Source: Phycisphaera mikurensis NBRC 102666
GTDB lineage: Bacteria; Planctomycetota; Phycisphaerae; Phycisphaerales; Phycisphaeraceae
Direction: 5' to 3'
NCBI RefSeq assembly: GCF_000284115.1
Contig: NC_017080.1
Location: forward strand, 120,001-152,000
DNA: 32,000 nt
In this document: piece by piece, positions 1 to 32,000 of the stretch
How the letters are laid out: each line of letters begins with the position of its first letter
How positions within the stretch are numbered: position 1 is the stretch's first letter
Position numbers and translations under genes: made by a program
Notes under the pieces: model-generated
Database searches by the model: none
Told to the model about the DNA's origin: nothing
The model's input: the letters and a program-made list of their open reading frames with translations, nothing else

Positions 1-1
1 C

Positions 2-271
2 GGCTTCGTCGGGCCGCTGATCATCTGGGCGGTCAAGAAGGACCAATCCGTCTTCATCGCCACCGAGAGCCGCGAAGCGCTCAACTTCCAGATCACGATC
101 GTGCTGGGGTTTCTGGTCCTCGGCGTCGCGACGTGCCTGACCTTCGGCCTCGCGGGGGTGCTCTTCCCGCTGCTGTTGATCTACTCGCTGGTGTTCTCGA
201 TCATCGCGGCGCTCAAAGCCAAGGACGGGGTCCCCTACCGGTACCCGCTGACGATCCGGCTGGTGAAGTGA
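2..271 (+). CDS. DUF4870-family small membrane protein, C-terminal fragment (5' end outside window)
   Basis: Open frame 2 runs from the window edge to TGA at 269-271. The translation GFVGPLIIWAVKKDQSVFIATESREALNFQITIVLGFLVLG...YRYPLTIRLVK shows the GPLIxW..KD...F...EALNFQI signature and the hydrophobic helices typical of DUF4870. It is absent from the ORF track because no start lies in the window. Confidence 0.65.
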   Translation, partial: GFVGPLIIWAVKKDQSVFIATESREALNFQITIVLGFLVLGVATCLTFGLAGVLFPLLLIYSLVFSIIAALKAKDGVPYRYPLTIRLVK

Positions 272-374
272 GGCGGCGCCGGGGGCTCAAGGAGCCGGCG
301 GCCCCCTCCCGTGCCGGCCGCGGACGGGTTGCCGACGCCCGGAGAGCCGGCCCGGCCCTCCCTACGCTGCACGC

Positions 375-1481
375 ATGAGCGAACAGCCTCCCGTCGAGAA
401 GGTCGTGATCATCGGCTCGGGCCCCGCCGGGTGGACGGCGGCGATCTACGCGGCGCGGGCCGACCTCAAGCCGCTGGTGTTTCCGGGCCGCGCGGCGAAG
501 GGGCTCAACCCCGGCGGGCAGCTGATGCTCACCTCCGACGTCGAGAATTACCCGGGCTACCCCGACGGCCGGACGGGCCCGGAGATGATGCACGACTTCT
601 TCCACCAGGCGATGCGCTTCGGCACGCGCGTGGTCACCGACGACGGGCCCAAGGACGCCGACGCGCTGGCGCAGGACACGCTGTACCAGCTGTTCCAGGA
701 CGTCGCGGAGGTGGACCTCGCGTCGCGGCCGTTCCGCGTGCGCGGCGACCGCGGGCACGAGGTGCTCGCCGAGACGGTCATCATCGCGACCGGGGCGAAG
801 GCCAACTGGCTGGGCCTCGAGAACGAGAAGCGGCTGGCGGAGTCCGGCGGCGGCGTCTCCGCCTGTGCCGTGTGCGACGGCGCGCTGCCGATGTTCCGCG
901 ACCAGCCGCTGGGGGTCGTCGGCGGCGGCGACACCGCCTGCGAGGAGGCCACCTACCTGGCGAAGTTCGCCAGCGAGGTCCACCTCTTCGTGCGGCGCGA
1001 CGAGCTGCGGGCGAGCCGGGTGATGGCGGATCGTGTCACGGGCCACGAGAAGATCCGCATCCACTGGAACACCGAGGTGACCGACGTCGCCGGCGACCAG
1101 AAGGTCACCGGCGTCGACACGATCAACAACGCGACCGGAGAGGCCGGCCACCGGGAGCTCAAGGGCCTGTTCCTGGCGATCGGCCACACGCCGATCACCG
1201 GCTTCCTCCGGGGGCAGCTCCCCGCGGACGAGGCGGGTTACCTCCGCGTGAAGGACCCCGGCCGCAGCACCACCGAGGTCGACGGCGTCTTCGTCTGCGG
1301 CGACGTCGCGGACCACGTGTACCGCCAGGCGATCACGGCGGCGGGCATGGGCTGCAAGGCGGCGATGGATGCCGAGCGCTTCCTCTCCGAGCACGGCGAG
1401 GCGCCCGAGGGCATCGGCTCGCCGGAGGCGCAGTGGGCGGGCGCGACCGCCGAGGCGGGCACCGAAACCGTCCGCGGCTGA
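375..1481 (+). CDS. trxB: thioredoxin-disulfide reductase
   Basis: ATG start, 368 aa. FAD-binding motif VVIIGSGPAGWTAAIYAAR, redox-active CAVCDG motif, NADPH-binding motif VVGGGDTACEEATYLAKF, and C-terminal VFVCGDV...YRQAITAAGMGC. Carries roughly 45 extra C-terminal residues relative to classical TrxB. Confidence 0.93.
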   Translation: MSEQPPVEKVVIIGSGPAGWTAAIYAARADLKPLVFPGRAAKGLNPGGQLMLTSDVENYPGYPDGRTGPEMMHDFFHQAMRFGTRVVTDDGPKDADALAQDTLYQLFQDVAEVDLASRPFRVRGDRGHEVLAETVIIATGAKANWLGLENEKRLAESGGGVSACAVCDGALPMFRDQPLGVVGGGDTACEEATYLAKFASEVHLFVRRDELRASRVMADRVTGHEKIRIHWNTEVTDVAGDQKVTGVDTINNATGEAGHRELKGLFLAIGHTPITGFLRGQLPADEAGYLRVKDPGRSTTEVDGVFVCGDVADHVYRQAITAAGMGCKAAMDAERFLSEHGEAPEGIGSPEAQWAGATAEAGTETVRG

Positions 1482-1482
1482 G

Positions 1483-1531
1483 GCCGCGGACCGTGCGGCC
1501 GGGGCGGCCTCTCGAGCGGCGGTCCGCGGCC
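1483..1531 (+). terminator. GC-rich perfect 12-bp inverted repeat just after the trxB stop (possible terminator hairpin)
   Basis: GGCCGCGGACCG (1483-1494) and CGGTCCGCGGCC (1520-1531) are exact reverse complements with a 25-nt loop. The repeat starts 2 nt after the trxB TGA, between convergent genes. There is no U-tract, so function is uncertain. Confidence 0.3.
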
Positions 1532-1724
1532 CCGTGCGGCTTCCCGCGGTTTCTCGGGCGGCCGATGCCCGGGTGCCACGCCCGCTTGCGGAGTGGGGTG
1601 TCCGCGGGACACGCGGCCGATGCGGGCCTCCGCCGGCGTCGCCTCCGGCGATCACCACCCCGCGAGCGGCGTGGCACCCGGGCCGGTGCATCGACGGGAG
1701 CCGGTGGGTTTCTCGAAATGCGGA

Positions 1725-2924
1725 TCAGCCGGCTTGGCCCAGCGTCTCGGGGTCGAGCAGGCGCCCGGCCGCGGCGGCCTTTCGGAGGGCTTGGAGGAGG
1801 CCGGGCACCACGCGCTGCACGCCGCCGGCGGTGGGCCGGTCGACCACGCATCCGGCGGGCAGGTCCTCGACCTCCGCCGCCGCGTGCAGCGCCTCGATCG
1901 CGTGGGCGTGGGCGAGCCCCGCCCCCAGCGTGGCGTACGGCGCGTCCGGCCGCGGGACGCCGCGGCACAGGTCGACGAAGCGGGGCAGGACGCGGGCGCG
2001 GACCGCGGCCCCACCGCAGCTGACGGCCACGCGGTCCGCGGGGGCGAAATCCGGGTCGCCGGGCTCGAGCTTCCACAGCCGGCGGCCGCGGCGGCCCCGC
2101 AGCAGCACCTGCGGCTGCAACGTCTCCTCGGCCGCGTGGGTGAGGTGGAGGTCCAGCCGCACCCCGGGCCTCACGCAGCCCGGGCCCAGGGCGAAGCGGG
2201 CGCTGACGGTGTCGAAGCTCTCGATCGCCGCCGCACGCAGCAGCCGGCCGGCGGCGGCCACCGGCGTGGCGGCGACCAGGTCGTCGTCGCCGGCGAAGAA
2301 CAGCCCGAGCATCAGATAATGAGCCAGCGCGTTGTTCGCGGGGCTGTCACGCACCCACGCGTCGGCGTGCCGCAGCCGGCCGGCCCAGCCGTTGCGGCCG
2401 AAGTAGGCGTCGTCGCGCGGCCAGCTCGCCAGCACCGTCACCGACTCCAGCTCGCCGATGCCGCCGGGGCCGTGCGCTTCCCGCTTGAAGCCGAGCACGG
2501 CGGGATCGAAGAGGTCGTGGAAGCCCACGGCGGCGGGCAGGCCGCTGGCCGCGGCGGCGTGCACCAGCGCCGCGGCGTCCTCCACGCAGCCCGCGAGCGG
2601 CTTCTCGCAGAGCAGCGCCTTGCCCGCGGCGAGCGCGGCCTCGCCGAAGGGCCGGTGCAGCGAGATCGGCACGGGCAGCCAGGCGGCCTCGACGCCGGGC
2701 ACCGCGAGGGCAGCTTTGAAGCAAGCGTGGACGTCCACGCCGGCCGCACGCAGCAACTCGATCCGCCCGGCGCCCGCGGGGTCGTCCGCGGCGGGGTCGC
2801 CGGCGGACACCACCCGCACGCGCGGTTCGGCGAGAGCGAGATCGGTGACGTCGCGGGCGAAGCCGTGCAGGCCCGCGAAGCACAGCCCCAGCGGCGCCCC
2901 CTCCGGTCCGGCCGCCTCAGGCAA
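1725..2924 (-). CDS. Gfo/Idh/MocA-family NAD(P)-dependent oxidoreductase
   Basis: 399 aa with a TTG start at 2924 that overlaps the rhaM stop by 8 nt. N-terminal Rossmann-like segment LGLCFAGLHGFAR and the family-typical LLCEKPLA (EKP) motif. Sits immediately downstream of rhaM, which suggests sugar metabolism. The start codon is uncertain. Confidence 0.75.
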   Translation of the reverse strand: MPEAAGPEGAPLGLCFAGLHGFARDVTDLALAEPRVRVVSAGDPAADDPAGAGRIELLRAAGVDVHACFKAALAVPGVEAAWLPVPISLHRPFGEAALAAGKALLCEKPLAGCVEDAAALVHAAAASGLPAAVGFHDLFDPAVLGFKREAHGPGGIGELESVTVLASWPRDDAYFGRNGWAGRLRHADAWVRDSPANNALAHYLMLGLFFAGDDDLVAATPVAAAGRLLRAAAIESFDTVSARFALGPGCVRPGVRLDLHLTHAAEETLQPQVLLRGRRGRRLWKLEPGDPDFAPADRVAVSCGGAAVRARVLPRFVDLCRGVPRPDAPYATLGAGLAHAHAIEALHAAAEVEDLPAGCVVDRPTAGGVQRVVPGLLQALRKAAAAGRLLDPETLGQAG

Positions 2925-3237
2925 GGTGGAACACCCGCTCGAGGAGGACCAGCGAGGTGTCGGCGGCCGCGCCCGGCAGCGGCTCGAAGAAGGGGGTCAT
3001 CGCCGCCTGCCACCGGGCGTTGACCGGCTCGTCCTGCATGCCGTCGATCGACGCCTGGAGGTCGTCGGCCTCCACCACGCCCACCAGCAGCCCGTCGCCG
3101 CGGAGATACAGCGAGTAGTCGCGCCAGCCGCGACGTGAGAGTGCCGCGAGCATCTCCGGCCAGACGTCTGCGTGGGCGGCCTTGTAGTCGTCGAGGCGAT
3201 CGGGGCGGACCTGGAGGGTGAAGCAGTGACGCGGCAT
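2917..3237 (-). CDS. rhaM: L-rhamnose mutarotase
   Basis: This is the last 106 codons of the 293-aa tracked ORF, starting at the ATG at 3235-3237. MPRHCFTLQVRPDRLDDYKAAHADVWPEMLAALSRRGWRDYSLYL...RVFHLA aligns along its full length with the RhaM/YiiL family (about 104 aa, motifs F.MQV.P....Y...H...WPE). The upstream 187 codons of the tracked ORF are Arg/Ala/Pro-rich GC-artefact sequence. Confidence 0.85.
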   Translation of the reverse strand: MPRHCFTLQVRPDRLDDYKAAHADVWPEMLAALSRRGWRDYSLYLRGDGLLVGVVEADDLQASIDGMQDEPVNARWQAAMTPFFEPLPGAAADTSLVLLERVFHLA

Positions 3238-3400
3238 GCGGAGCCGAAGGTAGAGGCACCGCCGCCTCCGCGGGCTCCGAGACACCGCCACCGGGGCGTC
3301 CGCCGCCGGTTGGCGGGCGGGCGGCCGGCGGGCCGATGGTTCGGCACGCGCCGCCGCCACGCCCGCACGCCCGCCCGAACCCGACACGAGCCGAGCCGCT

Positions 3401-4393
3401 TTGCCCTTCCCGCGATTCCGCCCCGACAAGCCGACCGCCCGCGGCAGGAAGAGCAGCGGCTGGGACCCCGCCGCCACGCTCGCCGGCCTGCGGCTGCTGG
3501 GCACGGCCGCCGCGCTCGCGGCGGCGGTGCTGGGCTGGCGGGCGCTGGAGGCGGGCCTGCTGGCCCACGCCCGGGCCGAGCACGGCGCCGCCGTGGGCGA
3601 CGCCGACGTCAGCCTGCGGGACGCGCCCGCCTGGGTCGCCGCCAGGCCGGCGCTCGCGGCGCGGATCCGCGCCGCCGTGGCCGAGGTGGTGCCGGCCGAC
3701 CCCTTCGACGGCGCCGGCCTGGCGCGGGCGGCGGCACGCCTCGCCGAGGACCCGTGGGTGGCCGCGGTCGCCCAGGTCCGCCGCACGCCGGCCGGCATCG
3801 AGGTCGAGGCGGACTGGCGCGAGCCGGTGGCGTTGGTGCGGGCCCGCGACGGCTACCACGTCGTCGATGCCGGGGGCCGACGCCTCGAGGGCCCGGCCGA
3901 TCGGTTCGGCACCGGGGCCGGTGGCGAGCTGCTGCCGGTGATCGTCGGGGTGTCGCAGCCGCCGCCGGCGCGGGCCGGCGACCGCTGGGCCGGCGCCGAG
4001 GTCGACGCCGGGCTCTCGCTGGTCGCCCGGCTCCGCGGCGAGGCCTTCGCCCCGCAGATCGAGGCGTACGACGTCGGCCAGCGCGACCCGCGGACCGGCC
4101 GGCTCTCGCTGGTGCTGCGCACGGATGCCGGCTCGGTGGTGTGGGGCCGGCCGGCCGATGCGCCATTCGCCGCCTCGGAGGTCTCCACCGAGGAGAAGGT
4201 CCGCCGCCTGCACCAGCTCGCCGACGCCTACCGCGGCCGCATCGACGCCGGCGGCCGGGTGATCCGCATCTACGGCGAGCGGATGCAGTACGACGAGCGT
4301 TCGGAGGCGCGGGCGGCCACCGCGGGCGCGGTCGTGGGCGCGGGCGGCGCCCGCGGCCTCGGCCACCCGGCGGCGTACGGTCCGGCCCGTTGA
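3401..4393 (+). CDS. FtsQ/DivIB-like POTRA-domain membrane protein
   Basis: 330 aa with a TTG start. One N-terminal TM helix (LAGLRLLGTAAALAAAVLGW), followed by an FtsQ-like POTRA pattern: DPWVAAVAQVRRTPAGIEVEADWREPVALVRARDGYHVVDAGGRRL. Confidence 0.6.
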   Translation: MPFPRFRPDKPTARGRKSSGWDPAATLAGLRLLGTAAALAAAVLGWRALEAGLLAHARAEHGAAVGDADVSLRDAPAWVAARPALAARIRAAVAEVVPADPFDGAGLARAAARLAEDPWVAAVAQVRRTPAGIEVEADWREPVALVRARDGYHVVDAGGRRLEGPADRFGTGAGGELLPVIVGVSQPPPARAGDRWAGAEVDAGLSLVARLRGEAFAPQIEAYDVGQRDPRTGRLSLVLRTDAGSVVWGRPADAPFAASEVSTEEKVRRLHQLADAYRGRIDAGGRVIRIYGERMQYDERSEARAATAGAVVGAGGARGLGHPAAYGPAR

Positions 4394-5133
4394 GCCCGCC
4401 CGACGAGAGCCCGAGCCCCGCCGCCCCACCCCCACGCCCGCCCCGCGCCGGCGGCGGGCTGGGCACCCGCGAGGTCGTGCTCGGCTGGTGCCTGTGGCTG
4501 ATCGGCAGCTGGGTGCTGGTGCTCGGGGCCGCCGGCGGCATCCCCGCCGCCGGCCCCACGCACCGCTGGATGAGCTTCATGGCCGCGATCGGCGTGACGG
4601 CGGTCTGGCCGGCGCTGCGCCTCTCCCAGGAAGCCCGCGACCGCCGCGGCCGGCCCACCGACGCCCCCCTCTCCCGCGGTGCGGTGCTGCTGGATTGGGT
4701 GGCCCTCAACCTGGTGTTCCAGGCGGTGCTCTGGCCGATGGCCTTCGTCGGGGGCTGGTCGCTGCCGCAGGCGTTGCTGCTGGGCGGGACGATCGCCGCC
4801 TGGTCGCTGCTCGCCGGGCTGATCGTCGCCTGGGGGCGCGCCTTCGACCGCGGCTCCGCCCGCACCGCCGCGATGGGCGGCTGCCTGGCGGTGCTCCTTC
4901 TCGAGCCGCTGGTCCTGCTCGCCGCCGTCGTCGCCCGCGGCGGCGGCTGGGGCGGCCTGCCCGACCTGCGGCTGTCCCCGCTGCAGGCCGTCTTCGCCTA
5001 CAGCGGACCCGCCGCGCGCTTCGCCCACGCCGACCCGGCCTTCGCCTCGCGGGTGCTCGGCGTGGGCGCCGCGGCCGTGCTGGGCTGGGTCATCTTTCTC
5101 CTGGCCGGCCCACGCGGCGGGCCGGGGCGTTGA
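4390..5133 (+). CDS. hypothetical polytopic membrane protein
   Basis: This is the C-terminal 247 codons of the 653-aa tracked ORF. The proposed TTG start at 4390 overlaps the upstream stop (TTGA). It has at least 6 hydrophobic helices (VVLGWCLWLIGSWVLVLGAAG, MSFMAAIGVTAVWPAL, AVLLDWVALNLVFQAVLWPMAFVGGW, and others). Alternative starts include the ATG encoding MSFMAAIG. No recognisable family. Confidence 0.55.
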   Translation: MSPPDESPSPAAPPPRPPRAGGGLGTREVVLGWCLWLIGSWVLVLGAAGGIPAAGPTHRWMSFMAAIGVTAVWPALRLSQEARDRRGRPTDAPLSRGAVLLDWVALNLVFQAVLWPMAFVGGWSLPQALLLGGTIAAWSLLAGLIVAWGRAFDRGSARTAAMGGCLAVLLLEPLVLLAAVVARGGGWGGLPDLRLSPLQAVFAYSGPAARFAHADPAFASRVLGVGAAAVLGWVIFLLAGPRGGPGR

Positions 5134-5720
5134 GCCCCGCGCCGGCCGATCCCGCCGTCCGCGCCTTCCGCCACTGCGGCGGCTGCGGCCGCCCCGGCCC
5201 GCGTGCCGAGGGCACCGCCGCCGTCTGCGGGGCCTGCGGCTGGTGCTTCTTCACCAACGTCGCCGCGGCCGCCGCCGTCCTCCTCGAGCTCCCCGGCGAC
5301 CCCCCGCGGCTGCTGCTGGTCCGCCGGAGCCGCGAGCCCGCCGCCGGGCGGCTGGGCATCCCCGGCGGCTTCGTCGACGCCGGCGAGATCGCCGAAGCCG
5401 CCGCCCGCCGCGAGCTGCGCGAGGAGCTCCGCCTCCGGCTCCCGCCCACGCCGCTGCGCTTCCTGTGCACCGCGAGCAACGCCTACCCCTACCGCGGCGT
5501 CGTGTACCGCACGCTGGACACCGTCTTCACCGCCCCGCTGGCTGCGGTCCCCCGCTGGTTCGACGCCGCGGAGATCGGCGCCCTCGTTCCCACCGACCCC
5601 TTCGCCGTCGGCGACGACGAGCTGGCCTTTCCCGCCACCCGGGCCGCGCTCGCGGCCTGGCGGGCGGCACGGCGGCCGGCGTCGTCCACCGGCCCGCGGA
5701 CCGCCGGGCCCAAGAGCTGA
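5130..5720 (+). CDS. NUDIX hydrolase with N-terminal CxxC...CxxC zinc ribbon
   Basis: This is the C-terminal 196 codons of the 410-aa tracked ORF. The proposed TTG start at 5130 overlaps the upstream stop (TTGA). Nudix box [24 protein letters not shown], preceded by CGGCG...CGACGW. The start codon is uncertain. Confidence 0.75.
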
Positions 5721-5880
5721 ATCCGGCCGCGGTCCGCGGGTCCGCGGACGCCCCAGGGTCCGCGTTGGCGGCGGCCGGCTCCGCGGGCCGCCGACCGGGG
5801 CACAGCGAGCGGCCCGGGAGCGCCCCCGCCCGGCGGCGGCGCTCCCGGCGGCCCCGCCCGGGCTCTACCTTCCGCTCCCC

Positions 5881-8279
<2,399 letters not shown>

Positions 8280-8286
<7 letters not shown>

Positions 8287-8744
8287 GCCCACCCCCTCCC
8301 GCCCCGCCCGCCTTCCGCTTGAGCACCGCGCAGAAGGTCGGCGTGTCCGCCGTGCTGATGCTCGCGGTCGCGTCGCTGGCGGCCGTGGTGGCCGCCGTGT
8401 ACTTCGACGTGACGGGCCCGTCGCCGGACGGGGCGCCCATCCTCGTGCCCGCCGGCCTGATCGCCGCCTGGTCCGCCATCGGCGTCGTCTTCGGCGTCGG
8501 GCTGCTCTCGCTGGTCCCGCCGCTGCTGCTGGCGGCCGGTTCGGCGGGCCCGCAGGCCGCGCCGCTGGGCTTCATGGCCGGGCTGATGACCCGCCTGTTC
8601 GGGACGCTGATCGGCGCCCTGGTGGGCACGCTGGGGCTCGGGCTCGCGCCGCGCCCGTTCCTCCTGACGCTGGCGGTGGTGTACGTGATGCTGCTCCCGG
8701 CAGAGCTGATCGGGCTGCCGAGGGTGAACCGCGGCGGCGACTGA
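8280..8744 (+). CDS. hypothetical small membrane protein
   Basis: 154 aa. The GTG start overlaps the topoisomerase stop (GTGGTGA). It has 4 predicted hydrophobic helices ([73 protein letters not shown]). No family recognised. Confidence 0.55.
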
Positions 8745-8806
8745 CGCGGCGACGCGGCGCCGGGCCGTCTCGGGTTCAGTCGGCGTCTACATCGGCGGAG
8801 TGGATG

Positions 8807-8945
8807 TGGCGGCTCGGGCGGACGGATGTGCTGGAAGCGGAAAACCCGCCCGGCCGCGGCTTCGGGCCGCGTCGGTTGCAATCAGCTTCCACATCGACGG
8901 AGTCGATGAGCCACCTGAGCGGGTGGCTCATCCACTCCGTGGATG
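8807..8945. repeat. repeat unit 1 (S variant A plus complete H module)
   Basis: S at 8807-8891 has the variant-A core GACGGATGTGCTGGAAGCGGAAAACCCGCCCGGCC. H at 8892-8945 is CATCGACGGAGTCGATGAGCCACCTGAGCGGGTGGCTCATCCACTCCGTGGATG. Confidence 0.9.
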
Positions 8946-9084
8946 TGGCGGCTCGGGCGAACGGAGGAGCGGGAGCGGGGAACGACGCCCGGTTGCGGCT
9001 TTGGGCCGTCTCGGTTGCAACCCGCTTCTACATCGACGGAGTCGATGAGCCACCTGAGCGGGTGGCTCGTCCACTCCGTGGATG
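8946..9084. repeat. repeat unit 2 (S variant B plus complete H module)
   Basis: S has the variant-B core AACGGAGGAGCGGGAGCGGGGAACGACGCCCGGTTG. H is complete. Confidence 0.9.
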
Positions 9085-9223
9085 TGGCGGCTCGGGCGAA
9101 CGGAGGAGCGGGAGCGGGGAACGACGCCCGGTTGCGGCTTCGGGCCGTCTCGGTTGCAACCCGCTTCTACATCGACGGAGTCGATGAGCCACCTGGGCGG
9201 GTGGCTCATCCACTACGTGGATG
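9085..9223. repeat. repeat unit 3 (S variant B plus complete H module)
   Basis: Differs from unit 2 at only a handful of positions: TTTGGG to TTCGGG, loop TGAGCG to TGGGCG, CTCG to CTCA, and TCC to TAC. Confidence 0.9.
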
Positions 9224-9362
9224 TGGCGGCTGAGGCGGACGGATGTGCTGGAAGCGGAAAACCCGCCCGGCCGCGGCTTCGGGCCGTCTCGGTTGCAATG
9301 AGCTTCTACATCGACGGAGTCGATGAGCCACCTGGGCGGGTGGCTCGTCCACTCCGTGGATG
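9224..9362. repeat. repeat unit 4 (S variant A plus complete H module)
   Basis: Same variant-A core as unit 1 (GACGGATGTGCTGGAAGCGGAAAACCCGCCCGGCC), with a few substitutions such as GCTGAGG for GCTCGGG. Confidence 0.9.
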
Positions 9363-9471
9363 TGGCGGCTCGGGCGAACGGAGGAGCGGGAGCGGGGAAC
9401 GACGCCGGATCGCGGCTTCGGGCCGTTTCGGTTGCATTCGGCTTCCACATCGACGGAGTCGATGAGCCACC
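9363..9471. repeat. repeat unit 5 (variant-B-like S, H truncated after its left arm)
   Basis: The variant-B 5' half is retained and the 3' part of S has diverged (GCCGGATCGCGG, GTTTCGGTTGCATTCGGCTTCCA). Only CATCGACGGAGTCGATGAGCCACC (9448-9471) of H is present, after which unique sequence begins. Confidence 0.85.
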
Positions 9472-9958
9472 TGCGGGCGCCGCTTCGGGCCCAAGCGCCG
9501 CGGTCCGCCCCGCTTTTCCCGTTCCCTCCCGGGTTTCTCCCCGCCCTGCCCACCCGTTTCGCCCCGCGGGCCTGTCGCGGGCGCTGTGGACAACCCCGGG
9601 CGCTGCGCACGGCGGCGCCCGAGGGAGGCGACGACCCGGACAGGCGGTGCGGCGTCCGGGATCCCCCGGCGGGTCCTGCCGCGACAGCCTCACCGGGAAC
9701 TGACGCTCTGCGCCAGCTCCCGCGACAGTTTCCACCGAGCCCCTGGGATTCACGCAAGGACCGTTCTGAAAGCAGCTTGCCCCTCGATGACCGAAGCTTT
9801 TCCCCTTGGCGCCAGCCAACAAGACGGCCTCCGGAGGATTCTCATCTGTTCCTGACTTCTTCCTCGCCCACCCGGGGAGACCGAGCCGCCCGGCGCCGCG
9901 AGGGGCATCGGCCCAACGGGTACGGTGGCTCCAGCGGGGCCGGGAAAAACTTTCAAGA

Positions 9959-9990
9959 CCCGCCCCTCCCCCGCCCCGCCCCGCCCCGCC
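9959..9990 (-). other. G-quadruplex-prone G-run tract (C-runs on the plus strand) upstream of moxR
   Basis: The plus strand reads CCC G CCCC T CCCCC G CCCC G CCCC G CCCC G CC. That is six C3-5 runs separated by single nucleotides, about 100 nt upstream of the moxR ATG at 10093. Confidence 0.6.
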
Positions 9991-10092
9991 GCGCCGCGGA
10001 TTGCGGGGCGTGCCGGCCCTCCGCGGCGGCGGTCCGCGGTCCAGGCGGCCCCGGCCCGCTCCGCCCGCTCCCCGCCCCCGTAGCGTCACCCC

Positions 10093-11157
<1,065 letters not shown>

Positions 11158-11262
11158 GGCGGACTGCAGCCGGGACCGCAAACGGGCGATACGGGCCGGC
11201 CCCTCGCTCCCGCTAGCCTGCGAACCGACGACCGACCCCCCCGACCGACGGCGACCCCGCTC

Positions 11263-11733
11263 ATGACCCAGAACGCCGAGACGAAGGACGAGGCGGCGAC
11301 CGACCCGCTCGCGAAGCTCCGGGAGCAGTCCCAGGAGCCTTCCTATCTCTCCAAGCTGCGGGACCAGCGGACGCACGCGATCCTCGGCTCGGCCACGCGG
11401 GTGCACCAGACGCTGGGCCCGGGCTTCTCCGCCGCCGTCTACCGCGAGGCCCTCGCGATCGAGTTCGAGGGCCAGGCGATCCCGTTCATTGCCGAGCCGG
11501 AGCTGCCGATCCGCTACCGCGGGCGGACGCTGGGCGCCACGCACCGGGCGGCCTTCCTGTGCCACCAGCGGATCCTGCTGGAGGTCAAGGCCGAGGCGCG
11601 CACGCAGGCCTCCGCCGAGAGCCACGTGCTCAACTACCTCAAGAGCACGGGCTTCCCGCTGGGGCTGGCACTGAACTTCGGGGCCGATCGCTTTGAGTAC
11701 CGGCTGCTGATCAACGCGACGGACAGCCGGTAG
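11263..11733 (+). CDS. GxxExxY-family protein (PD-(D/E)XK-like fold), with divergent signature residues
   Basis: ATG start, 156 aa. The region ILGSATRVHQTLGPGFSAAVYREALAIEFEGQAIPF...YRG...LLEVKA...HVLNYLKSTGFPLGLALNFG follows the GxxExxY family pattern. The signature Glu is Ala here (GFSAAVY). An extra N-terminal extension of about 35 aa is rich in charged residues. Confidence 0.8.
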   Translation: MTQNAETKDEAATDPLAKLREQSQEPSYLSKLRDQRTHAILGSATRVHQTLGPGFSAAVYREALAIEFEGQAIPFIAEPELPIRYRGRTLGATHRAAFLCHQRILLEVKAEARTQASAESHVLNYLKSTGFPLGLALNFGADRFEYRLLINATDSR

Positions 11734-11895
11734 GAACGCCCGCAACGGGCCCGCGGGCCCGAGAGCCTGCGCCCTGCGCATCGGCGGCGCCGCTCGCTTC
11801 GGCGGTCCACCTTCTGCCCATCCCTCCGAGAACGGCGGGTGCCCGGGTGCCACGCATCCGGGTCCTTTGACGAGATCCGGAGGAGGTCGGGCGCT

Positions 11896-12732
11896 TCAGC
11901 GTCGGGCGGCGGTTGCCGCACCCGCGGCCGTCGCCGCCCCGGGGGGCGGCGAGCCGGTGCCGAGCACGTACCGCATCGTGGGCAGCTCCCGGTCCAGCAG
12001 GGCCCGCGCGTAGCTGCACATCAGCCGGTTCGCCCGGGCGAGGTCCGCCCCCGGGAGCCCGCGGACCGCGGCTTGCTCGGCCCGTTCGGCGACGCGGTCC
12101 GCGGGGCGGGCGTCCTCCGCGGCGGCCGCGAGCGCGGCGCGCGTCGACGGCCGGACCCGCCACGCGGCGGGGCCCGGATCGGCGGTGAAGCCGCCGGCGG
12201 CGGGGTCGAAGGTGGCCGGCGCGGCGGCGTCCAGCGGGGCGTCGCGGTGCACGTCGCGGCCGAGCTCGGGGCGGTAGCCCAGCTCGGTGAAGAAGGACCA
12301 GTGGTAGCCCAGCAGCGCCGCCTGGGGGTCGGCGGCGGGCCCGGCGAGCGCGTCGAGCAGCGTCGCGAGGGCATCGAAGAGCCCGGGGTGCGGGTCGAGT
12401 TCGGCGAGCAGGGCATCGGCGAGCTGGGCGGCGTAGCAGCCCAGGCGGAGACGCTCCAGCGAGGCCCGCAGGCCGTGCCGCGGCCGCTGCAGGTCCCAGC
12501 CGGTCACCGCGGCGAGCTCCCAGGCCGGGCGGGTCGTGGCGGTCGCGGTGCCCCCGGTGAGCGGCTCGAAGCCGCCGGTGAAGCGGGCGACCGCGCCCGG
12601 CGAGCTCCGCAGGCAGCCCTTGGCCAGGCCCCGCAGCTTGCCGCGCTCGCGGCAGAGCAGCGTGACGACCTGGCTCGTCTCGCTGTACGGAAACCGGGCG
12701 AGGCACGTGGCGGTGTCGGTGAAGCGCGGCAC
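11896..12732 (-). CDS. recO: DNA repair protein RecO
   Basis: 278 aa. The N-terminal OB-fold pattern TATCLARFPYSETSQVVTLLCRERGKLRGLAKG, followed by LRLGCYAAQLADALL and LLGYHWSFFTELGYRPEL, is typical of RecO. Confidence 0.85.
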   Translation of the reverse strand: MPRFTDTATCLARFPYSETSQVVTLLCRERGKLRGLAKGCLRSSPGAVARFTGGFEPLTGGTATATTRPAWELAAVTGWDLQRPRHGLRASLERLRLGCYAAQLADALLAELDPHPGLFDALATLLDALAGPAADPQAALLGYHWSFFTELGYRPELGRDVHRDAPLDAAAPATFDPAAGGFTADPGPAAWRVRPSTRAALAAAAEDARPADRVAERAEQAAVRGLPGADLARANRLMCSYARALLDRELPTMRYVLGTGSPPPGAATAAGAATAARR

Positions 12733-12835
12733 GGGGACCCGACGCTAGAGCATCGTGCTCGGTTTTCACTCCGGCCTGCGTGCGCGGGAGCGGCCTGCAA
12801 GCTGCGCACGGGGCGCCGGCGGGCCGCTGCCCGCT

Positions 12836-13144
12836 TCAGAGGCTTTCCAGCAGCTCCCGCAGCTCCCCGGCCGCTTTGGCGTTCCCGTCCGCTTCGGCCC
12901 GCTCCAGGCCCGCCCGCGCCGCCGCCACCGCCTCGTCTTCCTCCCCCTCCTCCGAGAGCACCCGCGCCTTCTGAAACCAGGCGTAGTGGTGCGACGGGTC
13001 GACCTCCAGCGCCTTGTCCAGCCAGGCGAGGGCCTCCGCGTTCGCCCCGGCCTTCGCATGCTCCAGGCCGATCATGTACGGCAGGTCGCGGTCGGCGGGG
13101 TCGTCCGCGTGCAGGCGGAGGAGGGTGTCGAGTCGGTCGGCCAT
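12836..13144 (-). CDS. small TPR-repeat protein
   Basis: The ATG at 13144 gives 102 aa; the tracked ORF begins 6 codons earlier at a TTG. The sequence YMIGLEHAKAGANAEALAWLDKALEVDPSHHYAWFQKARVLSEEGEEDEAVAAARAGL is TPR-like. Lies upstream of and co-oriented with recO. Confidence 0.6.
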   Translation of the reverse strand: MADRLDTLLRLHADDPADRDLPYMIGLEHAKAGANAEALAWLDKALEVDPSHHYAWFQKARVLSEEGEEDEAVAAARAGLERAEADGNAKAAGELRELLESL

Positions 13145-13237
13145 CGCCCGAAGGTAGCGCAACCCAGGCCCGCCGGAGCGACCCGGAACCGGCGCGGCCC
13201 CCCGTCGGCGCGGGCCTGGCGCCTAGACCCACCCCCG

Positions 13238-14773
13238 ATGAGCGACAACGCCCCGCCCTCGGTCATGCTCCAGGCCTTCACGTGGCGGACGCCCGCCGAC
13301 GGCGGGTTCTGGGAACGCCTCGGCAAGCAGGGCCGCCACCTGGCCGAGATCGGCTTCACGCACGTGTGGTGCCCGCCCCCGTGCAAGGGCGGCGGCGGCG
13401 CCGCGGACCGCGGCTACGGCCTGTACGACCTCTACGACCTCGGCGAGTTCGACCAGAAAGGCGCCGTCCGCACGCGTTACGGGACGAAGGAGGCGTTGGT
13501 CGCGGCCGTGGCGGCGCTCAAGGAGGCGGGGCTCGAGCCGATCGCCGACGTCGTGCTCAACCACCGGATGGGGGCCGACGAGCAGGAGAGCTTCGAGGTT
13601 CAGGAGGTGGATCCCAGCAACCGCCTCGAGAACATCGGCGAGCCCTTCGAGCTGACCGCCTGGACGGGGTACACCTTCCCGGGACGGCTGCGGGAGCCGG
13701 GCGACCCCAATGACTTCCGCTGGCGTTGGCACCACTTCACCGCCGTCGACCAGGCGCCCGAGGGCGACGAGTCGGACCGGCCGCGGCTGTTCCGCATCGC
13801 CGACCGCGGCTGGGAGCCGGAGGTCGACGACGAGAACGGCAACGCCGACTTCCTGATGGGCTGCGACGTGAACCTCGACCAGGACGACGTCCGGGCCGAG
13901 CTGTTCCGCTGGGGGGATTGGTTCCTGGCCGAGACCGGCTTCTCGGGCTTCCGCTTCGATGCGGCCAAGCACATGAGCCGGCGCTTCCTCCGCGACTTCC
14001 TCGGCCACGTCCGCGCCCCCCGCGGCGAAGACCACCCCGGCGGCGGGCACTTCGCGGTGAGCGAGTACGGCAGCGGCGACCCCGCCGCGATCCGCGCCTT
14101 CCTCGACGCGACCGGCGGGGCGACGCAGGCCTTCGACTTCCCGCTGCACTACGCCTTCGCGGCGGCGGGCGCGGCCATGAACGGGCAAGGCGAGCTCGAC
14201 CTGCGCGGTCTCTTCGACGGCGCCGTCGTCCAGACCCACCCCGACCTCGCGGTCACCTTCGTCGACAACCACGACTCCGACCCGGCGCAGGAGGTGGGCG
14301 GGTGGGTGGACGACGCCTTCAAGCCGCACGCCTACGCCGCGATCCTGCTGCGGGCCGGCGGGATGCCTTGCGTCTTCGGCGGCGACCTGGACTTCCTCCG
14401 TGGCGGCGTGGGCCTGCCGGGGAACGAGGGCGACGCGGCGCCGGACTGCCCGCCGCTGACCGATCACGGCGTCGTGATCCGCCGGCTGATGGACGCCCGG
14501 CGGGGCTTCGCCTTCGGCGAGCAGGAGGAGGTCGCGGTGGAGGCCGGGCACCGCGCGTGGATCCGCCGCGGGACCGACGCGCACCCCGGGGTGATGGTGG
14601 TGGTGATCAACGCCGGCGACGACGACGTGACAATCGAGGCGGACACCCGCCGCGGCGGGCAGCTCTTCCGCGAGCTCGTCCGCCCGGACGCGGGCGAGGA
14701 GGTGACCGCGGGCGACGACGGGACCGCTGCGCTGCGGTGCCCCGCGCGCGACGTCGCGGTTTGGGTGTGCTGA
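13238..14773 (+). CDS. GH13 alpha-amylase, cytoplasmic type (no signal peptide)
   Basis: The ATG at 13238 gives 511 aa, taken from within the 672-aa tracked ORF. All four GH13 conserved regions are present: DVVLNH, GFRFDAAKHM, FAVSEYGS and FVDNHD. The N-terminus VMLQAFTW resembles the E. coli AmyA / Bacillus liquefying-type amylases. Confidence 0.9.
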   Translation: MSDNAPPSVMLQAFTWRTPADGGFWERLGKQGRHLAEIGFTHVWCPPPCKGGGGAADRGYGLYDLYDLGEFDQKGAVRTRYGTKEALVAAVAALKEAGLEPIADVVLNHRMGADEQESFEVQEVDPSNRLENIGEPFELTAWTGYTFPGRLREPGDPNDFRWRWHHFTAVDQAPEGDESDRPRLFRIADRGWEPEVDDENGNADFLMGCDVNLDQDDVRAELFRWGDWFLAETGFSGFRFDAAKHMSRRFLRDFLGHVRAPRGEDHPGGGHFAVSEYGSGDPAAIRAFLDATGGATQAFDFPLHYAFAAAGAAMNGQGELDLRGLFDGAVVQTHPDLAVTFVDNHDSDPAQEVGGWVDDAFKPHAYAAILLRAGGMPCVFGGDLDFLRGGVGLPGNEGDAAPDCPPLTDHGVVIRRLMDARRGFAFGEQEEVAVEAGHRAWIRRGTDAHPGVMVVVINAGDDDVTIEADTRRGGQLFRELVRPDAGEEVTAGDDGTAALRCPARDVAVWVC

Positions 14774-14786
14774 GGCGGCCGGGCCG

Positions 14787-15047
14787 TCAGCGCTTCCCGG
14801 AGACCTTGTCCTTGACCTTCGGGGCGAACTGCGTCGCGAGCCAGATGAGCAGCGGGAAGACGATGAGGTCGTCGATCTGCCCCGCGATCGGCAGGAAGTC
14901 GGGCACGAGGTCCAGCGGCGAGAGCAGGTAGATCGCCGCGAGCACGCCGAAGAGGATCTTCGCCCACAGCGGCGTGGCGCCGCTCTTGAAGACGCGCCAG
15001 ACCTTGGCGAAGCGGGCGAGGGGGTTGAGTCGGTCGATGACGGCCAT
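14787..15047 (-). CDS. DUF1232 (YkvA-family) small membrane protein
   Basis: 86 aa with an ATG start. The motif ILFGVLAAIYLLSPLDLVPDFLPIAGQIDDLIV is the hallmark of DUF1232. Confidence 0.8.
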   Translation of the reverse strand: MAVIDRLNPLARFAKVWRVFKSGATPLWAKILFGVLAAIYLLSPLDLVPDFLPIAGQIDDLIVFPLLIWLATQFAPKVKDKVSGKR

Positions 15048-15171
15048 GGCCGACGCTAGGCCGCAGCCGGCCGCCCCGTGGGAGCGTCAACCGGCGGCGG
15101 CGTCGGCTCGCTCCCTGGGGCCGCGGGCCCCGTGCACCGGCCTCGCCGCCCGCCTCCGCTCCCGCTCCCGC

Positions 15172-15564
15172 TCAGCCCGCCGCCGCCTCGCGGATGCGGG
15201 CGGTGGCGACGTCGGTCCCCACGTCGTCCTTTCCGAAGCCGCGCCGGCCGCCGGCGGCCTCGGCCCGGGCCTGGCTCTCGGCGTAGTTCGACACCAGCAG
15301 CGCCCGCGTGCCGCCGTCCCGCCGGGCCTCCTGCTCGATGAGCTGCACGCCGTCGGTGGCGTCGAAGCGGCCGTCGAGCACGCGGTTCACCAGCAGCACG
15401 ACGCCGGGGCCCCGCTTCGCCGCCAGGGCGTCCTGGGTGTTGACGCGCTCGACGGTGGCCCCGGGCAGGGCCGCCTTTGCGGCGGCGGTGAGGCCGCCGG
15501 AATCGAAGCCGCAGTGGCCGACGAGGAGGACGGTGGGGGTTTCGTGCGGGTGGTTCTCGGGCAT
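15172..15564 (-). CDS. hypothetical protein (alpha/beta pattern, GHCGFD motif)
   Basis: The ATG at 15564 gives 130 aa; the tracked ORF extends 46 codons further upstream through Arg/Gly-rich sequence. Alternating beta-like hydrophobic strands (TVLLVGHCGFD, VVLLVNRVLDG, ALLVSNY). No family recognised. Confidence 0.5.
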   Translation of the reverse strand: MPENHPHETPTVLLVGHCGFDSGGLTAAAKAALPGATVERVNTQDALAAKRGPGVVLLVNRVLDGRFDATDGVQLIEQEARRDGGTRALLVSNYAESQARAEAAGGRRGFGKDDVGTDVATARIREAAAG

Positions 15565-15717
15565 GCGGGAGGCTACGGGTCCGCCCCCGCGGGGGGCTCT
15601 CGCCGCGGTGCCGGAAGCCTGAGCCGGGTCGCGGCCCCGACGCGGCGCGCCGCCCCGCTTCTTGGATGTCTCACCCCGACGCTGCTCCCCGGCCGCCCCC
15701 ACCGCCCTGCCGCCGCT

Positions 15718-16341
15718 TCAGGGCTCGACGAACGCCGGCTCCGGAAGCTCTTCCCCGTACCGGATCCGGACCCGCCGGTGCCCTTCGTGGTGCAGGTGCA
15801 GCACGTCCAGGGCCAGGACCTCCGCGGCGATGACCGCGAAGCGCCCGCGGCCCGCGAGCGTTTCCTCTGGCTCGGGCACCCGCCCGCGGACCGCGGGCGG
15901 CAGGTTCGGGCTCGGCCCGCCGTCCGCGGTGGCGACGCCCGGCGGGGCCGCAGCGAGGTAGCAGCGGCGGCTGGAGGCGCCCGTCGCCTCCCACTGGCGG
16001 TCGGCCAGCGCGTCGAACCGGTGGACCGTGACCCGGGTCGAGGCGCGGACCTGCACCTTCGCCGCCGCGTCGTAGAAGACCCAGGCGGCGGCGGGCCGCT
16101 CCAGCAGCCCGAGGACCTTCGGCGCGCGGGCGTCGCTGTGGCAAAGCAAGCGCCGGTCCGCCCGCGAGGCGCCTCGGAGCACGACGGTGCGGGCCGTGGG
16201 CCCGCCGCCGACGTCGAGCGTCGCCAGCACCGGCGTGTGGAAGGCGTGGCGGCCGCGCGCGGCGCCCTCCGCCAGGCGGTCCCAGGCGTCGTCGACGATG
16301 CCCGCGGCGTCTCCGAGGAAGCCCGGCCGTTTCTCGCTCAC
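15718..16341 (-). CDS. pyridoxamine 5'-phosphate oxidase-family (FMN-binding split-barrel) protein
   Basis: The GTG at 16341 gives 207 aa, overlapping the upstream gene's stop by 4 nt. HAFHTPVLATLDVGGGPTARTVVLRG...LLCHSDARAPKVLGL...AAWVFYD...KVQVRASTRVTV and the C-terminal HRRVRIRY resemble PNPOx-like proteins. The start is uncertain. Confidence 0.65.
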   Translation of the reverse strand: MSEKRPGFLGDAAGIVDDAWDRLAEGAARGRHAFHTPVLATLDVGGGPTARTVVLRGASRADRRLLCHSDARAPKVLGLLERPAAAWVFYDAAAKVQVRASTRVTVHRFDALADRQWEATGASSRRCYLAAAPPGVATADGGPSPNLPPAVRGRVPEPEETLAGRGRFAVIAAEVLALDVLHLHHEGHRRVRIRYGEELPEPAFVEP

Positions 16342-16712
16342 GCCGCGGCCCGCTTGCGGGCGCGGCGTGCCGCGGCGAAGGACCGGATGCCCAGCACGAG
16401 GTACATCGTGCAGATGACGAACATCGCCAGCTGCGAGACCGTCGAGAGCGCCGTGCCGCCGTCGCTGCCGACCGTGTCGATCAGCTTCCACAGCGAGGCG
16501 ACCGCGCCCAGCAGCCCGAGGACCAGGGCGATGTGCACGGCCGCCGCCCGGGCCGCCGGCTTGAGCGCGACCAGCCCGCAGATCAGCAGCGGGACGCCCA
16601 GGAAGGCGGGGATCCACACGGTCGGGCTGCCGGAGCGGGAGATCGCGGCGGCGGCGGCCGCCAGGGCGACGAGCAGCGCGCCGGCGACGAGCGTGAGGGT
16701 GCGGACGGGCAT
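16338..16712 (-). CDS. hypothetical 4-TM membrane protein
   Basis: The ATG at 16712 gives 124 aa, the C-terminal part of the 544-aa tracked ORF. It has four hydrophobic helices and a basic C-terminal tail (RRARKRAAA). Confidence 0.55.
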   Translation of the reverse strand: MPVRTLTLVAGALLVALAAAAAAISRSGSPTVWIPAFLGVPLLICGLVALKPAARAAAVHIALVLGLLGAVASLWKLIDTVGSDGGTALSTVSQLAMFVICTMYLVLGIRSFAAARRARKRAAA

Positions 16713-16912
16713 CGGCGAGGCTTCCAGGCGGTCGGGGTGAGGGAGCGTGGCCGCCGGCTCGCGGCGCGGCGGCCGGGGGCGCGGCGGGTCGGAGCGTAGG
16801 TCGATCGAACCCGTCCGCCGGGCCGGCCGTACCGCCCGCCGGCGACGCCGGGAGCCCGCGGGGCCGACGCCTCTACCCTCCCGCCCGGCCGGTTCCGGGC
16901 GTTCCGGCCGCC

Positions 16913-16938
16913 CGCGTCGCCGCGTCGCCGCGTCGCCG
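16913..16938. repeat. (CGCGTCGC)x3 tandem octamer in a divergent promoter region
   Basis: CGCGTCGC CGCGTCGC CGCGTCGC CG is read directly at 16913-16938. It lies 42 nt upstream of the FKBP gene ATG at 16980. Confidence 0.8.
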
Positions 16939-16979
16939 AAGTTCTGGATCCGCCCCCCGCCCACGCCCGGCCTCCCACC

Positions 16980-17930
16980 ATGAAGCTCTCCACCCGCGTC
17001 CTCCTCACCGCTCTCTCCGCTGGCACGCTCGCGCTCGCCGGCGTCCCCACGCCGCCCGCCGCGGCGCAGGAGGGATCCCCCGGCGACCCGCTCGCGGGCT
17101 TCCAGCTGCCGGTGGAGAGCCCGCCGCACGACTACGACGCCGGCCCCGACGCCGAGGGCTTCGAGAGCCTGGCGTCCCGCGTGAGCTACGCGATCGGCAT
17201 GAACATCGGCGCCGGGCTCGTGCGCGACTTCGACGAGATGGACGCCGAGCTCGATGCCGGCGGGCTCGTCAGCGGGATCGAGGAGGCCACCGCCGGCGAG
17301 GAGACCCGCCTGGACGAGGCGCAGGTCCAGTCGACGCTGCAGGCCTTCCAGCGGCAGATGGCCGAGCAGCAGATGGCCGCCGCGGCCGCCGCGGCCGAGG
17401 CGAACCGCGTGGAGGCCGAGGCCTTCTTCGCCCGCAACGCCGGCGAGGAGGGGGTCACCACCACCGACTCGGGCCTCCAGTACAGCCTCGAGACCCGCGG
17501 CGACGGCGAGGTCGCGCAGGAGGGCCAGACGGTGACGCTGCAGTACCGCGGCACGCTGCTCGACGGCACCGAGTTCGACTCTTCCTACGGCGGGCCCGAG
17601 CCGGCGTCCTTCCCGGTCGGCGCCGTGATCCCCGGCTTCAACGAGGCGCTCCTGCTGCTGCCGGTCGGGTCCAAGGGCACGATCTGGATCCCGGCGGACC
17701 TCGCCTACGGCGACACGCCCCCGCGCGGCAGCGTCATCGAGCCCGGCTCGCCGCTGGTCTTCGACCTGGAGATCCTCGGCCTCGAGGGCGAGGCGGACCC
17801 CGCGGCGGAGACCGAGGCCCGCGACGCCGCCGCCGGGGCCGCCGCGGCCGGAGGCACCCCGGATCCGGGGGCGGGCGACGAGGCGGAGGAGACGCTCAAC
17901 GCGGAGCATCGCGACGTCACCGCGCCCTGA
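16980..17930 (+). CDS. FKBP-type peptidyl-prolyl cis-trans isomerase (FkpA/Mip-like), secreted
   Basis: 316 aa with an ATG start. Signal peptide MKLSTRVLLTALSAGTLALAGVPTPPAAAQ. FKBP_N-like segment VSYAIGMNIGAGL, then an FKBP domain: GLQYSLETRGDGEVAQEGQTVTLQYRGTLLDGTEFDSSY...FPVGAVIPGFNEALLLLPVGSKGTIWIPADLAYG...LVFDLEILG. The C-terminal tail is acidic and low-complexity. Confidence 0.9.
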   Translation: MKLSTRVLLTALSAGTLALAGVPTPPAAAQEGSPGDPLAGFQLPVESPPHDYDAGPDAEGFESLASRVSYAIGMNIGAGLVRDFDEMDAELDAGGLVSGIEEATAGEETRLDEAQVQSTLQAFQRQMAEQQMAAAAAAAEANRVEAEAFFARNAGEEGVTTTDSGLQYSLETRGDGEVAQEGQTVTLQYRGTLLDGTEFDSSYGGPEPASFPVGAVIPGFNEALLLLPVGSKGTIWIPADLAYGDTPPRGSVIEPGSPLVFDLEILGLEGEADPAAETEARDAAAGAAAAGGTPDPGAGDEAEETLNAEHRDVTAP

Positions 17931-18187
17931 GCCCGCCGGCGGGTCCGGGAAGCCGACCACGCGGTCCGGCATCCGGCCATCTCCTTAGTTGGTTCCATCG
18001 AACGAAGCCTCTCAGGGGCCTCTGAGGCGGGTCGTCTCGCAATCGAATCGGGTGAAGACCTGGCGGCGGAGGATCGCAACCTCCGCTTCGCACAGGGTTT
18101 CTGACTGCCATCCCACACCGGGAGGTGAGGATCGGGCTAGCGTGCGTTGGGGGTTGTTCCGGCACGCCTTGACCACCAGGATCCAGA

Positions 18188-18907
18188 TTGACGTCCACCG
18201 CACCCGTTCGCATCCCCGGACCCGGCGTTCCCACCGGCGTGCGGCTCCAGTCGCTCTTCGAATCGGAGCCCGATCTCGGCGTGGTGCACCTCGACGCGGA
18301 CGACCGCATCGAGGCCGCCAACGCGGCGGCGCGGCGGATCTACCTGCACGAGGGGAGGGCGGACGAGGCGCTGGAGGGGCAGGCGCTCCGCTCGCTGTAC
18401 CCCGCTCCTTTCGCCGGCGAGGTGGATCGCTTCCGCGGGCTGCTGGCTCGGGAGGACCGGCCGCTCTTGATCCGCGGGATCTGGCGCGGGCACGGGGTCT
18501 ACACCTCCGTGCACCCGGCGCCCGGGGGCGGGTGCGTGCTGCTGGGTCGGCGCGGCGCCGTCTCGGGGCCCGAGGTCGCGCCCAGCCGCCACGTCCGGGT
18601 CGACGCCGAGGTGCTCGAGCTCGGGGAGCTGTCGGTGCTGACCCCCCGGGAGCTGGAGGTGCTCGCGCTGCTGGGCAGCGGCGGCACGCTCAAGGACGCC
18701 GCGGCGGACCTGCGGCGGTCGGTGAAGACCGTGGAGAGCCACCGCGACAACATCGCCCGCAAGCTGGGCCTTTCGCGGCGTGGCGAGCTGGTGCGGGTGG
18801 TGGAGCGGTCGGGGCTGCGTCCCGCCGACGTCGGCCGGTCCCGGCTGATCCTCGACCGCGCGGGCCCGCGGCCGGGCTCGCTTGGGGCATCATCGCAAAT
18901 TAGGTAA
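18188..18907 (+). CDS. PAS-like sensor / LuxR-family HTH transcriptional regulator
   Basis: 239 aa with a TTG start (uncertain). C-terminal LuxR HTH: LTPRELEVLALLGSGGTLKDAAADLRRSVKTVESHRDNIARKLGL. N-terminal PAS-like segment: LFESEPDLGVVHLDADDRIEAANAAARRIY. Confidence 0.8.
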   Translation: MTSTAPVRIPGPGVPTGVRLQSLFESEPDLGVVHLDADDRIEAANAAARRIYLHEGRADEALEGQALRSLYPAPFAGEVDRFRGLLAREDRPLLIRGIWRGHGVYTSVHPAPGGGCVLLGRRGAVSGPEVAPSRHVRVDAEVLELGELSVLTPRELEVLALLGSGGTLKDAAADLRRSVKTVESHRDNIARKLGLSRRGELVRVVERSGLRPADVGRSRLILDRAGPRPGSLGASSQIR

Positions 18908-19224
18908 AACAGCTAGATGTTAACACGCCTGCGGCTCCTTATGCTGCGGGGCCGAGGAGGATGGATTCGATTCATTCGAAACGTCCTTCGCCCGAGATCC
19001 ACCGACCGGCCCGGCGGCCGGGCCCGCGATTCCCCCCCAGTCGCGGCGCCCGCCGCTGGGCCCTGCGCGTAACGCGCTCGCCCGCGCCGCCACGCTGGCG
19101 ACGCACGCGGAGGCCGGAAGCCCGGCGGGGCCGCCTCGCGCCGATCCGTCGCGGGCGGCCGCTCTCACCGCCTCCGGCAACACCCGTGGCCGGGGGCTGC
19201 CGCCGCCGGCCGTAGGCTGCCGCC

Positions 19225-19710
19225 ATGCTGGTCGGAAGCCTGAAGCCGGGGGATCACCGGGTCGCGATCGTCGCCGCGCGTTTCAACGATCTGATCGTGG
19301 ATCACATGCTCTCGGCGGCCCGGGAGGCGTGGGCGCAGCTCGGCGGCGATCCGGAGAAGCTGGTGGTCGCCCGGGTTCCCGGCTCGTTCGAGCTGCCGGT
19401 GGCGGCGCGGAAGCTCGCCGAGGCCGGAGACGCGGGCGGCGGCTTCGCCGCGGTCGTCTGCCTGGGCTGCGTGATCCGCGGCGAGACCGATCACTACGAC
19501 CACGTGGTGGAGCAGACGGCGCGGGGCATCAAGGACGTCAACGTGCAGACGGGCGTGCCGTGCGTGTTCGGCGTGCTCACCTGCGACACCCTGGAGCAGG
19601 CCCTGCACCGCGCCGGCGTGAAGCTCGGCAACGCCGGGCGCAACGCGGTGCACGTGGCGGTGGAGATGGCGAATCTGATGGTTTCGATCGATGCGAATGC
19701 GGAGCTCTGA
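19225..19710 (+). CDS. ribH: 6,7-dimethyl-8-ribityllumazine synthase
   Basis: 161 aa with an ATG start. Motifs: RVAIVAARFNDLIVDHML, VARVPGSFELPVAARKLAE, AVVCLGCVIRGETDHYDHV, VPCVFGVLTCDTLEQALHRAG and GNAGRNAVHVAVEMANL. Confidence 0.93.
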   Translation: MLVGSLKPGDHRVAIVAARFNDLIVDHMLSAAREAWAQLGGDPEKLVVARVPGSFELPVAARKLAEAGDAGGGFAAVVCLGCVIRGETDHYDHVVEQTARGIKDVNVQTGVPCVFGVLTCDTLEQALHRAGVKLGNAGRNAVHVAVEMANLMVSIDANAEL

Positions 19711-19804
19711 GGGCTTCGGCCTCCGCGAAGCGCATCGATGCGACCGCCGGGCGAGGGCGCCTTATTCCAACGGGGGATGGAGCTTTAGGGAGGAGCTCCC
19801 AGGC

Positions 19805-19832
19805 GAAACGCCGGGCCACGAATCGGCGTTTC
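19805..19832. other. perfect 9-bp-stem hairpin in the ribH-downstream intergenic region
   Basis: GAAACGCCG (19805-19813), a 10-nt loop, then CGGCGTTTC (19824-19832). Lies 95 nt after the ribH stop and 53 nt before the next ORF. Could be a terminator or a 5'-UTR element. Confidence 0.35.
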
Positions 19833-19884
19833 CCGGTGCACTTCGGAGCGTCGCCCCGCTCCACGAACCCGAGACCGTTCCCCC

Positions 19885-21105
19885 GTGCCGCACGCCATGA
19901 TCCACCCCCCGCACGCCTTCCTCGCTCAGGCCGCCGACGCCGGCGCAGCGTCCTGGTTCGCCTGGGCCGCCGACCAGGCGCTGGCGCTGACGATCCTGGT
20001 CATCTTCGGGGGGGCGATCCTCTCCGCGGTGCTCACGCAGTGGCGGCGCGACAAGTGCCTGAAGCTGCTGCGCGGCGATCACGCGACGGTCGTGCGGCTC
20101 GACGGCGGCGTCCTCTGGGGTGACCTGATCGTCTACCCCAAGGCCCTGGAGCTCACCTTCGACGCGCCCTTCGTCACGACGCGCGGGCTCGTCAAGAGCG
20201 GGGTGATGCTGCCTGAGGCGGACGTCGCCGGCGTGCACCTCGTCGCCCGCTCCGCCGCCGGTCTCACCCCCGCCGAGCAGCGGCACCGCGAGTCGCAGAT
20301 CCGGCGGACCTTCCGGCCCGGCCTGCTGCGTCGCTGGCTGCGGACCGGGCGGAACCTGCTCAACACGCTCCGCGACGCCTTCGGGAAGGCGCTCTCGGCG
20401 ATCCTCTCGGCGGTCACGCGCAACCCGCGGGCCGCGGCGCTGGCGGACCAGAAGGCGGGGGTGGAGGGCATCGGGCAGCAGCTCATCGGGGCCGCGGGCA
20501 ACGCCTACGACCCGCTGCTGGAGGCGCACGTCGGGCGGCCGGTCGTCGTGAAGCTTCGCTGCCCGGGTCTCTCCAAGCCCGAGGCGCCGGTGGCGGTCGA
20601 CGTGCCCGGGTACCTGGTCGACTACTCCGACGCGTGGATCGCCGTGTTCAACGTCGACCACACGCCGCTGGAGGCTCTGACGCTGGAGGCGACCGCTGGC
20701 CAGCCCGCCGACGCGGACCCGCGGGTGAGCGTGACGAAGTCGCCCGCGGGTCGCCTGGGCGTGCGCAACCCGGGCCCGGCCTTCGTGCTGGTCCGCAGCG
20801 TCGACGGCGAAGGGGATCCCGCCGGGGCCGGCGGCGACGCGGCCGACCTCGACGCCGTGGTGCCGCCGGGGGCCACGCTCTGGCTCGGCGTCGATCCCGC
20901 GGGGAGCACCCGCGTGCGGCTGGAGCTGACCGAGCGCCTGGACCTGGTCATCCCGCGCGGGCAGGTCGTCGTGCGCCACGCCGGCGACCGCGTCGAGGAT
21001 CCACGCCGCGGCCGGCCGGCGCGTGCCCGGGGGCTCGCCCCGCGCGACGCGGGGGCGGGGGGCCACGAGCCGCCGGGACAACCCACGCCCGCTACCGCCG
21101 GCTGA
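19885..21105 (+). CDS. hypothetical membrane-anchored protein
   Basis: 406 aa from the GTG at 19885, or from the ATG at 19897 (MIHPPHAF). One N-terminal TM helix (ALALTILVIFGGAILSAVL), followed by a non-repetitive domain with normal amino-acid composition (KCLKLLRGDHATVVRLDGGVLWGDLIVYPKALELTF...YLVDYSDAWIAVFNVDH). No family recognised. The Arg/Pro-rich C-terminus overlaps the convergent gene by 14 nt. Confidence 0.55.
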   Translation: MPHAMIHPPHAFLAQAADAGAASWFAWAADQALALTILVIFGGAILSAVLTQWRRDKCLKLLRGDHATVVRLDGGVLWGDLIVYPKALELTFDAPFVTTRGLVKSGVMLPEADVAGVHLVARSAAGLTPAEQRHRESQIRRTFRPGLLRRWLRTGRNLLNTLRDAFGKALSAILSAVTRNPRAAALADQKAGVEGIGQQLIGAAGNAYDPLLEAHVGRPVVVKLRCPGLSKPEAPVAVDVPGYLVDYSDAWIAVFNVDHTPLEALTLEATAGQPADADPRVSVTKSPAGRLGVRNPGPAFVLVRSVDGEGDPAGAGGDAADLDAVVPPGATLWLGVDPAGSTRVRLELTERLDLVIPRGQVVVRHAGDRVEDPRRGRPARARGLAPRDAGAGGHEPPGQPTPATAG

Positions 21106-23143
21106 GCAGCGCCGCCACCCGCCGCACCTCGGCGACGCTCCAGGCCTGCGCCGGGCAGCCGCGCGGCACCCACCGGCCGCCGGCGTCGGGCTCCGCGTCG
21201 AAGTTCTCGGGCAGCTGCCCGAGGCAGGCGGCGTCGCTGGCGCCCGCGTAGGCCCGCAGGGGCGCCACCGCGGCCGCCGCCTTCGCCCGCGCCGCCGCGG
21301 AGAACCCGCCCGCCCGCAGCACCGCCTCCGCGTACGGGCCGATGAGCCAGGGCCAGATGGTCCCGCGGTGGTACGCCCCGTCGCGCTCGTGCGGCGCGCC
21401 GGCCATGCGGGGGTGGTACGCGGGGTCCGACGGCGGCAGCGTCCGCAGGCCCACCGGCGTCACGAGCCCGCCCGCCTCGGCGGCGGCGACCACCGCCGAA
21501 CGCTGCGCCGCGGACAGCGGGCTCCGCTCGAGCGCGGCCGCGATGAGCATGTTCGGCCGCAGCGTCGCGTCGGCCTCCCCCGCCGCGGAGACGCGGTCGA
21601 CGAGCCGGCCGAGGCCGTCGCTCCAGAAGGTCGCGAGGAACGACGCCGCCGCGTGCTGTGCCGCCGCGGCGTAGCGCTCGCCGCCGGGCAGCACCGCCGC
21701 CGCGCCGGCGAGGTTGCTCACCCACAGGGCGTTCACCTCCACCGGCTTGCCGCCGCGCGGCGTGAACACCTCGCCCCCGGGGTGGGCCGGCGTGGGGCAC
21801 GCGGCGTCCATCCACGTCAGCTGCGTGTCCGCGCCGCCCGCGACGATCAGGCCGTCCCCGCCGACCTCCACCGCGATGGCCTCGCCGCGGTGCCCGTCGG
21901 CGACGGTGCCCGCCAGGTGCGCGTCGAGCACGGCGACGACGGCCCGCTCCCACCACGGCGGCAGGCAGGCGGCGCCGGCCGCGGTCGCGGCCTCGGCCCA
22001 GGCCAGCGCGGCGTGGACGAACCACATGGAGCCGTCGAGGGTGTTGTACTCCGCCGCGTCGCCGCCGGCGTCCGAGAAGCGGTTGGGCACCAGCCCGCCC
22101 CGCAGCGCCCCCGCGAAGGCCCGCAGCACGCCCGCGGCCTCGCCCAGGCGGCGGTCGACGAGCAGCAAACCCGGCAGCGCGATGAAGGCGTCCCGCCCCC
22201 AGTCCGCGAACCAGGGGTAGCCCGCGAGCACCGTCGTCAGCGTCTCGGCGCCGACCCGCCGGGCGGCCAGGAAGTCCGCCGCGGCCGGGGCGAGCGGGTC
22301 GCCGCTGACCCCGACGCCGGGGCGGGGGCGGGGCGGGGCGTCGTCGGCGGGCGTCCGGCGCAGGCGGAGCACGCGCGGACCGAGCAGGTCGGCCTCGAAG
22401 CTGCCGGGCACGAACAGGTCTTCGGCGTCCGCCTGCCCGCGCTCCGCGTCGGCCGCGAGGCGGACCCCGCGCCACCAGTCGCTGTCCCGTCGGAAGCGGC
22501 CCGTCGGCAGCGACAGCGTTGCCTCCGCCGGCCCGGCGGGCAGGTCGCCGCCGAGGCGGACGAGCCGGGCGCCGTCCTCGCAGGCGCAGTGGATCGCCGC
22601 GCCGCCCTCGCCGGTGAGCGCGTGGTGGTCGCGCCAGGCGATCAGCGGCGCGACGCGCAGGTGCCAGCCCGAGGGTTCGGTGCCGGTGAGCTCGAACGCG
22701 ACGTCGGCCCCCTCGGCGCCGCGGTCGAGGGTGAGCGTCCGCCTCAGGCGGGCGCCGCCGGCGAGGGCGAAGGTCCAGCGCACGGCGGCCGGCGCCCGCT
22801 CGAAACGGACCAGCCGCTCCCAGCCCGCGGGCGCGAGCACGCGTTCCCCCGCGTGGTCCGCGAAGGCCAGCGTCGACAGCTCGAAGACCTCACCCGCCGG
22901 GCTCGTCACCGCGTCGAGCGTGTCCGCGAGCAGCAGGGCCCGGGCCAGCGGCGGGTCCAGCGCGAGCACCCGCAGGCCGTGGTAGCGGCGCGTGCGGCAG
23001 CCCGAGGCGGTGCCCATGGCGTAACCGCCCCGGCCGTCGGTCAGCAGCCACTCGGGGCCGGGGAAGGCGATCGCCCCCGCGCCGGCGGCGAAAAGCGGCT
23101 CGCCGCCGCGTTCGAGCGTGTGGGTCCACCCGGGCTCAACCAC
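21092..23143 (-). CDS. glycogen debranching enzyme, archaeal-type (amylo-alpha-1,6-glucosidase family)
   Basis: 683 aa with a GTG start at 23143. N-terminal GRGGYAMGTASGCRTRRYHGL. Catalytic (alpha/alpha)6 region LAGYPWFADWGRDAFIALPGLLL...GLVPNRFSD...EYNTLDGSMWFVHA and RGTIWPWLIGPYAEA. Confidence 0.88.
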   Translation of the reverse strand: MVEPGWTHTLERGGEPLFAAGAGAIAFPGPEWLLTDGRGGYAMGTASGCRTRRYHGLRVLALDPPLARALLLADTLDAVTSPAGEVFELSTLAFADHAGERVLAPAGWERLVRFERAPAAVRWTFALAGGARLRRTLTLDRGAEGADVAFELTGTEPSGWHLRVAPLIAWRDHHALTGEGGAAIHCACEDGARLVRLGGDLPAGPAEATLSLPTGRFRRDSDWWRGVRLAADAERGQADAEDLFVPGSFEADLLGPRVLRLRRTPADDAPPRPRPGVGVSGDPLAPAAADFLAARRVGAETLTTVLAGYPWFADWGRDAFIALPGLLLVDRRLGEAAGVLRAFAGALRGGLVPNRFSDAGGDAAEYNTLDGSMWFVHAALAWAEAATAAGAACLPPWWERAVVAVLDAHLAGTVADGHRGEAIAVEVGGDGLIVAGGADTQLTWMDAACPTPAHPGGEVFTPRGGKPVEVNALWVSNLAGAAAVLPGGERYAAAAQHAAASFLATFWSDGLGRLVDRVSAAGEADATLRPNMLIAAALERSPLSAAQRSAVVAAAEAGGLVTPVGLRTLPPSDPAYHPRMAGAPHERDGAYHRGTIWPWLIGPYAEAVLRAGGFSAAARAKAAAAVAPLRAYAGASDAACLGQLPENFDAEPDAGGRWVPRGCPAQAWSVAEVRRVAALLSRR

Positions 23144-23936
23144 CCTCGGGTCCCGCCGGGTCGGCTTGGGATCCCATCGGCAGGCCCGCCCGCTGCCGCG
23201 CCGCCTCGAAGGCCACCACCGACGCGGCCGCCACGGTGCCCAGCGCAGCCGGGAAGGGCCGGGCGTACGGCACGGCCACGACCGCGTCGACGGTCTGCAG
23301 GAACGACCTCCGCAGCCCCCGCCGCTCGCCGCCGATCACCAGCAGCAGCGGCCCGGTGAGGTCCGCTTCGTGCGGCGCCACCGCGTCCGCCACGCCCGCC
23401 GCCGCCGCCACCCGCAGGCCCGCGGCCCGCGCAGCGTCGCGGGCCTCGTCCGGGCCGGCCGCCACCGAGATCCCGATCCGCTCGGTCGCGCCGGCCGAGG
23501 CCCGGGCCACCACCGCCGCCGCCGAGGTCCAGTTGCGGGGTCGCACCACCACGCCCGCCGCCCCCGCCGCGTACAGGCTGCGCACCGACTGCCCGAAGTT
23601 GAAGGGGTCCTCCACGCCGTCGAGCATCGCCAGGAAGCCCGCGCCCGGCGCCGCCGCCGCGGCGAGTGCCTCATCGAGCGGCGTCCAGAGCCGGTCGCCG
23701 ACCTCCGCGATCACGCCGCCGTGCGTGCCGCCTTGGGCGTGCGCGTCGAGCGCCGCCCGCGACGCCGGCGTCCACCGCACGCCCTGCGCCCGCGCGAGCT
23801 TTCTGATCCGCCGCGCCGGCCCATCGTCCCGCTCGCGGTCGAGCCAGACGCGGTGGACCTCGCGGCGCCCGCCCGCCAGCGCCGCCTCGGCGGAGATTGC
23901 CCCTTCGAGCAGCGTGTTCCGGGGATCGACTTCCAC
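23136..23936 (-). CDS. SpoU/TrmH-family RNA 2'-O-methyltransferase (RlmB-like)
   Basis: 266 aa with a GTG start at 23936. THGGVIAEV, LDGVEDPFNFGQSVRSLYAAGAAGVVV, LLLVIGGERRGLRRSFLQTVDAVVAVPY. Its stop overlaps the start of the debranching-enzyme gene by 8 nt. Confidence 0.85.
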   Translation of the reverse strand: MEVDPRNTLLEGAISAEAALAGGRREVHRVWLDRERDDGPARRIRKLARAQGVRWTPASRAALDAHAQGGTHGGVIAEVGDRLWTPLDEALAAAAAPGAGFLAMLDGVEDPFNFGQSVRSLYAAGAAGVVVRPRNWTSAAAVVARASAGATERIGISVAAGPDEARDAARAAGLRVAAAAGVADAVAPHEADLTGPLLLVIGGERRGLRRSFLQTVDAVVAVPYARPFPAALGTVAAASVVAFEAARQRAGLPMGSQADPAGPEGG

Positions 23937-24079
23937 GGGCGGACGGTACAGACGCGGATCCGGTCCTCATGCCCCGGACGCCGGCATCCGGCCGCGGCCG
24001 CGGCGCGGCGTGGAGGGCCCACGCGGGCCGCGCCGCGTACAACCTCCCGCCCGGCGCGTCGTCCGGGCGCGCGACCGCC

Positions 24080-26068
24080 GTGACCCTGCTCTCCCCCTTC
24101 GCCGCGCTGCTGGCCGCCGCACTCGCGGTGCCGGCGCTGCTCGCGCTGTACTTCCTCAAGCTGCGCCGGCGGCCGCTGCTCGTCCCCTCGACGCTGCTGT
24201 GGCGCAAGGCGGTGGAGGACCTGGAGGTCAACGCACCGTTCCAGAAGCTGCGGAACAGCCTGCTGCTGTGGCTGCAGCTGCTGCTGCTGGCGCTGCTGAT
24301 CTTCGCGATGGCGCAGCCGGCGAGCGACGCGCCGGCGCCCACGGGCGCCCGCGTGGTGATCCTCATCGACCGCTCGGCGTCGATGGCGGTGGAGGAGGGC
24401 GGCCGGACGCGGCTGGACGCGGCGAAGGCGGCGGCGATCGGCGTGATCGACGCGATGGAGGCGGGCGCGTCGGCGATGATCATCGCCTTCGCCGACGAAC
24501 CGGAGGTCGTGCAGCCCTTCGCCGCGGACCGCGGGCGGTTGCGGTCCGCGGTGGCCTCGGTCCGCGGCAGCGACCGGCCGGGGCGGCCGGGGCGGGCCCT
24601 CGCCCTGGTGGGAGCGCAGGCGGGCGGCGTCGAGGGAGCCGACGCCGCGAGCGTGTACGTGATCGGCGACAGCCCGGCGGGGGGTGCCGACGCGGCCGCC
24701 ACGCCGCCGCCGGCGGGCGCGTCGCTGCGCTTCCTCGCCATCGGGGCCGACACGCCGAACCTCGGCTTCACCGCGATCGGGGCCCGCCGCGGGCTCCGGG
24801 AGCCGGGGCGGGTCGAGCTGTTCGCCCGCCTCGAGAACGCGAGCCCGGGCCCGGTGGAGGCGGGCGTGACGCTCGACGCCGGGGGGGAGCGGGTGACGAC
24901 GCGGCGCGTGTCGGTGCCGGGCCGCGGCGGCGACGGGGCCCCCGGCCGGCGCGACCTCAGCCTCGGCTTCACGGCCTCGCCCTCGGAGGCCGTCGCGGTG
25001 ACCGTCGCCCACGACCGGGCCGACGCGCTGCACGCCGACGACGCGGCCCGGCTGGTGCTGCCCGCCGCCGCGGATCGGCCGGTGGTGCTGGTGACCCCCG
25101 CCCCGGGATCGGGCCGGCCGGCCAATCCGTTCCTGGAGCGGGCGGTCCGCGCCGCCAGCCGCGGGCCGGTCTCGCTGCTGAGCCCCGAGGCCTGGGAGGC
25201 CTCGGCCCCGGCGCCGCCGGCCGACGCTCTGCTCGTCTTCGACCGCCACGCGCCCTCGCGGATCCCGCCGGCCGACGCGCTGTTCTTCGCGGCCGTCCCG
25301 CCGTTGCCGGGCCTGGGCTTGCGGCCGTCGTCCCCCGACGCCCCCGCCGTGCAGACCTTCCTGACCGTCGACGCCGCCGACCCGGCGATGCGCAGCGTCG
25401 ACCCCGGCGGCGTCCCGCTCGTGCGGCCCGGCCGGCTCGTGCTGCCGCCGGGCGGCGAGGTGCTCGCGTCCGGGCTGGAGGGCCCGCTGATCGCGCGGGT
25501 GCGCGATGCCGACGCCGGCCGACGGTTCCTGGTCGTCGCGCCCGACCCGCTGCAGGGCCGCTGGCCGCTGTCGGTCGGCTTCGCCGTGTTCCTCGTGAAT
25601 GCGCTCGACGAACTCGGCGGCGGCGGCGGCGTGCCCGGCGAGGGGCTGGCCCGGCGTACCGGCGAGTCGGCGGAGGTGCGGCTGGCCCCCGGAGCCACGG
25701 CCGAGGAGGTCCGCTACGCGGGTCCCGCCGCCCTCGCCGCCCCCGTGCGCGGGGGCACCGCGGTGCTGCCGGCCTTCGAGCGGGCCGGCTGGTACCGGGC
25801 CGAGGACGCCGGGGCCGTTGCCCCCGACGACCGCCGCCTGGGCGTCAGCCTCGCGGCCGCGACCGAGACGGACCTGCGTCCGCCGGCCGCCCTGGACGCC
25901 GGCCCGGGCACCGCCGCCCGCGCCACGCCCGGCGGCGCCGCCACGGTCCGCCGCTCGTGGATCCCTTGGATCCTGGCGGCCGCGCTGGGCGTGCTGCTGC
26001 TGGAGTGGTTCGTCTACACCGGCCGCTTCGCGCCCGCCCCGGCGACGCCGCCGCCGCCGCGAGTCTGA
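24080..26068 (+). CDS. BatA-like VWA-domain protein with N-terminal double-TM anchor
   Basis: The GTG at 24080 gives 662 aa, taken from within the 723-aa tracked ORF. The N-terminal pattern LLSPFAALLAAALAVPALLALYFLKLRRRPLLVPSTLLW plus a second TM helix matches the BatA N-terminal domain. VWA MIDAS motif VVILIDRSASM. C-terminal TM helix WIPWILAAALGVLLLEWFVY. Confidence 0.8.
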   Translation: MTLLSPFAALLAAALAVPALLALYFLKLRRRPLLVPSTLLWRKAVEDLEVNAPFQKLRNSLLLWLQLLLLALLIFAMAQPASDAPAPTGARVVILIDRSASMAVEEGGRTRLDAAKAAAIGVIDAMEAGASAMIIAFADEPEVVQPFAADRGRLRSAVASVRGSDRPGRPGRALALVGAQAGGVEGADAASVYVIGDSPAGGADAAATPPPAGASLRFLAIGADTPNLGFTAIGARRGLREPGRVELFARLENASPGPVEAGVTLDAGGERVTTRRVSVPGRGGDGAPGRRDLSLGFTASPSEAVAVTVAHDRADALHADDAARLVLPAAADRPVVLVTPAPGSGRPANPFLERAVRAASRGPVSLLSPEAWEASAPAPPADALLVFDRHAPSRIPPADALFFAAVPPLPGLGLRPSSPDAPAVQTFLTVDAADPAMRSVDPGGVPLVRPGRLVLPPGGEVLASGLEGPLIARVRDADAGRRFLVVAPDPLQGRWPLSVGFAVFLVNALDELGGGGGVPGEGLARRTGESAEVRLAPGATAEEVRYAGPAALAAPVRGGTAVLPAFERAGWYRAEDAGAVAPDDRRLGVSLAAATETDLRPPAALDAGPGTAARATPGGAATVRRSWIPWILAAALGVLLLEWFVYTGRFAPAPATPPPPRV

Positions 26069-26166
26069 GCCCCGAGCCGCCGCGCCGCGCGGGCGTTCCC
26101 GGTGCCTGCGGTGCCGCGTCGGGCGCGTCCGCGGCCGCCGCCCGGCGCCCGGTACGCTCGCCCGCG

Positions 26167-27264
26167 ATGGCGAAGCAGCGTGACGACGAGCCGATGACCT
26201 ACGCCGCCTCGGGCGTGGACATCGACGCGGGGGACCGGGCGGCCGAGCGGATCCGCCACCACCTCAAGCGGACCTACGGCCCGCGGGTCATGGGCCAGGA
26301 GGGCGCCTTCGCGGGGATGCTCCGGCTGGATTACAACGAGAAGCTCTTCAGCCGCAACTACAAGGACCCTGTCCTGGTCGCCTGCACCGACGGCGTGGGC
26401 ACGAAGGTGAAGCTGGCGATCCGGCTGGGCAAGCACGACACCATCGGACGCGACTGCGTGGCGATGAACGTCAACGACCTCATCGTGCAGGGGGCCGAGC
26501 CGCTGCTCTTCCTCGACTACGTGGGGCTCCACGAGGTGACGCCGGCCTTCCTCGAGCGGGTCGTCCGGGGCGTGGCCGACGGCTGTGCCGAAGCCGGGTG
26601 CGCGCTGCTCGGCGGCGAGACCGCCGAGATGCCCGACGTCTACGCCGAGGACGATTACGACCTCGCGGGCTTCGCCGTGGGCGTCGTGGAGCTCTCGCGG
26701 GCGATCAAGGGCACCGACCGCGTCGCCCCCGGCGACGTCGTGCTGGGGCTGGCGAGCAGCGGGATCCACGCCAACGGGTTCTCGCTGGTCCGGGCGATCG
26801 TCGACCGCGCAGGCCTCGACCTCCGGCGGGTCTACGACGGCTACGCCGGCGACCCGGTCGCCGGCGGTCGCCCGTTGGGCGAGGCCCTGCTGGAGCCGAC
26901 CCGCATCTACGCCAAGCCCATCGTCTCGCTGCTGCGTAGCTACAGCCGCAAGCGGCCGGTCGTCGGCATGGCGCACATCACCGGCGGCGGGCTGCCGGGG
27001 AACCTCAACCGCGCCCTGCCCGAGGACTGCGACGCCGCGCTCGACCGCTCGTCCTGGCGGGTGCCCGATCTCTTCGGCTTCCTCCAGGAGCACGGCCGGG
27101 TGGAGACCGAGGAGATGTTCCGCGTGTTCAACATGGGCGTCGGCTACACGCTCATCGTCCGTCCGCACTTCGCCGAGGGCGTGGCCGATCGGCTGCGCAG
27201 AAGCGGCGAGACGGTCTACGAACTCGGCGAGATCGTGCGGGGCAAGGGCGAGGTCCGGCTGTAG
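26167..27264 (+). CDS. purM: phosphoribosylformylglycinamidine cyclo-ligase (AIR synthetase)
   Basis: The ATG at 26167 gives 365 aa, the last part of the 1342-aa tracked ORF. Motifs: YAASGVDIDAGD, LVACTDGVGTKVKLAI, GRDCVAMNVNDLIVQGAEPLLFLDY, GCALLGGETAEMP, SSGIHANGFSLVR, AHITGGG and FNMGVGY. Confidence 0.93.
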   Translation: MAKQRDDEPMTYAASGVDIDAGDRAAERIRHHLKRTYGPRVMGQEGAFAGMLRLDYNEKLFSRNYKDPVLVACTDGVGTKVKLAIRLGKHDTIGRDCVAMNVNDLIVQGAEPLLFLDYVGLHEVTPAFLERVVRGVADGCAEAGCALLGGETAEMPDVYAEDDYDLAGFAVGVVELSRAIKGTDRVAPGDVVLGLASSGIHANGFSLVRAIVDRAGLDLRRVYDGYAGDPVAGGRPLGEALLEPTRIYAKPIVSLLRSYSRKRPVVGMAHITGGGLPGNLNRALPEDCDAALDRSSWRVPDLFGFLQEHGRVETEEMFRVFNMGVGYTLIVRPHFAEGVADRLRRSGETVYELGEIVRGKGEVRL

Positions 27265-27299
27265 CGCCGCGGCGCGGGGGCCGCCCGTACGTTGCGCAG

Positions 27300-28223
27300 A
27301 TGAGCGAAGCCCGCCGCCTGTTCGCTGAAGCCGTGGCCTGGGGCGGCCTGGACGCCGACGCCCTCGAGCGGCTGCTCCGCGACGACCTCGCCGTGGACCT
27401 CGAGCCCGCCGGCGTCGACGTGACGGCCGCCTGCTTCCCCGGGATCGCCGGCCCGGCGGAGGTCGCGCTGGTGGCGCGCGAGCCCGGCCGCCTCGCCGGG
27501 CTCGACCTCGTCGCGCCGCTGCTGGAGGCGCCCGAGGCCGCGGGCGTGGCTTGCGCCTTCCACCGCCGCGACGGCGACGCGGTGGCGGCCGGCGAAACGC
27601 TCGCCGTCTTCACCGGCCCGCGGCCGGCGGTGCTCACGATCGAGCGGACGCTGCTGAACCTCGTGGGCCACCTCGCCGGCGTGGCGACCGCGGCGGCCAC
27701 GCTCGTGGACGCGGTGCGGGCGGCGGGCTCGGACGCGGCCGTGCTGGACACCCGCAAGACGCTGCCGGGCCTGCGGAAGCTGCAGAAGTACGCCCACCGC
27801 CGCGGCGGCGGCACCGCCCACCGCACCGGCCTCGGCGACGCCGTGCTCGTCAAGGACAACCACCTCGCGGGCGTGCCGCTGGGCGAGCTGGCCGCGACAC
27901 TCGCGGCGGCGGCGTCCGCGGCGCGTTCCCGCTTCCCGGGTTTGCGCTTCGTGGAGGTCGAGGTCGACACGCTCGACCAGCTCCGCGAGGTCCTCAAGGC
28001 GCCCGTCGACTTCGTGCTGCTCGACAACTTCGACGCCGGCTGGCTGGCGGAGGCGGTGGCGATGCGGGACGCGGCGGCGCCGGGCGTCAGGCTCGAGGCC
28101 AGCGGCGGCGTCACTCTGGAGACCGTCGGCTCGCTGGCGGTGCCCGGCATCGACCGGGTCTCGGTGGGGGCCATCACGCACTCCGCCCGCAGCCTCGACC
28201 TCGGCTTCGACGACGCCGGCTGA
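27300..28223 (+). CDS. nadC: nicotinate-nucleotide diphosphorylase (carboxylating)
   Basis: 307 aa with an ATG start. Motifs: ERTLLNLVGHLAGVAT, VLDTRKTLPGLRKLQKYAHRRGGGTAHRTGLGDAVLVKDNH, EVEVDTLDQL, VLLDNF and LEASGGVTLETV...GIDRVSVGAITHSA. Confidence 0.92.
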   Translation: MSEARRLFAEAVAWGGLDADALERLLRDDLAVDLEPAGVDVTAACFPGIAGPAEVALVAREPGRLAGLDLVAPLLEAPEAAGVACAFHRRDGDAVAAGETLAVFTGPRPAVLTIERTLLNLVGHLAGVATAAATLVDAVRAAGSDAAVLDTRKTLPGLRKLQKYAHRRGGGTAHRTGLGDAVLVKDNHLAGVPLGELAATLAAAASAARSRFPGLRFVEVEVDTLDQLREVLKAPVDFVLLDNFDAGWLAEAVAMRDAAAPGVRLEASGGVTLETVGSLAVPGIDRVSVGAITHSARSLDLGFDDAG

Positions 28224-28238
28224 TCGGCGCCGGCCGCC

Positions 28239-29444
28239 TCAGCGGACGTCGGCGGCGCCGGCTTGGGTGGTCGCGAAGCGCTTCTTGAGCTTGAGAAACG
28301 GCATCTCGAAGAAGCGGAAGGACAGCTCCGACACGCCCCAGGTCGCCGCCGCCGCCGCGATCGTCAGGAGCACCGTCCCGGGCAGCCCGTCGGTGCGGCC
28401 GGGCAGGCCCAGCCCCGCGAACGCGGCCTCGACGGCCACGAGCACCGGCTTGTGGAACAGGTAGATGCCGTAGCTGACCACCCCGATCCGCGCGAGCGGC
28501 TTCCAGCGGAGGCTCCTTCCCAGCGGCCCGTCGTCGCGGAGCAGCAGCGCCGCCAGGGCGAGCACCATGCCCAGCTGGAGCAGCGGGCGGGTGAGGCCGC
28601 GGATGTCGCCGGGCACGAGGAAGATCCCCAGGCACACCGCGACGAACCAGAAGGCGGGCGCCCCGGGGAAGCCGGCGACGCGGCGCACGGCCGCGAAGCC
28701 GCGCGGCGCGTGCAGCAGGTGTGCAAGCACCACGCCCAGCGCGATCGGGAGCAGCGTGGTGCCCAGCACCGATGGGAGGTTGACGACGCCCGCCTCGTCG
28801 TACCCGTAGACCGCCCCGATCCACGGATCCAGGAGGCCGAAGCTCACCGCCAGCGACGCGGCGATCACCGCCGCGAGCAGGACGTAGACGCCGGCCTTCC
28901 TCAGGAACTTCTCCGCCGGCGCCCAGAGCATGTAGAACTGCTCCTCGGTCGCCAGCGACCAGGTCACGTGCAGCAGGCCGGCGGGGATGACGACGAAGTT
29001 GGAGACGTAGAACGCCGCCGCGGGCAGGCTCGCGAGGATGTCGCCGGTGGTCGGATCGTCGGGCTTGAGCAGCGCGTACGCGCCCGCGATGCCGAAGAGG
29101 AAGGCGTAGTAGACCGGGAAGATCCGCAGCGAACGCCGCGCGTAGAAGCCCCGGAGGCTGATGCCGCCGTGCCGGTCCCGCTCGCGCAGCAGCAGGGTGA
29201 CGATCAGGAAGCCCGAGATCGCGAAGAAGACGTCCACGCCCAGGAAGCCGCGCGAGAGCCCGACGGACGGGAGCGTGCCGCCGCCGGCGTGGTGCCAGAC
29301 CACCGCGAGGATCGAGATCGCGCGGAGCCCATCGAGGCACGAGAAGAAGCGCGTGGCCCGCCACGCCTCGTAGCCCAGGGCGCCCGAGCGCGCGGCGGCC
29401 CCGGCGGGTGCGGTCTCGGCGACGGCGGGGTTCGCGGCGGTCAT
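28239..29444 (-). CDS. acyltransferase family 3 (OafA-like) integral membrane protein
   Basis: 401 aa with an ATG start at 29444. LDGLRAISILAVVWHHAGG, GFLGVDVFFAISGFLI, and about 10 hydrophobic helices, typical of Acyl_transf_3. Confidence 0.85.
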   Translation of the reverse strand: MTAANPAVAETAPAGAAARSGALGYEAWRATRFFSCLDGLRAISILAVVWHHAGGGTLPSVGLSRGFLGVDVFFAISGFLIVTLLLRERDRHGGISLRGFYARRSLRIFPVYYAFLFGIAGAYALLKPDDPTTGDILASLPAAAFYVSNFVVIPAGLLHVTWSLATEEQFYMLWAPAEKFLRKAGVYVLLAAVIAASLAVSFGLLDPWIGAVYGYDEAGVVNLPSVLGTTLLPIALGVVLAHLLHAPRGFAAVRRVAGFPGAPAFWFVAVCLGIFLVPGDIRGLTRPLLQLGMVLALAALLLRDDGPLGRSLRWKPLARIGVVSYGIYLFHKPVLVAVEAAFAGLGLPGRTDGLPGTVLLTIAAAAATWGVSELSFRFFEMPFLKLKKRFATTQAGAADVR

Positions 29445-29556
29445 GCGGGGGCTCGGGAGGGACGGGTCGCTCGCCCGGGTCGGGTGCCACCGCCGCGCGG
29501 CGGTCCTCCCTCGGCTTCCGCCTCCATCGGCCAGCGCCGGCCCGGAGGCCAGCGGA

Positions 29557-30957
29557 TCAGGGCCCGCCCGCCGCGCCGCCGCCGGTCGCCGCGTCGCCGG
29601 TCGCCCGCACCGTCATCGCCAGCACCGTCTGGTCGTCGCCGGCGCGGGCCCCGGCCTCGTGCTCCGCCAGCCGCTCGCGGAGCGTCTCCACCAGGCAATC
29701 CGCCTCGCCCGAGCAATCCGCCAGCGCCCGCTCGATGCCGCCGCGTCCGAAGAATCGCCCCGCCGGCGAGCGCGCTTCCTCGAGCCCGTCGGTGTAGAGC
29801 ACGAGCGCGTCGCCGGCCTGCAGCCGGAACTCGGCCGTCGGGTACGCGGCGTCGGGCATGACGCCCAGCGGCGGGCCGCCCTCGCCGCGGAGATCCAGAA
29901 CCTCCACCCCGCCGTCGCCGTGCTGCCGCCGCACCATCGGCAGCGGATGGCCCGCCCGGGCGTAGCGCAGCACGCCGGTGTCGGGGTTGTAGCCCGCGAC
30001 GAGGGCCGTCACGAAGATCCCCTCGATCCGCTTGCTGCACAGGTGCTCGTTGAGGAAGGCGCATGCCGTGCCGGCGGTCGCCTGGTGCTCGACGGGCATC
30101 GCCATGAGGATGCTCTGGAACATCGCCATCACCACCGCCGCCGCCGGTCCGTGGCCCGAAACGTCGGCCACCACCAGGCCCCAGGCGCCGATCGCCCGCC
30201 CCCGGTCGAGCCCGTCAACGCCCAACCCCCGGACGGTGTAGAAGTCGCCGCCGGCGGCGGCGGGCGTCTGGTACATCACCGCCAGCGACGCCCCGGGCAC
30301 GTCGGGCAGCCGCTCGGGCAGCAGCGCCCGCTGGATCTTGCCGATCCGCTCGACCTCGGCGTCCTGCTCGGCCGCCGCCTCGCGGATCTGCTCCGCGAGG
30401 CGGACCAGCCGCACGTTGCCGCCGACGAGGTTGCCCTGCAGCAGGGCTTCCCGCAGCTCCTCGTCGGTGAAGGGCTGGTCGTGCGCCCGCAGCTGCAGCG
30501 CCCAGTTGAGCGGCTCGCCGCCGTCGAAGAGCGGGACCGCCATCACGCTGCCGAAGCGCTCGGCGTCGGGCCCGAGCACCGCATCGCGGACGGCGCCCAA
30601 GCCGTTGCGCAGCCGCGGGCCGCCGCCGGCGATCATCTCGGCGATGAGGCCGCCGCGGTGCACCGGCAGCCTCCCCGCGTCGCGCCAGGGGTTGCCGCTC
30701 TCGATGGACTCGTCCTCGTCGGTCAGGAGACGGCGGGTCACGCGGTACTCGCCGTCGCCGAGGCCCCGCCGTGACACGGAGACGAAGCCGCCGAGGTGGC
30801 GCCCGCGGTGGAGCGCCTCGGCGAAGTGGCGGAGCACCTGCCGGGGGTCGCGGGCGGCGCTCACGCCGCGGAGCAGCTCGACGAGCCGGCCGAGGTCGGG
30901 CGGGACGGGTTCGTCGGCGGAGCCGTCTCCGCGCGGATCAGGCGGTTCCGGGGCCAT
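29557..30957 (-). CDS. GAF-like sensor / PP2C-type (SpoIIE/RsbU-family) serine phosphatase
   Basis: 466 aa with an ATG start at 30957. C-terminal SpoIIE motifs: GGDFYTV, VVADVSGHGPAAAVVMA, GYNPDTGVLRYARAGHPLPMV and LVLYTDGLEEA. An N-terminal ligand-binding-like domain of about 200 aa. Confidence 0.85.
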   Translation of the reverse strand: MAPEPPDPRGDGSADEPVPPDLGRLVELLRGVSAARDPRQVLRHFAEALHRGRHLGGFVSVSRRGLGDGEYRVTRRLLTDEDESIESGNPWRDAGRLPVHRGGLIAEMIAGGGPRLRNGLGAVRDAVLGPDAERFGSVMAVPLFDGGEPLNWALQLRAHDQPFTDEELREALLQGNLVGGNVRLVRLAEQIREAAAEQDAEVERIGKIQRALLPERLPDVPGASLAVMYQTPAAAGGDFYTVRGLGVDGLDRGRAIGAWGLVVADVSGHGPAAAVVMAMFQSILMAMPVEHQATAGTACAFLNEHLCSKRIEGIFVTALVAGYNPDTGVLRYARAGHPLPMVRRQHGDGGVEVLDLRGEGGPPLGVMPDAAYPTAEFRLQAGDALVLYTDGLEEARSPAGRFFGRGGIERALADCSGEADCLVETLRERLAEHEAGARAGDDQTVLAMTVRATGDAATGGGAAGGP

Positions 30958-30990
30958 GCCGCGAGCCTACCGGGGTAGCGTCCCGGCCCC

Positions 30991-31752
30991 GTGGAAGCCG
31001 CCGACCGCCCATCCGATCCGTTCACGCCCGGCGGGCTTGGCGTGGTGATCCCGGCCCGCAACGAGGTCGACGCGATCCCACGCCTCGCCGCCGCGCTCGC
31101 GCCGCTGCTCGCCGACGGGTCCATCGCCCGGGCGGTCCTCGTCGACAACGGCTCCACCGACGGCACCGCCGCCGCCGCGGAAGCCGCCGGCCTCGGCGTC
31201 GTCCGCGAGCCGGTCCGCGGCTACGGCGCCGCGTGCCTCGCGGGAATCGCCCGGCTGCGGGAGGACCGCCCGGCGCCCGCCGCGGTCGGCTTCCTCGACG
31301 CCGACCTCGCCGACGACCCGGGCTTGCTCCCCGCCCTCGCCGCCCCGGTGCTCGCCGGCGCGGCGGACCTCGCCCTGGGCCAGCGCCCCCGCCTCGCCGA
31401 GCCCGGCTCGCTCAACGGCCACCAGCGCTTCGGCAACACGCTCGCCACCGCCCTGCTCCGCCTCGCGACCGGCCGCCGCCACCGCGACCTGGGGCCGATG
31501 CGGGTCGTCTCCGCCGCCGCCCTCGACCGGCTGGAGATGGCCGATCGCACGTGGGGCTGGACGATCGAGATGCAGCACAAAGCCGCGACCCGCGGCCTCC
31601 GCGTGGTCGAGCTGGACGTTCCCTACCGCCGGCGGACCACCGGCCGGAGCAAGATCAGCGGATCCCTGACGGGCTCCGCCCGCGCCGCCGTGGTGATCGT
31701 CCGCACCGTCGCCGCGCTGTGGTGGAGCGAGCGGCGTCGGCCCGGAGCTTGA
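30991..31752 (+). CDS. family 2 glycosyltransferase
   Basis: 253 aa from the GTG at 30991; a later GTG near 31041 is possible. Motifs: VVIPARNE, VLVDNGSTDGTA, GYGAACLAG and VGFLDADLADDP (DxD). Confidence 0.8.
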   Translation: MEAADRPSDPFTPGGLGVVIPARNEVDAIPRLAAALAPLLADGSIARAVLVDNGSTDGTAAAAEAAGLGVVREPVRGYGAACLAGIARLREDRPAPAAVGFLDADLADDPGLLPALAAPVLAGAADLALGQRPRLAEPGSLNGHQRFGNTLATALLRLATGRRHRDLGPMRVVSAAALDRLEMADRTWGWTIEMQHKAATRGLRVVELDVPYRRRTTGRSKISGSLTGSARAAVVIVRTVAALWWSERRRPGA

Positions 31753-31783
31753 ACGCCGACGCTGCCGCGGCGGATGCCGCCCC

Positions 31784-32000
31784 TCATCCCGCCGCGGGCG
31801 CGTTCACGGCGCGGCGTCCCACGCTCACGTAGGTGAAGCCCGCCTCCTCCATCACCGCGGGCTTGTAGAGGTTCCGGCCGTCGAAGATCACCGGGGCCGC
31901 GAGCGTCTCGCGGAGCCGCTCGAGCGGGGGCTGCTTGAACTCCGGCCAGTCGGTGCAGATCAGAAGGGCGTCGGCGTCCCGGGCCGTGTCCATCGGGCGG
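31784..32000 (-). CDS. UDP-glucose/GDP-mannose 6-dehydrogenase family, C-terminal fragment (N-terminus beyond window)
   Basis: The frame stays open to the window edge. ADALLICTDWPEFKQPPLERLRETLAAPVIFDGRNLYKPAVMEEAGFTYVSVGR matches the UDPG_MGDP_dh C-terminal domain. Confidence 0.8.
   Translation of the reverse strand, partial: RPMDTARDADALLICTDWPEFKQPPLERLRETLAAPVIFDGRNLYKPAVMEEAGFTYVSVGRRAVNAPAAG

Follow-up and report, generated by a model that had tools for sequence, protein, structure and literature searches.

A tandem array in Phycisphaera mikurensis, probably a cluster of dispersed REP/REPIN-like repeats

Introduction

Canonically, the REPs of E. coli and Pseudomonas carry a GTAG or CGTC tag 5' of the hairpin. 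In REPs of the two large superfamilies, "tagged at one end", G-T pairs are frequent, stems measure 6-9 bp and loops 2-3 nt, and dimers are reiterated in tandem together with flanking DNA (PMC3733652). GTAG- and CGTC-tagged REPs have also been reported from the Planctomycetes-Verrucomicrobia-Chlamydiae superphylum (Di Nocera et al. 2013, PMC3733652). REPINs form ordered tandem clusters that include flanking sequence, the largest of which comprises four REPINs and one REP and exceeds 700 bp (PMC3116915). Class 3 TnpA(Y1) "REPtron-like" systems occur mainly in Planctomycetes and Acidobacteria, and Y1-associated hairpin repeats can reach high copy number (PMC6006769). P. mikurensis was not found in the text or the searchable supplements of the latter paper.

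Here, we analyze a tandem array in a 32,000-nt stretch of the Phycisphaera mikurensis NBRC 102666 chromosome ("the window", to whose first letter all positions refer unless another locus is named). A preliminary description of the array had matched it to no known kind of element, a verdict that the dispersed, REP/MITE-like copies reported below largely overturn. With a probability of roughly 0.6, the array consists of tandem copies of a REP/REPIN/BIME-like repeat that is dispersed, non-coding and hairpin-forming and that is carried by P. mikurensis and its relatives.

Results

The window locus corresponds to PSMK_01210-01250, in a genome with a GC content of 76%. Tandem Repeats Finder placed the array at 8800-9473 (period 139, 4.8 copies, 89% matches, score 1036). 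Five starts of the motif GGATGTGGCGGCT, at 8802, 8941, 9080, 9219 and 9358, reproduced the exact 139-bp spacing that had first been described, and a repeat search of the window returned start-to-start distances of exactly 139, 139 and 139 for the array units. When up to three mismatches were allowed across the whole 32 kb, a 25-nt arm occurred nine times, always within the array (expectation from shuffles, 0.00). The array is preceded by the degenerate partial unit noted earlier, a half element that adjoins the stop codon of a membrane-protein gene and lacks the center of its palindrome. The hairpin at 8790-8806 combines the 5' half of a left arm with the 3' half of a right arm, indicating that about 35 nt were deleted across one junction. 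At the opposite end, the array stops just past a left arm, at 9471-9473, again as described. The features of the locus are as follows:

8283-8744, plus strand: PSMK_01220, small membrane protein, upstream flank (GC3 0.97; overlaps the topoisomerase IV subunit A gene at 5881-8286)
8744-8801, plus strand: degenerate leading half element, element positions 64-121 (nhmmer E = 1.3e-4; repeat family D2, 63-73% identity)
8800-8915, plus strand: element E0, type A center, 5' arm truncated (element positions 18-133, nhmmer E = 3.8e-29)
8922-9054, plus strand: element E1, 133 nt, type B center, running from GGTGGCTCATCCAC... to ...GTCGATGAGCCACC (positions 1-133, nhmmer E = 2.7e-34)
9061-9193, plus strand: element E2, 133 nt, type B center (nhmmer E = 6.9e-34)
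9200-9332, plus strand: element E3, 133 nt, type A center (nhmmer E = 2.6e-36)
9339-9471, plus strand: element E4, 133 nt, type B center, the last one, whose outer terminus ...GAGCCACC(TG) closes the array (nhmmer E = 3e-33)
8916-8921, 9055-9060, 9194-9199 and 9333-9338, no strand assigned: 6-nt linker TGAGCG or TGGGCG joining the elements, read from the sequence
8920-8950, 9059-9089, 9198-9228 and 9337-9367, plus strand: right-type arm, GGTGGCT head and hairpin CATCCAC-TCC-GTGGATG (covariance model R1, 45-50 bits, E about 1e-8)
8887-8917, 9026-9056, 9165-9195, 9304-9334 and 9443-9473, minus strand: left-type arm, head-first on this strand as GGTGGCT and CATCGAC-TCC-GTCGATG, then GT(A/G)G (R1, 54-55 bits, E about 1e-9)
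10093-11157, plus strand: PSMK_01240 (BAM02283.1), MoxR-type AAA ATPase, downstream flank, 620 bp past the array (Pfam AAA_3 at 3.8e-61)

The array is non-coding, as had been proposed: GC content hardly differs among the three codon positions in any frame (0.64-0.71; GC3 is 0.97-0.98 in the flanking genes), and stops are present in all frames. Type I toxin-antitoxin repeats and a small-peptide gene were likewise dropped, given that neither a conserved ORF nor a codon signal was seen. The predicted protein PSMK_01230 (BAM02282.1) of the finished NBRC 102666 chromosome is an exact translation of window positions 9031-9819 on the minus strand and spans 3.2 units. The tandem structure over these units is therefore no assembly artefact, an explanation that the preliminary description had left to be checked; this independent confirmation covers only 3.2 of the 4.8 array units. 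The Logan short-read assembly is interrupted at 8846 and 9447, which is expected of a repeat.

The units fall into two types, 1 and 4 versus 2, 3 and 5, which are about 85% identical. Units 2 and 3, correctly described as nearly identical, differ at 4 of 139 positions, and units 1 and 4 share 94% identity. Variable columns within the array are unevenly distributed, with 4 of 64 in the arms and linker versus 24 of 75 in the center (Fisher p = 2e-4).

Each unit had earlier been divided into an 85-nt segment S and a 54-nt palindromic module H. This division proved unnatural. Rather than one palindrome, module H comprises three adjacent ones (CATCGAC-GGA-GTCGATG, AGCCACC-TGAGCG-GGTGGCT and CATCCAC-TCC-GTGGATG), the central one being formed by the linker and the neighboring arm heads, and the natural unit boundary lies in the middle of the module. 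Cross-species comparison gives a 133-nt element plus a linker of variable length instead, and on this sequence evidence the conserved entity is the 133-nt element, with inverted arms at both ends, rather than the 139-bp unit. The element measures exactly 133 nt in the four complete window copies and in five of the six copies at L034, a locus of a related metagenomic organism; the sixth L034 copy has 132 nt, and apart from that one position the window and L034 elements align free of gaps. The linker varies in length, with 6 nt in the window array, 8 nt at PSMK_04550 and 98 nt in the L034 array.

Every arm consists of the 7-nt head GGTGGCT and a hairpin whose 7-bp stem is closed by a 3-nt loop. 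The head forms the invariant 5' flank of the hairpin, and GT(A/G)G is found on the 3' side of the hairpin. The inverted arms are 25-32 nt long and 88% complementary. Over the 4.8 repeats, right-type arms (CAC/GTG stem) alternate with left-type arms (GAC/GTC stem), separated by linkers of 6 nt and 85 nt, and the left-type arm is invariant in all five of its copies in the array. The center of the element is more variable in sequence and fixed in length. Beside one arm lies a conserved, non-palindromic block, TCGGTTGCAAT, which is invariant and asymmetric. It lends the element a polarity for which a simple REP doublet has no need. The termini, GGTGGCTC ... GAGCCACC, are sharp and conserved at the array ends, in a half element and in a solo arm at other loci.

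The arms are maintained as hairpins through compensatory changes. Among 15 distinct arms, the hairpin cells were paired in 100% of cases, and two stem pairs were changed on both sides (G-C/C-G and A-U/U-A, or A-T/T-A in DNA); none of 500 shuffles reached the observed values. Pairing from arm to arm was 83% only, with two positions that almost never pair, and the two arms differ from each other precisely at the co-varying stem positions.

The element occupies several unrelated intergenic sites, and its presence or absence varies by site among related genomes. In P. mikurensis it was found at no fewer than five loci (the window, a half element at L039, PSMK_04550, PSMK_06030 and PSMK_09380), and every site seen is intergenic. 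The half element at L039 2749-2818, 6.8 kb upstream of the window, was recovered with E = 2e-16. Amino-acid identity to translated window units is 68-79% for PSMK_06030, 57-62% for PSMK_09380 and 44-59% for PSMK_04550, which has a 141-bp period; the PSMK_04550 and PSMK_06030 copies are known from protein translations, not DNA. Full-length 133-nt homologues at other loci and in another organism matched with E = 1e-33 to 1e-37. L034 carries an array of 231 bp x 5.7 and a solo arm at 20645-20675. In about 160 kb of Phycisphaera-like DNA, the only occurrences were two arrays, a half element and a solo arm, a density that looks low for a classical REP.

The gene neighbors of the copies differ at every site: topoisomerase IV and MoxR genes at one, an NHL-like gene and an epimerase gene at another, and a sulfotransferase and a tRNA-Val gene at a third. 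The position beside the topoisomerase IV gene is therefore probably a coincidence, and a functional link to that gene was dropped. The array is absent from this site in two relatives whose topoisomerase IV A, membrane-protein, MoxR and PDDEXK_3 genes follow one another in the same order. Because the intergenic regions of these species hardly align with one another, no clean empty site or target-site duplication could be defined.

Beyond these copies, an arm-pattern scan of the genome collection gave no P. mikurensis matches and 21 single chance matches in unrelated phyla; it excludes only exact-pattern arms in the other species represented. The central-hairpin pattern retrieved nothing from viral sequences and, from metagenomes, only ordinary terminator hairpins with homology confined to the stem. 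Neither the plasmid nor the phage collection yielded a BLAST match. About 51 kb of P. mikurensis sequence and about 55 kb from relatives contained no RAYT or other transposase, and the gene lists of the loci read contained no Y1_Tnp match. CRISPR was ruled out, in agreement with the preliminary description, since the segments between the palindromes are 82-97% conserved. The sole CRISPR-DR match lies outside the array and is a chance one (E = 2.1), and no cas domain was found among the window proteins scanned or in the Pfam lists for called genes of most of the window.

Discussion

The anatomy of the element is that of a REPIN, with two REP-type palindromes in inverted orientation. Under the REP/REPIN/BIME-like reading, the element would spread via a single-stranded intermediate recognized by a transposase encoded elsewhere, either a RAYT or another Y1/HUH enzyme. 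Unequal recombination or replication slippage may then have multiplied the element and its short linker at the window locus. The succession of unit types, A-B-B-A-B, suggests the order of these events: one A unit and one B unit would have come first, B would have been duplicated, and a 417-bp block would then have been repeated. The resulting stack of stem-loops lies directly 3' of the stop of the topoisomerase IV A/membrane-protein operon, and by analogy with what is reported for REP elements, any effect on the host would probably be that of a barrier at the transcript 3' end or of a terminator. Several observations speak against the REP/REPIN/BIME-like reading: no transposase in the roughly 51 kb and 55 kb of sequence examined, no GTAG/CGTC tag 5' of the hairpin, a copy density that looks low, no definable target-site duplication or clean empty site, and the polarity conferred by TCGGTTGCAAT. 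Of the three roles that had been suggested for the array, the REP/BIME-like one is favored by the evidence; tandem copies of an sRNA or 3'-UTR element, though conceivable, lack support, and a multi-site protein-binding platform is not supported, since covariation at the stem positions leaves no single sequence to be bound.

An alternative that we consider unlikely is that the 133-nt element is a MITE. It would then descend by deletion from an insertion sequence whose terminal inverted repeats read CAGGTGGCTCATC..., would have been moved by the DDE transposase of that sequence and would later have been amplified in tandem. Its length is typical of MITEs, it possesses inverted arms of about 25-31 nt and sharp, conserved termini, and it occupies non-orthologous positions in related genomes. 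However, the arms are palindromes kept by compensatory changes, which recognition of terminal repeats in double-stranded DNA does not require, and it is exactly at the co-varying stem positions that the two arms diverge. Target-site duplications were not evident at the array ends, the half element or the solo arm, a sample of few ends, and the sequence examined contained no parent insertion sequence with matching terminal repeats.

It is similarly doubtful that the repeat is a structured RNA family, comprising sRNA genes or 3'-UTR modules, in which transcribed elements close a long stem with their arms and tandem copies raise the dose or stabilize the upstream mRNA. Several observations would fit this explanation. 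Whichever strand is taken, each element is predicted to fold by itself into a long hairpin (z = -4 to -6; E1, -77.9 kcal/mol, z = -6.4; E3, -75.3 kcal/mol, z = -5.6), and the whole array reaches z = -12; the stems tolerate G-U pairs; the length is conserved exactly, together with the asymmetric block TCGGTTGCAAT; and the two arrays and the solo arm lie 0-36 nt past a stop codon, sense to the upstream gene. Against it, the half element at L039 is antisense to its flanking genes, the element is non-syntenic between relatives and no neighboring gene is conserved. The three G-U wobbles lie on the head-first strand of each arm, that is, on opposite strands for the two arm types, and pairing in the element center is weakly supported. 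The better-folding strand is plus in P. mikurensis and minus in the relative, a reversal that led us to drop a strand-specific RNA suggested by the folding asymmetry in P. mikurensis.

Searches for RNA models point the same way. Consistent with the earlier failure to place the unit in any Rfam family, no match at the gathering score was obtained in the window or for the L034 array. Sub-threshold matches at a permissive E-value involved miRNA-precursor models only (34.8 bits, where 100 are needed) and reflect the generic long hairpin. An ARAGORN search of the window for tRNA and tmRNA was negative. Neither a model match nor an associated gene backed a Y-RNA, retron or tRNA-like element, and these ideas were dropped. 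A scan for promoter and terminator consensus sequences found nothing, a result that is weakly informative at 76% GC.

A further and comparably improbable explanation is that the element is a Phycisphaerae-specific replicator not described before or, alternatively, a new structured RNA, in which the exact length of 133 nt and the invariant TCGGTTGCAAT would stem from a role in the host. In such a replicator, the GGTGGCT foot could replace GTAG/CGTC, and the elements could form head-to-tail concatemers with junctions of 2-8 nt. Copying could proceed through a circular single-stranded intermediate, by an unrecognized Y1/HUH enzyme, perhaps of class 3.

Far less probable is a platform for double-stranded DNA binding or recombination, such as a centromere-like array or a set of core sites for Xer/tyrosine recombinases. 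The array does offer nine palindromic sites at regular spacing, and its junction, GATGAGCCACC-6 nt-GGTGGCTCATC, is arranged 11-6-11 like a dif-type site, with an 8-nt spacer at PSMK_04550. This junction is not conserved, however, with the arms lying 98 nt apart in the L034 array, and an Xer/dif-type core site was dropped on that ground. Moreover, the co-varying arm stems keep no single sequence, arrays occur at several unrelated loci, and no partition or recombinase gene is nearby. Finally, a local minisatellite, in which slippage duplicated a terminator hairpin with its flank and any resemblance elsewhere is chance, would suit the higher-order A-B-B-A-B pattern, the degenerate first unit and the occurrence of GATGAGCCACC...GGTGGCTCATC hairpins as ordinary terminators in unrelated metagenome contigs, but it is already contradicted by the element homologues at other loci, including the full-length and half-element matches and the three further annotated ORFs of the P. 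mikurensis genome that are translations of the repeat.

If the REPIN/BIME reading is true, this type of repeat extends to the class Phycisphaerae, with a foot that differs from those of the two large tagged superfamilies, and it would offer a way to track down the enzyme behind its spread in Planctomycetes. At least four "hypothetical proteins" (PSMK_01230, PSMK_04550, PSMK_06030 and PSMK_09380) are translations of the repeat and should leave the protein databases. Short-read assemblies break at arrays of this kind, which could be used as variable-number markers in strain typing.

MITEs such as Correia/NEMIS and ERIC resemble the element in size (about 100-150 bp), terminal inverted repeats, lack of coding capacity, intergenic location and folding into a long hairpin; unlike it, they have target-site duplications, are rarely in tandem and carry terminal repeats that are not compensated palindromes. 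The structures of class 3 TnpA(Y1) systems, known from the same phylum, carry a 5' CnGA foot (PMC6006769), which the P. mikurensis arms lack.

With the tagged REPs (PMC3733652), the repeat shares the stem and loop lengths, the G-T pairs, sub-families with alternative complementary stem residues, dimers spaced 1-100 bp apart and tandem clusters that take in flanking DNA. In contrast to them, GTAG/CGTC is absent from the canonical position: on the head-first strand, GT(A/G)G lies 3' of the hairpin and the 5' flank is GGTGGCT. The BIMEs of E. coli, especially the tandem BIME-2 (general background; PMC3733652, PMC3116915), likewise consist of opposed palindromic units of two subtypes. They also share with the window array short and long conserved linkers, a head-to-tail arrangement and an intergenic or 3'-UTR location; the window unit is longer (139 bp), its long linker measures 85 nt, and there is no sequence similarity.

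Unlike REPINs (PMC3116915), the P. mikurensis elements have no 5' GTAG tag, and no RAYT was identified in the sequence examined. They also differ from those of Pseudomonas fluorescens SBW25 in a copy density that appears much lower, in their Phycisphaerae host and in abutting with only a 6-8-nt linker. As in REPINs, an inverted palindromic pair at a fixed distance forms a long hairpin, the elements are extragenic and dispersed, singlets occur as apparent remnants, and nearly identical elements are arranged in tandem with flanking sequence. The window array is of nearly equal size and form to the largest REPIN cluster described, in SBW25 (Bertels and Rainey 2011, PMC3116915). Tandem REPIN clusters of matching size and form are thus already known, and the array represents no new kind of biology.

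The array and its genomic setting

Tandem Repeats Finder placed the array at 8800-9473, with a period of 139, 4.8 copies, 89% matches and a score of 1036, and a repeat search returned copy spacings of exactly 139, 139 and 139, along with a sixth, degenerate copy upstream. The array first described from sequence alone is thus real, including its exact spacing and its degenerate leading unit. A 25-nt arm motif occurs nine times, each time within the array, while shuffles predict 0.00 copies. The units are of two types: units 1 and 4 (type A, 94% identical to one another) and units 2, 3 and 5 (type B, 92-97% identical among themselves), with ~85% identity between types. The array therefore reads A-B-B-A-B, with a higher-order period of 417 bp. 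It is flanked by the following genes:

PSMK_01210, topoisomerase IV subunit A
PSMK_01220, small membrane protein, stop at 8744
PSMK_01240, MoxR ATPase, start at 10093
PSMK_01250, PDDEXK_3 protein

As the preliminary description held, the array is non-coding: its codon-position GC is flat (0.64-0.71 in all frames) and stops occur in each frame; the GC3 of the flanking genes is 0.97-0.98, and the window GC is 75.6% overall. The supposed lack of a known family also held at the Rfam gathering score, where the array had no matches. Sub-threshold matches were to miRNA-precursor models only, caused by the long hairpin, and no tRNA or tmRNA was found.

The window sequence matches contig JACHEL010000005.1 of GCA_014207395.1 exactly, and its proteins are named Phycisphaera mikurensis. 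The Logan short-read assembly of this species is interrupted at 8846 and 9447, as expected where a repeat lies. In the NBRC 102666 chromosome, which was finished independently, PSMK_01230 (BAM02282.1) is annotated as a protein that exactly matches the minus-strand translation of 9031-9819, so a second assembly holds at least 3.2 of the 4.8 units, a total that comes from the draft assembly alone.

A 133-nt element bounded by hairpin arms

A metagenome ORF led to a second array (L034); its sample also yielded L025, a relative with 89% MoxR identity to the window. An NHL-like gene and an epimerase gene flank this array (231 bp x 5.7). Aligning the two arrays revealed that the conserved part is a gap-free element of exactly 133 nt, which starts with GGTGGCTCATCCAC(Y)CCGTGGATG and ends with TCGGTTGCAAT..AGC..C.ACATCG.CGG.G.CGATGAGCCACC. 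The linker between elements varies, from 6 nt in the window and 8 nt in PSMK_04550 to 98 nt in L034. Consequently, the 54-nt palindromic module initially taken as part of the unit is the junction of two adjacent elements, and its non-conserved central 11-6-11 palindrome is a by-product of tight packing. Within the window array, 4 of 64 columns vary in the arms and linker and 24 of 75 in the centre (p = 2e-4).

Read from the outer end inward, an arm has the form C(A/G)-GGTGGCT-CATCNNC-NCC-GNNGATG-T(A/G)G. Its 7-bp stem is paired in 100% of cells across 15 distinct arms from two species (a solo arm and a half element among them), and two stem pairs have changed on both sides (G-C/C-G and, at the next position, A-U/U-A). 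None of 500 shuffles reached these pairing and covariation values. The two arms of one element differ exactly at the co-varying positions (CAC/GTG versus GAC/GTC in P. mikurensis, and versus GTC/GAC in the relative). Accordingly, arm-to-arm pairing is only 83%, with two positions nearly never paired, compared with 98.7% for the local hairpins in the same alignment. The loop, TCC or CCC, is alike in both arms within a species. Three G-U wobbles, too few for significance, all lie on the strand on which their own arm reads head (GGTGGCT) first, plus for right arms and minus for a left arm; this pattern is more consistent with a 5'-footed hairpin read in single-stranded nucleic acid than with one transcript.

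Copies at other loci

To find similar DNA annotated as spurious ORFs, we queried protein databases with translations of the array. The search matched one ORF on an ENA metagenome contig and three P. mikurensis "hypothetical proteins": PSMK_06030 (68-79% identical to the translated window units), PSMK_04550 (44-59%; its repeat period of 47 residues equals 141 bp) and PSMK_09380 (57-62%). Since identity never reaches 100% and the locus tags are far from PSMK_0123, these three are diverged copies at other loci. Together with PSMK_01230, they stand in the finished genome annotation, UniRef and nr; all four are annotation artefacts, translations of a non-coding repeat.

When the P. mikurensis sequence was extended ~10 kb to either side of the window, a half element (element positions 64-133, E = 2e-16) came to light at 2749-2818 of the upstream sequence L039, 6.8 kb before window position 1. 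It is flanked by a sulfotransferase gene, whose stop it follows by ~40 nt, and by tRNA-Val(TAC) (L039 2651-2724), 25 nt away, and is antisense to both genes. The solo arm in L034 lies 7 nt past the stop of another gene. An arm covariance model found no further copies in ~160 kb of Phycisphaera-like DNA, so density is low, and copy number may be low as well.

Two relatives (L025 and L035) keep the gene order topoisomerase IV A, membrane protein, MoxR, PDDEXK_3, and neither has an array or arm at the corresponding site, where alignment across species is limited to the gene ends and a few islands preceding MoxR. Overall, the element is dispersed and non-coding, its neighbours are inconstant and its sites differ among related genomes. 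A purely local minisatellite is contradicted by the homologues elsewhere. Across the genome collection, no other species matched the arm pattern; the lack of a hit from P. mikurensis means that it is absent or masked there. The central hairpin pattern matched only ordinary terminators in metagenomes and nothing in viral contigs, and BLAST of the array units against plasmid and phage collections gave no match.

The array-MoxR spacer and related loci

The 620-bp spacer that separates the array from the MoxR start contains conserved non-coding islands at 9586-9625, 9792-9836, 9906-9949 and 10056-10092, also present at L035 9467-9715 and L025 9567-9806. They can be aligned in four related contigs while the rest of the spacer cannot, and had no match in Rfam; candidate identities are a leader of MoxR, a small RNA, and promoter or regulator sites. 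Repeated palindromic TGGCGCCA motifs occur there in the relatives, and the GC falls to 0.65. Within sequence of 81% GC, ~100 nt before the MoxR start codon, lies a CCCGC pentanucleotide run (9959-9995, 7.2 copies).

Directly 3' of MoxR (window 11263-11733), P. mikurensis, L025 and L035 encode PDDEXK_3 (GxxExxY), and a more distant relative has a 23S_rRNA_IVP four-helix-bundle gene in that slot (L026 11197-11577); both are small genes known from variable positions. Just upstream of its topoisomerase IV A gene, L025 (3469-5348) carries two tandem VapBC-like modules, each a small ORF plus a PIN-domain gene, that are absent from the P. mikurensis window. Its membrane-protein gene (8328-9161) is called at 277 aa versus 153 aa in P. 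mikurensis; nothing corresponds to the additional C-terminal stretch, which probably reflects an ORF running on into GC-rich non-coding DNA. In the metagenome contig L030 (Ga0194035_1003774), 111 bp comprising a tRNA 3' end and an intrinsic terminator are duplicated in tandem (4835-5060); the terminator stem GATGAGCCACC/GGTGGCTCATC is a chance likeness with no relation to the element outside the stem.

Alternative explanations

A MITE is a possible reading, given the sharp termini and inverted arms, but no target duplication was seen, and recognition of terminal repeats leaves palindromic, co-varying arms unexplained. A structured RNA family would account for the exact length, the invariant asymmetric block and the copies just past stop codons. 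It is the less probable reading, in that the element lacks synteny, one copy is antisense and the strand preference in folding is inconsistent: on each strand, a lone element folds into a single long, imperfect hairpin (z = -4 to -6), better on plus in P. mikurensis and on minus in the relative, and there is little support for a conserved fold at the centre. Lack of conservation at the 11-6-11 junction and covariation of the arm stems make a platform for double-stranded DNA binding or recombination unlikely.

Comparison with known repeats

Among the roles first proposed, the most ordinary one, a REP/BIME-like array, is best supported; there is a small residual chance that the array marks an undescribed replicator or RNA. 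As a REP/REPIN/BIME-type repeat, the element would spread when a transposase encoded elsewhere acts on a single-stranded intermediate, and the window cluster may have grown through unequal recombination or slippage. By analogy with REP elements, the array could plausibly serve the upstream operon as a 3'-end barrier or terminator.

The match to known REPs is incomplete: the arms lack the canonical 5' GTAG/CGTC tag. According to PMC6006769, class 3 Y1 transposases occur mainly in Planctomycetes and their hairpins carry a CnGA foot, which is not seen in these arms; the searchable text and supplements of that paper do not mention this species. As in REP/REPIN/BIME repeats, however, two inverted hairpin units lie at a fixed distance, the element ranges from half elements and singlets to ordered tandem clusters, and its hairpins are kept via compensatory change. 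This matches the description of REPs as having stems of 6-9 bp, loops of 2-3 nt, alternative complementary stem residues and G-T pairs, with dimers reiterated in tandem together with flanking DNA (PMC3733652). The best-supported reading is therefore that the array is a new member of a recognised type of bacterial repeat; its foot sequence is unusual, and REP-type repeats have so far been little described in its phylum.

What the first reader, a model, noticed from the sequence alone, without database searches (positions are those of the whole stretch)
8892..8945. 54-nt module made of three nested palindromes, with a compensated double substitution favouring local 17-nt palindromes over the long hairpin
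H reads CATCGAC-GGA-GTCGATG / GAGCCACC-TGAGCG-GGTGGCTC / CATCCAC-TCC-GTGGATG. In unit 1 the sub-palindromes are P1 8892-8908, P2 8908-8929 and P3 8929-8945. The two 24-nt arms can also pair with each other as one long hairpin, but with two mismatches: G.G at H positions 5:50 and C.C at positions 13:42. Those two differences are exactly a compensated pair within each arm, CATCGAC/GTCGATG versus CATCCAC/GTGGATG. So each arm stays a perfect 7-bp stem / 3-nt loop palindrome while the long hairpin is weakened. The pattern is identical in all four complete copies. The substitutions between copies fall in loops (TGAGCG/TGGGCG, TCC/TAC) or at a position that gives a T:A to T:G (wobble) change. This is what is expected if the short palindromes are the functional units, either as small RNA/ssDNA hairpins or as two related 17-bp dimeric operator-like sites flanking a central hairpin. 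Because all copies derive from one duplication, conservation across copies alone is weak evidence.
Basis: seen in the sequence. Interest (0 to 1): 0.7.

Follow-up and report, generated by a model that had tools for sequence, protein, structure and literature searches.

The report
Junction of tandem 137-bp palindromic repeats
The 54-nt "triple palindrome" is real, but it is the seam where two neighbouring copies of a 137-bp repeat with inverted ends abut. This repeat family is previously undescribed (no mention found in the searched literature), resembles REP/BIME and MITE repeats, and is scattered through Phycisphaera-type genomes, where its two 17-bp palindromes are the conserved parts.

Summary
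H sits at 8892, 9031, 9170 and 9309, with a half copy at 9448, inside a 139-bp tandem array in a Phycisphaera mikurensis intergenic gap.

H is not the unit, though. The conserved unit is a 137-nt element, E. It runs from C[A/G]GGTGGCT + P3 (CATCCAC-N3-GTGGATG) to P1 (CATCG[A/T]C-N3-G[T/A]CGATG) + AGCCACCTG. These ends are imperfect terminal inverted repeats of about 29 bp. H is the right end of one E, a 2-nt linker, and the left end of the next.

- **Related arrays.** Arrays at unrelated loci keep E at 136-138 nt while the linker is 2, about 4, 38/39 or 94 nt. They lie at two more P. mikurensis loci and three loci of an uncultured relative.
- **Short palindromes.** Each stays a local palindrome through compensated changes (A:T to T:A between lineages, C:G to T:A within one array).
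- **P1 versus P3.** The difference is conserved and is larger in the relative.
- **Selection.** The ends are far more conserved than the interior.
- **Folding.** The long hairpin still dominates thermodynamically.
- **"P2".** It is only the abutted outer ends of two elements.

The "54-nt module with a central hairpin" does not. Best reading: a new REP/BIME- or MITE-like interspersed repeat. Its mobilising or binding protein is unknown.

The parts
8755..8806 (+). Diverged partial copy at the left edge of the array. It corresponds to the right-hand third of an E unit. It ends in a collapsed junction, the hybrid 17-mer CATCGGC-GGA-GTGGATG at 8790-8806.
   Evidence: Aligns to the 3' part of the unit at 63-73% identity (family D2). 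The left arm is P1-like and the right arm equals P3, so it is H minus its central 37 nt. The covariance model gives a weak full-length hit at 8777-8917 (82.8 bits).
8807..8917 (+). Remainder of the first E unit: type A interior, GGTTGCAA box at 8874-8881, P1 at 8892-8908, and the outer end AGCCACCTG.
8920..9056 (+). E unit, 137 nt, with a type B interior.
   Evidence: Regex extraction, alignment A4, model R1 at 125.8 bits.
9059..9195 (+). E unit, 137 nt, type B. Its P3 carries the CGTCCAC variant.
9198..9334 (+). E unit, 137 nt, with a type A interior. Its P3 loop reads TAC.
9337..9473 (+). Last E unit, 137 nt, type B. The array stops exactly at its right end, ...GAGCCACCTG.
8892..8945 (.). 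H junction 1, the finding itself: right end of one E (P1 + AGCCACCTG), the linker AG at 8918-8919, and the left end of the next E (CGGGTGGCT + P3).
9031..9084 (.). H junction 2, with linker AG at 9057-9058.
9170..9223 (.). H junction 3, with linker GG at 9196-9197.
9309..9362 (.). H junction 4, with linker GG at 9335-9336.
9448..9473 (.). Terminal half-junction, P1 + AGCCACCTG only. It is the free right end of the array.
5881..8286 (+). Upstream gene encoding a GyrA/ParC-type topoisomerase subunit A (801 aa as called in the NCBI record).
   Evidence: Pfam DNA_topoisoIV, E = 2e-132. Gene calls in L001 and L002.
8280..8744 (+). 154-aa hydrophobic ORF with no Pfam match, restricted to Phycisphaerae. 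The array begins about 10 nt after its stop codon.
10093..11157 (+). Downstream gene, a MoxR-type AAA ATPase. About 620 nt of non-repeat, partly conserved non-coding DNA lies between the array and this gene.

Best explanation
H is the head-to-tail seam between consecutive copies of a discrete 137-bp non-coding repeat, E, that is dispersed in Phycisphaerae genomes.

**Anatomy of E.** E has imperfect terminal inverted repeats of about 29 bp. Each end consists of a 9-nt outer block (C[A/G]GGTGGCT ... AGCCACCTG) next to a 17-bp palindrome with a 7-bp stem and a 3-nt centre. P3 (CATCCAC...) sits at the left end and P1 (CATCG[A/T]C...) at the right end. The interior keeps its length but not its sequence, apart from a GGTTGCA box.

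**Organisation.** E occurs mostly as head-to-tail tandem clusters close to gene ends. This matches the organisation described for BIMEs and tandem REPIN clusters, in which inverted palindromic units are separated by variable linkers and reiterated in tandem.

**Shown.**
- The unit and its boundaries.
- Dispersal to unrelated loci.
- Gain or loss of whole units between strains.
- Stronger conservation of the ends than of the interior.
- Compensated changes that keep each 17-mer palindromic.
- A conserved P1/P3 difference.

**Inferred.**
- The 17-bp palindromes plus the outer 9-mers are recognition sites for a protein that moves or amplifies E. It could read them as dyad-symmetric duplex sites or as small hairpins on single-stranded DNA, as the HUH transposases that act on REPs do.
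- P1 differs from P3 either to mark the two ends or to limit perfect long-palindrome formation.
- Arrays grow and shrink by unequal recombination or slippage.
- If the array is transcribed with the upstream operon, each junction folds as one long, very stable hairpin. It could then block 3' exonucleases or terminate transcription, as reported for REP/BIME.
For: **E is a discrete unit.**
- E is 136-138 nt in 23 copies from four arrays, whereas the linkers are 2, 38/39 and 94 nt. A fifth array, translated as PSMK_04550, has a 141-nt period, implying a linker of about 4 nt.
- Seven of eight array edges fall at an E end or inside a linker.
- A solitary diverged copy with both outer ends lies 5-8 nt after a stop codon in L029 and L043.

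**Dispersal.**
- Three P. mikurensis loci carry the family: PSMK_04550, PSMK_06030 (this window) and PSMK_09380.
- In the uncultured relative, three array loci (two in L028, one in L029) lie in different gene contexts on two contigs. The L029 locus is also seen in the strain variant L043.
- No syntenic copy exists in relatives that share the gyrA-like/moxR gap.

**Dynamics.** L043 is 96% identical to L029 but has two fewer units.

**Selection on the ends.**
- Variable sites are 11 of 58 in the ends against 48 of 80 in the interior (Fisher p = 2e-6). In the window the counts are 3 of 58 against 23 of 80 (p = 4e-4).
- Divergence between lineages is 0-0.18 in the ends and 0.58 in the interior.

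**Local palindromes.** 99.4% of cells are paired, two pairs changed on both sides, and 0 of 500 shuffles reached the observed covariation score.

**Long-range pairing.** 85.5% of cells are paired. Mismatches are fixed at 14:125 and 22:117 in 23 of 23 copies, and at 15:124 and 21:118 in 19 of 23. The loop triplets co-vary at 17:122.

**Structure signal.** The interior alone folds no better than shuffled sequence (z = +0.5, -0.4, 0.0), so all the structure signal comes from the ends.

**Fit with the literature on REP, BIME and REPIN organisation.**
- PMC3733652 reports stems of 5-13 bp, short loops, dimers, and clusters reiterated in tandem with flanking DNA. It also reports G:T pairs, subfamilies with complementary stem changes, and presence in Planctomycetes.
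- PMC3116915 describes tandem REPIN clusters and singlets produced by internal deletion.
- PMC8266576 describes REP + inverted REP + variable linker in tandem copies, and a 16-nt perfect palindrome with a 3-nt loop in S. maltophilia.
Against: - No transposase or other candidate partner protein was seen in the 32-kb window or in the roughly 63 kb fetched from the relative.
- No target-site duplication is visible at array edges.
- The canonical REP tag, an unpaired GTAG 5' of the stem-loop, is not present. Here CTA precedes P1 and TAG/TGG follows P3, which is the opposite polarity, and these bases pair within the inverted ends.
- Total copy number per genome is unknown. The genome scan did not return even the source locus, and the window holds no copy outside the array.
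- Copies within an array are not independent, so the number of independent compensated events is small: one change between lineages, one within an array, and the original 5:13 pair.
- Transcription has not been shown. No promoter-like or U-tailed terminator site was found.
Confidence: 0.6

Rival explanations
1. H is a 54-nt functional module in which two related 17-bp dimeric operator-like sites, or small hairpins, flank a central hairpin, and it acts locally on the neighbouring genes.
For: The 17-mers are conserved palindromes with compensated changes. P1 and P3 are kept distinct in every copy and lineage.
Against: - The central hairpin is not conserved as a compact element. Its loop is 6, 7-8, 42 or 98 nt.
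- The same ends occur at unrelated loci next to unrelated genes.
- A solitary E exists without any H junction.
- Syntenic gaps in relatives lack it.
- The local hairpins are thermodynamically negligible.
Confidence: 0.12
2. The functional entity is the long RNA hairpin. H, or the paired ends of a single E, would act in the 3' UTR of the upstream operon as a U-tail-independent terminator or an exonuclease block. The internal loops would be incidental or serve as nuclease or protein determinants.
For: - The hairpins are very stable: -41.6 kcal/mol for H, and z = -5.3 to -5.8 for whole units.
- The arrays and the solitary copy all lie at or near gene 3' ends, and the two that start within about 10 nt of a stop codon have the same orientation as the upstream gene.
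- Most one-sided changes are G:U-compatible on the + strand.
- The loop triplets co-vary across the long pairing.
Against: - The mismatches are fixed and increase from two to four in the relative, rather than being repaired.
- Compensation acts within arms, against the long stem.
- No U-tract is present.
- A single hairpin would suffice, yet arrays hold 4-9 copies.
- This reading does not explain the conserved 137-nt length or the GGTTGCA box.
- It is compatible with the best explanation as a secondary effect.
Confidence: 0.15
3. The array is a neutral local minisatellite. A chance palindromic sequence was tandemly duplicated, and the compensated pair arose by hairpin-templated (quasipalindrome) mutation without any function.
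For: All window copies derive from duplication. Arrays change copy number by whole units. Some copies carry uncompensated changes and look decayed.
Against: - The family is present at several unrelated loci in two lineages, with a conserved unit length and conserved ends but a diverged interior.
- Templated correction through the more stable long hairpin should erase the P1/P3 difference, yet that difference is fixed everywhere.
Confidence: 0.06
4. The array is an integron-like cluster of attC sites (a CALIN). H would be an attC site with paired 7-bp core sites in each arm, a variable central region and conserved extrahelical bases. The 85-nt spacer would be a tiny non-coding cassette.
For: The architecture is similar. 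Two inverted 7-bp boxes lie in each arm, the arms are complementary with fixed mismatches, and the central length varies from 6 to 98 nt.
Against: - The R boxes RYYYAAC and GTTRRRY are absent, read directly from the sequence.
- The box spacing is 3 nt, not 5-6.
- The "cassette" is the same 85 nt in every unit and is conserved in length across loci.
- No integrase gene lies in the sequenced neighbourhoods.
Confidence: 0.03
5. The array is a DnaA-box cluster or origin-associated repeat. P3 (TCATCCAC / GTGGATG) would provide paired DnaA-box-like sites next to a conserved perfect box.
For: - P3 matches TT[A/G]TCCACA at 7 of 9 positions, and its A/G polymorphism falls on the tolerated box position.
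- The only perfect TTGTCCACA of the window lies 110 nt downstream of the array and is conserved in relatives.
Against: - Apart from the four duplicated P3 sites and that one perfect box, the gap holds no further box-like sites.
- The GC-skew profile is flat, and the flanking genes do not diverge from the gap.
- P1 is not box-like.
- The same repeats occur at several other loci.
Confidence: 0.04

Closest known systems
REP / BIME clusters and REPINs (repetitive extragenic palindromes, bacterial interspersed mosaic elements, REP doublets forming hairpins)
   Same: - Short stem-loop units (7-bp stem, 3-nt loop) occur in inverted pairs that together form a long hairpin.
- There are two unit subtypes, each internally complementary, comparable to the y and z REPs of E. 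coli.
- The linker between the pair is variable.
- Pairs are reiterated in tandem together with flanking DNA.
- Copies lie outside genes, near gene 3' ends.
- G:T intermediates and complementary stem variants occur.
- A singlet is made by deleting the centre of a doublet.
- Copy number varies between strains (PMC3733652, PMC3116915, PMC8266576).
   Different: - There is no unpaired 5' GTAG/GTRG tag. The tag-like CTA/TAG has the opposite polarity and is base-paired within the ends.
- The conserved-length unit is the 137-nt stretch between doublets, not the doublet.
- No RAYT (TnpA-REP) gene has been seen so far.
- Copy number appears low.
- The host is a Phycisphaerae planctomycete.
Bacterial MITEs (for example Correia/NEMIS of Neisseria, ERIC/IRU of enterobacteria; characterised from my own knowledge)
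   Same: - It is a small (137 bp) non-coding element of fixed length.
- Its terminal inverted repeats of 26-29 bp pair into a long hairpin if transcribed.
- It is dispersed at intergenic sites.
- The ends are conserved more than the interior.
   Different: - No target-site duplication and no autonomous parent with the same ends have been identified.
- It occurs predominantly as head-to-tail arrays rather than single insertions.
- Each end contains its own perfect 17-bp palindrome.
Abutted IRR-IRL junctions of IS circles and tandem IS dimers (IS30, IS21, IS911; from my own knowledge)
   Same: The right and left ends are separated by only 2-4 bp in the two P. mikurensis arrays. This is the geometry of reactive IS end junctions.
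   Different: - The element has no transposase gene.
- Linkers of 38 and 94 nt occur in the relative.
- The arrays are stable enough to be inherited and to diverge.
Integron attC sites
   Same: The palindromy is nested, with inverted 7-bp boxes inside each of two complementary arms. The mismatches are fixed, and the central length varies.
   Different: - The R-box consensus is absent.
- The box spacing is 3 nt.
- The "cassettes" are identical.
- No integrase is nearby.

Membership tests
REP (GTAG-type) / BIME | Short (about 20-50 nt) extragenic palindromic stem-loop. | tested here: met
   P1 and P3 have 7-bp stems and 3-nt loops, and 99.4% of cells are paired across 23 copies. All copies are intergenic.
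REP (GTAG-type) / BIME | Conserved unpaired tetranucleotide GTAG (GTRG) immediately 5' of the stem-loop on the recognised strand (PMC8266576, PMC3733652). | tested here: not met
   CTA or CCA precedes P1, and TAG, TGG or GAG follows P3. The GTAG-like motif is therefore 3' of the stem-loop, and it pairs within the inverted ends (columns 27-29 with 110-112).
REP (GTAG-type) / BIME | REP and inverted REP separated by a variable linker, often in consecutive tandem copies. | tested here: met
   P1-linker-P3 pairs are reiterated 4-9 times, with inner linkers giving loops of 6 to 98 nt.
REP (GTAG-type) / BIME | High copy number, from tens to thousands per genome. | tested here: inconclusive
   P. mikurensis has at least 3 loci. 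The relative has three array loci in about 42 kb from two contigs. Whole genomes could not be scanned, because the genome scan missed even the source locus.
REP (GTAG-type) / BIME | Associated RAYT (TnpA-REP) gene flanked by the repeats (a REPtron). | not testable with these tools
   No Y1/HUH transposase domain appears among the Pfam hits of the window or of L028, L029 and L043.
MITE | Small non-coding element of defined length bounded by terminal inverted repeats. | tested here: met
   E is 136-138 nt in 23 copies. The ends are 29 nt and 85.5% complementary. The spurious ORFs have no homologues other than other arrays.
MITE | Target-site duplication flanking each insertion. | tested here: inconclusive
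   No direct repeat is seen at the outer edges of the four arrays or of the solitary copy. Tandem amplification and decay could have erased it.
MITE | Multiple dispersed copies at unrelated sites. | tested here: met
MITE | Autonomous element with the same ends that encodes the transposase. | not testable with these tools
   None lies in the DNA available. There was no match in the phage, plasmid or viral collections.
Integron attC | R'' RYYYAAC and R' GTTRRRY boxes at the outer ends, with 5-6 bp between the R and L boxes. | tested here: not met
   The outer boxes are CATCGAC and GTGGATG with a 3-nt spacing.
Any Rfam RNA family | Score at or above the family gathering threshold. | tested here: not met
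   There were 0 matches at gathering thresholds. Only generic long-hairpin miRNA models matched, far below threshold (34.8 bits against 100).

The most novel reading that the evidence does not exclude
The two 17-bp palindromes are hairpin or dyad recognition sites for an as yet unidentified DNA enzyme. It would not be a canonical RAYT, because the tag polarity is reversed. It would distinguish the left (P3) and right (P1) ends and join units head to tail. That would make this a new REP-like mobilisation and amplification system specific to PVC-group bacteria. The fixed internal mismatches of the junction hairpin would be its strand or end discriminators.
Probability: 0.15. Interest if true: 0.65.

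Novelty: new variant of a known kind. Interest (0 to 1): 0.4.

Why it matters
**A new repeat family.** If confirmed, this is an undescribed family of interspersed palindromic repeats in Phycisphaerae, a poorly studied planctomycete class. Its features are sharply defined:
- A fixed 137-bp unit.
- Ends that each contain a perfect 17-bp palindrome.
- A conserved difference between the two ends.

**A testable question.** These features make it practical to ask which protein reads such sites, and whether it reads them as duplex dyads or as single-strand hairpins.

**Practical consequences.**
- The arrays break short-read assemblies; several contigs end at them.
- They have been annotated as hypothetical proteins (PSMK_04550, PSMK_06030, PSMK_09380).
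- They vary in copy number between strains, so they could serve as typing markers.

**A method note.** Translating the spurious ORFs of a repeat and searching protein databases recovered homologous DNA repeats that the pattern scans of the nucleotide collections missed.

Tried and rejected
**DNA scans**
- The genome-contig scan for GATGAGCCACC-N6-GGTGGCTC gave 17 single chance hits in unrelated taxa. It did not return the source genome, so it says nothing about dispersal.
- Two metagenome scans gave 0 hits and 13 chance hits in low-GC DNA.
- The viral scan gave 0 hits. The phage and plasmid BLAST searches found no match.

**Rfam.** Nothing was found.

**Promoter and terminator consensus scan.** Nothing was found. 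A sigma-54-like reading of TGGAAG-N4-TTGCA is off by one in spacing on both strands and is absent in three of the five units (by eye).

**Synteny route.** The orthologous gap was examined in relatives whose neighbouring protein is 61-71% identical.
- None has the repeat.
- Each has different hairpin pairs.
- An apparent similarity in L004 (TTGCAA...CATCGCC-TGC-GGCGATC...hairpin) was not picked up by the covariance model and is treated as unproven.

**Origin of replication.** This was rejected for lack of box enrichment and of any skew switch.

**Protein-coding repeat.**
- Periods of 139, 141 and 175/176 nt, and 1-nt indels between units, are incompatible with a conserved frame.
- The "homologues" are only other arrays.
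- P0012 is a false positive, a genuine repeat protein.

**Structured interior RNA.** This was rejected because the interior folds no better than shuffles and shows no covariation.

**First unit.** Model R1 reads the left edge as a complete first E unit at 8777-8917, which would put that edge on a unit boundary. I prefer to read 8755-8806 as a collapsed junction, because that stretch aligns over about 50 nt with the right part of the unit.

**PSMK_04550 DNA.** The look-up by protein failed because the gene is not on record.
Full report
**1. Source and setting**

The window is Phycisphaera mikurensis, with about 75% G+C. An NCBI contig, GCA_014207395.1 JACHEL010000005, carries the identical locus. 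The neighbouring 154-aa protein is named as P. mikurensis by its source.

The finding lies in a 1.35-kb non-coding gap. Upstream is an operon made of a GyrA/ParC-type gene (5881-8286) and an overlapping 154-aa hydrophobic ORF (8280-8744). Downstream is a MoxR-type AAA gene (10093-11157). Tandem Repeats Finder reports a 139-bp repeat with 4.8 copies at 8800-9473. A diverged partial copy extends the array back to about 8755, directly after the stop codon.

**2. The observation**

- P1 (CATCGACGGAGTCGATG) occurs exactly five times.
- P2 occurs four times, twice exactly and twice with one loop change.
- P3 occurs four times. Two copies carry CGTCCAC and one has a TAC loop.
- Chance expectation for such matches is 0.18 and 0.00.

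The two mismatches of the long hairpin (5:50 G.G and 13:42 C.C) are palindromic partner positions inside each arm. The energetic part of the title does not hold, however. As RNA the long hairpin has -41.6 kcal/mol against -28.4 for three local hairpins. As DNA the values are -23.9 against -17.9. The local stems have equilibrium probabilities of about 5e-9 and 5e-4. The mismatches weaken the long hairpin but leave it dominant.

**3. Finding relatives**

DNA pattern scans of the genome, metagenome and viral collections gave only chance hits. BLAST against phages and plasmids found nothing, and Rfam has no family for this sequence. Syntenic gaps in relatives whose flanking protein is 61-71% identical lack the repeat.

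The productive route was to translate the spurious ORFs that run through the array and search protein collections.
- The plus-strand ORF found only PSMK_06030, which is the array itself as annotated in strain NBRC 102666.
- The minus-strand ORF found P0011, P0013, P0014 and P0015. A follow-up search found P0016.
- P0011 and P0015 are PSMK_04550 and PSMK_09380 of P. mikurensis NBRC 102666. The window's own genome therefore carries the family at three or more loci.
- P0013, P0014 and P0016 led to three contigs of one ENA metagenome, ERZ25039505.
  - L028 holds two arrays, 9823-11362 with 9 units and 14316-14978 with 4 units, with period 175/176.
  - L029 holds one array, 9470-10760, with 6 units and period 231.
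  - L043 is a 96%-identical strain variant of L029 with two fewer units.

**4. What the unit really is**

Cutting all arrays at C[A/G]GGTGGCTC ... GAGCCACCTG gives an element, E, of 137 nt (range 136-138) in 23 of 23 copies. The DNA between consecutive E copies is:
- 2 nt in the window;
- 38/39 nt in both L028 arrays;
- 94 nt in L029 and L043.

The 141-nt period of PSMK_04550 implies about 4 nt. The left 29 nt and the right 29 nt of E are imperfect inverted repeats. P3 lies in the left end and P1 in the right end.

Its "loop" is 6 nt here, 7-8 nt at PSMK_04550, 42 nt in L028 and 98 nt in L029.

Further evidence supports E as the unit.
- Arrays consist of whole numbers of E. Seven of eight edges fall at an E end or within linker-like sequence.
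- A covariance model built from the 23 copies finds a solitary, diverged E just after a stop codon in L029 and L043. It has both outer ends (CGGGTGGCG ... AGCCACCCG).
- The model finds no further copy in the window, and none in the syntenic loci of relatives.

At the window's left edge, the junction is collapsed to one hybrid 17-mer, CATCGGC-GGA-GTGGATG. This is H minus its central 37 nt. Bertels and Rainey describe REP singlets arising by this kind of event.

**5. What is conserved**

The ends are far more conserved than the interior.
- In the relative, variable sites are 11 of 58 in the ends against 48 of 80 in the interior (p = 2e-6).
- In the window, they are 3 of 58 against 23 of 80 (p = 4e-4).
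- Divergence between lineages is 0-0.18 in the ends and 0.58 in the interior.

The interior keeps its length and a GGTTGCA box, but it does not fold better than shuffled sequence (z = +0.5, -0.4, 0.0) and shows no conserved pairing.

The two 17-mers are paired in 99.4% of cells. P1 positions 6:12 are A:T in P. mikurensis and T:A in all 19 copies of the relative. One P3 copy in L028 is CATCCAT...ATGGATG, and its neighbour shows the one-sided intermediate.

Pairing of the two ends with each other is 85.5%. Mismatches are fixed at the 5:13 positions in all 23 copies and at 6:12 in the 19 copies of the relative. The central triplets of P1 and P3 nevertheless co-vary (GGA/TCC to GGG/CCC).

Both symmetries are therefore maintained: each 17-mer on itself, and the two ends against each other. 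The difference between the ends is also conserved. Some copies carry uncompensated changes, as expected for a repeat family with decaying members.

Even with four mismatches and long linkers, the long hairpin remains the predicted fold of a single strand.

**6. Interpretation**

The anatomy is that of interspersed palindromic repeats. Short stem-loop units occur in inverted pairs of two subtypes, with variable linkers. The pairs are reiterated in tandem with flanking DNA and sit at gene 3' ends. Stem variants are complementary, and copy number changes quickly. These features are described for REP/BIME and REPIN clusters, including in Planctomycetes (PMC3733652, PMC3116915, PMC8266576). In parallel, E meets the formal description of a MITE: a small, non-coding, fixed-length, dispersed element bounded by inverted ends.

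I therefore read the array as a BIME-like cluster of a new MITE/REP-like family. The 17-bp palindromes plus the outer 9-mers would be the modules recognised by whatever protein spreads or amplifies it. That last step is inference. No transposase was seen in the roughly 95 kb inspected, and no target duplication was found.

Membership in the canonical GTAG-REP family fails on a defining feature. The tag-like CTA/TAG has the opposite polarity and is base-paired. Integron attC, origin or DnaA-box cluster, structured RNA, sRNA gene and coding-repeat readings were each tested and found weak (see the rival explanations and the tried-and-rejected section).

A transcript-level effect of the very stable junction hairpins, as a terminator or exonuclease block, is plausible as a secondary role. 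Supporting points are location and orientation. The arrays and the solitary copy lie at or near gene 3' ends; the window array starts about 10 nt after a stop codon and the solitary copy 5-8 nt after one, both in the orientation of the upstream gene. Most one-sided changes are also G:U-compatible on the plus strand. This role is unproven.

**7. Verdict**

The "54-nt module with central hairpin" framing is replaced by a 137-bp repeat with inverted ends. This is a new variant of a known kind, of moderate interest.

Noticed in passing
window 9560-10095; L004 5020-5576; L027 3590-4073: Non-coding blocks upstream of the MoxR-type gene are conserved in three Phycisphaerae.
- CTGTGGA[C/A]AACCCCGGGCGC. 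It contains the only perfect TTGTCCACA DnaA-type box of the 32-kb window, at 9585-9593 on the minus strand.
- TGGCGCCAG[G/C]CAACAAGACGGnnTCCG (window 9806-9835), with further GGCGCCAG copies.
- CCCGTAGCGTC just before the start codon.
These may be promoter, 5' UTR or regulator sites.
   Followed up: partly
L004 4513-4537 and 4824-4850; L027 3279-3320 and 3415-3456; L003 4503-4531; L008 4478-4520: In the same gap, downstream of the 154-aa ORF, each relative carries its own, unrelated strong hairpin or pair of inverted hairpin copies. The two L027 copies differ by a compensated A:T to G:C change in the inner stem (by eye). Several contigs end exactly at these hairpins. The gap looks like a hot spot for palindromic repeats.
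   Followed up: partly
window 8800-9048 (+); also PSMK_04550 and PSMK_09380 elsewhere in the genome: Three annotated hypothetical proteins of P. mikurensis NBRC 102666 (PSMK_06030, PSMK_04550, PSMK_09380) are translations of these repeats. Their only "homologues" are other arrays, so they are almost certainly spurious gene calls.
   Followed up: yes
window 8807-9473; L028 9803-11362: The arrays have a higher-order structure. The window units carry two interior variants in the order A-B-B-A-B. In L028 a 351-bp double period scores better than 175 bp (92% against 89%). Amplification therefore occurred in steps of more than one unit.
   Followed up: partly
window 5203-8286 and 8280-8744: The longest ORF of the GyrA/ParC-type gene is 1027 aa, but the Pfam domain starts at residue 272 and relatives are 801-823 aa, so the true start is probably near 5881. 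Its stop overlaps the start of a 154-aa hydrophobic ORF. That ORF has no Pfam family and only 8 database relatives, all in the same position.
   Followed up: partly
window 9959-9995: A (CCCGC)n microsatellite of about 7 copies, with a C-rich tract, lies just upstream of the MoxR start.
   Followed up: no
L043 20653-20809; L029 20645-20806: The solitary diverged E has, at the position of P1, a different perfect 7-3-7 palindrome (CGCTCGC-TGA-GCGAGCG) directly before AGCCACCCG in L043. This could mean the geometry is conserved with a new stem sequence. It could equally be a chance product of a (GCGA)n run.
   Followed up: no
Genome-contig scan: The scan for a pattern present four times in the window did not return the P. 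mikurensis genome at all. The locus or the genome is masked or absent in that collection, so the result cannot be used as evidence against other copies.
   Followed up: no
P0012: A 1488-aa protein with eight near-identical ~100-aa repeats scored E = 1e-20 against the translated repeat ORF. It is a genuine repeat protein and an artefact of repetitive, compositionally biased matching, not a relative.
   Followed up: partly
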